A DNA stretch of 63,690 nt, filler included, from Atractiella rhizophila (lineage: Eukaryota), in assembly GCA_021432655.1 (NCBI GenBank). It is 5 parts of 5 records of this genome, joined end to end, with 100 filler letters (N's around TTAATTAATTAA, not from the genome) between each part and the next. Parts side by side here need not be neighbours in the genome. Positions count along the whole stretch, not along the records: positions 1 to 16,581 come from MU271898.1; 4 more parts are not named here. One strand, written 5' to 3'. The position numbers and the translations under genes are program-made. Each line of letters opens with the position of its first letter. Positions within the stretch are counted from its first letter, which is position 1. The notes beneath the pieces are model-generated. The model was not told the DNA's origin, did not search any database, and saw nothing but the letters and a program-made list of their open reading frames with translations. Of this stretch, positions 1-63,690 are shown in pieces.

Positions 1-1664
1 ATGGGACGCTAAATGGGCAGTAGAGCCTGGCAGGCTCAGGGTTCATGATTCTTTCTTTCTTGGTCAACAGCCACCATCGCTACAGACGACAACTTATCTT
101 CGGGCTCGCTGTCGCGGATTTCTGCCAAGCTATCTCTGTCCTTGTTCGTGTCTTTTTCATCCCTCATACATACCACTAAGCAGGAACAATGGTAGATCCC
201 CAGCGCTTACACCTTGGCGATCAATAAATGTTACTTCCCAGCCGGAAAAGCGTGTAACGTTTCTGGTTACCTCTACCCCATCTTCGCATTTGCTTCAACT
301 CTCTGGATACTTTTGTACGATTCTACTTTGAGCGACTGGCAGATAGCTGATGACCTCTTTAGGTTGGCAATTTCGACAGCTTTCCCGCTCATGAAACCCC
401 TGTCCCGTTACCACGAAGCTCTGAATCAAGTGAAATGGTTAATACCTTCCTGCTGGGTTGGGATCTACGGAACGTCGATCTTGTATGTAACAATTTGGTG
501 GTCTATCTTGGGGTATGCATCATCTTGCTCGAGAAATTCACTCAAATCGACATGTAGGCGCATCGAGCCTCTTGGAGGCGGGATGTGTGGTCTTCGATCC
601 AGCTCGAATACCGGTCTCCCAGGCTCGCTCATTCTCTTCCTTCCTCGGTATTCTCCCTCCCTCATCTCAATATGACGTTCCTTAAGTGGACTCGGATGTA
701 GAGCAATTACTTTTCTTGTGATCAGTTTTGTTTACGCGTTGATCCTCAATTTCCTGCGACGACGTTCCATCGATTCCAATGCGGACGACTGTGCATCGTC
801 AAAATCAACTTTGTGTTGTTCTCCCCCACCTTTCGAATGTCCTTTTGTTGGTCTGGGTGGACGAACGACTGTACGACGATTAGAGAGCGGTTGGCCAGGT
901 GATATACCTGATGACGTTTTCTGCAGCGGTATGGATCGATTGAGAGGAGTGAACACGATAGAAAGCGATGGTACATTGGTTGGGGAGAGCACGGAAGAAC
1001 TGAGGAAGATGGTTCAGGATGACAGAGAGAAAGGACGTGAAACCACTCTTTGTTCAGATAGGCAGCCTGCGATCCGATTCTTTTGCCTTCTGTCGAGCCC
1101 CCCATCCGCTCATCAGTGCAAGATGAACATCGGGACGCAGATTTCGCACGCGACTCTCAGGTTGGACAAACATCACAGAAGAGGAAACTTAGCCCAGCTG
1201 AGATGAGCCGGACCGTGCCTCAGCTCATGATGTTGTACCCAATTGCCGTTTGTCCTGCCATCTTACCCTGAATTGTGAGACTGACGAGAGGACAGTATCT
1301 GCTGCTCTAATTCCCCTTAGCCTGATACGAGAAGCCTATCAACTTGCAGAGCATGAACGAATCCCTTACCTGTCAGCAATAGGAAGGTTCCTGATTTTTA
1401 GTCAAGGCTTTGTCCATGCTGTATGCTGTTCTCATCTCATGTCGTTCAGTGCTCATCAAGGCCTGCGCGCAGATGATCTACGCTGTTGTCGAGTACGGCT
1501 TTAGGAACTCTTCTGGGAGTGTAACATGAGAGATTTCTGATTATTTGTCTTGATGCTTTGATGTGTGCAAGAATCCGGTTGTAGAGATGAAGAACGGTGT
1601 TTTGTATTGCAATTGAAGAGATACCACATTTTATCATCAAACACGCCTCAGACTTGAACTGCTG

Positions 1665-2161
1665 TCACCTTACAAAGTACCACTCCTGCCACCATCCCAA
1701 CGTCAACCAAACCAAAGTGAGCACATGGACAGTCATAGCCATCTTAAGAGCAGGGCTTCTCCAATTAGTCGTCCTATAGAATCTCCACTCAAGGGTCCAA
1801 AAGACGACAGCGACGGCCAAAGTGAAAGTAGCGATCTCATACACCTGTTGATTCCCCAAATGATACGCTGCATACAGTCTCGCGAAGCCAGAAATCATAG
1901 TCCATCCGCCGAATTGGCGCGCTGAGAGCCCGGTCACTTGTCCTGGAACAAGGGGGAACATTTCGAGTGAGGATGGCGGAGGTGCGACGGGGGAGGTGCT
2001 GGAGAAGTAGGAGAGGTAGGTGTTGAGAAAGCAGAGGAAGGCAATCTGATTTTATAGATGGATAGTTTCGGTGAATTGAGGTTTGGAAGCGTGAGGAGAG
2101 TGTCGAAACTTACGAAAAGAAACCAATAAGGCAACAGCCCGTTTTCTGTTGAGGGTAGCAT
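1665..2161 (-). CDS. ERG28: Ergosterol biosynthesis scaffold protein Erg28 (2 exons, intron ~2046-2113)
   Basis: Spliced product reads MLPSTENGLLPYWFLF / IAFLCFLNTY...VTGLSARQFGGWTMISGFARLYAAYHL..VYEIATFT..WTLEW, matching Erg28 motifs (LLPYW, VTxLSARxFGxWT, RLYAAY). GTAAGT..CAG intron. The start could lie further upstream. Confidence 0.85.
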
Positions 2162-3763
2162 GTCTAGCAAACTTTGTCCCAAAATGTCCAAGAGAATGCG
2201 GTACAAGTAGTGGATTTCCAAAGGTCGTTCAAACTTGATGACAGGAATTATAAACAGCCAGCTGGCCCGTATCTGCTGAGTGCCCGCATGTACGAGTACT
2301 AGTAAACTAGTCGGTTTTAATGTTGGCCACTAGAGTCATTAGCCGAAGGGCCTGAATTTCCCTGAACTTCAAAAATCTATCCGTAAGCTATCCGTCCTGA
2401 GGTGGTGGCCCTGCTGTGGCGCACAGTGATTGCCAGCCGCCCAATACTAATCTCATTCGTTCTTTCAATAAATAGTAGCGGCACAGTATTTTTCTCGAGT
2501 CCAACAAGCAAATTGGACGGGAAACGGCATGGGGTATCCACACAGGATAGTGCATATCAAATGGTGCATGTAGGCTGATCCTGGACGACATCACGCCTAA
2601 AGTTATGAAGAATTATTATTGACATTTGGATAAACACTATTCTTCACTTCACGCTTGAGAAGAAATTGCAAGGCGAGCGAGCATACCGTCACACTCAATC
2701 ACAGATGTAGGCCGTGCCTGCTCTGCCTCGATGATGGCGTCTAGTTCTACGATAAGTTGCCAGTCATTTTGGTCGACAGCCCACTTTCATCCACCTTTTG
2801 CTCCTCACAACATCAGCGAAGCTTTCGCTGAGGACTCAGAACAGAACATCACGCAGAGTTGGGGTGCTTATCACGCTTTCTTTCACGTAAACTATCACGG
2901 CTACGAGGTCCCGAGTCAGCTTTTTAGGGTGACAAAAGCACAAAAGAGGAAGCTAGAAGCTTATTCTATTGAAGATTAATGCATGATTCTGCGTGAGCTG
3001 AACAACGAACAGGTTCGCAGTCTCATTCACCAATGAAGAGGTTTTGCAATTTTCTTTTTGTTTCAGATTCGGTTGCATAGGCTGATCCTCTCTACTTGTT
3101 CCGTTACTCTTGCAAACATTACGCTCATAGTACCTTTATGAAATATCAAGAAAACTCATACTCATTGTCCATTCCTTGATGTTCTTGATTTCCTCATCGT
3201 TCTTTTGTACAAAAGTGACACGAAGACAATCTCGGGATCTTGGAGAAAAAAATATATGATTTGTTTATGAAACCGTCATGAAAGGCTCATCCGCTCCCCG
3301 CAACAACAAAAAGTAAGGGCAAGGGCCGAAAGGAACCCCCCAACCAAAATGAAAAAAACCAACAGCCTAACCCCCTAACTTAAAAACTCCAAGCGACTTC
3401 AAATAGCAGGAGATAGCATACCTCTACCTCGCACCTTTCTTAGGCCGTTTGAACTCATAACCCTGCCCTGCCGCCAGTAGTGACGCGGTCAATATAAGAA
3501 TCCCTGCCGAATCCATCCATGCGGCACCCTGGACATTCCTCTCCGCCACTTTCCTGTACACATAAGATCGTAAGAGGCTTCCCTCTACTCTTCTTCCAAC
3601 TCTAGCATCTAGCATTGTTCTTCCTTCGTCGTTCGATTGGATGACCTCAGCCTTCTAACCAACAACACAACTTCTCCACTTCAGCTTGACAACTTTTCTT
3701 CACAAAGCAACACTTCTGCACTGCTGGACTGAACTTAGCCCAACTACTTCCCTCGCCAGCACG

Positions 3764-6691
<2,928 letters not shown>

Positions 6692-6955
6692 TGTCGGGTT
6701 AGATAATCTATTATCAAAAGTGGATATTTACTATCTTAGAGAGTCATAATATACATGTCCGCTGTCACATTACTTGATTGGGTTGGGATTTCGAAGGCAT
6801 CAATGCCGGTTAGGTTACTGAAACAATGCTTAAGTGAAATCAATGAAAGAAGACCGAATTAACGACGAAGGAGCTGAACTGAACAGGGAGCAGTCATAAG
6901 CCTGCTCCTCGACCTCTGGACTCCACCACCCACTCTCCATTGAGGTCTGGATCGA

Positions 6956-9900
6956 CTACTGCATCATAGAGGAATCTCCGTTCCCATTCAGAGGTCGAAA
7001 GGTCAATCCTCTCTGTTGGACATCTGCCCTTGGAGCAGAAGGTGTCGCAGTGCCAGACGGTGAGGGATCAATGACGATCATTTCTCCTGATCGTTGAGGA
7101 GATAAATTTGTGTTCAGCGACGCGAATTCCTCCTCTGTCTTGACGGGGATATCGAGGCTCTCTTGTAGATAGAAAGGCTCCTCTTCAGTGTGAACACGAG
7201 TATCTAGAGGTCGAGCGTTGGGCTCATCGGATGGTAGCGCAACTGGGATGTCATCCTCGCCCGAACCCTCAATAGCGGAAGCATTTTGTAATGCTCGAGT
7301 GATAGTGGACTGAGAAACTTCAACTGCGACGTCTACTGGGATATCAGGTTGTCCATCTTGCTCTTGAAACTGCAATCCAGGCCCTGTCTCCGTTGAAGAC
7401 TGATCCATTTGATCTGCCTCCTGCGCTGTCGATGCTGGCTGCATTCGGCCTTCTTGTTGCTGCATGACCTCTAGTTCAAGGGGATGAAGTTCCAAAGGCC
7501 TGTCACCATCGACACTTTCAGAATAATTTTGAAGAGAGGGAGGGGTGGAACGAACCTTCGGATCCATTTGCCGTCCTCTGCTTGAACAAACGAACTTTTG
7601 GCTTGTCCAAACCACTGTCTGACCTGGCCAGCACTGACACCTATCCTCAGGGCGAGCGACTCTCTCTCCGACGGTGAAGCAAAGCCATGATCCCTGACCC
7701 ATTCCTCCAGCGATCGTTGAGCTAGAATCCAAAGCGACCCATCAGACCGCTTAAGGTTAGATGGGAAGGGGAAAGACGGACCATCAGCTGACATCGGGAG
7801 TTTTCTCCTCGTCTGCTTTCCTTGCGGCTTGGAGGGTTTGTCCCTCCCGGTCCCCCAACGATTCAACCTAGCCAACCCAAGACGTCAGCTTGAGCGGGAC
7901 GGTGTTGAGTGACGCACGCGGCTGGAACGTAGGGCCCGCTCCCACTCCTCTTCCTCGCTCCATTAAACCAACTCTGCACCTGCAGCTTTGTCAAGCCAGT
8001 TTTTTGAACCAGCTCAGCAACTTCTTGAGGTGTGGGCTTCAGGGTGCGGACTGCGGTGGCCTCGAGCTCATTCAATACTACATGTTAAGGGCCACAATTG
8101 GTCATGATATAAAAGGAAAGAAGGGAATGACGAACTGGCTTCTGAGAAATGTGAACCCCTGGTCTGCATGACTGGCATAGCGGGAAGCTGCATCTCTCCT
8201 GCTGCATCCTTCTCTCCCGATACACCTGTACCTTCTCCTTCTTCTGCTTCTCCGACCACAGCATCTCCCTCTCCGCTTCTGAGCACCTGCACATTCACGG
8301 GTTGGCCCTTGATGCTATTCCGTATGCCCATTTTGAGTCAGCAAGCTATTTTCCCCACATAGGAAAAGGAGCGAGGGGGATGGATACCTGAGCACGCCAC
8401 GGGACTTGAGGGAACGCCTCAGATGACAAAACCAGGCGTCTACCTGTCTGAGGGACAGTTGGGTCATTTGGCTCAACTGCTTCTTGCTCTCCTTCAACGG
8501 GTACGCGCCGTTCATTTCCACCCACGACGAAAGGACCTGGATCACTGTCATTCCGCGACGCGCTCATAAGCCCTTCGCTCATCGGGGTAGCAGGATAGAA
8601 AACATAAAAGGGAAGACGTGGACACACCCTCCGCGGGATAAGGCTTTCTATGCACTTCTCCTAGTAACCTCGGCTCCTCTCCGCCTCCAGCTCCAACGGT
8701 TTCCCGCTTCCCTGCACCACCACCATTACCATCAAGAGAGAACCCATTCTCCGCTGCGAGAGGGAAGGTTGGACCGGAAGGAGGGACGAAATCGCTCTGG
8801 TCGTTGAGAAAACTTGTTGATGCGACGGGGTTTGTCTCCTCCATCGAATCGGAGGGTTGTGGTGATTGGTCAAGTGAATGTTGTTGCACGTCAGGAGGAG
8901 GGGGAGGTTGTGCTGGAGGGAGAGGTGCCACCCTCCTGGCCCATGCTAACCAAGCCTCGAGGTCTTCAATTTCGATGTTGGCTTGTGCACAGAGGTCCTC
9001 TTTCACGTCAATTGAGGGATAAGGGAAAGAGATATGGTCTTCTATCCAATCTCTCAAGATCGAAGCAGCTGCCGCCATACCAACCGTAGGTTAACGTTGT
9101 AAAGATAAGAAGTAACTATGGAACGAACAGGAAGTTGGAAGTGGCGGTGGAAGTGGATGGGTCGGGATGAACCTGTCCCCTGCAGCGCGGAAGAGCCATT
9201 CATGAATGCGTTCTAGCGAGATCTCCAAAGTCGCACAAAAGTGCGCTTTCTCGTCCGGAAACAGGTATGGAAAGGCAAGATGAGAGGCATGCCACGACAT
9301 CAGTTCCGTGAGAGCTGTTAGAAATAGACCAACGTTAGAACGTTTGCTAGAAGGAGAGGAAAAGCACTCACCTGCAGTAGGTAGGAGATGACGGGTGAAC
9401 CAGTCCCGAACTTTTGTGATTGACCATCCCGTTTTACTACTTAGCTCTTCAAGCTGTTCGTTCGATGGTGTCCACTCTTCTCCTCCCCAATTACGCTCTC
9501 TAAAGCTGCACAGTATCTCCTCCACCTCTCTCGAGTCCTCAACTGCCTCTACCCGTGACGCGTTTTCCACATCTATATCCGCCAAATTGAAACGACCTTC
9601 ATCCCAGGCAGTTTCGAAAGCAGGTTGGTAAGAAACCGAATGATGGACCACTCCACTTTTCTCCAAAAACCAATCTCGAATACTCTCCCCGTTCAACGCC
9701 GTCTTCCTCCTCAAAGACTCCATCTCTTCTCCTGCGGGCACACCAACGTCCAGATGCGCCTCCCTCCATTCTTCTAGTATCCTTTTCGCGGTCGCAGGGA
9801 TTGAACGCGGATTCTTCCTCTTCATCTTCGACGGCCCTTCGCCTGTGTCTTGGTCTGGATTGTCCCGCGACGCTTCCGACGCCACCGCTTGGGTGCGACG

Positions 9901-10060
9901 ACGCTTGGGACGTCGGGGAATGGCGGTCGGCGCTGGTCCAGGGGGTCGATCGACGGGTCGAGGTATAGTCATTGTTATGGCGGTTTGTGTGCTGGAGCAA
10001 GTTAGCATTTCACCCCTACAAAAGGCTGTGAGGAAGTGCTTACGTCCGAGCCAAGTGCAT
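6956..10060 (-). CDS. Multi-homeodomain protein, seven tandem TALE-like homeodomains, ~851 aa, 10 exons
   Basis: Introns at 9992-10043, 9315-9371, 9069-9128, 8545-8627, 8315-8387, 8078-8135, 7868-7917, 7722-7781 and 7500-7555 are all GT..AG and phase-compatible, giving a continuous 2556-nt ORF. The pattern L..W....(PYP)...L...T.L....V..W[FL] recurs seven times (e.g. ILRDWIEDHISFPYPS..LEAWLAWARR; LSQMTQLSLRQVDAWFCHLRR; KTGLTKLQVQSWFNGARKR). The first exon is the least certain; alternative ATG at 9972. Confidence 0.82.
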
Positions 10061-10934
10061 ACGATGCTGGCTCAGATGATATCGCTGGAGAAGTTTCTTA
10101 TTATTTAACAAGATGGTCGATTATATTCCAAGTTCTAACCTTATTGAACGGTCAAATTTTATCTTTTCTTCCGCCCGCAACTACTGCTGCGGTCGCAATG
10201 TTATTGGGATCAAGATGTCTTCTTTCTTTGGATATCATACATGTCATATATCATGCGTTGATGCTACACCTCTGATTTCCCAGTCTCCTCTGGGTGGAGG
10301 AGTATGAAAACTCGCACCCTGTCCGCACCCATAGATACAGCTGCCCTTGTGTCCTCGAAAGCTTGGCTGCCAGTGCTTCTCTTTGCACTATTTGGTCTCT
10401 TCAAGCAACGGTGATTTATGCACAAAGCGTCAAACAGCCTAGCTTGAAGTTATATGGGCTCAGAAATGGGTTTTACTTCGCCGTGGCTCCTTGTTCTACC
10501 TCATTCCATTTCTCGGATTGTGGCAGCAAGCTTGCATCTATTTCTGCTCATCCAAAGGACAAAGGAACGGATAGGATGTCAGCTCACCCGTCAGGGATTA
10601 TTGGAGAGCACGAGAGCCGCTCTAGTGCTCAAGGAGATCAGTTGCTAATTTCCTCAGAAAAGATGCATCACGTCTTGAGTAGCCGACAACCCTTCTTTGC
10701 TTTAATATCCAGGACATGAAATCGACGTGATGTCATGATCCAGAATCAATAGACACGTACCTATGATGTAGAAGACCCACCTATGTTGTAGACTCTAAGT
10801 GATCCTTTGCAAGAAATGTCGCTTCATGGCCAGAAGAGAACTCAACTCATGCTATTTGTGCTATGCCAACTGTAAATAACTGAGCTGAGAGAGACGGACA
10901 CCATCAGTCCCGTCATACGGAGCGACATCTCATC

Positions 10935-11124
10935 TCTCAGAACAGCATCAGCTGCGCAACATTTTGACCACAAACTAGTAGCTGTTGGGAACTCGGATCA
11001 CAATAAAAGCCCAGAGACCAGGCTTCGTTCCCGTATGTTAGCACGAGACGCTTTCTCAGAACAACACCAGCTGCGCCACATTTCTGACCATGAACTAGTA
11101 ACTGGTTGGGAACTCGGATCACAA
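10935..11124. repeat. Two diverged ~70-bp direct repeats (10935-11003, 11054-11124)
   Basis: TCTCAGAACAgCAtCAGCTGCGCaACATTT..ACTAGTA.CTG.TTGGGAACTCGGATCACAA occurs twice, ~119 bp apart. Confidence 0.7.
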
Positions 11125-11768
11125 CAATGTGCGGCACGTCACAGTCTAGGCTGCAAATTCTCGCCAATCATTAATCATTCATCGTAGAGTCCCTAGGCTC
11201 CCAACGAAACGAAACGAACCTCGCTGTACCCCGCGCGGTGCATCTCATCCATGGATAGGTTTTTAGGAGTATGACATAATGGATAATGAAATTCGGAAAT
11301 CGAAGCCTGATCCCATCGCCTTCGCTAACCATTGCGTAACATTTTTGGAGTCGACTTTGTCAAGTCAAGAGGCAGACTCCCTTGCACGACCTGAAAGGAG
11401 CACAGTGTTGCTTTGTACTGTACCTTTGTCAACTTGTGTCAATTAAGTACTACAATCTCTTGAGCATGACAATCCCACTACTGGAATCCGCAACCATGCA
11501 ACGACAGTGTGAATAAATAAGTGACAAGCAAGGAAAACGTTTCGAAATGCGGCCAAGTGCCCAGGTGCTTTGCGACCTTTTTTTAGCGCAGCGCACATTT
11601 CAATCGGCCCCTTGCCATTTTGCCGCCCTGGCTTTTTAAAACCACCAACAAAAAGGGGCACTCGTTCGCTCAGTCCGACACTCGTCCTTGTCTTTACTTG
11701 CAGGCTACAAAGCCACGACCCTCCCTTATCCAGCTACACGCTCTTTATCCACCTAACCAGCTATCAAC

Positions 11769-13885
11769 ATGCTTCTCGTTCCCCTCCTTGCTCTGGGCTC
11801 CACCGCCTTAGCGCACATGGGCCATCATCATGCTCACCATCACAACATCGCAAAGAGGGCAACAGCTGCTCCTACCGACGAGGCTTCTGAGGCCAAAATC
11901 AGCGGCGCAACGGACGAGTGTACCGCTTACAATGATCCCATCGTCTCCTCCTTGGTGAGTCTTTTCTTGGGATTTGGGGTTGCACGTCCTGGTGGGTTCG
12001 GTGCGGTCCGACAACCCGAAGAAGAGTCCAGCAAAAAAACAAGTCAAATAGAAGAGGACTATTCTATCTTTCTTTTGCAATAATGCGAATCTGGTCCCGA
12101 TTCTAGTTCTGGACATATGACCTTTAGCGTAACGGCTGACTGACTGAGGACATGTTGACAGGCGAAGAGTTACCCTGCCAACTGGGAAATCGCCTCCATT
12201 CCCGACAGCGACACGGACGCCCAGGCGCTCTTCAAGGCTCTCCAACCCAATATTCCCAACATCAAAGTGAAGGGAACTCCCCAAGGAGACTTCTCCGCTT
12301 TCACTCCCACCTACGACTCTTCTGACCCTGGTGCGTCCTATCCATCCTCCTCTCCCATCGAGAAATAAAATTGATGGTGTGACGATTGTAGATTGTTGGT
12401 GGACTTACAAGCAGTGCACGTCTGGAAAGACCAAGGGCGTCATTGGTGATCTTACCACTTGTAACGAGGTAAATCTTTCGTCTCTGTGCTCGAAGGACGA
12501 CAACTGACAAAACTGATGGATATAGCCGAACACTTGGGGATTGACCTATGACGATGGACCAAACTGCTCCCACAATGCTTTCTACGACTACTTGCGGGAA
12601 CAAAACCAGAAGGCGACTATGGTTCGTTGACTTCTTTTCTTTTAAAGACATTGTTTTCATTCTGACCTTGATACAGTTCTTCATCGGGTGAGGAGACAAT
12701 ATGTCCTGCTGCTTGAGAGCTGACGTTGGTCAAGGTCTAATGTCATGAACTGGCCTTATCAGGCTCAGCGAGCCTTGGTTGATGGTCACGAAATCTGTGT
12801 GCACACGTAAGTCGCACTTTTCTTTTAAAAAATTGCAGAATGCTGACTTTGGAGCATAGCTGGTCGCACCGGTATGCCTCGCATTCCTGGCTGCAATAGT
12901 TGAGACGAATTGACTATGTGCGGCAGATACATGACAGGATTGACGAACGAGCAAGCCTTTGCTGAGCTCTATTACACCCAGAAGATCATCAAGGAAGTCA
13001 TCGGCGTCACTCCCAAGTGCTGGCGACCAGCCTTCGGAGACGTTGATGACAGGATCAGGTTCATTGCTCAGTCTCTCGGACTGCAAACTATCACTTGGGT
13101 CAGGGACATCTTGTAAGCCTTTCTTTCCATCATTTGTCAAGTGCCCAGCGTTGATACCGTGCCACAGCGATTGGAACTGGCCCGTCCTCGGACTCAAACA
13201 GATTGATGCCAACTACCAAGGCCTCATTGACGCAGCTGCGAATGGAACATTCAGCACTTACGGGTATGCTTCCCATCCTCTATGAGAGGAGTATCGTTTA
13301 TTGAAGACTTTGGTAGACCCATCGTCCTGACCCACGAGATTGATGGAGAGACGATGGAGAAGGCGATCACCTGGTTGCCCAAGGTCCAGTCCGCCTTCAA
13401 GGCCGTCGTGCCTGTCGGTGTCTGTCACAACGTGACGCACCCCTACATGGAGGACGAGTACGAGTACCCCGACTTCAAAGCCTACGGTTCGTTCCTCCCC
13501 TCCTCTTCATTCCATCTCTCTGACCAATTGATTCTTGGATGCAGTTGCTGGAACAACGCAACTCAGCCTTCCAGGCGTAACCGAGACCCCAGTCGCCAAG
13601 CTCGACCTGCCCCTCTCAGCAGGCAACTCCAATCCGATCACGAACGCGCTCTACACTCCCGACTCGGGAGCTGCCACCGGAGCCGCCTCGTCCCCACAGC
13701 AGACGTCGTCCAGCAGCTCGTCCTCCTCCTCCTCCTCGAAGACGACTGGAGCTCAAAGCGCGGCGAAGAGCGGAAGCAACTCAGCTGCTGCTGACCATTC
13801 GTCTGCTCAGGCTTTCGGTCCTATGATGTTGGGATCGCTCGCGGCTGCTTTCGTCGCTGTTGGAGCCGCTATCGTGGCTATTTAA
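11769..13885 (+). CDS. Secreted GPI-anchored chitin deacetylase (CE4/NodB; Cryptococcus Cda/MP98-like)
   Basis: Signal peptide; CWWT; CE4 motifs TWGLTYDDGP, HEICVHT/WSH, CWRPAFGDVDDRIR and IVLTHE; Ser/Thr-rich stalk and hydrophobic GPI tail (GPMMLGSLAAAFVAVGAAIVAI*). Confidence 0.93.
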
Positions 13886-14309
13886 TTGACATTTCGGTTG
13901 GCTTTCTTTTTGGTTTGGATGAGCTTGAAATGCTGTCGCTGTCGCTGTTTGAGGTTGGAAGCGTTGATGTTAATGTTATTATTCGTTTCGAGATATATTT
14001 GGGCTGGTCGCACAGAGAACAATGCAAAAAGTCCAAGACTTTTAATCAATGACAGAGTACATAACAGGACAGGACCAAGCAAGTAACAAGTTCAGGAATA
14101 GCAAATCCAGCTGCAGTCAATGTTAGATGGAAGTCAGGTTACAGCAAGTAGACTGCGTGTGTGGTTTTCAACGGCCGTCCGGATGTTTGTAGCCTTCCAG
14201 CCAACAAATCTTACGCGTCCGCCAAAAACGACAAAGTCGACAGTTCCAGCCTCTCTTCTAGTCGTCTCTCCTACCCAACATTTATAGAGCTCTAAGGCGT
14301 ATTACAGCG

Positions 14310-16148
14310 ATGTCTCAAGACCCCATCTCCTTCCTCGAGACGCTGTCTTCTTCTCCCGACTTCCCACCATCACTCCAGACTTACATTGGACAATTCGGGA
14401 CTTTGTACTCCAAAAAGTGACATATCTTCTTTCCTGTACCGTATAGATTTTGCACATACTGATGCCTGTTGTGTGGTTGAATAGATTATGGTACCCTCTG
14501 ACACTTTCCCTCCTCCAATTTCAAGCCCAGAAAGAGTCCTCTCCGATCCTCATCCCCCTCTTCGAACATTTCATCCTTCATTTCGCCAAGAACTTGAACA
14601 GTCTCAAACTGGTAGAACTAGGTGTGGCAACGGCAAGGGAGTTTGCAGGTCTGTCCTCTCCCTTTCTTGCGTCCCCTGTCCTTCTTTGTCATTGTTCACC
14701 CCATCTAATCCAGAGAGTGAGATTGAACTGATGATACTGATGAATACAGACCCTTCAACATCTCTCCCTTTCCTACAGACACTCGTTCCACTCCTCCCTA
14801 CTCCGCCTCAAGAGAAGGCACCTGAGGCTTATGTCCTCTTGACCATCTCAGGAGCACACTATTCTTTACTTCTCGGTACATCTTCATTCGCTCATCTCCC
14901 TCGCCCAGTTGCTACGAGGAATAGGATATACAGTGCTGATGCGTGGGTCGATAGGTGACTTGGATGCGACAAAAAAGCAGATCGACGAGTGTATGACCAT
15001 ATTGGATGGTTTGAGTGGCGGGAAAGAAGGTGCGGATGTAGGCGTTAGAGGAGCGGTTTACAGAGTCGCTGGAGACTATTACAAGGTGCTTTCTCTCTCT
15101 TGTGCCTCCCACTTCCCGCTTTGTTGCGTCCATTCCCAACGCGTCTTTGTCCCTTCCTTTCTGTGACAGAGCAAGAGATACTGAACAATCCTGTTGGGGG
15201 AACAGGCCAAATCCGACTATGTCCTCTACTACCGCACCTCCCTCCTCTTCCTCTCCTGTCTCCCCAAACCGCTCTCATCTTCTCCTATTCCTCGTGAAGA
15301 ACTCGTCGGACGGGCTCACGATTTAAGCATCTCCGCCTTACTTGGGGAGAGTGTCTATAATTTCGGAGAACTCGTATGTCCACACCTTCTCCGTGCCATC
15401 TCCCCTCGTATGATCCACTGAAATCATTTTGGAAATGAAATAGTTGCTTCATCCTATACTGAGTTATCTGGAGGGCACAAATCACGATTGGCTACGACAG
15501 TTATTGTTTGCGTTCAATGAGGGGAGCATTGGGAAATTTGAGACGTTGGCACCGTATTTGGAGAGAGAGGTATGTTTCTACTTTTTACCTTCGCTTCCTC
15601 CTTTCGTTCGACTGTGTCTTTGGTCAATATTCTCTGTCGCCCTTCCTGACTCCGATTGTTCGCAAATGCCGTTGCTGATCAATCGACGCTGTTGTCATGA
15701 ACAGCCGATCCTCCAAGAATCGTATTCCTTCCTTCGGCAAAAAATCTGCCTCATGTCCCTCCTTGAGTCAGTCTTCAACCGTTCCTCTTCTCAACGGTCC
15801 AACATGAGTTTCATGGACATTGCGAGCGAGACTGGGCTACCGGGGGATGAAGTGGAGCATTTAGTCATGAAATCCTTGTCGTGAGCCTACTCTCTATCCC
15901 GCCCCCCTTCTGAGTAGAAAGACACGTTATTGATGAGTGTGTGAATGGATAGGCTCGGTTTGATAAAAGGCACCATCGACCAAGTGGACATGAAGGTCAA
16001 AGTGTCCTGGCTGCAGCCGAGAGTGTTAGGGAAGAGAGAGATAGGGGAAATTAAGAGAAGACTAGGGGAGTGGGAGGAAGGCATAGGAAGGGTGGAGAAG
16101 TCCCTGCAGAGTGGAAAGGAAGGCCAGGTGGCAGAGGTGGGTGCATAA
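14310..16148 (+). CDS. RPN9: 26S proteasome lid subunit Rpn9 (PSMD13), multi-exon
   Basis: LYSK/KLWYPLT, LFEHFILHFAKNLNSLKLV, YRVAGDYYK, RAHDLSISALLGESVYNFGEL/LLHPIL, FLRQKICLMSLLE, EVEHLVMKSLS/LGLIKGTIDQVD..VSWLQPRVL (PCI domain). Confidence 0.95.
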
Positions 16149-16581
16149 AGAATTATAACTGGTGGAATGAAAGCTTTATGAAGTTCAGAAAAGACGCATG
16201 AAAGGTCCCAAAGATTTTGCCTTGCGTACTGGTGAGTAATTTGGAATAATAATTGGGTATTGGCAACAGTACTTTTTCTACCCTTGCTTTCTCTCTTGAG
16301 TTGAACTCAATCTCTACCTACAGCAAGGGACAAGCTGCAAGCTGAGAATTTACTGCATGCTTGAAGACATTATTTGCGGAGCTCAGCCACGTACGAGAGA
16401 CACAACAAGACGTCAGGTCGACGAAGCAAATGACCCTTTCTACTCGAACGTTTATTGTAATCGGATCTTCCTCGCGATGAGGGTGGACATGGACCATCTT
16501 TGAACCCTCTTCAATATGGGTCCTGAAGCTTGATGACCCATGTTCAGCATCCGTGTCGCGATAATAGGCCGGTTTGTCCAG

Positions 16582-16681
16582 NNNNNNNNNNNNNNNNNNN
16601 NNNNNNNNNNNNNNNNNNNNNNNNNTTAATTAATTAANNNNNNNNNNNNNNNNNNNNNNNNNNNNNNNNNNNNNNNNNNNN
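16582..16681. other. Artificial contig linker
   Basis: 44 N + TTAATTAATTAA (stops in all frames) + 44 N; the same 100-nt cassette occurs four times in the window. Confidence 0.97.
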
Positions 16682-17859
16682 GGTCAGAATGGCAACCTCG
16701 TGAAAGAAGGGAAATCTCCGAGTATACGAAGCAGCCGGGTTCACTTCTGGCATGAGATCTCTTTCGCCAGTCGACACTTACCCTTCAACATCCAAAAATC
16801 TTACTGAGACATATTTACGGTTGATGATAATTCCAAGATTGAATACGCCATCTATGTCAACCTCATTTTTGATCCGTTCAAGTGATAAATAAGACAATTG
16901 CACGGATAAAGGTTTAGGGTTCCAATACAAGTCCAAAGAATGAGTTAAGACAAACGAAATCTGTAGCGTGCGAATTGATGGAGGTAGGTGAAATAAGGAA
17001 GAGGGAAGAATGGAGAGGTGGATCGAATCGGGCTCACAGCTTGTGGTGATGACATGGACAAGTCCCTTCGGGTTTGGTTCCTGAGACTCGCGACAAAGCT
17101 AGATGGTTGCTCCTCCGTCATCTTTTGTGAGGAGACAGTAAACTGCAGCCCATAACCCACGTTAGAGGAGAAGAATGGAGATGGAATCGTGCCTGAAAGC
17201 GCCGCATGAGCAGACAGTGTCCTCCTAACCCTTGTCCTCTTGGTGGGATTGAAAGTGTGAGAAAGTTTGAAAAAGATGAACCGAGGTCTAAACTGTGAGC
17301 TGTGAGACTAGCTGGATGAACAGTTTGGTGGGAGAATCAAGGCGAAAGGCAAGATCGATGTATTAGTCGCTGGGGATTGAAGGACGTCACCTCTGACCTT
17401 CTGTGATCAATGAATGAAGCGATTCTGTTGGATTTTGCAGTCTAGTTTCGTGCCACTCAGTGGCAAAGTTCTTTAGTTTTCTGGAATGTTCTACTATTTT
17501 CTAGTTGCCACTGCTGTAAGCTATATAAACACATAGAATTCCATTTCCTGGTGCTCATGCGTTTGCAAGAGCTCAGCCAAACGTAACCAAGTCGTACTTA
17601 GCTCCGCTCCTCAGCCCGTCGATTTCCAACAGATTCAAGCCTTGAAGCAGAGCAAGTGGAGGGACCGAGGAGGGTCCTAGATTTGGGCAAGTTGTTTAGT
17701 GGATGCAAGATGCAGGAGCGCACGTCCGTACCTAGATCCCACATGTGACTCAAGCAGGTCAAGCTTGTTCACAGGCCGTATGCCTTTCTCCTCCTCAGGC
17801 AGAGTGTTCGTCCCAGTTACTATTCTCTCTGTCCGCCTCAACTTTGTAAGAGGAGGGCT

Positions 17860-18870
17860 GTCTCAGAGATCTAATGGGGGAGTGCTTAGCGAGAGCGGAG
17901 AATGGTCAATTGGTTGTGCACGAAGTAACTGACATGCCTTCTAGGCTATATGCCTTTCTCCTTCTCAGGGAGTGTTCAACCCTGTCACTGTTCTCTATCT
18001 GGCTCAACTTCGTGACTAAACTCTGAATCCTCTCCTCTTCCCAATCTAGCATTTCTTCTGCCGCTTGCCCTTCAAAGCTGCTTGAAAGCTTCTATTGTCG
18101 TCGAGTTCAGCCCCTTCTTCGGCTCCGATAAGGACACTTACCCAGAGAACGTTCAACGCATCCCTTGTCTTCATTCCAACCTCTTTTGCATGCATCAGGC
18201 CCATCCTTGTCCTTCCAACACCATTGTATGCAGTGCGTTTCTAGCACTTTCGATTGCTTGCCTATTATCACCACGTCATCACTCGTCGCTTATCAAGGAA
18301 TAATAGTAACGTTACGCTATTCTGTCACCTTTCCAGCCCTGGTCACGGTCTGAAGTCACCATCATTGAATCCCCCAATCCAACCAACGCCTCGAAACCTG
18401 ACTTCGCAGCCTATCCGCTGTTCCTCACTAGAACTTGTAACCTTCGTTCTAGTCGCGGTATATGCAAAGCCAGTTTGTTCGTCGTGTACTTCCAATCCTT
18501 TGCCTCCAGCTGAAACCATTGGCTGTCAGGTCATCCCTGCTGTGATTTGTGAAAATGCTGTGATTTGCGAAAAATCACTGACTGCTGGACGAATATCTTT
18601 CACTGCTTGCAAATCCTCAGCACGAATCTCCATCAATCCCACTTGCAAAGTTCTGACAGCCTCACCGTACTCTTCGAACTTGGAAGCCAGCCCAGCGTTG
18701 TGTTTAGGAACCACTTGCAGGGTCGTGCTTAGGAGGTAGATCTCGGACGTCTTGATTGCTTCCACTCCACCTGAATATTCAATCGGGTGCTGTGGCGAGG
18801 AGAGGTTAGTGGGCCGAAGTCCTCTTTTGCCTAGATCCAGAATCGTGGCTAACCCTGTACCGTTTGCCAA
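17860..18870 (-). pseudogene. Copy 1 of a duplicated uncharacterised coiled-coil gene (5' end altered, possibly a pseudogene)
   Basis: Colinear with 24735-25660. Encodes GVEAIKTSEIYLLSTTLQ..AGLASKFEEYGEAVRTLQVGLMEI. GTCAGT..CTGACAG intron at ~18524-18583. Lacks the TM N-terminus of copy 2. Confidence 0.5.
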
Positions 18871-21800
18871 TGCAAGTTTGGCAAACTGATGAAAATTTAG
18901 TTAAGATTTGCATATGAGCAGCTAACTCATGAGTTAGGTGTGAATTGCCAGAATCGTGCGGTTGCTCCTTTCGCCACTGTGCGCTCTTTTTACCGCCGTT
19001 CCCTAGTTTCTACTTCGATCTCTTGTCCCTTGGTTCTGTTGATGCCTGGTATCTTTCATGCTACTGGTGCTGAGTCTGTGTTATAACAGCTTTCGTTAAC
19101 TTGCAGGATGTGAGACTTATACTTATTGTTATCTCGGATTTGGCAGGTAATGTCTTTGGTCTTTACATACTTAATGCAACATATACTTATTGTTATCTCG
19201 GACTTCTCAGCAATAGTAGCGTTTGTCGTGAAGTGGTAGCAAAGTGATAACTCATGATTAAGGTGCATGTGAACATATCAGTCTGTACACTGAATCGAGA
19301 TAGTCTCGAGAACAATGCTCACTCCAGTCGTCTCGCTTCACAGCTCACTTGCTGGAATTGATGGTCGTACTGATAACCCTATGTATGTGGCCTGTTGCTT
19401 CAGTTAAAGTAGTAATTTGTCGTCTGCAGGTGAAATTATGATTTTCAGCTGCTGTCAGGGTTTCGGTAGCACGGAATCTGGTGCTTCGGACTCATTTGTG
19501 TTCTTCCCTTTTCTTTTGTCTTTCGCTAGTGCCAATATATTTTACAAGTTCTTGTTTTTCAAATTTTTTTTCCGCGCTGCCTTGCATTCCTCATTGGAAT
19601 GGCTCGCTGCGTGCCGTGAACTGTTTTCCCGGTCTGCATTTCCGATCGGATCAGACTCGGTTGACGAGGGTTTCTCGACCTTTGTCTGCATACTGCAGAA
19701 TCAAGCCAGTGAAGACTGTAAAACGAGTGTGAATGATTTTTTTGTGGGAAGGTGTCGGATTGGGTCACTTGACGAAGGTTGCTGCCTGCATGTCGGTGTG
19801 ACGACAGGCGTCGAAGGTACAACTGCTTATTGCCCAGCCTGACCACAGCAGGTGCTGGATCTCCTTCATGTGCAGTAGGCTTATCCTTCGAGATTACTGC
19901 GTCACCATGACGGACCCTTTTGGTACCGTCAAAACTCTCAAACCAGCTTGTTCGTCTGTTTTTCGCTGCTTTCTCCGCTTGACAGTCCCAGACACTGAAG
20001 TATTGCACGGATCATATCGACTTGTATCAGCTGGTGGCCGAACTCTGCTCTCTTTCTTATGGACCATTCTTTATGACGTTCGATCCGCTCTTCACAAACC
20101 ATTCGGTGGCGATGGGAAAGTTCTTTCGAGAAGTATCTGCACTTACGGATTTGGTCTGTTACCGACTCTCTCAGGAGTTCAGAAGTTCAGGCTTCCGTGT
20201 CTAGGTGCTTATTCGCCATTCTACAAGTGAGGTGCATTTTTCTCTTTATTGTGGACGTGTAACATGGTCATCTCATGCATCCTCCTGCGAACATCAGGTG
20301 AGCCATTTGGTTTCCTCATACAGGAGACTTACTCCTGCTGTCAAGATCAACAACACTGCTCAAGTTATTGCTGTCATACTCCGGCGCCGCCTGGAATTCT
20401 CGTTGGGTTTCGTCCAATTTTCAGTCATCTCTTCTTCAGGCCTAGAGTGAGTCGGCGTCAACCTGGACTTACATCAAAGGTGAGCTAATTCGTCCCTCAT
20501 TACCAATGAGTGAAGAACTAGCAATCGTTTTGGATGGTGGACAGTTCCTTGAATACTGTGTCTGTGCGAGGTGCGGCGTGCTTTCATCTCGATGGCGTGC
20601 TGCACTTAGTCGCTGTTGTGTGGCTGCCGTCTTAACAACCATGAACGTGCTGTCTCTTGCCCAGCCATTCGTCTTTGGCAAGCTGCATGTCGGCCTGAGC
20701 ACTTTCATCGTGTAGTTGTGGATAGTCGGCTACTCAATTGAAGTGAGCGGATGGGAAACGAGCTGTTTGCTCCTGTTGCTCAACTTCGTCTGCTCAGCTT
20801 AGTTCTCTCTTGAATTCAGCGCCACAAGGGATTGCACGGGCAGCGGTGCATTCTGACTTGGTCCATTTGATTTTTCTTTCTTTGTCTACACTTATGCTCG
20901 GTCTCTGCATCATAATGGCCTTATTTCAAAAGTGTTCTCATGCCTCTTCTGTGGCCTTAGTTGGCGTTGTTTGGGCTTCATAACTCTGCTTTTTATCACG
21001 CGTCAAAATCTCATGCCTGCACCTCATGAAGCATGCACTTTGTTCCGCCTGAATGGCCTACTCGCTCTGTGCTCGTGTTAGGATAATGACGGCTTCGTCC
21101 TATGATCGTGGTGTTTGCAGAGTCTTGAGTCTTCCAAGCCCAAGAGGACAGCTGTATGCCTACGTGGATGCCGGGGTGGGAGAGGGATGTCTGCTAATGC
21201 GCTGTGAATGGAGACAGGACCCGTGTGATTTTGAGAAGGTTCCCGACGTAACTATACAGCTTCTTCATGTATTATTCAGACCCAAACCATTTCTGAAGAA
21301 AGAACGGAACTAACACTCTTCAAACAAGTAGCATCCAATACTCTCCCACATTCATATGCTTTCACATAATCTCCACGCTTCCGATGTATCGAATGCGGGA
21401 TGTTGTTCTGGTGATGAGGCAGGCTGGAGTCGTTCTTTGATCCTTCAGTTGATTGTGAGTGGGAGACAGGTGGAAATTGGATGTTGCCACACGCGCTTGA
21501 GTTCAAAGCGGTCGCTCACTTGGGCTGCAGTTGAAACAATAGTTTAAGTTCACAAGTGCGACCACTGTGGAAAACAATCACATTTCATGCAGACAATTTG
21601 TGCTTGGATTTCACTTGGTTGCCTGCTTGAAGTTCGAGTGACACTTCAGTTTGGACCACGCCACTTGGAATCCAAGTGTTTATGATGTAGGCGTGTAGTG
21701 GTCGTTGGAACATGGTGAACAACCGCTGGGAAGAGGTGTGGCTTCGCGATGGTTTCTACTTTGGTAACCGAGTTAAAATACGGTATCCAGCCTTGATGTG

Positions 21801-22631
21801 TGTGACCAAAGGATATGCAGCCCCACGACTGTAAAATGCGAGATCGCCATTTCATTGTCTCGTCACTCCCCGAGGTTGAAGTTTCATCCCGAGGTTGGCA
21901 GGAAGGAGGGTATCGTAGCCGCGAGCACTCTTCTCTCTCCAGCACCTTGCCTACAGGGCATTGTGTTAGTTCGGATAGCTGAACGAATCTCCCAGTCGGC
22001 TGCTCGTGATGGAACCGTCTCATGAAGTCAGAAGGACTAAGCGAGCCGTCTAACTTCTCCAAACTTTTGCCCTTCCGCTGACCATAAGTCGCCGCCATAT
22101 CTGGTCACATGTTTATCCCTTCCTGCTTAGGGTTTCTAAAATCCCATCCTCACCATCAATCCATCCTACGTCCATAACTAGTAAGTCAAAGGCATGCTCT
22201 GGCATCACAAAAGGCGACCAGATGATCAAGTCGTGCGTTCCAGACGTAAATGTCTCCTCAATTATGCTGCGGCAAATGAGGAAAACTCCAACGTTGCACC
22301 TTCAAAACAGATTCCTTCCCTGCAAAATAAGCAATCCAGGCATAGACAAGGTCCCAGCAGGCAGTGTGCGATCTTCAGGGAATAGACAGCATCAACCTTC
22401 TCTCGCCCGATCGCAATGTCTTGCCCTTCTCCCTGAAGCCGAGAGTCAACTGCCGGCTGAATTATGACATCGAGAACTCTCTGGTTAGCGTCCATATTCT
22501 GTCACCTCCAGCCGACTCTGGCATATTCCACTCTAACCGCCTACAGGCTCTATCGAGGAGCGCTTTCGTTCTGGGGAAATCATAAGCTGTCTTGTTCTTC
22601 TCTCCACAAGTGCCAGCGTCAGAAGAAATGG

Positions 22632-23315
22632 TTACCAGACGAAAAGGATTGAGGTGGCCTGTCCACCGTTTTTTTGGGAGTTTGCGAACCGTAACATTCG
22701 AATCGCAGGGTCGCGCGCTTTAGTGGGATCTCCAAATGGTGGGTCACTGACGAGGGAAGACCGAGAAACATTGCGTTCTTTATCTGAGCACGTATCTTCG
22801 GGAAGACAGGTAGTTTCCTTAAGAACTGAGGGAGAGCGCGCCGTTGTTGACGATGACGACGACGCATCAAAGGTCAGATCACTTCTGGATCCAGTAGTGC
22901 CAGTGGCAGTAAAGCTCGCGCTATTGGCGGCGCGGCCCTCGTCATATGGCGACATCCCACGGTCGCGCCGCCCTTGTGAGATGAGAGCCACATTCTCATT
23001 TATAAAATAAGAAAGCCAGTGCAGTGGGGGCTGCACGACGGATGCGAACGAATACCTGCGTGTGCTTCCACTTGGATGCTTCAGTCCAAACAACATTGCA
23101 AAATGGTCGACATCCCCTCCTATGTGGAAAAGTCCAGTCGTTACTACTGCATGGACAATGAATGTTAGGTTATCATTGGCGGATGTGTTGGCACCTTTGA
23201 TAGAGAAGGTCAGAATCGGATTCTCTTGTCCATTTCGAGTTGGTTTGGGCTGTACTACATGATATCCAATCGTTTCCTTACAGTTGAAAAGGTCTGCAAA
23301 GTGAGGTATACACAA
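22632..23315 (-). CDS. Hypothetical protein (227-codon open frame)
   Basis: Long open frame with a globular-looking N-half and Ser/Thr-rich C-half. No family recognised; ends uncertain. Confidence 0.3.
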   Translation of the reverse strand: MCIPHFADLFNCKETIGYHVVQPKPTRNGQENPILTFSIKGANTSANDNLTFIVHAVVTTGLFHIGGDVDHFAMLFGLKHPSGSTRRYSFASVVQPPLHWLSYFINENVALISQGRRDRGMSPYDEGRAANSASFTATGTTGSRSDLTFDASSSSSTTARSPSVLKETTCLPEDTCSDKERNVSRSSLVSDPPFGDPTKARDPAIRMLRFANSQKNGGQATSILFVW

Positions 23316-24734
23316 CGAAAAATGGTGTACAACAACACGAGTAAATTGCTGAGCTTGACATGTGATGAAATCTACCTGACAACATGGTCAGCTCCGCAAT
23401 GAACGACGGGGGGAGAAAGCGTATGAGATCCATTAAGGCACCAGGAGACTCATTTTAGGCCATGATATAACACACAGAGAGCAATAACAATTCGTGCAAC
23501 AAGCAGAAGAATTGTTGGGCCGTGCAGCTGATTGACCAAATTGCGTCGCACCTACTGGGCCTTGTGTGCCCAAAGGTGTTCCATTGAAGCACCTGCAGTA
23601 AATATAAATTTGTTTGTGTGGCAAGTCAAGCCTGTGCTCCTACATCACTCATCATCTATTTCACCACTGACACACGAGACCTTTGGGAGAACTTGAGCAA
23701 ATGGGTTAGGACAAGATGCTAGGTCTTGCACATGTTGCCACAGCTTGACATGCCCATAGGCCTGAAATTATTCTAGCCCAAATGCTCATTTGACGCGTTG
23801 CGTATTCTGAAGACGTATCAAAGAAACAGGCGTACTCAAGCTCAGATCGTCGAAACTTTTACTCCCATTCTACCAGCCTTCACCGACGGCGGGACTTGGA
23901 CCGCTAAAACTTGCAATAGGTCCCCGTTACAAAATAGGTTGGAGTGGGGTTGGCGATAAAACTGGTCTGAAAGTGGTTGACCAGTTTGACCAGGTTTTTG
24001 GGTACAAATGTTCTCAAAATTGAAGGGCAAAACAAGGGTCAAAAAATAGATGGAGGTAAATCAGGGTAAATGAGGTTTCAAAGCACCTTGCCATCCCCAA
24101 ACACTCTGTAAGACCTGTCGGATCCAGCAAGGTGAAGAAGCAAAATATGGAGCGCCTGAATCATCCCCGGCTCAACAGTCTAGAAGACAAGCTGGACCCA
24201 GCTGCCAAACTCCTGAGGGGAAAGCGCATTGGGAAAGCAAAAAATCCTAATCTCCAGACTGATGTCGCAGCCCCTCTGGGGTCAAAACCAATGCTGCGAT
24301 TGCCATCATCATGCCGGGGCAGCATTTTCGGCCTGTGCCGCGGCGCCTTCGCCGAATTCTGACCCCTGAATCGCTCACGAACGCCTTCAAGTTTGTTCCT
24401 GCGAATTGCCTCCAGATGCCCTATCACTGTTCGGCTGCCAGCGGAAGAGCGCAGGGAGTGTGGAGTGTCAGGCGGTGCCAGGCCGTAAGCGGCCTTTTGC
24501 CAACCCTCAATCACGGCACCCTGCGCATCTCCGATTGTAGCAAACATCCGACTGCCTGTAATTGAGTGTGCATGCCAGATAGTGGGGGTATGACCTTTTG
24601 GGCTCAAAGAAGATTTTTAGCCACGAGAATGTTTGTGGACCCACGTCTAAGTCCTGAAGGGTAGACGAAGGTAAGTGATCAGGGAGGAGTCAAAAGTCCG
24701 GAGGGGAAAAGGTGCCGATGAGAAAGGAGACCTA

Positions 24735-25860
24735 TCTCAGAGATCAAATGGGAGTGTTTAACGAAAGCGGAGAAAGGAGGTTTCAAGGTTCACGACTCAT
24801 GTTATCATAAGTCGATTGTTCCTACACGAAGGTAACTGCCATGCCTTCTAGGCTATATGCCTTTCACCTTCTCAGGGAGTGCTCATCCCTGTTACTATTC
24901 TTTCTATCTGGCTCAACTTCGTGATTAAATCCTGAATCCTCTCCTTTTCCCAATCTCGCATTCCATCCGCCTCTTGCCCTTCAAAGCTGTCTGGAAACTC
25001 CTATTTTCATCCAGCCTGAGTTCAGCCCCTTCCTTGATATATAGCCACTTACCAAGAAAACGTTCAACGCCTCCCTTGCCTTCATTCCAACCTCTTTAGC
25101 AAGCATCAAACCTATCCTTGTCCTCCTGACACCGTCGTATGCTAGTCTAGCACTTTCGATCGCTTGCCTATTATTGTCACGTCATCACCCGTCGCTTATC
25201 GAGGGATAACCGTAGTCTTACACTATTCTTTTACCTTTCCAGCCCTGCTCATGTTCTGAATTTAGCAGCTTTGAATCCCCCAATCCAACCAACGCCTCGA
25301 AACCTGATTTTTGCGGCCAATCCGCTGTTCTTCACCAGACCATCTAACCTTCCTTCGAGTCGAAGTGTATGCGAAGTCAGTTTGTTCGTCGTGTACTTCC
25401 AATCCTTCCTCTCCAGCTGAAAACCATTTGCCTGTTATGTCATCCTTGCTGTGGTTCGCGAAAAATCACTAACCCCTCGTCGAACATCTTTCACTGCTTG
25501 CAGAGCCCCAGCACTAATCTCCATCATTCCCACTTGCAAAGTCCTGACAGCATCACCGTAGTCTTCAAATTTGGAAGCCAGCCCAGCGTCGTGTTCAGTC
25601 GACATTTGGAGGGTTGTGCTGAGGAGGTAGATCTCGGACGCCTTAATCGCTTCCACTCCAGCTGAAGAAGGAGAGGATGGAGAGGAGATATTGAGTACGG
25701 TGGTGAGTAGAAAATTGGTCGAGTCCACCTGATCGAGAAGCCTGGAGAGCCTAAAAGAACGGTTGGAAGGAAAGAAGGATAGAAGAAGCAACGAGAGGAA
25801 CGACGCCAGAATCACAACTGCCTTCCACTTTGTATTCTTTTGACTGACGTTCCCCATCAC
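24735..25860 (-). CDS. Copy 2 of a duplicated uncharacterised gene: N-terminal TM/signal anchor plus coiled coil
   Basis: MGNVSQKNTKWKAVVILASFLSLLLLSFF..GVEAIKASEIYLLSTTLQ..LASKFEDYGDAVRTLQVGMMEI. GTTAGT..TAACAG intron equivalent to that in copy 1. 3' end and intactness uncertain. Confidence 0.5.
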
Positions 25861-26442
25861 TACAGTAATCTACCGTCTCTTGTGCTAGCCGCTAGAGGGG
25901 GATTGTTTGTTGATGCTTTACTGGTCTCTTGCGTTCACAGGTGCTGCGTTGTGTTATGAGCTCGTTGGCTGTTGTTGTCGTAGGATGGGATTGATACTAC
26001 TCCGCTATTTACACACTTTATATACGTGTGAAATGAGGATTCTAGAATAGTCGTAACAAAGTGAAAACCCTTGAACAAGGAGCTGGTCAACAATCAGGAG
26101 GAACAATAAACAACAACACAAAGATAGCTCGAGAACAACCTCAGAAGGTCTATGTATGTTCCTTTATCCTCTCTCGTCCTATTCAACTTGACATATCTTC
26201 ACGTGGATAGTTGCCTTGCCAGAGTATTGATGACTCTGAGGACTTGGATAGTGAGGAGGAGGGGGAAGATACGAGTGATGATGATGAGGAGGAGGAACCA
26301 GACATTAGGCAATGACCAGCACTGCTGCTGAAAATGAAGGACAACCTCCCCGGAGTGGTCTATGATGAGCTGATGAAGAAGAGGGCAGATCCAAATGCCT
26401 GGACTAAGGGAGAGAAGCAGCAGGGGAAGTCAAGGTCACAGG

Positions 26443-27849
26443 TGATTCGAAGGGTCTAAGGAATGCATTACAATGAAGTTATAATGGGCTTTTTATACCT
26501 TGAGGAACTCGGCAAAATGAGAGAAACAGCAAAGGGGAAAGAAAACTAGAGCCACAAATGATAGTGGCACGAATGCAGCTTAAAACAGTGCCAAACTCTG
26601 ACAAACTCCCCCTTGAGCAAATGAGGTGTCACGATGGAAGGAAAGGTACCCACCAAAGAAACAAACTTTTGAAAGAAAGAACAAACTCCAATGACAATTG
26701 AAAGCTCCTCACTCCCCCTTATTCCAGCAATTCTCTTTACCCCAGATGCCACAACATCAAAGGATCAAAGCCACACTTTTGCAATTGATTCTCAACCGCC
26801 TTTTGCGCCAAACTTCGACGGATCTTGAGGTCTTCTAAATTAAAATGCCTCAGTAATGCGCACTTCCGACCTATCCTTCTTCGCTAGTGCCTTCTCGGAA
26901 CAATCTCGTGCCAAATGTCCGGAGTCTCTGCAGACCCAGCAATTGATTTGTCAATCGGAATTTGAGTGATCACGCCTTCTGAACCTTCTCACGTTCATGA
27001 GCAGTGCCTCCCCAGTCCCTCCTCTTGACTCCCCTGAACCTCCTCTTCTCCCTTCCTCATCCCTGGGAGCACCAATAACATCTTGAATGGACAACTCTTC
27101 CTTAGTCACCATTAATGTTCCAGCAAGGTTCCCCCAGTCCTCCACGAGGTTGAAAATGAGGACATCCGTAATATCAGTATCGGAGATCTGGAGCCCGATT
27201 GATTTGAGATTCGAGGCACTAGCAGAAACTTCTTGAACGTAGGACTCAATTGGCTTCGAGGGGTCGTGTTTCGTGTTATAGAAACCGCGTTTAAGCATGA
27301 TACGGTTCGCGTGGCTGTTCTTCTCATACTTGTCTTTCAAAGCCTTCCATGCCCGCCGCCCCGGTAGCTGAATCTCGGATATAGATGAATTGCGATGGAT
27401 CCACACTTAATCCGACAATCGTCAGCCCAACCTCGTTTACATCTTTCCAGTTCTTCAGTTTCTTCGTCTTCTCCACCGAAGGCTCGTCCGCCACTTCACT
27501 TCTTCCCAGCAACCACCTCTCTTCAACACCAACAAGACAGAGAATTTCCAGTCGTAATAATTGGTTTACGTAAGCTTGGGAACTGACTGAATCAGAGAGT
27601 TAAGGTTGGAGTTGGACATGGTTGTACTAATCAAGTGGCTATGAGTGGTGGGTGCTTGTAAATCGAACTTCTCTCGCTACCATTTGTTGATTCCAAGGGT
27701 CTAGAGGAATGCATTACAATGAAGTTATAATGGGCTTATTACACCTTGAGGAACTCAGCAAAATGAGAGAAACGGCAAAGGGGAAAGAAAACTAGAGCCA
27801 CAAATGACAGTGGCACGAATGCAGCTTAAAACAGCGCCAAACTCGGACA
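26443..27849 (-). mobile_element. 1407-bp gag-only Ty1/Copia-type LTR element with 5-bp TSD ACAGG
   Basis: LTRs at 26443-26603 and 27688-27849 (TGTC...ATCA on minus; ~8 substitutions and 1 indel). ACAGG at 26438-26442 and 27850-27854. PBS TGGTAGCGAGAG (~27671-27682) and PPT AAGGGGGAG (26606-26614). Internal gag present, no pol. Confidence 0.9.
26870..27619 (-). pseudogene. Copia-type Gag (Retrotran_gag_2/UBN2-like plus CCHC zinc knuckle), disrupted
   Basis: MSNSNLNSLIQSVPKLT*TNYYDWKF.., AWKALKDKYEKNSHANRIMLKRGFY, ISDTDITDVLIFNL and CWVCRDSGHLARDC (CX2CX4HX4C). In-frame stops and frameshifts. Confidence 0.88.
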
Positions 27850-29743
27850 ACAGGGACATGGGGATGGAGCAACTTCAAAGGCAGCGACTTCAGTGTGGTG
27901 TAGAAACAAATACAATGAGGCACAGCAACGGCAAGTCTTTGTATTCCCTGCTTCTGGTAGTTGGTAATTCTAATTCCAATGGACGTGTACACATTGACAA
28001 CATCTTCAAACCTCTTCCTTGGTAGCCACTACCACCCCTAACACCACTTGACCAATCGTCTGCAACACCAGACACCATCATAGTACTGTCTGATGATGAA
28101 GACAAAGAAGAAGCTCCCATCCATTTTCATACCACCGTCGTCACATCTGTCACCTCCATCCCTCCTCCAATGCCCTCTCCAACAAGTCCCTGCAACTCTT
28201 TCTCTCTATTAGCATGCTCAGATACCTCTTCATCACCTATGGTGACATCAAAGAGACCCCAAGAAGAAGACCCAGCCTTTATTGGAACACCCTTGCCAAA
28301 GCAGAATCACTTCATGATGGAGGAGAGCACTGAGCAGAAGGAGGCAACCTTATAGGGTATGAAATGAGGACTGCTTGGATCAAGCAACTGTTGCAACAGA
28401 ATAAATTTGTGACACACCTTCAAAGTTGCAGGGTGCAAGCACTAGAGACTTATTACAACCTGTTGAAGCTGGGTATGAGGGGAAAGCTGGAGGCATCGCA
28501 ACTTGCGGCAGCATTACACCGCTTCTCGCAAACACATGGGCACACGCTCTATTTGTCTATGGGCTGCTCACTATGAACAGACAAATGAACTCCCGGTGTC
28601 AAACAGAGGTAGTACTCTTTCATGACCAGTGACAGGTACTGATGGAATGAGATGAAAACAGGGAGACATGTAAAGACGTATACTGCTGAATGATCCTGAA
28701 GTTTGTGGCATCCTTCGTGCCTGGCTCTGAACAAATAAGTGGTCTATGGACTTGACAAATCTTGCCAAGTTTCATGTCAATACGATGGTTCCACTTGTAC
28801 TTGAGAAGTATGTGAAGCAAACTATTCGAAGAGAGATACCGAAAGGATTGAAGAATTGTCTTGAGCTGCAGCTATTTCCATAAATTGGATTTTATGAGAA
28901 TGGGCTCTACTTTGAGTAAGTAGTTTGCATTGTAGCCAACTGAGATGACATTTTGCAGTGGACATGATAGACTGGATGTTATCCGGTCTTCATCCCTGAG
29001 CTTGAAACGATTACGCCAATATGCTGTTGGTAATGTGACAAATGAGGTTGTCAAGGATCTTCCTCCAGGTACCAGTCGAGTTGTGCTGTGAGAAAGTTAC
29101 AGACCATCATGATGATCATAAGTGCTCTGAACAGTCGGATGAAGGAGTAATCCGCTGGTCCTCAGCACCAGATATTGGTGGCGACGAGAAGTTCAGCAGC
29201 GTTACACCAGCTCATTTGCAGCCTCATGCTGGGAGCAAAAAGGAGATGGACGTATGGGCAAGCAGAGGTAGTTAAGACTAGAAGCCCTTAATAGTCTTCA
29301 ATCATTCTCTTCGCTCGTTCTGCGAGTGTAGTCCATTTCATTTGTGTCATAAGGATCGATGTCCGCTGCTAAGTGCTGAGACGGTGTTGAACCGTGGAAG
29401 GTTATTTACAGTCATCTGCACGGATAGATGTGTTGTTGTTGTGTTGTGTGATCATATTTCAGAGCGTACAGACTGTAGTCAACGGAGCTCTACATTTGGG
29501 GAACAGATCAAATTAAGTAAAAAAAAAAAAAAAAGGTGACTTGTGAGCAAAGTACGTCGGTGGGAGTGTTATGCAATGTATGGTGACGAGAAGAGATGTG
29601 AAAGTAAGAATTATAATGAATCCCCAGCACCCCTTGCAAGGAATATGACCGTTAAGCAGGATGACCATGAGAGGGATTCTACGTCGCGATGGCTAAGTGA
29701 AAGTTTTTAAGTTATTCTTGGAGGAGACTTATCTTAGAGGTGG

Positions 29744-32700
29744 TTAGTCCTCCCAGTCTTCCCTTTTATCCTCTTCCTTTCCGCCTCCTGACTTCTTTCT
29801 CTCCTCCTTTCTCCTGTCTAACACCCTTTGTGCCCTCTTGATCCATAAGTTGAACTTGCCGCTCCTCCTAATGAATTCCCATACCGCTTGGATCGCTTCC
29901 GGCTTGCTTAAGAGGTCGCTGAGAGATCTAAACCGGATGTCCTTCTTCCGTAACCTGATCTTTAGCTTCCTCCTTTCTTCGTCATATTCTTCGCATTCGA
30001 AGAAGAAGTGGGAAACAGTATCACGCATGCCACACTGGTTGCAGCCTGGGTCCTCTTTGATCCCGATTCTGTGTAGGTAGTCGTTCACAGAGATGTGCCC
30101 GGATCGGAGCTGGACAAAGATGGATGCTTGAGCCCTGGGCATCGATGCTAGCATCTCGAATGTCTCTTCTGGCGACAATGCACGTGAGAGGGAGCGATGG
30201 TGCTTCCCCGAGGAGGATGTAGCGTTGGTGTATCTTTGGGTGAACATTGATGCTGAGATGGTGGACTTGAATGCCGAAGGGCTTGTTGGGAGGCTATGTG
30301 TTCCCGTTGCTTTCTTGGCATTAGTAGCTCCGTTGGCCGCTGAGTCTGCGAGTTCATTGCCTTTGATATCAGCATGGCCAGGGATCCAGTGTAACGAGAG
30401 GTTGGCAAGGGGGAACTCCCTTCGGAATGTGGAGGCGAGGTGGTGGATGTTCTTGACAACGCAAACCCCCGGTTTGCTTTTCGGCTTCTTAGCTAGGTTT
30501 TTGACTGCAGCCTGGGAATCCGTAAAGATACGGACCGAGGATTGGGTACCTCGTGTTCTGTTGAGTGCTATGCCCAACGCCAAGCCTCTGTCAATCCCCA
30601 GCAATTCTGCCTCGAAGACGGTGTTCTTGTCACAGCCGCCGATCCTGTAACCAGCCTTGATATCTGGATCTGTGATTGCCAGCCCGCATGCCACGCCATC
30701 TTCTGTTCTTGAACCATCCGTGAAGATCCAAGTTTCTCCTGCCTCCTGTACCAGCTCGTTGAACTCCCTGGAGGCATCTTCTTTTGTTTCTGCGATGGTG
30801 ACGTTGAACGGAGGGGTACACCCTGGGTGGGTGGTGAAGGACGGAATGACTTCGAGGCCTTTGGGGAAGGTGATTCTGGCCGAGTTGAAAGTGTAATTGA
30901 GTGGCGAGAGATGGGAACTAGGAGACGGCAGGGCCAGAGTTTTCCGGGCAATGAGACCTGCTGGGTTGGAGTTTGAAAGAGAGAGTAACCTGACTGTCGC
31001 CCTAGCGACTACCCTGTCCAGGCAGGCGACTACTGATGTGAGGTTGGAGTCGTAGGAGAGGGCAGAAGTGGGGGTCGTGCGGAAGGCCCCAAGTATTAGT
31101 CGTTGGGCATAGCGTTGAATGATTTCCAGGCGCGTGGCTCCGCCTGTCTTCTTCCCTAAGCGGTGCCATACCACTGCGTTGTTGTCGGTCATTGCGCATA
31201 CTGCAGCCTCGTAGAGGCGCCGATACAGTCATAGGGGGATTCCCTTCGTTGTGTTGGAGAGGGATGCCAGGAGGGAGAGCGAGGCTTTAGCCTTCTTCTC
31301 GATCGCTTTTAAATGAGAGTTGAAATTTAACCTGGAGTCAAGAAGCACTCCCAGGTATTTCATCTCTAGCGACTGTGGAATGGTTGTAGTTCCAACACGA
31401 ATAGTGAGGTGGCCGTATCGGGATTTCATCTTCCTCAGATGCCCGTATAGGACAAAGTCCGTTTTGGCCTCCTCAAATATGGCCCCATGCTTCTCACCCC
31501 AAGCCATTGCTTTATCGAGCATCACCTCAAGATTTGCGATGGCTTGTGACGGGTTAGTTGCACGGGTATTCATGTGGATGTCGTCTACGAACCCACATTT
31601 GAGATATGCCCCTCCCGGTGCCTGTATTTCCAAAAGGTCAGCATTGTAGAAGAGGTAGAGAATCGGAGAAAGGGGGGAGCCTTGTGCCAGTCCTACATGC
31701 AGGACGAAGAACTCCGAAGAATATCCATCGAAGTTATAGGTCGTGCTTCTTCCCCTTAGCCATGAGTTAATGATTCCCACCTCTTGTGTGGGGACCATTC
31801 TCTTCTTGAGGTTGTCAATGAGTCAGTCGTGGATGACGGTTGGAAAGGCCCCTTTGACATCAAGCGATACCGAAGCTGTGACTTCCTTTCTTCTCCAGCC
31901 CTCCCTTATGAAATCTGTAACGGTAAGGAGTGCATCATTAGTTGAGCGGCAGGGCCTCGCGCCAAAATGATGATCAGGAAGGGCCCCACTGCTCTCTGCA
32001 TGGAAGGAGAGTCTGGCTGCGATAACGCCGTCGAAAACCTTCCCTATGCAGTCGAGAAGAGCGATGGGGCGATAGGAGGAAGGGAGGGCATAGTCAGCTC
32101 GTTTTGGTTTCCTAAGGATAACGGTCGAGAAGCGCTTCCAGGCAGATGGATAATAGCCGATGCGGTAACAAGCTGAGAAGATTATGAAGAGTGGGGGGCG
32201 GATCTCTCCCCTTAGCTCCTTCAGGAGCTTATTAGAGATACCCGTCATGCCTGGGGCTGAGTTCGTTTTTAATCTGTCTAGAGCTTCGTCAATTTCCTCG
32301 ATTTTAAGGGGAGGGGATTGGTGAGGGGGGGGTTGGTGGATAGAAGGCAGGTCAGAGAGGTCATAGTGGAGAGCAGAAGGGTTGAAAGTGGAGTGGAATA
32401 GGTGAGCCTTGTCAGCAGGGGAGGAAACGGGGCCATTGGGGGCATCATTTGGGTTCCCTTGTCGTTTGAGAGGCGGAATATCTCGACACCGTTCTTCCCT
32501 CTTACCATATTTGTGCGCTGTCCAGATGGTGTGTTGATCCAGGTCAGCGAGGAAATCTTCGAAATGGAGGGATTTGGCTGTTTTAATATCAGTATGGAAT
32601 TGGTTAGCAGCCTTACGCCATAACATGCGAGCTTCGTAGGTGGGTTCTTTGCTGTCTGACCGTCGTAGCCTTAGGAATCTGTTCCGTAGCTTGTTAACTA

Positions 32701-33217
32701 TCTTCTTCTTCTTCGTAAGTTGATCCGTCCACCACCTTTTGATGGGTGGGGTCTTCGAAGCCCTTGGGAGCAGCTTTGAAGCTTCCATTAACGCCAAGGT
32801 GAGGTTTTCCACTGCTGCATCTATCTCCTCCAGCGTCGAGAGCCGATCCGTGTGTCCCGGGATGCCTGCAATCAAGTCTGACTGTTGAAGGAAGTCTCTT
32901 ACCGATTCCCAATCAGCTGACTGGTAGTTGTACCGGGGACGCGGATCGAACGCTGGAGGGATAAGTGATAGAGTTGTGAGTAACCTGTAGTGGTCAGAGT
33001 TGTGGCTGTCTCCCCCTTGGTCAGTCACACAGTATGAGATGAACTCATCAGCAAAATCGTTTGTAAAGATTAGATCGATAGTTGTCTCGTATCCCAGGGC
33101 ACTGATGTAGGTAGGAATGCCTGCCTGAGATCTGAGTGTAAGTCCTAGTTCTTGGAAGACCTCTAGGAGAATGGTTGCGTTGCCATCAATTTTCGTATAC
33201 CCTGGTGGGTTCCACTC
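29744..33217 (-). mobile_element. Non-LTR retrotransposon (Tad1/LINE-like) ORF2: endonuclease, RT, RNase H and Cys/His motif; 5' end cut by contig edge; two in-frame TGA stops
   Basis: Endonuclease TTIDLIF..SDH; RT YRPIALLDCIGK, HFGARP.RST, SLDVKGAF, GLAQGSPLSPILYLFY, FVDD; RNase H IFTDGS, VFEAELLGI, IFTDSQAA, WIPGH.DIKGNELAD; CNQC..DTVSHFFFEC. The three ORFs share one frame, separated by TGA at 31823 and 31229. Confidence 0.96.
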
Positions 33218-33317
33218 NNNNNNNNNNNNNNNNNNNNNNNNNNNNNNNNNNNNNNNNNNNNTTAATTAATTAANNNNNNNNNNNNNNNNNNNNNNNNNNN
33301 NNNNNNNNNNNNNNNNN
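33218..33317. other. Artificial contig linker
   Basis: 44N-TTAATTAATTAA-44N. Confidence 0.97.
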
Positions 33318-33633
33318 GAAGAGAGGGTACGAACAGCTTTTTGCAACCCATGCAAGCCATTGGATTCTTCTTCTTCTTTCCCGCCGCCTCATTCGTCTCT
33401 CCCATCTCGCTCACCTGCTCCCCCTCCTTCACATCATGCGAATGCAATATCTCAGGCTCTGCTTGCTTGAACTTCGTTTCTTGAGCGTCGCAAGTCTTTC
33501 TGGCGGCAGCATTGGTCTGTTGGAGAGTGATATCTCGCTGGAATCCATCGTTGGCGACGCCGTTCAAGTTGGCGTTCAAGTTGCTCCTGAGGAAATCGCT
33601 AATGTCGATGTCGCTTTGGGAATTCGAATCCAT
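33318..33633 (-). CDS. 5' fragment of a probable Zn(II)2Cys6 transcription factor (truncated at contig edge)
   Basis: ATG at 33633. Basic KKKKNPMACMGCKKL is the first CxxC of a GAL4-type cluster and is followed by a GTTCGT donor, a common intron position in this motif. Confidence 0.6.
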
Positions 33634-35470
33634 CGTGATTGGTTTATTATATATCTAGTTCTTTGGGGAACAATGCTACTTCTCAGTGGGGACAATGGTG
33701 GTTGTTACTACCTCGCTGGGGGGGGAAGGGCTAAAACGAGCAAGTGCGGGAGGTGTGAAAACGTAAGGTTCGGCGGGAACGAGCAGCTGAAGCCTCATCA
33801 TCGTCTTTCTGCCCTCTAGATTTGCAGCCAGCTACTGGTGTGCTTTTTGGGAGGCCTTTCCATAAATTCACCTCACCACATCGTTCTGTTGGAGTTCCAA
33901 CGCCAATCCATTACGTAACAGTACATGCATCCGATCTCAATCAATGACCCGAACTTTGCCCGAATTCTATTTCTTTAGCCCCTCGTTGCAGATTATTCCA
34001 GTCCAGTCTCATTTCCAACAAGTATCCTCTCCACTGATCTCTATTGGTTCTTATGGGGGTCACTAACGATTAACTGTTAGGAGCTAAAGTTGCAAATTCG
34101 TCATATTCTTCGATGTATAGACAAACCTCTCTTCCCTTCCAGAGCCTGCCGCGATAAAACGACCAGATCAAAGCCTGCAAGGAAGGAAGGAACCGCCGTT
34201 GCGATCCCCAAACGCTCCTTGCTCCCACTGGAAGATGGACTCTCTCTGCACTCAAGCAACTGAAAGGCACAAACCGTGGCTACCAATCCCTCAACGGGTG
34301 GACTGCTTGACCTCATATCCTAGAACAAGAGCATGCTACTAGTAGAGACAGGAATTGGGAGAAGGAAAGGNNNNNNNNNNNNNNNNNNNNNNNNNGCAAA
34401 AGAAAGCATTGTCATGCAAGTTTGATGGTGCCAAAGTGACGTCCATTATCCACGTATTTTTTTTTATCTCTTCTATCAAAATATGGTTTCTAACAGTGAA
34501 TACAACACGGGAAACAGTCCTCTCGCTTGACATCAAAAGAGCTCCTCGATCCTCCGCACAAGACCGAAAGCGTCCAATCACCTTTCTCCATGTCATGCTT
34601 TCCCAGACTCTTTTACTTCACGAGAAGAAGACGAGCCAATAGCGTCCCCTCGTCGTTGCAGTTATAGCCGCTAAGACGGACTTCGGTTTATGATTTCTGC
34701 TTCGATCCTCTCCTCTCGCACCGTCCCCGGTTTAACTCCCAAGCTTATGTGCGAGCAATGGATGTGATATAAAGGAGGTGTCAGACAAGATGAGAGGCAT
34801 CGAACACTGGGAGGATAAGAAAGAGTAAACATGAACAGCGCACGACTGTCTCTTTTCTTTGCGATGATAGTCTCTGCTTTAGCAGTTACTGTCCCCGTGA
34901 GTTCTCTTCATTCGACATCAAACCGTGCTGAGGAGAAGGGCGGGTGACAGAACACCATGCAAGAAAGGCAAATCCTTCCCGGTTGTAAGCCGCCTTGTGA
35001 AGGCGTTGGAGTCATCTGTAAGCGTTCTATGTCTCTCTTTCTGAACCAGTTTGACACGGGAACATAGGTTTTTGTCCTGATGATTGAACATTCAACAATC
35101 CGGCGGTGAAATAGAAATCATGAGGGACAATGCCAGTTTATCCAATGGAATGAATATCGCCCATATTTACTTCTTATTTCAAAAAAGCTAATGTCAGGAA
35201 TTGCGAGTTAAGTATAAGTATCCTTTGAAAGATTCATTTCTTTGTAGAAAGTCTTCTCCCAAGTATCCAATCAGGATATCAGGTCCGCGTAAAATCTGCG
35301 GCAGGTCCGTTTCTGGTTGGAAACACGCCAGGATACAATTACGTACAGCGCTTATGATATCTTCAACGACGATCTGGGATCCTTCCTTCGCCTTTCTCTC
35401 GCCATTTTCCCTGCTTTTTTCCTTACTCACGGAGCGAGTCTCCAACTGGCCTCAGGGAGGTTCAGCGCCA

Positions 35471-37022
35471 ATGCCCTTTCTCACCACCATCCTACTCTCC
35501 TTCCTCTCCTTCCTCTCCCTCAGCACCAACCATGCCTTCGCCCAACTCACCGATGCCACCTGCTCCGCCGACTTGGCTTTCATGAACAATAACCTCGCCC
35601 AGAACCCCTGCATCGTACTCAGCACCATGTTCGGCGCTTGCACTAACACCGTCGGCACGTTCAACCTCCAGGCACTCGCGCCAGAGTTCAGTGGGTATGC
35701 TGGGCCGACGAGCACGGATTCGAGCCAGTTCTTGTACAATCAGTGCCTGTGAGTTTTCTTTTGTGTTTGGTGTCAATGGGAAGTTGTGGAAGACCAACAC
35801 TTCATGTGTTTCTTAAACCAGAAATACATCAAATATTAACTCGTTAAGAACCTACAATAAAAATAAACCAAATATACTTTTCTGCCAAGTGCTGTATTGA
35901 GAAATACCGTTTCTCTCGTGCTTCATGGATGTTGCCTTTTTCGCTATATCTATAGACAGTTCCTCCTGTTCATGGAAGTGTACTAACGACACACGGCAGA
36001 TGTTCAATGCCAATATACAACCTAATCTCCGCCTGCGAGTCCTGTCAATCCAAGACCGTCCTCTCCTTCACAGCCTTCACGCAATCCTGCAACTCCGTGC
36101 GTCCCTCCCCTCTCTCGTACCTGCCACATCTGACATCAATCTGTCTGTGCCTGGTGTTTCGTGGAACAGAGTTTCACAGGTGCAGAAGGCTTCCCATCGC
36201 TCAAACTACCCGTCGCCGTGCCCTCCATCACCGCCCTCGCCCCGTGGACGTTCATCGATAACACCGACGGCACGTGGTCCCAAGCTGAAGTGAAGAGCGC
36301 GCTGGGGATAGTGGACACTGATTCTTCGTCATCGAGCGTCGCTTCCTTCTCAGCAACCAGGGTGACTAGCGCGCCACAAAGCACAGGGAGTGGGACGGGG
36401 TCCGGTAGAGATGGAGGGGGAGGGAGTAACAGTACAGGAGCGATAGTGGGCGGCGGTACGTAATCTCCTTGCTTCCCCTTCCGCTTTTTCGTCTCTTTTT
36501 CTCATGTTTTGTGACGCGCTTCTGGTTCGTTTTCTTTCAGTGATCGGTGGCCTCGCTCTCATCAGTCTCGTCGGTGCCGGAGTGTGGTACATCAACAAAC
36601 TGTATCCCCAACGCACAACCTCATCCATCCTCCCCCAAACGCGTCCTGAGGGACGAGGACAAGGACAAGGACAAAATCCGATGGCCCAAGTCCCAGGACG
36701 AATGATCACTCCCGCGTCGTCCTACGTTCCCTCTTCATCTGGACATGGTGGTTACGCCTTCAACAACGGTTTCGGAGTCGGAGGAGTTGGAGGAGGAGGG
36801 GGACGGAGCGTGGGACATGTACCTATGCCGTCCTTGTCGTATTCTGTGAATATGGCGCCGAATGAAAGGGAGGCGGTGAGGTGGTCTGGTGATGATGCGA
36901 AGGAGAGACAGGTGGAGAGGTTTGGAAGTTTCGCTTCGCTCCCGAGTTTGCAGAATTATGGGGCTAGTCAGACTTATAATGGGTTGGCGGAGGTTCAGGA
37001 TGAGGGGAGAGGGAGGTTTTAG
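35471..37022 (+). CDS. Type-I membrane protein with Cys-rich ectodomain (basidiomycete family; Mid2/Wsc-like topology)
   Basis: Signal peptide; ATC..FMNNNLAQNPC..FGAC..QCL/CSMPIYNLISACESCQ..SC; APWTF; Ser/Gly stalk; TM GAIVGG/VIGGLALISLVGAGVWY; cytoplasmic tail to TAG at 37022. Confidence 0.8.
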
Positions 37023-37986
37023 GATGTTTGATACCTGGTGGAATGTGATACCTATCTCAGGAAAATAACTTGGTCAAGTCAAGTCCTTCAACACAATGCT
37101 TCAGTAAAATGTTTACCAAGGGAACGGGATGGGGAAGCATCAAAGATGTGGCCGATGAGGCAAGACATCAATGTAAGCAGAAAACAGCAACAAGGCGCTC
37201 CTTCAGCCAGAAAAGATAGGAATATGTCCCTGGTCAGCCAATGAAATGACGCTAGGATTGTGTTCAAGTTCCATGCTGGATCTAATGGATTATCCACAAC
37301 TCCACAATGAAGAAATACAACAAAGCGTCTGTCACAGAAACGCTACCAATGGATCCATGCATCAGTGCTTGAACTCGTCCTGGAACTCTTGTCGAATCTC
37401 TCTATTGTGCATGTGCGACGTTTTCTTTTTTCTCGTCTCCCTTGAACTTCAACGGTGCATGTCAGCCCCCTCGGTTTGATTCCTTCTCCTTCTTGCACAA
37501 CTTGAAGCCAGCCACTTTTGAAACTCAGCTTAGTAAGTTACAACATTGAGCGAGGATTTTGGAAAATGGACCTGAACGTGCTTTCTGGCGGCGGGCAATT
37601 CCACGACTGGGGCGAAAAGTTGACAGTATAGTATTCGTATTCGAAACCCATTCGAATGTAAGGGACGTGAAATATGATGATCATCCAGATGATCTTGCTG
37701 CCCTGGATGAATATACGCTGGCTCGTGGAGGCGTGCGGGAGGTCATACATTCACACAGCACATTTCTTGCAGATTGGTCGACTAGCACGGATCCTGGTCG
37801 TTATTCAAAACTTTCATTTCAAGTTCTTGCCTTCAGCAAACCCTTTGAAACAGAGGTTACAATGTTACAGTGTGAAAAGTTCTCTGAGTAGTGTACATCG
37901 CTAGATTTCTCATTTATCGCATCTTGATAGTTTACTCCCCAAATTTGCACCACAGACAAATCCAGCTTTAACTGGCTGGCGACAGC

Positions 37987-38886
37987 TCACAAAAAGTCAT
38001 TCGCTCCTTTCAGGTCCGCCTCCTTATCCTTCGCATTCCGACATTTGAACCAAGTGGTAGCAACGAGCTCCAGCCCTTTCTCCTTGACGAACTCTTCATG
38101 CTTCCACGCTCGTCTGGACTCAAACACGTCTCCTCCCGTGCTTTCTTTTGTCACTTGACCAGGAGATGTCTCGAGGTAGAGGAGGAAGACATAACGATGC
38201 AACCTGTTCCCAAACCGGATCAATTTCCGATTGAAGCAGAGAAGGCAGAGGCAAGGACGCGCCCGCTCCCTTCGTTTGGCCCAGGTCCCTTATAACTGGT
38301 CGCCGCCTCAGATGTCGTCTTCACCATTTGACTCCCGAGCTCGCCCTCTGAGGATGTCGTAGATACCAGAGACTCCAATCCTGTAGCCGTCGTAGGTACC
38401 AATCCTGGTTGTACCCAGTGCCTAACTCGATGAACGACAGAAGTCAGCGGCGGACGGGAAGGTTGGGACTGACAGACCGCCAAGGAGAGAATTTGCGGTC
38501 TGCTGGAGATGGCGCATCCTGTGCTTTCGTGAGCAAATGAGAAGGACGACTTCCGAGGAAGGGAAGCGCACGAAATCAAGGAGCATGATGGTATAGCTTT
38601 CGTTTCTGTCTGGATTCTAAGCGCCAATCAACCAGTTCGTCAGTTCATCAGTTCCCTCGGTCAATGATGATAGAGACGAACAGACCTTTCCAAGAAACGA
38701 TACCACAGGTTCAGTTGCCGTCTCCTCAGGCGTCAGTTCTTTCCCCAACTCTACCTCTTTTCCATTGTACGTGATCGATAAGAAGACGGAAGGCTGGAAA
38801 TCTGCTGGTGCAACCGCTGGGACGAGTTGTGCCTTCTGGAGGGATGGCAAGACGGTAGTGGAAGGCAAGAAGGGGATGAGAGGCAT
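37987..38886 (-). CDS. Phosphatidylethanolamine-binding protein (PEBP/Tfs1-like), multi-exon
   Basis: LSITYNGKEVELGKELTPEET..EP, TIMLLDF/DAPS..DRKFSP, RHWVQPGL, YKGPGPNEGSG/LHRYVFLLY, FVKEKGLELVATTWF. Confidence 0.88.
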
Positions 38887-40439
38887 GGTGTAGTCGAGAT
38901 GTCTTACTTTGATTCGGGCGATTGGTTGGGGTGCAGATCAAGCGAGCTGATGGCGATGAAGGTGGCTTTCCGAAATTCCTTGAGGAGAGGGAGAGCAAGA
39001 TGAGAAATGACGTCGCATCAACGGACCGTCTTGCCGGAATTTGATAACGGAGCCAACGGAGACAGGTACGAAAGTATTCTGAAATGTATAGGGCTCCCTC
39101 TACAACTGCTCGAGCAGGGTCGAGGGGAATAAATGAACGGGTTCAACTGGTGAACAAGTCAGGCTAAATACAAGTTTTGCCGCAGGGTATATCAAAAACA
39201 AGCACAGAATGTCTATCCAGAAGAAAGTTCTACCGTCGTCCATAGCTTTCGTAAGTATCGGGCATCGCGAGATCTTCGCTTTGAATCTCCCTGCGTCCAA
39301 TTCATTAAGACAGACTTAACGACTGGTATAACAGAACGCACGGAATAACACGTCCACTTGCATCGATATCAGGACTACCTTGTCTGATACCGCCAGGTCC
39401 CAGCATAGGTTGAGATTCATGACTGTGACTGTGTTAAAGGAATGGTCCGTCCTTCCTCTTTTTGCAGGATACACGGTGAAGAAGAGTAGGAAATTCTGGT
39501 GAGATACTCCACAGACTATTTCGTCGGAGAGGACGGAAAGAAAACTTGCAAATGTGACACATGTAGGCGGCACATCGAGCTTCCGTTCGTCAAAGTTCCT
39601 TCTCAAGCCTTGACGTATAACCTTCAAAACAGGGAGAACAACAGTCGCAAATTACGACCAGCGACGGAGCCTTCCGAACTAATCAATAAAACGGATAGGG
39701 GGAAAGACGATTGTTGCGCAATGACGGCAGAGATATCGAAGCGCGAGTTGCGGACAAGCACTGTAGAACAATCTCGAAAGAGGAAGCGGGACTCTCTCAC
39801 GGATATCACGCTGAGCAAGGTAAATGAAGATCATCCCGCTTATGTTACTGGGAGGGACCACAAGAAGAGACAACGGTCTGCTCGATAAAGGCTCGGACAC
39901 TGCTGTACGGCGAGCGTGGGTGTCTTTCATCGTTCGAATATTTAACAACGCGTTCTCGCGCCTTGTATAGCCTTCATGACAGCAGGAAACCACTTTTCGA
40001 AAATTAGAAAACAAAGAAGGAGGCTTTGACTACTTATCGTATTTCTCATTCTTGTGTATCAGAAAGGACTAAGCATCATATCGTAATTCTTGTTCCCTGA
40101 AATACATCTCTACAAAATATGTGGGTCAGATCACAGGAGTAACCAACGCCAAGTTCGCCTTGTACTCTCCATACGAAGAGTAAGTGCGCACTGCAACGGT
40201 TTCCTGTGGACACCGTACACAATACGCCGACTCCTCTCTCAGCATGCGGATACATAATTGCTCAGAGCGGAATCCGACGTAGAGCGCAAGTACTCTTGCA
40301 AACGTAAAGGATGAGCAATGTAAATGCAATCTCATGCCTGCTTTCCTCCTACATATCTCTATACCACCTTGGTCAACTAACCAAGCTCAGGCGCTAGCAC
40401 ACATGGCACAGGTATCTCCACGGCACAAGTTCGAGCATT

Positions 40440-40780
40440 ATCAAGTCAGCCAGAACATAAAAGTAGCTAGACTCGACATCCTCAAGCTCTCATTAACGGC
40501 ATTGTAGAAGCCTTCACAAGCATATGCAGCCAAAATGGAAAGTGGCAAACGGAAACTTTGAAAGCTCGCAGCAACAGCAAGCTCTCCTTCTCCCTTCTCC
40601 CTCAAATCCAAAGAGAAATACGTACCCAGTACATGCCCCAAACAGCGTACTCGTAACTACACACGGGCTCTGACCCCTCACATTCTCCAAGAAGTCCAAT
40701 CGGTCGGGACAGACGACATTCGTGTTTTGAGCATTCGCCCCGCGGAGGCTAAGAAGGAAGAAGACTGGTAAGAGGAGCAT
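40440..40780 (-). CDS. First exon(s) of a paralogue of the Cys-rich membrane protein at 35471 (possibly a pseudogene)
   Basis: MLLLPVFFLLSLRGANAQNTNVVC..LDFLENVRGQSPCVVTSTLFGACTG aligns with AQLTDATC..LAFMNNNLAQNPCIVLSTMFGAC. GTACGT donor follows; downstream exons not resolved. Confidence 0.55.
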
Positions 40781-41048
40781 CTGGATGGCTCAGACGGTGC
40801 TTTGTAGGATTGCCTGATGGAGGGGAGTCGTAAAAGGTATAGGCAGGATATAGATATGGCGGGAGGCAGTGCCTTGGAAGATGATGAAGTCGGCCTGATA
40901 TTTCCTGCTGACCTGGTGTACGTCTGTGTTCGTATCATTTTGTGGTTTGGGACGCGGACATACAGCCTCCAACTCTACTTTTTTTTCGATCACTCCCCAT
41001 CATAAAAGGACAGCATCTAATCAAGAGACAGGAAGCTGTCACGGAAAG

Positions 41049-43611
<2,563 letters not shown>

Positions 43612-44095
43612 CAGACTCTATGTATCTTTAGTTGGCAGTCCACTTCTTTCTGGCGTAGTGAATTGTGTGTCTGTGTGCAAATAGTTGGTTGAACCTTCTC
43701 AGACGGAGTAGTGCCTTCTAAATATCACATGATCTAGTACTATCAGACAACTTAAAGTTGAATTACAGTAACACCTTACGAGTCTATATTTCTTGACCAT
43801 TTACAGTATGGCCGTTAATTCTACAATATCCAAGCTCTTCTTCCTTGCGGTGTCACCTCTGAGTATATATGCATTGAATTTTTGCTGGCATTTTACCGAC
43901 ACAGCCCTCAATCCACCTACCGCCACTGTTGATAACAATCCCGTCAGATTTGTATTGATTCTTGCCAAATGCAACTCTCAATCTTGATTCTAGGACCCAA
44001 CAACTATTTCCAGCCAACATCCTGATTCGTCACAACCTTGCGAAGAGGATGGACATGGGACTCTTGTTACACCTCTTGCCAATTATACAGCACCT

Positions 44096-45103
44096 GTGTG
44101 CCGACTTCCCCCTGAACTCCTCATGCAGGTTTTTAGCTACCTTGAAGGGAAACAATCGACATCTGTCCTACTGACCTGCAAGCTCTGGCAACGATGCGCT
44201 GAGCCGAAAATTTACGAGTTTTTGGATCTGTCTGCATCACTTTCTGCTAACCTCATGCTATTGGTCAGGACTCTTTCTGCCCGTCCATACTTGACCAAAT
44301 TTGCTACCCGAATCTCTTTAGGTATCGGCAAACTACCTCCACTCCCAGATTGGCTCCCTGTTCTGTCCAAATGCCCCTGCATCGAAGTCCTACGCTGGTG
44401 GTCTTGGACCACCACCGAAGATGCTATCCTAATCGTGAATTCTTGGCCAAATTCACTTCGCGAACTGCATTTGATGAACATCGACGCATCGAAGATGAAT
44501 AACCGAGTTCTCGAGACTTGCCTGAGCCTCTCAAATCTGAGGACTCTCTGCTTAACCGATTTTAATCTGCCCACTGAACTAAAGGTTGCCCCGCTTGCTG
44601 GTATTCAATATTTGGCATGGGAGTCCTTCCATTTCTCTACACTTTTATCACAGCTTTTGCGCTGCATCAGTCATACACTCGTCCGGTTGCATCTCGCTTT
44701 CCATATGGCAGATATAAAAGAAGTTGTCTTGCTACGACAAGCTTTCGGCGAGCTGACGTTGCTTCGCGAATTTGGGCTTACGACGATTTTGGGAAGCGTG
44801 CGACCATTCCTGGATGACCTCATCCTTAGTTTAGAAGACATTGAAATCCTTCGTTGTGAAGCACCTGCCTTTTCACGAACATTGCTCTCCCGGTTACCTA
44901 GCAATCTCGCTGTTCTAGAGCTTGCGTGGCTTTCATCCTACGAGGATGGATACGAACCACCGATAACTGATGGGCTTCTTCAGATGCTCGACCTCCATGG
45001 CAAGAAGAATTTGAAGGAGATCGCTATCGTGTCGGGGGTCACAGAGCCCAAAGACGGCTTGAAATTGGAAGATTTGAAAAATGTGCCATCAACTAGGGAT
45101 TAA
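44096..45103 (+). CDS. F-box / LRR(RNI-like) protein (main exon; true ends may extend)
   Basis: CRLPPELLMQVFSYL..VLLTCKLWQRCAEPKIY is an F-box; repeated LxxLxL units follow (SLRELHL, NLRTLCL, TLVRLHL, NLAVLEL). Confidence 0.8.
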   Translation: MCRLPPELLMQVFSYLEGKQSTSVLLTCKLWQRCAEPKIYEFLDLSASLSANLMLLVRTLSARPYLTKFATRISLGIGKLPPLPDWLPVLSKCPCIEVLRWWSWTTTEDAILIVNSWPNSLRELHLMNIDASKMNNRVLETCLSLSNLRTLCLTDFNLPTELKVAPLAGIQYLAWESFHFSTLLSQLLRCISHTLVRLHLAFHMADIKEVVLLRQAFGELTLLREFGLTTILGSVRPFLDDLILSLEDIEILRCEAPAFSRTLLSRLPSNLAVLELAWLSSYEDGYEPPITDGLLQMLDLHGKKNLKEIAIVSGVTEPKDGLKLEDLKNVPSTRD

Positions 45104-45933
45104 ATTCGTCGTCCTGTCTGCCCTGAGAGTTGGTCACGGACCTCCCCCAAAAATCCTTTGAAACTTTGTACGAGTTGCATACCTGTAGGCAAACAACGCG
45201 GGATGTCATCTGACCGGAGAAATGGCAATGGCTCATTTGCCGTTTTCCCTGGAGAGGTTGGCGTTCATTAGGAAATCAAAGTCAATTTCGTCTGTGTTTG
45301 TAGTTACGTCTGTTTGGTACAGCCATAATACACGTCTCTGTGTTATGTTGAGTTAAGCAGTTAAGCGTGTGATGGCGCGAATTGCATGAATTGAGGCGAC
45401 TGCTGTTTGTGAATACCTGCTTTGCCCACTTCACAGTGACAAGACATATCATCGAATCCACCTTGGTGTCCATACGAGCTTTTCCCTCAGCCAGCTCGTT
45501 TTGCAATAGAGAAGCAAGGTTCAGGGGCAGGAGGAGACAGTACCCGTGCCAATACACCAACAGCCCAGGTCTCAAAACGCGACATGTAAGACGCATAAAG
45601 GGCCATAACTTGCACCGACGACCTGGGTAATTGACTGAGGGGTATAGATTTTGCCTGTTAGCTTGGCACAGCTTTGAACTGCGAAAACTGCAGATTCATA
45701 GCTAACAAAGTATGAGAGGCGTACGCGGACCGCTTTTAGGAGGCATGAACATCTTTACATGAAAATCATCAGCTATGAACAACCAATTACTGGAATGTTG
45801 ATGAGATTAAGAAATTAAGAGAGTGCTCTGCCCATTATGCGGGTCCATTCTTCCTTCCTACTTCCACTATCGTCGAAATCGTACAACATTCAACTCTACA
45901 CATCCTAATCCTGAACTTCCCACTCAAACAATG

Positions 45934-46337
45934 TTATGACCGGGATTTAGCCCAAGCACCAAAAAGCAACTCCCAGCTCCATCCCAGCCTTGCCCAACGA
46001 TTATAAACTACAGTGCCATCAACCCTGCCCTACTTGCGAGATAAAAACACGTACAGAAATGTGAACATTTCCTCCCAGCCAACTTGCCTAAGAAGGGCAA
46101 TAGCACGACATTGACGAGCAACTGTAACTGCCGAACGTTCTCCTCCCACTCTTTCTCCCTCTCCACCTCCAAAGCATACGAATCCTCGCTCAGACTGTCC
46201 ATTTCTGAGTCCGAGAGTGAAGCCCCCGAAGCGCGACGTGGACGTGGGAAGGAGGGGAATATGGATTGAAGGGGAGGATGGGGTGAGGTGGATGGAGAAC
46301 CAGCTGAGTCCAATGAGGAGAGGGAGGAGGTTGACAT
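45934..46337 (-). CDS. MIM2: Mitochondrial outer-membrane import protein Mim2 (2 exons)
   Basis: Acidic N-terminus, then EKEWEENVRQLQLLVNVVLLPFLGKLAGRK..F/YNRWARLGW. GTACGT..CTGTAG intron; TAA at 45934-45936. Head-to-head with MTQ2. Confidence 0.75.
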
Positions 46338-46487
46338 TCCCTACTGCGTCTGGAGCCCTGAACGGAGCTGGAGAAGGACTTGGTCGTTTTTCCAATGTTC
46401 AAAATTAGGCGGCGGTTCCGAAGTCAGCTTCAGCCGATATTTCTCGATATTCTCATTCCTTCAAGTTGCTAATCTAACCTGCAACAG

Positions 46488-48148
46488 ATGTCTTTCACCC
46501 TCCCTACCCCAGACCTCTCTCATCTCCCTTCTTCTACGTATGATCACGTTTACGAACCAGCAGAAGATTCCTTTCTGCTACTGGACGCTTTGGAGCAGGA
46601 TGCAGATGAGTTAAAGGCTTATAAGAATGCTGTGTGCTTGGAGATGGGGTCAGTCGTACAATCAATGCTTCCTAGGACAAAAATTTGACTAAGCGGAAGG
46701 AGCGGGACTGGAATCGCCAGCGCGGCTCTGGGAAGTATACTGGGAAAAGAAACGCGTGAGTATAGTATTTTGAGTCTCAGTTATATTCCATTTATGTGGG
46801 CTGAGCAACTCACGCTCCAAACCTGCCGAGGTTCAAATGATTCAAAAGCTTATTTCGCCCTCTTTGCGTCTTGTATCGATCTAACCACAAACTTTCACTG
46901 CTCAACGCCTTCAGCAGACATCAGAACCTACATCTTTGAACTGCGTTGGCTTCTAAGTTAGATTTTCTGGCTTCAAATTTGCCATGTTTGCAAACTTCAG
47001 CTAAAAGTCGATCTAGAGGTTCAGTTCATTGGCTTTAAGTGTCGATGGACTTCAGTAAAGGGTCATCGAACTCTGTTGCATAAGCCACGGACTCTTTTAG
47101 AAATCCCAATATTCAATGAGCGCCTTATTCCATGGATAATGCATCCCTTTCGTCCTTAGATTACGATCTAGCTGGTTCTAGAAATGCTGCTCAAACTTGT
47201 CGGTCGTCATACTTTGGCATTTGGAGTTGACAGATCGAGATGATCCTTGATGTTTATGCGTTCGAAGCTCCGGTTGTTGTCGCAATCAACCCCCCATTCT
47301 TCTTAGCACGGAGAAAGTTTGTCCTTTCGACGTTTCATTTTGCAACTGTGCTAAAAGGATTTCACACGTGAAATTTCTCTCGCGACCTAACTCTCCCTCC
47401 CACGCATGTTCATGGGTTTGCTACTGAGAGACGAACGATTTTAGATTTGCTATATTCACGCGGGTCTAACGTAAGTAGATCATGGATGAACTCGATTTTG
47501 ATGAAATTGGCGAAGGAAATGTTCTTTAGTTGTCCTAGTTGCACCGTGCAAGTACCTTCTCAGTCATGTAAGCATATTGTACCAGTGTCAAGCCTTTGAG
47601 CAGCTCGCGCTAGTCATAATTGTTCGAGCCCAGAAATATTGCACTGCCGATAAGCTTACCATTGCACCAGCTCAGTCTATGTTGCCACCGACATAAACCC
47701 TCACGCCTGTATTGCAACGCGCTCAACTCTTGACCAATCCAAAGTGCACTCTCTGGTCCTACGCACCTCCTTCGCCTCTGGTCTCTTGCCACGCTTAGAA
47801 CAAAAAGTCGACATCCAGCTCTTCAACTTCCCATACGTTCCGTCCTCTCCCCTTCCCTCTCCTTCATCATCTCCCAATGTCACGTCCGGCCAGCACATCG
47901 CCGCTTCCTGGAAGGGAGGAGAACGTGGCCGAGAAGTCATCGATGCTTGGATGGAGGGAAAGTGGATGGAGAAATTAGCGAGTTATAGGGGAAGGTGTTA
48001 TGTCGTCTGCTTGGAGGTCAATCACGTTGAGGAGATTGTGGCATGGGCTAATGCCATGGAAGAATGGACAGCTGAGGTGATGATGAGGAGGCGGGCTGGA
48101 AGGGAGAAACTGTGTGTTATCAGGTTTAAGAGGTGTCACGTCCGATGA
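46488..48148 (+). CDS. MTQ2: eRF1 glutamine methyltransferase Mtq2/N6AMT1/HemK2; intron 2 at 46756-47675 (920 nt)
   Basis: LPTPDL..YDHVYEPAEDSFLLLDALE, CLEMG/SGTG, YVATDINPHA, VDIQLFNFPYVPS, ASWKGGERGREVID, RRAGREKLCVIRF. Confidence 0.92.
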
Positions 48149-48285
48149 ATGTACACGAAACCTTATTATCTTTTGCATAACTACATTGCAGAGTGGTTGC
48201 AATGTAAGAACATATTGACGTGGCCAACTCCGTGCATCGCAGGAGTTGATACATCCTAAAGAATGCCTTCCATCCCTCCGTCTTG

Positions 48286-49305
48286 TTATGAGAAAACCAC
48301 CCTGATCTTCCCTTTCGAATCCTTCTCGTACTTCATCTCATTTCCCAGAAATGCTCGTTTGCGCTCCTCTCCAACTCCAAGGTCTTTCCACTTTGGGTCG
48401 TCAAGTATGTCCTTCATCGAAACCTTGCCATTCTCCAGAATCTTGATGAAAGTGTCCTTCAGTTCCTCAGAGTTAAACGATTTGGATGACGTAGGAGCTG
48501 AATTGGAATGTCCATTTGTTGAAGGGGCAGTGGACGCAGGAGCAGGGGCAGCTGAGTCCAGTTTGGGAGCCTTCTCTTTCTTCTTCTTCTCTTTCTTCTC
48601 CTTCTTCTTCTCCTTATCTCCCTTCCCTGGTTCAGTTTCTTTCATCTGCACATCTCCATCATCGTCCTTCTTGGCCTCGGTTTCAACACATGTTTCGTCG
48701 GTTTTCTTCTCCTTCTTCTTTTTCTTCTCCTTCTTCCCCACATCTCCCTCGACATCCCCATCCTCCGCTTTACGCTTTTTGCTCCCATCTGGTTTCTTCT
48801 CCTCGTCCTGCGTAGGTGTGGACGGAGCATTCGTCCCTGGTCCGCTCGTTAGGGGTGTAGAATCATTCTTTCCCTTCTCCTTTTTATTCTACGAGACAAG
48901 CGTCAATGCTTAGCGTGTGCAAATGTGTAAGGATGAAAAGAGGACTAACAGGTTTGGGCTTATAAAGTGACTTTTGGTACTTTTGTTCTTAAGCAATATC
49001 ATGATCAAACAGAGTCGTTGAGACAAATTTCACCGCACCTTCACTGATACAACTCGTATGCTAGCTCGTACCACACTTTAGTTGTGCACGCTTGACAGAG
49101 TGGGGTTGAGAAACGTACGCTTTTCCATTCACCCTGGTGGTGAAAGGTTTTCGAGCAGTCGATGCAAGTGAACGACGCTCCGCACTTGTACGAGTGCTGA
49201 TCTAGCTTAGGCTTCTTCACTGTATCTTGACACGCATCACAGCTTCACGCAATCGAATCAGCAGAAGGTGATCATTGAGAGAGATGCCAACCTGAAAGAA
49301 ACCAT
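48286..49305 (-). CDS. LYAR-type C2HC zinc-finger nucleolar protein
   Basis: MVSFS/CDACQDTVKKPKLDQH..FTCIDCSKTF, HTSCISE, YQKSLYKPK, then a Lys-rich low-complexity region; stop at 48286. Confidence 0.9.
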
Positions 49306-49833
49306 GGTTGCAGCCTTGCACGATCACTGAACCACAAACTGGAACAAGCGCCAAAAAAAATGTCTCCCCCTGAACAAAACAGAATGAACAAGGGAATACC
49401 AGTTAATTGTGATGCGTACCCTCCCGAGCTGAACCAAAGACGAAACGAAATAAACTTGAACTGAGATGAGGGTCGGTTGGTTTGGTGTGGTTGACAGAAA
49501 TTTTTGGTGCATCCCGCATCCCGACTCTTGCTCCGACCGGGAATCGGGAGCCGCCACATCGGACAAGCGAACTTTCAAGATCTCTCGATCATGATGGCAC
49601 AAATGACTTTCCTTTCAGATCAGAAACACTACGTCTATGCACAAACGTCTCCCCCTTCATTACGAGGAGGCAAATCAATCCATTTTAGTCATTTTAAGCA
49701 TTCTTCCGTTTCACCGTCTTGAGCTATGTTTACCAAGTGCAGTATCCACTGATGCCCAATCGACGTCAGTTGGATGAAAGCCCTGAAGGACGAGAATGGT
49801 GAGGAATACGCACCCATCGACCAACAAGTCAGT

Positions 49834-49933
49834 NNNNNNNNNNNNNNNNNNNNNNNNNNNNNNNNNNNNNNNNNNNNTTAATTAATTAANNNNNNNNNNN
49901 NNNNNNNNNNNNNNNNNNNNNNNNNNNNNNNNN
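49834..49933. other. Artificial contig linker
   Basis: 44N-TTAATTAATTAA-44N. Confidence 0.97.
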
Positions 49934-50760
49934 AATCTGGGTGAGGTCCTCCTCCTCTCCCATCCCCTTTCTTGCATGCTTGCATCACTGCGCTCAGATG
50001 GAGACTTACTAGTTTGCGTGGGTACACAGAATTCTGCCCAGGCAGCCAATTATCCTGTGCTTGGCATCGCGAGCGTGGGAGACGAGACAGTGTCGGATAA
50101 TATCGGAAAGGGATCAGCTCAGATTGGAGCGCTCACTTTTACGAAGAAGTGTATGTTTCCTAATTTTCTTTCCTTCGTATTCCTTGTTTTATTGAATCAA
50201 CCTTGAATAGCCGACTCCCCTGCGGCCGTGGGTAACTTGGCTACGAAGAAAGATACTGAGAGCACATCGTCTTGTGTACATTTTTCTTCAGCATTCCTCC
50301 AAAGCACAGTATTAACAAGCCATATGTAGTGGACGCTCAAAGCGCCAAGCGGTGCTTTGACGGGATCATGGGGATCTTGTATGTCTTCCTTCCCCCCTCC
50401 CCACTCTTAATCTAGTCGTCTCACTCCGTGTGTGGCACAGCCAAACTTCAATTCTTCCTCCTCCAAGACCACATTTTCGTCTCTGGGGACATTGGTCAAA
50501 CGGAAGAGCATTACCAGCAATCAGTGAGCGATGATGTCCTCGTACGTCTTTTCTTTTCCCTGCACCCCTTCTGTCGCTGATGAAGCTCTCCAGACATTCG
50601 CGTTCGTGCAGAACTAGGAGTTCGCTTCCATCGGGAGCCCCTATCATTATTTCGTTGTGGATACCTTCCTCAACCTGGCCTCTTCATTCCATTCCGCTTC
50701 CGCTTCCTATCTTGTCGTAATCATTGCCTGGTTAAATCTTGCCACTACATGCTGGTGGCC
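49934..50760 (+). pseudogene. Internal fragment of a possible pepsin-like aspartic protease (degenerate or partial)
   Basis: Short exons with GT..AG introns encode LGIASVGDETVSD.IG..IGALTF, FDGIMGI and FVVDT, reminiscent of pepsin-family segments. No intact DTG motif seen. Confidence 0.35.
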
Positions 50761-51405
50761 ACATCGTTGAACGTTTTATGTTGAAGATCAAGACCTCTCT
50801 GGTCTTTCTTGACTTCTTTTTACTTCATGTTGGACTGGTCTTGACTGGGACTGGTACCGAATGGCTTAATGCACTTTCGTTTTTCTCTAGCCAAGTTTAG
50901 GTCGAGACACTTAGTACATCATTGAGTATTGAGGCGAGGACGTAGACTGGTGGTATTCTCGGTGGGCAAGTATTAAGGATTAAGGGACCCCTTCATAGTA
51001 ACCAGTAACCACTGGCAGGTGGTCATGCTCATCAAATCTTCCGGCTTCACTGGAGGATAAAGGGGGTCTCTCGGTGTTCTCCTCCTCATAATAGAGTAGC
51101 TTAGAAGACTTAATAACTTAGCGTTAGGGTAACTGTCTTTGACTCGTTATGCCAACAATTTCTTTCTGCCAGGTCTTGGCTACCAAGAGCTGTCGGGAAC
51201 GACGGGAAAGAGAGAGGACCATATAAGATGGTATTGTCACGAGGGATAGAGCATCACTCTTGCTAGATCATCAAATGTGAGTGCTTTGGAGGCCTTTAAG
51301 CCTTTCTGACTGGATGCAGCAGCAGATATATTGGCCAAAACAAACCGGCATCATTCACCCCCGCTTTACCTGGCATCCCCACTACCGCTTTGAAAACACA
51401 AGACC

Positions 51406-51813
51406 ATGTCCCAGCTCTCTTATTTCAATCATTCCATTGGCGAAAAGCTCGGCTCTCTTCACCACTACTCCGCCGCTGTTCGTCTCCCTGGAGGCATAGC
51501 GAAGCTGTCCGGGCAAGTCGGCATGTCAGCATCCGGGGAGAGCTCTTCCGACGTGGTAGAGCAGGCAGAGAAAGCGTTTGAGAACGTGGAAGAAGCGTTG
51601 AAAGCAGCTGGATTGCAAGGATGGGAGAACGTCTATTCAGTCCGTATTTACTTGGTGGGAGAGAAGATGGAAGAGAGAGCAGCGGACGCCTGTGTGAGGT
51701 TGCTGAAGAGGTACTGCCCGCATCATAGGCCGCTATTGACTGTAGTCGGAGTAGCTGCTTTGTTTGGTGGGCTGAAGATCGAAGTTGAGGTGGAGGCGCA
51801 TGATGTGAATTAA
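51406..51813 (+). CDS. RidA/YjgF/YER057c/UK114 family protein (intronless)
   Basis: HYSAAVR..LSGQVG..QAEKAFENVEEALKAAG..WENVYSVRIYL..HRPLLTVVGVAAL..KIEVEVEA. Confidence 0.9.
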   Translation: MSQLSYFNHSIGEKLGSLHHYSAAVRLPGGIAKLSGQVGMSASGESSSDVVEQAEKAFENVEEALKAAGLQGWENVYSVRIYLVGEKMEERAADACVRLLKRYCPHHRPLLTVVGVAALFGGLKIEVEVEAHDVN

Positions 51814-52129
51814 TTCAAGCATGTTCAAATTGAACATCATTCTGTTTTAGGTATTCCCGGCTAAGAATGGGATGTGGCACTTGGTTCAACGCCTTGGCAA
51901 TTAGTTAACGTCTTCACTCCCTGTGGGACTTGTTCTTATTCATTTGCAGCTCACCCTGAGGTTACCAACAGTTTGAGAAATAGAAATGTGATATTCTCGC
52001 TGGGATCTGACAGCTGGGCGTTAACAGAAGCAGAGAAAGTTACGGTGTGCGAGATCTTGAACTGACATTATCGCGAACATGAAGGAGAAAACAGACGTCG
52101 TCTTCCTTGTCTTGGAAAGAAAAGGCTGT

Positions 52130-54424
52130 TTAGAGTACAGCACGAGGCATCTAATAATGAGCAGTCAAATGGGTGCTCTGGGGCAAAGAACGACGGAAAA
52201 GGAATACGCACCTTTCGCATCGCTTGTCGAACTCCTAAGTCACCTAATACTTCCTCACTGCCACCTAAACACTACAGTTTAGGAACAAATATTGACGGCA
52301 AGATAAATTCGAACCAAGGATTGCTTCAAATTTATAGCTCCTCTGGAAATTCTCAATGAGTTTTCCCATCCCCGTTTTTGTGATTCCTCTGCCAAGCGAT
52401 CATATCCATCAACTCCCATCGTAGAAAAAAAAAATCAAAACGTACCGTCCTCCAAAAATCTGCACCGCATCATCTGCTATATCTTGGATGTTCCGAGTAA
52501 GGAACATCTTCTGCAGTGCTATCTGCCCAGCGAGGAGGTCGGACATCTCCTCGTAGCTCATGGTGCACACTAAAAAACATCAGGCACATCAAACACTGTC
52601 ATGGTTAGTCAAGTGATTAAGGTACTTTGATACGTCACCGTCTCGAGCCACGACTGCATCACTTCCACCTTTGAAAACATTGCCGCAAACTTTTGGCGGA
52701 TGACGGGTTGTTGAATTAAGGGCTTGCCGAACACTTTACGCTGATGGGACCACTACAACAGGTTTTAAGCAGCATTCCCTACCCTGGAGAAAAGAGGTCA
52801 GACTAAAGACATACCTTGAAACATTCTTCGACCATCACGCGGGAAGTAGCGACCATCCCACAATTCATCATCCCTACATGGCAATCTCAGGGGTACAGTT
52901 TTTCTGGTCGGAAAGGAAGGATACGTACACCGCTCGTGGTTGAAGTTGCTCAGGGTAACGTTCAGTCCCTTTCCTTCTTTCCCTAGCGTATACTCAACGG
53001 GAACTTTAACATTGTCGTATGTGACGAATGCCGTGCCTGTATCACCCAGTAGCTGTTAAACCCAGCCATCAGCAAACAATGATGAACGTACCCGCCGCCG
53101 TCGAGTAACTTGTCGAGATCTGCTTCGTCTCTACTCCTTCTCCTCGCTTTACAAGTATCATCGTGAGATGTCCGTTGGGTCCTGTCTTGCAGCACGTTGC
53201 GAAGTAATCGGCGAACATTCCGTTTGTGATCCACTTCTTCGTGCCATTAATAATCCAGTGTTTGCCATCCGGTGTCTTCTCAGCGGTTGTGCGAATTCCA
53301 GCGACATCAGAACCCATGAATGCTATGTAACGAGCATTTAAGAAGGGCAAGGAGGTAGGAAAGCAGGGGATAGACCTTCAGTGATTGCGAGACAGATGTA
53401 CTTGTCGGAGCGGAGACAAGGCTCCATCACTTCGTCCTTCACCTACATCCATCATGCCATCAGCGATTTAGCTTTAAGGAAAAGAAAAAGCAAAACCCCT
53501 GAAAAGCAAAAGTGGAAAAGGGGGAAAAGCCAAAGGAAAAAACCACGAACAAACGATCAAGGGTCAAAGTAAAGAAAAAAGGGGACCAAAGAAAAAGGAT
53601 CGCATACACCATCAAACATCGTTCTTGCACCCATTCGCCCAATCTCTTGCGTGAAAATGAGCCTGGTTCACAGCAATCCTCAGAAACCATGCGTGGATGT
53701 GACAGACAACCGTACTCATGAAAGTAATTATAGTCTTCTCCCTTCAGGTCTCCAGGCAGAATTATACCTTTCATATGACTTCCAGGACCCAAACGCATCC
53801 TTTGGAAATGCCACTCGCTCATTTCCTTTAAAAGGCCCAGATCCCACTTGCCACTCTCTTCGATCTCCCATGCCTTCCTGCGCAGCTTCTCATCGAAGAT
53901 CTTCCTCAACGCTTTGTGAAAAGCGCGGTGGGAATCATTGTAGTAAGGCGTATGGTAACCAGGGGTAAGCCAGAGAGGTTCAGCGTGCGGAACGCGAGAG
54001 AGTTCTCCGGCATGACGGATTACGACCCGTGTGGATTCGTTGGGTACCCGGCCAATTATTAGGCGAGGATACTTTTCCAGCACTGAGAGAGTTTCGTGAA
54101 TCAGAAAAATATGGGTGAAATATGGGTAGACAAACCTTCAGCGCGATGAAGGCCAAAGAAGGAGTCGGTAGAGTCTTTCCCTGCAACTGTGGCGTCTAAC
54201 AGGACAGCGGCACCTCCAGGATGCATATCTATGAACGAAGTAATGTCCTATACCGTCAAGCATCAAATACTGATGTCGTAATGTAGAGGAAATAGAGGAG
54301 AGAAGGGACGAACATAGACGTAAGTGTCGATGATAATCCAACAGTCATCTCGCTTGTTGTGTTTCGCCACCTCTTCTCGAGTTATTGGCTTGTAGGGCCG
54401 CGTAGCTACAACTCCTAAAGACAT
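52130..54424 (-). CDS. Acyl-CoA dehydrogenase with N-terminal cytochrome b5 domain, multi-exon
   Basis: EEVAKHNKRDDC/WIIID..YDITSFIDMHPGG (b5); ICLAIT/E.FMGSDVAG..GKHWIINGTKKWITNG, NFNHER, QRKVFGKPLIQQPVIRQK, DAVQIFGG/RGITKTGMG, GGSEEVLGDLGVRQAM; TAA at 52130-52132. Confidence 0.93.
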
Positions 54425-54741
54425 GCTCGTGCTTTATTAATCCTTTGAACTGTTGCTGCAGCGTGAAGTCAGATGTTGGCAGTGGGGAAGTTGTTCACAG
54501 TAAAGCGTGAGCCGTTTTCAACCTGAAAAAAGGGAATGAGTAGCCATATATGTCAAAGTCTAACACCCACAATTATTGCAGCACTTTCTATGCTCAAAAG
54601 TACAGAAAGAGTTCCGAAAGGTGGTCCAGTTGGTTTTGGTGGATTTCAGTTGACTTCCCGGACAGATGACCGGTATAACCGACGTCAATTTGCAGTGTAC
54701 GTACCTCAAAGCGACAATGACGGGCCACAAAATTTGCGACG

Positions 54742-56430
54742 ATGAGCCTGCTCGGTGCTTCCTCTCTCCTTCGCTCTTCCCTCAGCCGCGGGGCAGCAAC
54801 ACAGGTGGGTCGTCCTCTGTGGCCTCTTAGAGCCTTTTAGTAGTTCTAGGGTGTTCATAGGAAATAATGCTAATACGAAAGGTACCAGCTGCGATACGCT
54901 TCCACCCAAGCCAAACCTCATACGGAGCAGAGCTCGCCGGTGGGTGATTTCAAGGGTGTCAAAAGCTCTAGGGTGAGTTTTCTACTCCCAAACAATATTG
55001 TGTTAATTTAGGAGTTAGGGCAATTATTTTGTACGGTTCTTCTTAGCGGGACAAAGCGTCAGCTGAGAAGTCGACAGGTCTCCTTGATTTCTGGTGACGG
55101 TATTGGACCTGAAATTTCTGAATCCGTTCAAGCAATTTATGAAAAGGCAAAGGTGTGTTTCTCTTGCCTTACACAGCCGGAAGGGTTGTAAAAATGTGGT
55201 TGGACGGGAAGGTCCCAGTAGAATGGGAAGAGGTCAACGTCGCGCCAGTCATCAAGGATGGGAAGCAGACAATTCCCGACGCTGCCATTGAGAACATCCG
55301 AAAGAACACCGTCGCATTGAAGGGTCCTTTGGCGACACCAAGTTCGTTTTCTGTCCTTCACATGATGAGGTGCTAAAAAAGGGCCTAAGTGGGAAAAGAA
55401 AACGTCCCCCCAAACCGAACCCCCCGCCAAACGTCAAACCCCTCCCAAAAGGCAAGCCCTGCCCGTCCAACCGCGGGTAAAAAAACCCCAAAGAAAAACG
55501 GGAATCCGGCAATAATCCGGAAAAAAACCAAGGAAAAGAATCCGGGAACCAAAAACAAGGGCCTCCCCCCCTGATGGGAAACAAAAAAAAAGGTGAAACA
55601 AAAAAAGGAAAAGGTGGCCAACGGGGCCGCCAAACCAACAAAACCAACAACTTTGAAACCCCCCAACCAAGCCCCCCAAAAGCAATCAAACAAGCAAGAA
55701 AAAAAAAAAAGGCCAAACGCAACCCCCGAAAAAAAACCCCAAACAAGGAACCCCTTCCCCCCTTTCAACGCTCAACTCTCTAACCGTCATCTTGGGTTTG
55801 CAGGAAACTTTCGGACGGCACTTTCCTCCAAGCTTGCAGAAAAGTAGCCGCTGAGTTCCCCCAAATCACATACGAGGAGGACCTCCTCGATAGGGTCTGC
55901 TTGAGGGTGGTTCAGAACCCTGCACCTTATGCAGACAGGGTCATGGTCATGCCTAATGTCTGTCCTCTATCCATCCTTTTTCACTGCTGACGAAGGCGCG
56001 TAAATAGTTGTACGGCGACATCCTCTCCGACATGTGCGCCGGTCTCATCGGCGGTCTGGGTCTCACTCCTTCAGGAAACATTGGAAAGGATGCGTCAATC
56101 TTTGAGGCCGTCCATGGATCCGCACCTGATATCGCAGGACAAGGAAAGGCAAACCCGACAGCGTTGTTGTTGAGCAGTTTGATGATGTTGAGGCACATGA
56201 GGCTTTATGAGCATGCGGATAGGATCGAGAAAGCAGCTCTTGGCGTAAGCTCTCCCTCTCTCTTTCTTCATCGTCTTTCTTCCTTCTTCTCCCAAAGGGG
56301 ACGTAGAACAGTTATATCTAACCTGGGGAATGGGGTACAGACCATTGCTGAGGGCAAGTCTATCACTGGTGATCTGGGTGGGAAGGCATCCACGAAGCAA
56401 TTCACGGATGCCATCATCGCTAAGCTCTGA
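54742..56430 (+). CDS. IDH2: NAD-dependent isocitrate dehydrogenase catalytic subunit (55375-55790 corrupted in this sequence)
   Basis: Presequence; [83 protein letters not shown]. Confidence 0.93.
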
Positions 56431-57427
56431 GCATGTCCCCACTTTACTGAGGACAGGGTGGCGGATCAGGTGTATGAGGAGGAGTTGCTGCTCGCCTGCA
56501 CAAAGTGAGATAGATTCAAAAGTGTTGTAGAGCTAGCGGGTGTCTAATATCCATACCTCCATCATGAACTCCTCAAGGAATCTTCGCAATTTGTGGCCCG
56601 TGTACTGCTAAATGTCACATCACATGACCCATGACAAAAGAACAAAGAACAACTTCCAGCAAGTTGGAGCCATCTTTCCACCACACTCCAGTATCAATAC
56701 TTCCTGAAATGCGGCGTCGACAGGAGCAATGTGCAGTGCTACAGAGAGTGATTGGTTAGAGACGGGTTTCTGTGTACATGTGGTCTTCGCTTGTTAGACG
56801 AATACAGGTTGACATTGACAAGGTGTGCTTATTTCTTGCTTTGCACATAAACGTGGTTAGAAAGAAGTATACTATGTGAAACATTGATCTGTTGAGAACA
56901 TGTCGAGTTATCCACAGAGTCAGTTGTCATCATTGAGGGGCTAATGAGACTTGAGAAAAGCTGCTTATCTCATGCCTAGTCCGGTAGCTTCGCTCCCTGT
57001 GCTCCTTTTGCCCATCCGTGATTTACTCTATGCTCATCTTGGGTAGAGACTGTACAGCATGATAAAAGAGATGTCGCTAAGTCTACAGTAGCCGAATGTT
57101 AAATTCAGTAATGGACCTGTCAAGACTTTTAATTGCATTACCAATGTTACACTGACAGGCATTACTGCCCTCAGATGGTGTAACACACGCTCATGGAGCC
57201 AAAGGATCGATTTTTGAAATATTCCGCCGTTTTCTCTTTTCTGCAGCCCATTGCCATCAAGTAACGCCTTTCCACAAATAATACCTTGCAAGCTCATTTA
57301 TCAAAAAAAAAGAGAGAGACGAAGTGGTACTGGCATGATGTTGCAAGAAGTTTCGCCTATTGACCTCGGAAACGGAAGCAAATCCGTGCTGCGGGAATGA
57401 AACAACTGCTACAACCAGTACGAAGAC

Positions 57428-57940
57428 ATGGACATGGATACCTCCCAAACTCAGAATCAGAAATATACTTTTCCTGCCGACACGCTACTTTCCTTTTCAC
57501 CTTTTGAAGAAAATTATCGCATGATTTCTTCTGGTTTGCTCGCGAACCATGACGATACATTGGATCGCTGGAATGCCGTCAACGAGCAAGTATCGAAGGA
57601 AAGAAAGTCTGAATTCCTCATTCCTCTCGTCATGCTTCGCATCTCCTACGTCTGCGAGGCTTGTGGACCTTTCTACGCTATGCAAGATGGGGCTTTCTTG
57701 GAGAGGTGGAATCTGAATGATGTGGAGTACGGGGCAGAATACGATTCCTGGAGAGCAGCTCTGGTCTGGCATCTCGCTTGCCTCCTTACTGCGGTTAGTA
57801 AGCTGCTCCTTATGTCTCACACAATATCTGATGCTAGTTGTAGAGGAACAGGAGAGGCAAAACGAGGATTTCGAAGATTGGCTAACTGAAATTTTTTTGG
57901 ACTCTCAATTGAGGGGGCTTGCTCTCGTCGATTGAGTGAC
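57428..57940 (+). CDS. Hypothetical protein
   Basis: ATG-initiated globular-looking frame with a GTTAGT..TAG intron continuing into EEQERQNEDFEDWLTEIFLD. No family recognised; 3' end uncertain. Confidence 0.4.
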
Positions 57941-58527
57941 TTCATCCATTATTGAATGTGTATCAGAGGTGCATAATTTGCAGAATATTTGGATTACCCG
58001 TTTGGCATATGTGCTTTCTTACCCTTCGTGACTGCTTTCTGTTTTTGCCTCGATTGCATTTTGTTGTTCCCTTCATCCTTCTGTTCTAGTTTACGTCGCA
58101 TATGTCTCACAACACATACAGAGTTTGTCAATTGCATTAGTCTCATTTACAGCCGAAATTTACGCGTTTCAAAATCGTTCTATCGTCCTGTTTACCCTCA
58201 CGCGATGCGAGACCTCTTGAAACTGCTGAAGCAGGCGGATGTCACGAAAGCCTTTATATAGTATAAATCGGTAAGTTTTGATGAGTTTATACAAGAAGGT
58301 GGAAGTCTGGGGGATGTATAAGGTGCTGGCAGAGACCATAACATCCTCTCTCCCGCTTTCCCTTGATTGCGTCCAAAAGATAGGTCCCACTATTTTGTGT
58401 TATCTTTCACTTGTTTTCATCAAGATTCTCGTTGTTATTGGACGTAGTAAAGTATGCCTGCGAACTTCACTAAGAAGGATGTGAAATCTCCCTCTGGCAA
58501 AAGAATTGCTGTCCGAATGCGTGTTGT

Positions 58528-60070
58528 TTAATACTCCATCATAGATATAGGTATTCTAAACTCTCCCGGAACCATCCAATAAACCTTCTTGATTCCGCTC
58601 CACGTTTCTTCTCCTTCATCATCCACCTTCACACTGTACCACTTGGTGGTCAGTCCGATCTCTTTCAGATGTAGCTCAGCAACGGAGCTGATAACACGCC
58701 AGTATCTCAGGGAGGACGATTGGGATATGGAAGGACGAACGTGTAGACATCCCAGAAAAGCCTGGACGACCCTCCCATGCCGTTGAACCAGCTGAATTTC
58801 GCCTTTCCTCCGTCCTTGAGTAAATTAGGGACTTGTTCAAAGAATTCCCTCAAATGCGTATAATGTTCACTTTTCGTCCACCAAATCGAACATCAGGACC
58901 TCAAATTAAAATCTGGAACGTAAGAATGGGAGGGACAAACCTGAAAGTGTCAAAGTATACAGCGTCGAATAGAGCGGCTTCTACCTCACCTTTTTCGATC
59001 GCGGAAATGTAATCTTGCCAACGACCTTCGTACACTTCGACTCCGGACTTGTCGTACCAGCCTTGGGATTTCATGTGTGCAAGGACGGAAGGATGGGGTT
59101 CTATGATGACATGTCGTGTCGGTTTGAGCTCTTGAAAGGCTTTATCTATCTGCTCCCCGCCATTTCAACAAAACGAGCAAGGAGATAAATGTGAGGAGAC
59201 AAACCAGTCCAAGCCCAAACCCAACGTTGAGAACTGCGACCTCTTCATCTTCCCTTTCGCCTGCTTCGGACCTTAGGAGCAATTTAGCAGTCTCTCGCAT
59301 GATTCCCGTTTCCCAGCCCATCATGACCCCATTCTTTTGCTCGTCTACTAGGATTTGTTGACCGGTAGCAGAAGTGAGATATCGAAGTTGAGATTGTAGG
59401 AATGCAGCGTTCGATGTTGCCGGATCTTCTTCTTTCTTTTTTGATCCTGGTTCTGTCCCATCCCCCTCCTCTTCTTCTGCAACAGGTTCGTCCTTCGTTG
59501 CTGAATTTTCGTCCGCCGAATCGGAAGGTATGCGGTCAAGAAGCGTGCCGAGCATTTCAGATCTATCTCACAAATGAAAAAGGCCTGTTAGTTTATGAAA
59601 AAGTCGCCAGAGTGGAACGCGGCGTGAACAAACCGGATTCCTTCATCCAAGATGAGAGCGTAGATCCGTTTAGAATTGAGAGAAAAAGCGATATCGCCAG
59701 CCGTCTTCCTAGCCAAATCCAACCAACAAACACATGAACATCCGTCTGGACAAGCTAAATATAAAAGAGGTAGCTAAGGTAAGGCGATACGCACATATCC
59801 TGCTTCATCAGTCAAATTCCATATCGCTCCACCCTTCAAAAGGCTGTCCACGATCTGCACCGTTTCTTCCGTCTCCATTTGAGCAGCGACGTAATGCAAC
59901 GAGCTCCATCCACTGACATCCTGGTACCACGCGTCCGCGCCTGCCATAAGGGATGCATTTACCTCGGACAGCGTTGGAGGGGGCGATTGCCGCGAACAGA
60001 GATTGAGCAAGGAAATCGCGAGCTCTTCCCGGGCGGCAGGATAGCCGGACGCTTCGTCTGCGATTTCCAT
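58528..60070 (-). CDS. RMT2: Arginine N-methyltransferase Rmt2 (ankyrin-like N-terminus), multi-exon
   Basis: AGADAWYQD..GWSSLHYVA..LLKGGAIWN; NGVMMGWETGIMRETA; VLNVGFGLG; HVIIEPHP.VL; EGRWQD; FDAVYFDTF/SEHY; FSWFNGMG; TAA at 58528-58530. Confidence 0.93.
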
Positions 60071-61709
60071 TGTGCAATGATTATTCGCCGACTAAAATCC
60101 GTGTTACAATGCTGACATAATGCTGAATTTTTTATACTCTGCGGCTTCGGCGCATTCCGATTGGGCAATTCGAAGTTTGACAGGGTCACACGTTCATGTG
60201 TGGTTTGTTTATTTGCTCTGTATCATGCTTCTTTACTACATAACAAGTCTTGTGGTAAATTTGTATCGAATGCAGGATCTATCACAGCAAGTGCATATTC
60301 TGAATAATGTCCAAGCGATATCAGCTTGAAGATGAACATATTCAATCGACGACGCACACCAGATGGCCCTCTCCCAAGATTATTGGGATATGGAGTCGCA
60401 CGATACGCCATTGAATGGGGTTGCGGCCTCTCTGTCGGACCTGAGTGCATAAGATGATGGGACGAGGAAATAGGAGGAACGAACTTCGTTTGATAATTAT
60501 ATCACCGTGCCGGTCGCGAGCAAAGAGGCGCATCCACCATCGCTTCTTGTATTTCTTTGCTTTCACGTCGCGTCGGCCTGGCAAGTCGCCTGCAAGGGAC
60601 GGTGCAGAAGAGGAGAGGAGTTTGTACTCTAGTTGCACGTCGGTGACTGTTTCCTGTGGAAGACTGCGGGTTCTGTTTATCTCAGACACCGTGGTGATGT
60701 GTTCTGAAGTCACAATGTATGGCGGTGGAAGTGTGCTAGGCATCCTGTTTCTCAACGCGCATCCAATGATAGTAGGAGCAGAGGTGGCAACACTCCCTTT
60801 TATGTCAGGAAGTGAAATGTTGCAATCATTTGTATTCTTTGCGAGATATACACCAGCCTTCAATCCTCCATCTGTTTTCGACGTGAGGAGACAAGTCCAA
60901 ATTCCCCACATATCTTCATCGTTTTTCGAGCAACCGCACTCCAAAGTCCGTGACTTATTGCCGAGCCACCATTTGAATATGGTGAGTTGTGGTGTGACGG
61001 GTGCACCAGCAATTGGTCAGCCGTCTCATCTACATGTTTGCCAAAGGCTGTGTAGATGGCATTGTACGTCGCTTCGGCTTCGTCCTTCGTCCCTCAGCGT
61101 TGTCTCCGAACCGCCACACATTCGCAACGACAGACCTTTTGTGTCGCGAGATTGCGCTTGCAAGAAATTCCCATGGTCTCTGTTTGTTCTTTTTTCTGAT
61201 CATGGCAGAAGAGAATGCACAATGCCCAAAAAGTGAAGAGGATTTCTTTCCGCTCCAGGTTGGACGCGCGATAGTGTCTCTTTCATGACGCAAGCAGGGT
61301 GCAGGTTCTGGTGCATGGAGCAAATCCAGATGTCGGTGCTTCTTTCCACACCTTGGATACATAATTATTCTCGGTCATGGCGTTCAGAAATCAAGGGACA
61401 AAGAAGTAGAAGGAAAGATGCTTCGCAGCATATTCCCCAGGCTGAAATGAAAGCACATTAATTATATCAATAGCACGGAGCACCTCTTTGACGAGCATAG
61501 CCTATTCCGCTTCATCTCCCTTTTCTTTGGCTCTTATAGTCTGGGGCTAGACGCCTTCGCAAGCTAAACTTTTTCTTTTGATTTTGTTAACAGCACTCGC
61601 ATTAATATATAACGCAAGTGTAGCATCCAACAGTTCTTCATACGATGTACCATGGTGATGCTCTGTCTTTAAAGGTAGAAGAATCGCTTCACCTTCCGAT
61701 GATCAACTT

Positions 61710-61809
61710 NNNNNNNNNNNNNNNNNNNNNNNNNNNNNNNNNNNNNNNNNNNNTTAATTAATTAANNNNNNNNNNNNNNNNNNNNNNNNNNNNNNNNNNN
61801 NNNNNNNNN
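61710..61809. other. Artificial contig linker
   Basis: 44N-TTAATTAATTAA-44N. Confidence 0.97.
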
Positions 61810-62204
61810 AAAGAAAATCCTCAAAATTGGAGCTTCGGGAAGAAATGTGTCGTCACAGGAGGAATCTTGCTGTTAACATGGTCGGTTTACATTGGATCAG
61901 CAATCTAGTAAGTGCACCGTTGATCGATTGAAGACCAGTGCTAATCAGATGGGAATCAGCGCATCTTCAGTCCCAGGAGTTATGGATTACTTTAAGGTTT
62001 CGCAAACGAAGTCAATTCTGGGACTCTCCCTATTCCTCCTCGGTCTTGGAACAGGTAATCATTGTGTCGCACCGTCGATTTCATTGGCTGACTATCATCA
62101 CAGGGCCGTTGATTTTGTCTCCCCTCTCAGAAGTCCCTTTCATAGGGCGTAATCCTGTCTACATGGCGACGCTCTTCATCTTCTTCATCCTCCAAATCCC
62201 GACT
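61810..62204 (+). pseudogene. MFS DHA1 drug:H+ antiporter fragment, interrupted at ~62204
   Basis: ENPQNWSFGKK..TWSVYIGSAI, GVMDYFKVSQTKSILGLSLFLLG/GPLILSPLSEVPFIGRNPVY..FFILQIPT. Homology stops abruptly mid-exon. Confidence 0.8.
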
Positions 62205-63690
62205 GTGACGACAACATATTTGACCATCTCGAACTGGAGTTTTATGTGTACCATATAACATACGGTGGTTGCATTATACCGTAGCGGTGCATTAAACGGC
62301 AGAGAAGCGTATTAACACCTACTGATCATATTAGCTTTCCAGTTAGACAAGACCTCGTGAACTGTTAACCTCCTTCGAGAACTCTCAAGCTTCTAACATA
62401 ACTAGTAATAGTGACAAACATTAAAACACAACAATTGTATCTCTAGTTACATATAACTAATGGTAAGATTCTAACTCGTATGAACGAGGTGGAGGACTAG
62501 AGTCGCGGAGAGTCTATTTTGTGGGTGTTTTTGCCCTAGTATTACCGCCAATTTGGTCGATTTTCTCTTGTAGGAGGAGGTTACGGGTCCAACCACTTGT
62601 CACGAGCGGGTTTTTCCTATTTAGGTCGTCGCGGTCTCCTTGCCTTCTTCAGCAAAGGTCGGTTATTCCTTCGTCGTATAGCACCTATGCGTCAACCGTT
62701 CATTTAGTCTGTTCTAACCTTGTCGTCGTGTTAGGGGCCCTACATTTCCCGTCGGCGTTGCTGACCGGGGTAGGTTACCTGGCTTCCTGCTCTATTGGTC
62801 GGACAAGTTGCGGTAGTCCCGGGTTAGGTGTTTCTCTCGCTCTCTTCGTCGCATGGCTTGTCTTCTTCTCTCTACCCGTACTTGGTTGACCGGTGCTCAC
62901 GGCGAACGTTAAATAGAAGACCCTACTCTTGTGGTCAAGCAAATTTGAAGCCGAGCTGCACCATCATCTGTTTATTCGATATCGGAGGGTAACGCTCTTT
63001 CGTAGGGTGTCGCTAAGGATCTTTTCCTTCGGGGACTTCAGGGTTCAACTTCGGCATCTAAGGGGGTTTATGCTCCCCCTTTCTGAGCTTTTTCTCCATC
63101 TTTTCGCTTATAGACACGTGGAAGGTAGTGATACCAAGTAAGACTCGTTGTTTTCTCCACGTTTGAGTGCGTTCGCGATCCATCTACAAGTGCTTTTCAT
63201 GTCGCCCGAGTTCGCAGTTGACCTTGCCGGCTTATTCGCGAAGTATGTCATGTAGAAATCCGCTACACAACCGAACCAGTTAGAGTGAGACACTAGAGTC
63301 GCGGAGCAAGAAGCAGTTGAAAGACTCAGAGAGACGGGCGAACTCTTCTTATCAGCGGCGTCTACAAAGACCCTCGCTGTGTCTCTCTTGATACTCGCAC
63401 TTCGGACTCTAGTACTCGTCGAGCATCTCGCCGGTCGCGGTCGGCACTTTGTATCGCCCTTTGGGTCTTACTGACCCGGTTCATGGATAAGCAAAGAGAG
63501 CAGTGACGTCACCGGTCTTTTATACGCTCTATGGATGCCCAGGTTCGCGTCGCCGTGAGCAGGTCTAGCGTTTCGTCATCAAGTCGAAGTAGCCACTGGT
63601 CTATAGGGGGTCACAGCGAGGAGGGCAGCGCTCGCGACCTCTCGGCTATTTGGGTCGTTTCTTCGCTTCTCGGTATTCTCGCGATATTAA
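62204..63690. mobile_element. Unidentified insertion, probably a degenerate transposable element, running to the window end
   Basis: Begins TGTGAC at the point where MFS homology ends. GTTACA at 62446-62451 could close a ~250-bp LTR-like unit. Downstream minus frame looks protein-like but is riddled with TAG/TAA; no diagnostic domain seen. Confidence 0.4.

Follow-up and report, generated by a model that had tools for sequence, protein, structure and literature searches.

A gene of Atractiella rhizophila, at positions 6956-10060 on the minus strand of the window (the whole stretch of DNA that was analysed, 63,690 nucleotides including filler), is real, spliced and transcribed, and encodes one protein. 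That protein strings seven homeodomain folds on one chain, an arrangement rare in fungi. Comparison of the units and of two alleles indicates that the folds have most likely been kept by selection, with Asn51 replaced in every unit, and from database searches the array looks lineage-specific.

Gene structure and transcription

The gene has ten exons and nine GT..AG introns of 50-83 nt. Its coding region (10060..6956) extends from the ATG at 10060-10058 to the TAG stop at 6958-6956, and splicing and translation give 851 codons with no internal stop. On the minus strand, introns 1-5 lie at 10043-9992, 9371-9315, 9128-9069, 8627-8545, and 8387-8315, and introns 6-9 at 8135-8078, 7917-7868, 7781-7722, and 7555-7500. 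Exon 1 (10044..10060) is only 17 nt long and supplies the first five codons; its joint to exon 2 (9991/10044) is present in one contig from the public run X2, and an in-frame ATG at 9972 is an alternative start that would give 839 aa. Exon 2 (9372..9991, 620 nt) encodes first a basic N-terminal region that includes a PKRRR-type stretch, and then units 1 and 2, both unsplit.

Transcript-derived contigs from run X2, for which the library kind is unrecorded, skip all nine introns at the predicted bases; in the pieces shown these contigs are at most 625 nt, and the whole transcript is in no single one of them. One connects exons 10 and 9 and, by its joints, continues across introns 8 and 7, while another joins exons 4, 3, and 2. 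Between 6948 and 10171, no 124-base bin is without transcript depth. The root metatranscriptome run X1 contributed a single 151-nt contig within exon 9 that contains no joint and is uninformative on splicing and habitat. The neighbours of the gene are a LETM1/EF-hand gene and unrelated ORFs.

That no contig shown covers the full transcript leaves some room for an artefact, namely several adjacent single-homeodomain genes wrongly joined by annotation or assembly. Against this, all nine joints were seen, the X2 contigs link exons across several introns, depth is continuous at the resolution just given, and the spliced translation has neither an in-frame stop nor start-like gaps between units; we regard such a misjoining as exceedingly improbable. 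The preliminary description, made from the DNA alone, had proposed one gene with nine canonical introns and a protein of about 851 aa, and its coordinates and length match ours exactly. It had also supposed that an ab initio ORF view hides the gene. From annotation the gene is not hidden, because NCBI already has an entry (P0001, a hypothetical protein of A. rhizophila with 852 aa, 98% identical to the spliced product) for which homeobox Pfam matches are recorded. The NCBI model and the spliced product differ in 16 of 852 aligned columns.

Detection of the seven units

We built our own TALE-homeodomain profile on 25 unrelated proteins, with rows from the window excluded. It finds all seven units, scoring 23.4, 14.4, 12.1, 42.4, 42.2, 32.2, and 18.4 bits for units 1-7, as compared to a maximum of 2.4 bits among 200 shuffles of the protein, in which no domain reached 5 bits; the count of homeodomain-like units first proposed thus stands, at 12-42 bits. 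On single exons, Pfam Homeobox_KN clears its cut-off at 28 bits (two stretches) for the exon with units 1 and 2, at 36.6 for unit 4, at 33.7 for unit 5, and at 37.2 for unit 6, and stays below it for unit 3 (15.8 bits) and unit 7 (14.6; PF00046 gives 16.3). Both of the Pfam models that had been suggested for a HMMER comparison exceed their cut-offs on P0001: PF05920 (Homeobox_KN) with 135.3 bits (E 5.7e-40, six stretches, cut-off 24) and PF00046 with 73.7 bits (cut-off 22.9).

The predicted structures agree. The AlphaFold2 model of the whole protein has three-helix bundles in six units, with pLDDT 79-98. Unit 3 falls below 50 at residues 225-250 in that model and reaches 90-95 with a domain-level alignment, a good model that leans on an alignment of canonical homeodomains; repeated three-helix bundles, as anticipated in the preliminary description, are therefore modelled for all seven units, for unit 3 solely with the domain-level alignment. 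The top PDB rows returned by Foldseek are all homeodomains, with TM by target 0.8-0.89 for Exd, MEIS, and TGIF1, all at E 0.01 or worse. A search of the ESM Atlas gave feature scores up to 0.82 and structure TM up to 0.18, which serve as leads only. The hydrophobic core positions Leu16, Trp48, and Phe or Leu49 are kept in all seven units.

The units, all encoded on the minus strand, differ considerably in charge. Unit 1 (aa 62-121; 9646..9825) has predicted helices at 72-84, 94-103, and 107-118 (pLDDT >90), a third helix that starts WFLEKS, a net charge of +2, and a basic N-terminal arm. Unit 2 (aa 150-210; 9379..9561), for which the profile score covers helices 2-3 only, has predicted helices at 150-173, 183-193, and 197-207 (pLDDT 79-94), a long loop between helices 1 and 2, a helix-3 start of WFTRHL, and a net charge of -5. 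Unit 3 (aa 205-259; 9175..9396), the weakest, is split by intron 2 and has helix-3 start WLFRAA and net charge -3. Unit 4 (aa 265-323; 8923..9159; pLDDT 96-98), split by intron 3, has helix-3 start WLAWAR, net charge -6, and no basic arm. Unit 5 (aa 413-471; 8396..8655; pLDDT 96-98), split by intron 4, has helix-3 start WFCHLR, net charge +6, and Arg at arm position 5. Unit 6 (aa 525-582; 7932..8163; pLDDT 94-97), split by intron 6, has the typical 60-residue spacing, helix-3 start WFNGAR, and net charge +3; PF00046 scores 27.7 bits on its single exon, and this unit is also the best PF00046 stretch on P0001. Unit 7 (aa 606-663; 7579..7812; pLDDT 92-97), split by intron 8, has helix-3 start WFGQAK, net charge +3, and a basic arm. 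The statement that an intron splits each homeodomain consequently applies to units 3-7 (five of seven), whereas exon 2 contains units 1 and 2 undivided.

Outside the units, residues 1-61 carry a net charge of +5 (pI 11.5), and the linkers are acidic or proline-rich and disordered. The C-terminal tail (aa 664-851; 6959..7578, minus strand) is acidic, as originally noted, and disordered (net charge -22, pI 4.1; pLDDT mostly <50), with no Pfam family matched. Over its full length the protein carries a net charge of -34 (pI 5.1).

Replacement of Asn51

None of the seven units matches the motif W-[FLYIMV]-x-N-x-[RK], while at least one canonical helix-3 motif occurs in 121 of the 156 other proteins of the comparison set. 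The residues at the Asn51 position are E, R, R, W, H, G, and Q in units 1-7. Pairwise alignments place Trp in this column when unit 4 is aligned to the PKNOX1 homeodomain and His when unit 5 is aligned to TGIF2LX/TGIF1, and the column is also visible in a further alignment. Trp48 is kept in all seven, and Arg53, followed by another basic residue, in units 4, 5, and 6.

Passages of PMC3738460 attribute homeodomain base contacts to Asn51 and Arg5, with Asn51 contacting adenine. The simple reading of the protein as seven DNA-binding domains is weakened because Asn51 is absent from all seven units and three units are acidic. With Asn51 lost in every unit, ordinary sequence-specific binding is therefore disfavoured, and the label of DNA-binding regulator may be wrong altogether. 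The earlier characterization as a lineage-specific multi-homeodomain regulator survives in its first two terms, and its third is putative.

Origin of the array and constraint

Units 3-7 are interrupted by introns 2, 3, 4, 6, and 8, respectively, all of them in phase 1 and all splitting homeodomain codon 12, seven residues ahead of the helix-1 Trp. A phase-2 intron (introns 5, 7, and 9) lies just past each of units 5, 6, and 7. The recurrence of a phase-1 intron at codon 12 points to internal exon duplication, and the array probably grew as a homeodomain-encoding exon unit was duplicated repeatedly inside the gene. Within the array, unit 3 is nearest to unit 4 (E 7e-9) and unit 7 to unit 1 (E 3e-6). 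Because sibling units, apart from the pair 3 and 4, resemble one another no more than they resemble foreign homeodomains, this duplication history rests mainly on the intron positions. The units are old and diverged, at 25-36% identity, and are still predicted to fold.

Of the 16 amino-acid positions at which the protein differs from the NCBI allele, only 2 lie inside homeodomains, which make up 404 residues, or 47% of the protein (binomial P 0.004). Counts of synonymous and non-synonymous differences, available for 40 of 83 differences, are 6 and 1 in the units and 15 and 14 elsewhere, and are not significantly different (Fisher P 0.11).

Search for relatives

We found no orthologue among 1.84 billion representatives: in this exhaustive profile-free search the sole match below 1e-30 is the protein itself, and the best non-self match has E 9e-24. 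Two word-based searches of 5.8 billion proteins, one with exon 2 and one with residues 60-700 of P0001, recovered P0001 alone, so that the lineage-specificity already proposed in the preliminary description is supported at this breadth of search. JGI metagenome contigs yielded one 18-residue match at 78% identity; no homeodomain surrounds it, and we treat it as chance. Source names were looked up for 30 of the 149 non-self matches, and the remainder may include more proteins from fungi. A literature search turned up no paper about this gene or about multi-homeodomain proteins of fungi, the papers listed on multiple homeodomains being non-fungal by title or abstract; subscription reviews of fungal homeobox genes may mention such proteins. 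A. rhizophila is a root-associated basidiomycete, and among the papers listed its literature is, by title, on ecology or taxonomy.

Comparison with known homeodomain proteins

TALE homeodomains (PF05920; MEIS/PKNOX, TGIF, PBX/Exd, and yeast MATalpha2) are the best sequence and fold matches of individual units, with fold matches to Exd, MEIS, TGIF1, and MATalpha2 at TM 0.7-0.89. The alignment of unit 4 to PKNOX1 is gap-free (E 1e-6), and that of unit 5 to TGIF2LX/TGIF1 takes a two-residue gap, this unit being shorter than TGIF. Units 1, 3, and 4 share with MEIS/PKNOX the spacing from the helix-1 Trp to the helix-3 Trp and a P-Y-P-like loop. The TALE class is defined in passages of PMC3360767 by a three-residue insertion between helices 1 and 2. 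By our count, units 1, 3, and 4 show this spacing; a single extra residue occurs in unit 5, units 6 and 7 keep the ordinary 60-residue spacing with nothing added, and the loop of unit 2 is longer, so that the array is of mixed TALE character. The MEIS/PKNOX, TGIF, PBX/Exd, and MATalpha2 proteins have one homeodomain each, whereas the Atractiella protein has seven, with Asn51 replaced in all and loops of varying length. No companion MEIS, PBC, KNOX, or BELL domain was found in a Pfam search of P0001 at E up to 10.

Several homeodomains per chain with disordered linkers between them are likewise found in ZHX1-3/Homez, ZFHX3/ZFH-2, and DUX4. DUX4 double homeodomains occupy the top Foldseek rows, and ZHX clusters are the top ESM Atlas structure rows, with TM <0.2. 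However, ZHX and ZFHX carry C2H2 zinc fingers, and the Pfam search of P0001 matched no zinc-finger family; a ZHX-type match (P0035) reaches only E 3.7e-7, with no sequence relationship past the homeodomain itself. The Homez profile scores 21 bits on P0001, exactly its cut-off, in one stretch (185-205) that overlaps unit 2. Compared with the animal arrays, the Atractiella units appear TALE-derived, and the array probably arose independently in a fungus. According to passages of PMC7144352, some of the several ZHX homeodomains are believed to have acquired other roles or to have ceased binding DNA, and one homeodomain of ZHX2 is predicted not to bind DNA.

The same source, as far as those passages go, agrees with the initial statement that multi-homeodomain proteins are mainly animal, but the databases do not: they hold TALE arrays in protists and in Aspergillus multicolor. 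Ichthyosporeans, a choanoflagellate, and a diatom are hosts of such arrays, and passages of PMC8476127 describe multiple TALE homeodomains in Marchantia MpBELL2-4. The tandem TALE arrays P0002-P0017 (from Chromosphaera, Creolimax, Sphaeroforma, Choanoeca, Cyclotella, and eukaryotic metagenome contigs) have 3-8 Homeobox_KN stretches each and are the best-scoring relatives of the Atractiella protein (E 9e-24 to 1e-10), at 28-36% identity over homeodomains only. Their units are tightly packed with short linkers, and the canonical helix-3 motif is likewise missing from many of them. Among tandem arrays other than the Atractiella one, P0002 shows 2 such motifs to 7 Pfam stretches and P0003 shows 1 to 6, while P0013, P0017, P0018, and P0032 have 0. 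The best stretches against the protist arrays span two adjacent units (query 179-319, 206-319, and 210-319) at 28-32% identity, in scattered taxa. Orthology with these arrays cannot be claimed, because the flanking region is not shared, and the two-unit matches could equally reflect independent duplications.

The sole other fungal multi-unit protein among the 30 of 149 non-self matches named is the hypothetical protein BDW74DRAFT_175221 of A. multicolor (P0032), which carries four homeodomain-like units in tandem (4 Homeobox_KN stretches), all without Asn51. It belongs to another phylum, Ascomycota, and matches the Atractiella protein at E 2.4e-7 and 27% identity; its four units are tightly packed at the N-terminus, and it has a long unrelated C-terminal half. 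A word search with this array recovered itself alone.

Basidiomycete HD1-type mating proteins are TALE-like. The HD1/HD2 mating pair differs from the present gene in having one homeodomain per protein, encoded by two divergently paired genes. A tblastn search of the 63.7-kb window with P0001 found no second homeodomain gene, with matches solely inside 6956-10060; we have rejected a mating-type locus reading since the window contains no partner homeodomain gene.

Candidate functions

Taken as a whole, the data are best explained by a transcribed seven-unit gene, grown by exon duplication, that would encode a nuclear regulator of transcription, specific to its lineage and contacting DNA in a non-canonical way, a combination to which we give about an even chance. 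To judge by composition, the basic N-terminal region contains a putative nuclear-localisation-like stretch, and the acidic tail may be an activation or cofactor-recruiting region. The basic units 1, 5, 6, and 7, with their basic arms, would hold DNA through non-canonical, low-specificity, or composite-site contacts, and the acidic units 2-4 would act as protein-contact modules.

Alternatively, the protein may bind no DNA and act as a scaffold or decoy, its folds being kept only as protein-protein contact surfaces that bind or titrate TALE or non-TALE homeodomain factors or chromatin proteins, much like those homeodomains of multi-homeodomain animal proteins that serve in dimerisation. The absence of Asn51 from all units, the acidity of units 2-4 (with no basic arm in unit 4), and the acidity of the protein overall fit this well, as do the constraint under which the folds nevertheless remain, the scarcity of the canonical motif in most other tandem arrays, and the non-binding prediction for ZHX2 (PMC7144352). 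It accounts less readily for the Arg- or Lys-rich N-terminal arms of the basic units, the retention of Arg53 and its basic neighbour in units 4-6, and the combination of a basic N-terminal region and an acidic tail, which resembles a transcription factor; moreover, the protein has no known partner, and none is encoded beside the gene. We hold this alternative to be possible, if rather doubtful. The basic units might instead bind RNA or non-B DNA in place of duplex target sites, as their lack of the duplex-reading Asn51 would allow, yet the Pfam search of P0001 returned no RNA-binding family and the neighbourhood genes give no hint of RNA metabolism, and we think it very unlikely.

A further possibility is that the gene is a young orphan, a decaying or neutrally drifting duplication product that is transcribed but whose homeodomains no longer function. 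The failure to find an orthologue among the representatives or in JGI metagenome contigs and the loss of Asn51 from all units are compatible with decay, and the linkers and tail vary freely between alleles (14 non-synonymous to 15 synonymous among the differences shown). The 851-codon frame is nevertheless open across ten exons in two alleles, the amino-acid differences avoid the units, the hydrophobic core is intact throughout, and units as diverged as these are still predicted to fold, which together make decay improbable.

Significance

In fungi, homeodomain proteins are regarded as factors with a single such domain that act in mating, development, and metabolism. The poly-homeodomain architecture, in print mainly known from animal ZHX, ZFHX, and DUX proteins and liverwort BELL proteins, arose in a basidiomycete too, and the phase-1 intron repeated at homeodomain codon 12 is an unusually clear trace of origin by exon duplication. 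The value of the finding is limited because this is an orphan gene of a little-studied root endophyte, already deposited as a hypothetical protein, with a putative function only. More broadly, and as a tentative suggestion that we consider unlikely in its full form, tandem TALE-derived arrays without Asn51 may be a recurrent, unrecognised kind of eukaryotic protein in which the fold is re-used as a module that contacts proteins or reads long, degenerate DNA tracts; the proteins of Atractiella (seven units) and A. multicolor (four units) would then be its first fungal examples, independently invented by exon or segment duplication. By keeping the fold and dropping the one residue regarded as essential to base reading, the Atractiella array is a natural test case for homeodomain function in the absence of Asn51.

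Gene structure, expression and allelic variation

On the minus strand from 10060 to 6956, fragmented reading frames are joined by nine GT..AG introns of 50–83 nt each into a ten-exon model, whose 851 codons remain open from the ATG at 10060 to the TAG at 6958–6956; this matches exactly the span of 6956..10060 and the ~851 aa of the preliminary description. The nine introns proposed there were borne out by transcripts. Contigs from X2, a public run of 2013 whose library kind is unrecorded, were placed on window positions 6700–10400; they give depth in all bins from 6948 to 10171, and their joints omit nine of nine introns just where the model places them, the skipped stretches all being bounded by CT..AC on the plus strand. 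Lacking nine canonical introns, these contigs must be mRNA-derived, and the gene model is confirmed to the base. One record joins exon 10 to exon 9 and, judging from its joints, runs onward across introns 8 and 7, and another joins exons 4, 3, and 2; none of the pieces shown exceeds 625 nt, and no single contig spans the whole transcript. The root metatranscriptome X1 contributed a single 151-nt contig with no joint, uninformative on splicing.

Intron 6 has two joint forms in X2, 8077/8136 and 8075/8136 (the latter with two other letters), and the contigs fall into three identity classes (seven at ≥99%, six at 95–99%, and eight at 90–95%), which points to the expression of more than one allele or haplotype there. 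Within 6700–10100, the most divergent X2 stretch is the 3′ part, 7082–7287, at 15 differences over 206 nt. When exon 2 was searched, the gene proved to be already at NCBI as the 852-aa hypothetical protein BT69DRAFT_1319714 of A. rhizophila (P0001). Since 16 of the 852 aligned columns differ, the window carries another allele or strain version of that gene. Only two of these 16 differences, the conservative substitutions E307D and L315F, lie inside the seven homeodomain units, which make up 404 residues (47%) of the protein; the binomial probability of two or fewer is 0.004. Counts from 40 of the 83 base differences (units: 6 synonymous, 1 non-synonymous; rest of the CDS: 15 and 14) point in the same direction without reaching significance (Fisher P 0.11).

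Convergent with the 3′ end of the homeodomain gene is a plus-strand gene at ~3659–6691, with a LETM1-like ribosome-binding domain (83.6 bits, 5048–5521) and an EF-hand pair (6428–6691), probably an Mdm38/LETM1 orthologue. Elsewhere in the window, three contiguous same-frame minus-strand ORFs at 29744–33265, with single stop codons between them, carry Exo_endo_phos_2, RVT_1, and RNase_H and are, by these predicted domains, a degenerate non-LTR (LINE-type) retrotransposon copy; a plus-strand open frame of 369 codons at 43994–45103 has an F-box-like domain (38.5 bits).

Seven homeodomain units

The seven homeodomain-like units first proposed hold up by several routes, and we accept all seven, six as solid and one as degenerate. 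With single exon translations, the TALE homeodomain model Homeobox_KN (Pfam cut-off 24 bits) scores above cut-off for the exon of units 1 and 2 (28 bits, two stretches) and for units 4, 5, and 6 (36.6, 33.7, and 37.2 bits), and below it for unit 3 (15.8 bits) and unit 7 (14.6 bits; 16.3 with PF00046). P0001 as a whole gives 135 bits (E 5.7e-40) over six Homeobox_KN stretches and 74 bits over four PF00046 stretches. An independent profile, derived from alignment A2 by taking the homeodomain block of its 25 unrelated proteins and excluding the two window rows, finds exactly seven domains in the window protein, at residues 70–116 (23.4 bits), 181–205 (14.4), 209–253 (12.1), 271–321 (42.4), 416–469 (42.2), 548–579 (32.2), and 613–656 (18.4) for units 1–7; 200 shuffles of the protein yielded no domain of at least 5 bits (maximum 2.4).

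AlphaFold2 on P0001 (78-row alignment) predicts three-helix bundles with pLDDT above 90 for units 1, 4, 5, 6, and 7 and 79–94 for unit 2, and disorder throughout the linkers and tail. For unit 3, pLDDT drops under 50 at residues 225–250 in this whole-protein model; modelled alone with a domain-level alignment, the unit forms three helices at pLDDT 90–95, a model that leans on the canonical homeodomains in that alignment. Within the array, unit 4 is matched most closely by unit 3 (E 7e-9). The top Foldseek rows against the PDB are homeodomains only (the DUX4 double homeodomain, Exd, TGIF1, MEIS, PKNOX1, and MATalpha2), with TM (by target) as high as 0.89 and E-values no better than 0.01, which is common for such a small fold.

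Origin of the array and its relatives

Every unit had been described as split by an intron, which is true of units 3–7 (five of seven), but units 1 and 2 lie whole within exon 2. Introns 2, 3, 4, 6, and 8 are phase 1 and fall inside units 3, 4, 5, 6, and 7, respectively, each interrupting the codon at homeodomain position 12, which lies seven residues before the helix-1 Trp (or the residue that takes its place); introns 5, 7, and 9 are phase 2 and lie 15–19 residues past Trp48 of units 5, 6, and 7, whose homeodomain exons measure 157, 160, and 166 nt. This recurring exon-phase pattern is a signature of serial within-gene duplication of an exon unit, by which the array would have arisen. The copies are old; units match one another weakly (25–36% identity), only pairs 3/4 and 1/7 standing out.

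An exhaustive search of 1.84 billion representatives returned 150 proteins at E ≤0.001, 14 of them below 1e-10 and only the query itself below 1e-30. Pfam scanning covered 36 of the 149 non-self matches, and among these the best are likewise tandem arrays, of 3–8 Homeobox_KN stretches. Source names, looked up for 30 of the 149, include ichthyosporeans (Chromosphaera perkinsii, Creolimax fragrantissima, and Sphaeroforma arctica), the choanoflagellate Choanoeca flexa, the diatom Cyclotella meneghiniana, eukaryotic metagenome contigs, one moth PKNOX2-like entry, and a single fungus, Aspergillus multicolor, whose hypothetical protein BDW74DRAFT_175221 has four tandem units and, like the Atractiella protein, lacks Asn51. 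The view that multi-homeodomain proteins are mainly known from animals is not supported by the databases, given these ichthyosporean, choanoflagellate, diatom, and Aspergillus TALE arrays. Many protist arrays have lost the canonical helix-3 motif from most units: two copies remain against seven stretches in the array protein P0002, one against six in P0003, and none in P0013, P0017, and P0018. Taken one by one, the units of the Atractiella protein have their closest single-domain matches in scattered organisms (Acrasis, a rotifer, and a dothideomycete), and we therefore read the similarity as domain-level rather than as an orthologous family.

Seven metagenomic and diatom proteins (P0002, P0003, P0004, P0007, P0013, P0017, and P0025) consist almost wholly of 4–8 closely packed TALE units, mostly without Asn51, sharing the motifs W-Y-x-E-H-x-S-x-P-Y-P (helix-1/loop) and W-F-x-x-E-R-x-R (helix 3); they look like an undescribed repeat family. 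The 1093-aa metagenomic P0008 carries three Homeobox_KN units alongside two Tesmin/TSO1 CXC domains, a pairing of which we know no description.

Recognition helices and possible function

The W-F-x-N-x-R motif occurs in none of the seven units of the window protein, where helix 3 begins WFLEKS, WFTRHL, WLFRAA, WLAWAR, WFCHLR, WFNGAR, and WFGQAK. HMMER alignments to solved structures place Trp in the Asn51 column for unit 4 (PKNOX1, gapless) and His for unit 5 (TGIF2LX and TGIF1), the same column as in A2. Base contacts in homeodomain–DNA complexes are made by Asn51 and the arm Arg5 (PMC3738460). Net charges of units 1–7 are +2, −5, −3, −6, +6, +3, and +3; N-terminal arms are basic in units 1, 5, 6, and 7, and unit 4 has no basic arm. 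Acidic or proline-rich linkers join the units, the N-terminal 61 residues are basic (+5), and the acidic tail of the preliminary description is evident in the last 188 residues (−22).

From the missing Asn51 and this charge pattern, the protein resembles a nuclear factor carrying an activation-type tail, with homeodomains that, as predicted, are unable to read DNA in the standard manner; three units probably make no DNA contact at all. For function, which we infer, we give roughly even chances to a nuclear regulator making non-canonical DNA contacts through its basic units. A pure protein-contact scaffold is a less probable reading, and decay, RNA binding, or artefact jointly take up the remainder.

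Comparison with known systems

Multiple homeodomains are termed unusual, and treated for ZHX/Homez and other zinc-finger classes, in passages of PMC7144352, and are discussed for Marchantia BELL2-4 in passages of PMC8476127. Unlike the zinc-finger classes, the Atractiella protein lacks zinc fingers, and it has no MEIS, PBC, KNOX, or BELL domain either (Pfam, P0001). The 63,690-nt window holds no mating-type partner gene. The literature searched, with subscription reviews outside its reach, yielded nothing on fungal multi-homeodomain proteins or this gene. The proposal of a lineage-specific multi-homeodomain protein stands, with corrections to intron placement, to how widely such arrays occur among taxa, and to the recognition helices, which are degenerate; the protein is best described as a new fungal case of multi-homeodomain proteins, with TALE-derived units. 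Its weight is limited, as an orphan gene already deposited, but it illustrates well how domain arrays evolve and how homeodomains can lack Asn51.

Follow-up and report, generated by a model that had tools for sequence, protein, structure and literature searches.

A spliced seven-homeodomain gene of Atractiella rhizophila with an intron record of probable internal duplication

Gene layout

The window, i.e., the whole stretch of DNA that was analyzed, comprises 63,690 nucleotides (filler included) from Atractiella rhizophila (Pucciniomycotina, Atractiellomycetes). On its minus strand lies a gene that codes for an array of seven homeodomains (HDs), identified by Leu16 and Trp48 (both in 7/7 units), with the HD numbering anchored on these two residues. 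Splicing out the five introns initially named, together with four further ones (9992-10043, 8315-8387, 7868-7917, and 7500-7555), gives a single 851-codon frame. The gene model was compared with P0001, a public hypothetical protein of A. rhizophila that maps to a second gene copy on contig C152 with identical junctions, and with X1, a single public run in contig form whose kind is not on record and which is read as RNA from the splice joints themselves. The features are as follows.

6956..10060, minus strand: whole gene, ATG at 10060 and stop at 6956; 10 exons, 9 introns, 851 aa; allele of P0001 (852 aa)
9992..10043, minus strand: intron 0, 52 nt, phase 2, behind a short first coding exon; joint 9991/10044 in X1 contigs and in the P0001 mapping
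9634..9822, minus strand: HD1, TALE-length loop (+3), basic arm, without the codon-12 intron, Glu51, net charge +2
9372..9558, minus strand: HD2, loop about +5, without the codon-12 intron, Arg51, net charge -5
9315..9371, minus strand: HD3 codon-12 intron, phase 1, 57 nt, in frame and stop-free, hence retainable
9129..9314, minus strand: exon of 186 nt, phase 1-1, HD3 helices (TALE +3, Arg51, charge -3) and proline-rich HD4 arm; its length equals one HD period
9069..9128, minus strand: HD4 codon-12 intron, phase 1, 60 nt
8628..9068, minus strand: exon of 441 nt, phase 1-1, HD4 helices (best TALE match, Trp51, charge -6), disordered linker, and HD5 arm
8545..8627, minus strand: HD5 codon-12 intron, phase 1, 83 nt
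8388..8544, minus strand: exon of 157 nt, HD5 helices (loop +1, His51, Arg5 and Arg53 retained, charge +5)
8315..8387, minus strand: phase-2 intron at HD5 codon 63, 73 nt
8078..8135, minus strand: HD6 codon-12 intron, phase 1, 58 nt
7918..8077, minus strand: exon of 160 nt, HD6 helices (standard length, Gly51, Arg53 retained, charge +3)
7868..7917, minus strand: phase-2 intron at HD6 codon 65, 50 nt
7722..7781, minus strand: HD7 codon-12 intron, phase 1, 60 nt in the window haplotype and 59 nt in the other
7556..7721, minus strand: exon of 166 nt, HD7 helices (standard length, Gln51, charge +2)
7500..7555, minus strand: phase-2 intron at HD7 codon 67, 56 nt
6956..7499, minus strand: last exon, acidic tail of ~180 aa, predicted disordered, without a Pfam match

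The donors of the codon-12 introns, from HD3 to HD7, are GTGAGT, GTTCGT, GTGTGT, GTTCGT, and GTCCGT, and all five introns run GT..AG. Helix 3 of HD2 continues straight into the HD3 arm and HD2-4 are tightly packed, whereas the linkers between HD4, 5, 6, and 7 consist of roughly 20-85 disordered residues. Basic runs resembling nuclear localization signals (NLS) precede HD1 and HD7 in the sequence. The downstream neighbor of the array gene is a LETM1-like gene; family scans of the array's contig (C719) matched no other homeobox, and no divergently transcribed HD1-HD2 mating-type pair was found there.

Splicing, haplotypes, and selection

The array gene is transcribed, and its nine introns are spliced in one run. 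All nine are bridged by X1 contigs and read CT..AC at their plus-strand ends; the contigs spanning the codon-12 introns give the joints 7721/7782, 8077/8136, 8544/8628, 9068/9129, and 9314/9372. The five introns of the original prediction, all in phase 1, are thus borne out on the minus strand by their GT..AG ends, the spliced frame, the X1 joints, and P0001. A tenth X1 joint, 8075/8136, with two letters between, corresponds to the 8077/8136 junction with an adjacent base difference also seen in the other haplotype (8076). For the last intron, other acceptors (7515, 7471, 7469, and further ones) were ruled out by the P0001 junctions and the X1 joints.

The window copy and the C152 copy share ~97% identity over 8.8 kb and are, on this basis, two haplotypes. 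Indels between them that are not multiples of three occur only in introns 8315-8387, 8078-8135, and 7722-7781, and the sole exonic indel is of 3 nt. Since the genome searches gave two gene copies only, both intron-bearing, a processed copy is unlikely. Between the haplotypes, the HDs carry 2 nonsynonymous and 23 synonymous differences (pN/pS 0.03; binomial p 3e-13 versus neutrality) and the whole CDS 16 and 50, respectively (pN/pS 0.10), with values outside the HDs of 0.14 in the linkers and 0.23 in the tail. The HD units are under purifying selection.

Seven divergent homeodomains

AlphaFold2, run on a 40-row alignment, models the array as seven three-helix bundles, the fold of the homeodomain superfamily, with a block pLDDT of mostly 85-97 and linkers below 50; for the whole model, in which the linkers and the tail are disordered, the mean pLDDT is 62.5 and the pTM 0.33. 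With the whole model as query, Foldseek found nothing at E <= 0.001; the matches listed are homeodomain-containing chains, headed by double-HD structures of DUX4 at a weak E of 0.06. In Pfam, P0001 scores 135 bits for PF05920 and 74 bits for PF00046. PF05920 is matched for HD2-7, above the cut-off for HD2, 4, 5, and 6, and HD1 is covered by phmmer stretches at query 55-124, with no separate Pfam stretch.

From HD1 to HD7 the loop insertions are +3, +5, +3, +3, +1, 0, and 0, so that the three-residue TALE insertion is present in HD1, HD3, and HD4, with five residues in HD2, one in HD5, and none in HD6/HD7. The PYP motif occurs in HD4 only (PYL in HD3, AYP in HD5) and WFxN in no unit. Among PDB entries, HD4 best matches PKNOX1 (E 1e-6) and HD5 TGIF2LX (E 5e-6), while HD6 and HD7 are closest to standard-length HDs (paired, Pitx; MATa1). 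At the level of sequence, the array has an affinity to TALE HDs.

Homeodomains contact DNA through Asn51, Arg5, and Arg53. The Phe49/Asn51/Arg53 signature is incomplete throughout the array, with Asn51 in 0/7 units, Arg53 in 3/7 (HD4, 5, and 6), and Phe49 in 5/7 (window haplotype); Arg5 is retained in HD5. In a comparison set of 279 proteins, biased by the choice of queries, Asn51 is present in 146/146 single-HD matches, in 104/117 domains of two-HD proteins, and in 106/339 domains of proteins with three or more HDs. The net charges of HD2-4 are -5, -3, and -6, and those of HD1, 5, 6, and 7 are +2, +5, +3, and +2; 131 single-HD TALE references have a median of +5 and range from 0 to 8. The units thus appear degenerate as classical DNA readers, yet they are maintained.

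An intron shared at homeodomain codon 12

It had been proposed that five HDs carry a phase-1 intron at the identical codon, seven residues before the helix-1 Trp. The position and phase hold, as in each of units 3-7 the intron interrupts HD codon 12 between its first and second bases, seven residues ahead of position 19; the residue itself varies, position 19 being Thr in unit 6. The alignments of HD4 and HD5 to PKNOX1 and TGIF2LX are gap-free between codon 12 and position 19, and units 1 and 2 are uninterrupted at codon 12. If eight introns were placed uniformly, the probability that five of them hit the same base of the HD, each in a separate unit, would be at most ~2.5e-10 (an analytic bound), and coincidence is excluded as the cause of the shared intron.

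Units 5-7 have a second intron in common, in phase 2 behind helix 3 (HD codons 63, 65, and 67; helix exons of 157, 160, and 166 nt), which suggests that a two-intron block was copied for these three units. The hallmark of exon-duplicated domain repeats, introns that recur from repeat to repeat at one position and in one phase, is therefore found at codon 12 in 5/7 units and, for 3/7, also at the phase-2 position. As noted at the outset, the repeats have little visible nucleotide similarity: over the 21 unit pairs the best local scores are 14-24, five pairs reach a shuffle p <= 0.015, nothing is alignable, and a repeat search found no direct repeats inside the gene. Intragenic duplication very probably produced HD3-7. 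The notion of an old tandem duplication of an intron-containing HD unit can thus be kept for units 3-7, by the codon-12 intron and, in HD5-7, the phase-2 intron, while the intron evidence does not extend to units 1-2.

The comparison with single-HD TALE genes, suggested at the outset, agrees with this. The codon-12 intron is found in 0/80 single-HD TALE loci from metagenome contigs, a sample without Pucciniomycotina relatives and consisting of the best-scoring of 450 loci, a choice that favors genes unsplit at codon 12. Clearly genomic are 26/80 loci (22 distinct), in which an intron lies directly after Asn51 and the arm and helix 1 are unbroken; for one of them, L085, the nearest named relatives are Agaricomycetes. 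A further 52/80 have no HD intron (transcripts or intronless genes), and the remaining 2, missed by the pattern, also read through codon 12. The same holds for the five other homeobox loci seen in the A. rhizophila genome (C253/C1530, C41, C106, C197/C421, and C115). Neither in these nor among the 80 TALE loci was a single-HD ancestor with a codon-12 intron found. As for published positions, the main text of PMC6219170 names TALE introns at 44/45 and 48(2/3) and, separately, 24(2/3), with five shared TALE positions in its Figure S5, and Table 1 of PMC2959044 lists a codon-12 intron, phase not given, in an unrelated ctenophore SIX homeobox. On what could be seen, the codon-12 intron appears private to the array among the homeobox loci compared, a set that lies outside its Pucciniomycotina relatives; such confinement would be expected if the intron was gained once and then copied by duplication.

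Proposed origin and function

Our main reading, to which we assign a probability of about 0.7, is that the gene is transcribed and constitutively spliced and codes for a lineage-restricted regulator with multiple homeodomains, which arose when a TALE-class homeobox was duplicated in tandem within the gene. One unit would have acquired a phase-1 intron between the N-terminal arm and helix 1, and the copying of this unit would have given HD3-7, with the block copied for HD5-7 also holding the phase-2 intron behind helix 3. HD1-2 may be older than the intron gain, may have lost the intron, or may have entered separately. The units would then have diverged to the 10-33% pairwise protein identity now seen among them, with the TALE loop shortened in HD5 (+1) and gone in HD6-7. 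The product, made as one main isoform, would be a nuclear protein whose folded beads are strung together by disordered linkers; its basic units (HD5, HD6, and, less so, HD1 and HD7) may provide weak, multivalent, low-specificity binding to DNA or chromatin, proposed to be weak because no unit keeps Asn51. The acidic, packed HD2-4 cluster may be a protein-interaction module and the acidic tail a regulatory region. This division between basic DNA-binding units and an acidic protein-contact cluster, drawn from charge and residue patterns, is tentative, and we would put it at somewhat less than even odds.

It is somewhat unlikely that the protein is instead a conventional sequence-specific transcription factor, whose several HDs would read a long composite site in the manner of DUX4, with substitute contacts for Asn51. 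The Arg53 of HD4, 5, and 6, the Arg5 of HD5, the strong constraint on the HDs, and the NLS-like runs are what such a factor would have, and multiple HDs are, in the part of PMC4901127 available to us, one described way to raise specificity. However, Asn51 is missing from all seven units, HD2-4 are acidic, and the disordered linkers among HD4, 5, 6, and 7 fix no spacing, in line with the low pTM.

A further reading concerns the fate of the TALE gene itself. Family scans, protein queries, and patterns, applied exon by exon to an assembly that may be incomplete, found no canonical single-HD TALE gene and no array paralogue in the A. rhizophila genome; the searches for TALE genes returned the array, its C152 allele, and one HD1-like gene (C253/C1530). 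L051-L053 (pattern matches), L012 (short), and L136 (proline-rich, WASP-like by reading) were inspected and are not homeoboxes. HD4 is the genome's best match to queries from basidiomycete single-HD TALE factors, which we take to be of the Cup9/Tos8-like type. Like HD4, these have the TALE loop with the PYP motif, but they keep Asn51, and in the 26 genomic loci an intron follows codon 51 and codon 12 is unbroken. The array, with its codon-12 phase-1 intron and seven divergent units, is no canonical member of this group. The lack of a canonical TALE gene among the loci found, together with the HD4 match, raises, but does not show, the replacement of that gene by the array. The array would then be the fate of the lineage's only non-mating TALE gene, elsewhere in basidiomycetes a conserved single-HD factor, amplified to seven Asn51-less units. 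The shared intron would prove that the standard-length HD6/HD7 came from TALE HDs by stepwise loop loss within a single protein, and the acidic HD2-4 cluster would consist of pseudo-homeodomains that bind no DNA and serve other HD factors as a scaffold or decoy. We regard this as unlikely, and the 51/52 intron of the genomic TALE loci is present in 0/7 array units, an observation that speaks against replacement.

Unit phylogeny and mosaic origin

Two trees were computed, one with 57 columns for 85 rows (the 7 units, 4 further HDs from the A. rhizophila genome, and 74 reference domains picked from the 279 proteins) and one of 45 rows under LG+G4, from which the AU values derive. The free 85-row tree scatters the units (7 changes), with one origin in 0/200 bootstrap trees and unit end branches of 1.65-3.3 changes per site, while the free 45-row tree groups HD3-5, without support values. 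Forcing a clade of HD3-7 costs a delta lnL of 0.65 (p-AU 0.57, 45 rows) and is not rejected; a seven-unit clade costs 15 log units (p-AU 0.06; constrained search incomplete). The test of whether the units form a clade therefore gave a divided answer, with scattering in the free tree and an unrejected five-unit clade, and the trees neither show nor reject one. With the trees undecided, it is the introns that carry the duplication signal.

The ungrouped 85-row tree and the lack of the intron in HD1-2 are points against a single duplication origin, as are the standard-length PDB matches of HD6/HD7, which taken alone suggest a mixed one. In such a mosaic, TALE units (HD1, 3, and 4) and standard units (HD6 and 7) would have been fused from different genes, the intron having spread among them only afterwards, through parallel gain or gene conversion. 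The differing loop lengths, the best PDB matches that change from unit to unit, and the scatter of the units in the free trees all fit this, and the SIX homeobox of PMC2959044, phase not given, provides a codon-12 intron in an unrelated gene. Parallel gain, however, would have to place five introns on one base (~1e-10 by chance), the exon bases beside them have no common proto-splice motif, and the introns are unlike each other. Moreover, the five-unit clade is not rejected, and P0033 of Aspergillus multicolor, with four HDs, shows loop loss as well as the loss of Asn51 within a single array. A mosaic origin is thus very unlikely.

Exon skipping and intron retention

The original prediction held that exons with phase-1 introns on both sides could be skipped in frame, giving isoforms with different HD numbers or chimeric arm/helix combinations. 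The first part is correct for 2/8 internal exons, 9129-9314 (leaving 789 aa) and 8628-9068 (leaving 704 aa); because the three phase-2 introns (8315-8387, 7868-7917, and 7500-7555) follow units 5-7, phase 1-1 exons are limited to these two, and skipping any of the other six breaks the frame. Five adjacent exon pairs also keep it, four in the HD5-7 region and the pair 9129-9314/8628-9068. The isoforms themselves did not appear: none of the 10 joints in the X1 contigs, a form of data that drops rare variants, is a skip joint, and one contig carries exon 9129-9314 joined to both neighbors, which for the same reason weighs little.

A combinatorial splicing cassette, in which in-frame skipping would yield isoforms differing in HD number or in arm/helix combination and, with it, in DNA specificity, could draw on these frame-keeping exons and on the placement of the codon-12 intron exactly between arm and helices. 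Nevertheless, we consider it highly improbable. The introns are short (50-83 nt), and as given in passages of PMC3925392, fungal alternative splicing comprises 3% skipped exons versus 61% intron retention, with intron definition proposed for fungi by its authors. At arm positions 2-6, HD3 has one basic residue and HD4 none, so skipping 9129-9314 would change little, one arm without basic contact residues being swapped for another. Symmetric exons are also an automatic result of copying an intron-bearing unit, and a selective explanation is unneeded. Retention of the stop-free intron 9315-9371 is a likelier variant than exon skipping.

Finally, a decaying duplicate array without function, as its restriction to one lineage and the loss of key residues might suggest, can be practically dismissed, given the open frame in both haplotypes (851 codons in the window copy), the spliced contigs, the intact predicted folds, and, above all, the HD pN/pS, which largely refutes it.

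Relation to known multi-homeodomain systems

The searches for a full-length orthologue found none: among 1.84 billion representatives, P0001, the allele itself, was alone in reaching E <= 1e-30, and the other protein searches found nothing closer. An Atlas structure search gave no match at 0.9 or more, with ZHX/HOMEZ nearest at a TM of about 0.2. Next after P0001 come proteins with multiple TALE HDs from diatoms, ichthyosporeans, and choanoflagellates. These and the Aspergillus protein (P0003, P0005, P0006, P0012, P0014, and P0033) resemble the array in having 4-10 TALE-type HDs per protein and frequent Asn51 loss; compared as proteins, such uncharacterized arrays are about 27-36% identical to it, in the HDs only and with no sign of orthology. 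Arrays of multiple HDs with Asn51 loss thus recur, fungi included.

Several described systems share single aspects with the array. In mammalian DUX, derived from sDUX, internal homeobox duplication was recognized by an intron at an equivalent position in each homeobox, as passages of PMC3004920 describe; DUX, however, has two HDs of the PRD class, and its single-HD ancestor is known, whereas the array has seven TALE-derived units, a codon-12 intron, no ancestor found, and no Asn51. CEH-100 of C. elegans, with 12 packed divergent HDs, and CEH-99 and other divergent multi-HD genes (PMC4448998, in part) are likewise lineage-specific and tightly packed, but they are animal genes for which the passages available record no shared intron, while constraint and splicing are seen for the array. 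ZHX/HOMEZ proteins contain four to five divergent HDs, and for one of these a conformation that would interfere with DNA binding has been predicted (excerpts of PMC7144352); ZHX is a chordate family with C2H2 zinc fingers, which the array lacks. Spiralian TALE genes share with it the class and the presence of more than one HD, but they have two HDs and belong to an animal lineage; in the sections of PMC6118893 (2018) consulted, the multi-homeobox state was called previously unobserved for TALE genes. Nebulin shows repeated exon patterns with borders inside domains (PMC1553488, in part). A literature search, mostly without subscription papers, returned nothing on the array gene or on multi-HD proteins of Pucciniomycotina.

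Implications

Intron-marked internal duplication is already known from DUX and nebulin, and the array is not a new kind of system. What is new here is the combination of Asn51 in 0/7 units, loops from TALE to standard length, acidic units 2-4, and an HD pN/pS of 0.03, in a fungus, a group that usually has <12 homeobox genes according to the text seen of PMC4901127. TALE proteins with several HDs have been described as rare. The introns of the array gene still document how it was duplicated, at a point where the signal in the protein has faded, which makes the gene a clean natural case of repeat divergence, with the TALE loop going from +3 to 0 and the key DNA contact lost while purifying selection continues. 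It also makes the role of Asn51-less homeodomains testable, a question that bears equally on ZHX, CEH-100, and many uncharacterized arrays. If the replacement and scaffold reading were true, the repeated loss of Asn51 in unrelated arrays would mark a general class of homeodomain proteins, so far undescribed, that work by avidity or as scaffolds.

Allelic variation of the homeodomain gene

The divergence between the window and the other haplotype's copy of the homeodomain gene (L027, on contig C152 of this genome, G000) is patchy. Exons and introns alike are identical or nearly so at ~8390-8880 and 9000-9230, whereas 7720-8380 differs strongly, and this alternation along the sequence suggests recent recombination or conversion tracts. 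In the public run X1, whose contigs are spliced across all nine introns, some differences within 6800-10200 fit neither haplotype; examples are those at 9192, 9490, and 9571, as well as 9 nt inserted behind 7241. Therefore, further alleles exist. The intron donors (window 7500-9128) read GTTCGT in three of nine cases and GTCCGT in one, a relaxed 5' splice-site pattern.

Upstream repeat and neighboring genes

Upstream of the gene, at 10935-11127 and thereby 0.9 kb from its start codon, a ~75-nt sequence is present as two imperfect copies spaced by ~120 nt, with cores of 30 nt and 23 nt that are 90-96% alike. The pair could be a promoter duplication. Two further features lie on the same contig, C719:

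3659-6700, + strand, LETM1-like gene (one exon matches PF07766 at E 2e-23)
14485-16000, + strand, weak PCI-domain match (E 0.001)

The LETM1-like gene is convergent with the homeodomain gene, and the gene with the PCI-domain match is probably, by our own reading, a proteasome lid subunit. Since C719 covers only 1-16581 of the window, with positions from 16582 on being N or off this contig, distant window neighbors are no evidence of linkage.

Other TALE-type homeodomains

Elsewhere in the genome, a single TALE-like homeodomain gene occurs in both haplotypes:

G000:C253:57162-57284 (L001)
C1530:881-1003 (L002)

The two copies are near-identical and resemble mating-type HD1 factors; a motif scan of the surrounding 7.5 kb gave no HD2 partner. 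Uncharacterized 4-10-fold TALE homeodomain arrays are found in unrelated eukaryotes (P0033 from Aspergillus multicolor, P0003, P0005, P0012, and P0014). These mostly lack the recognition-helix residue Asn51, which makes up a convergent pattern.
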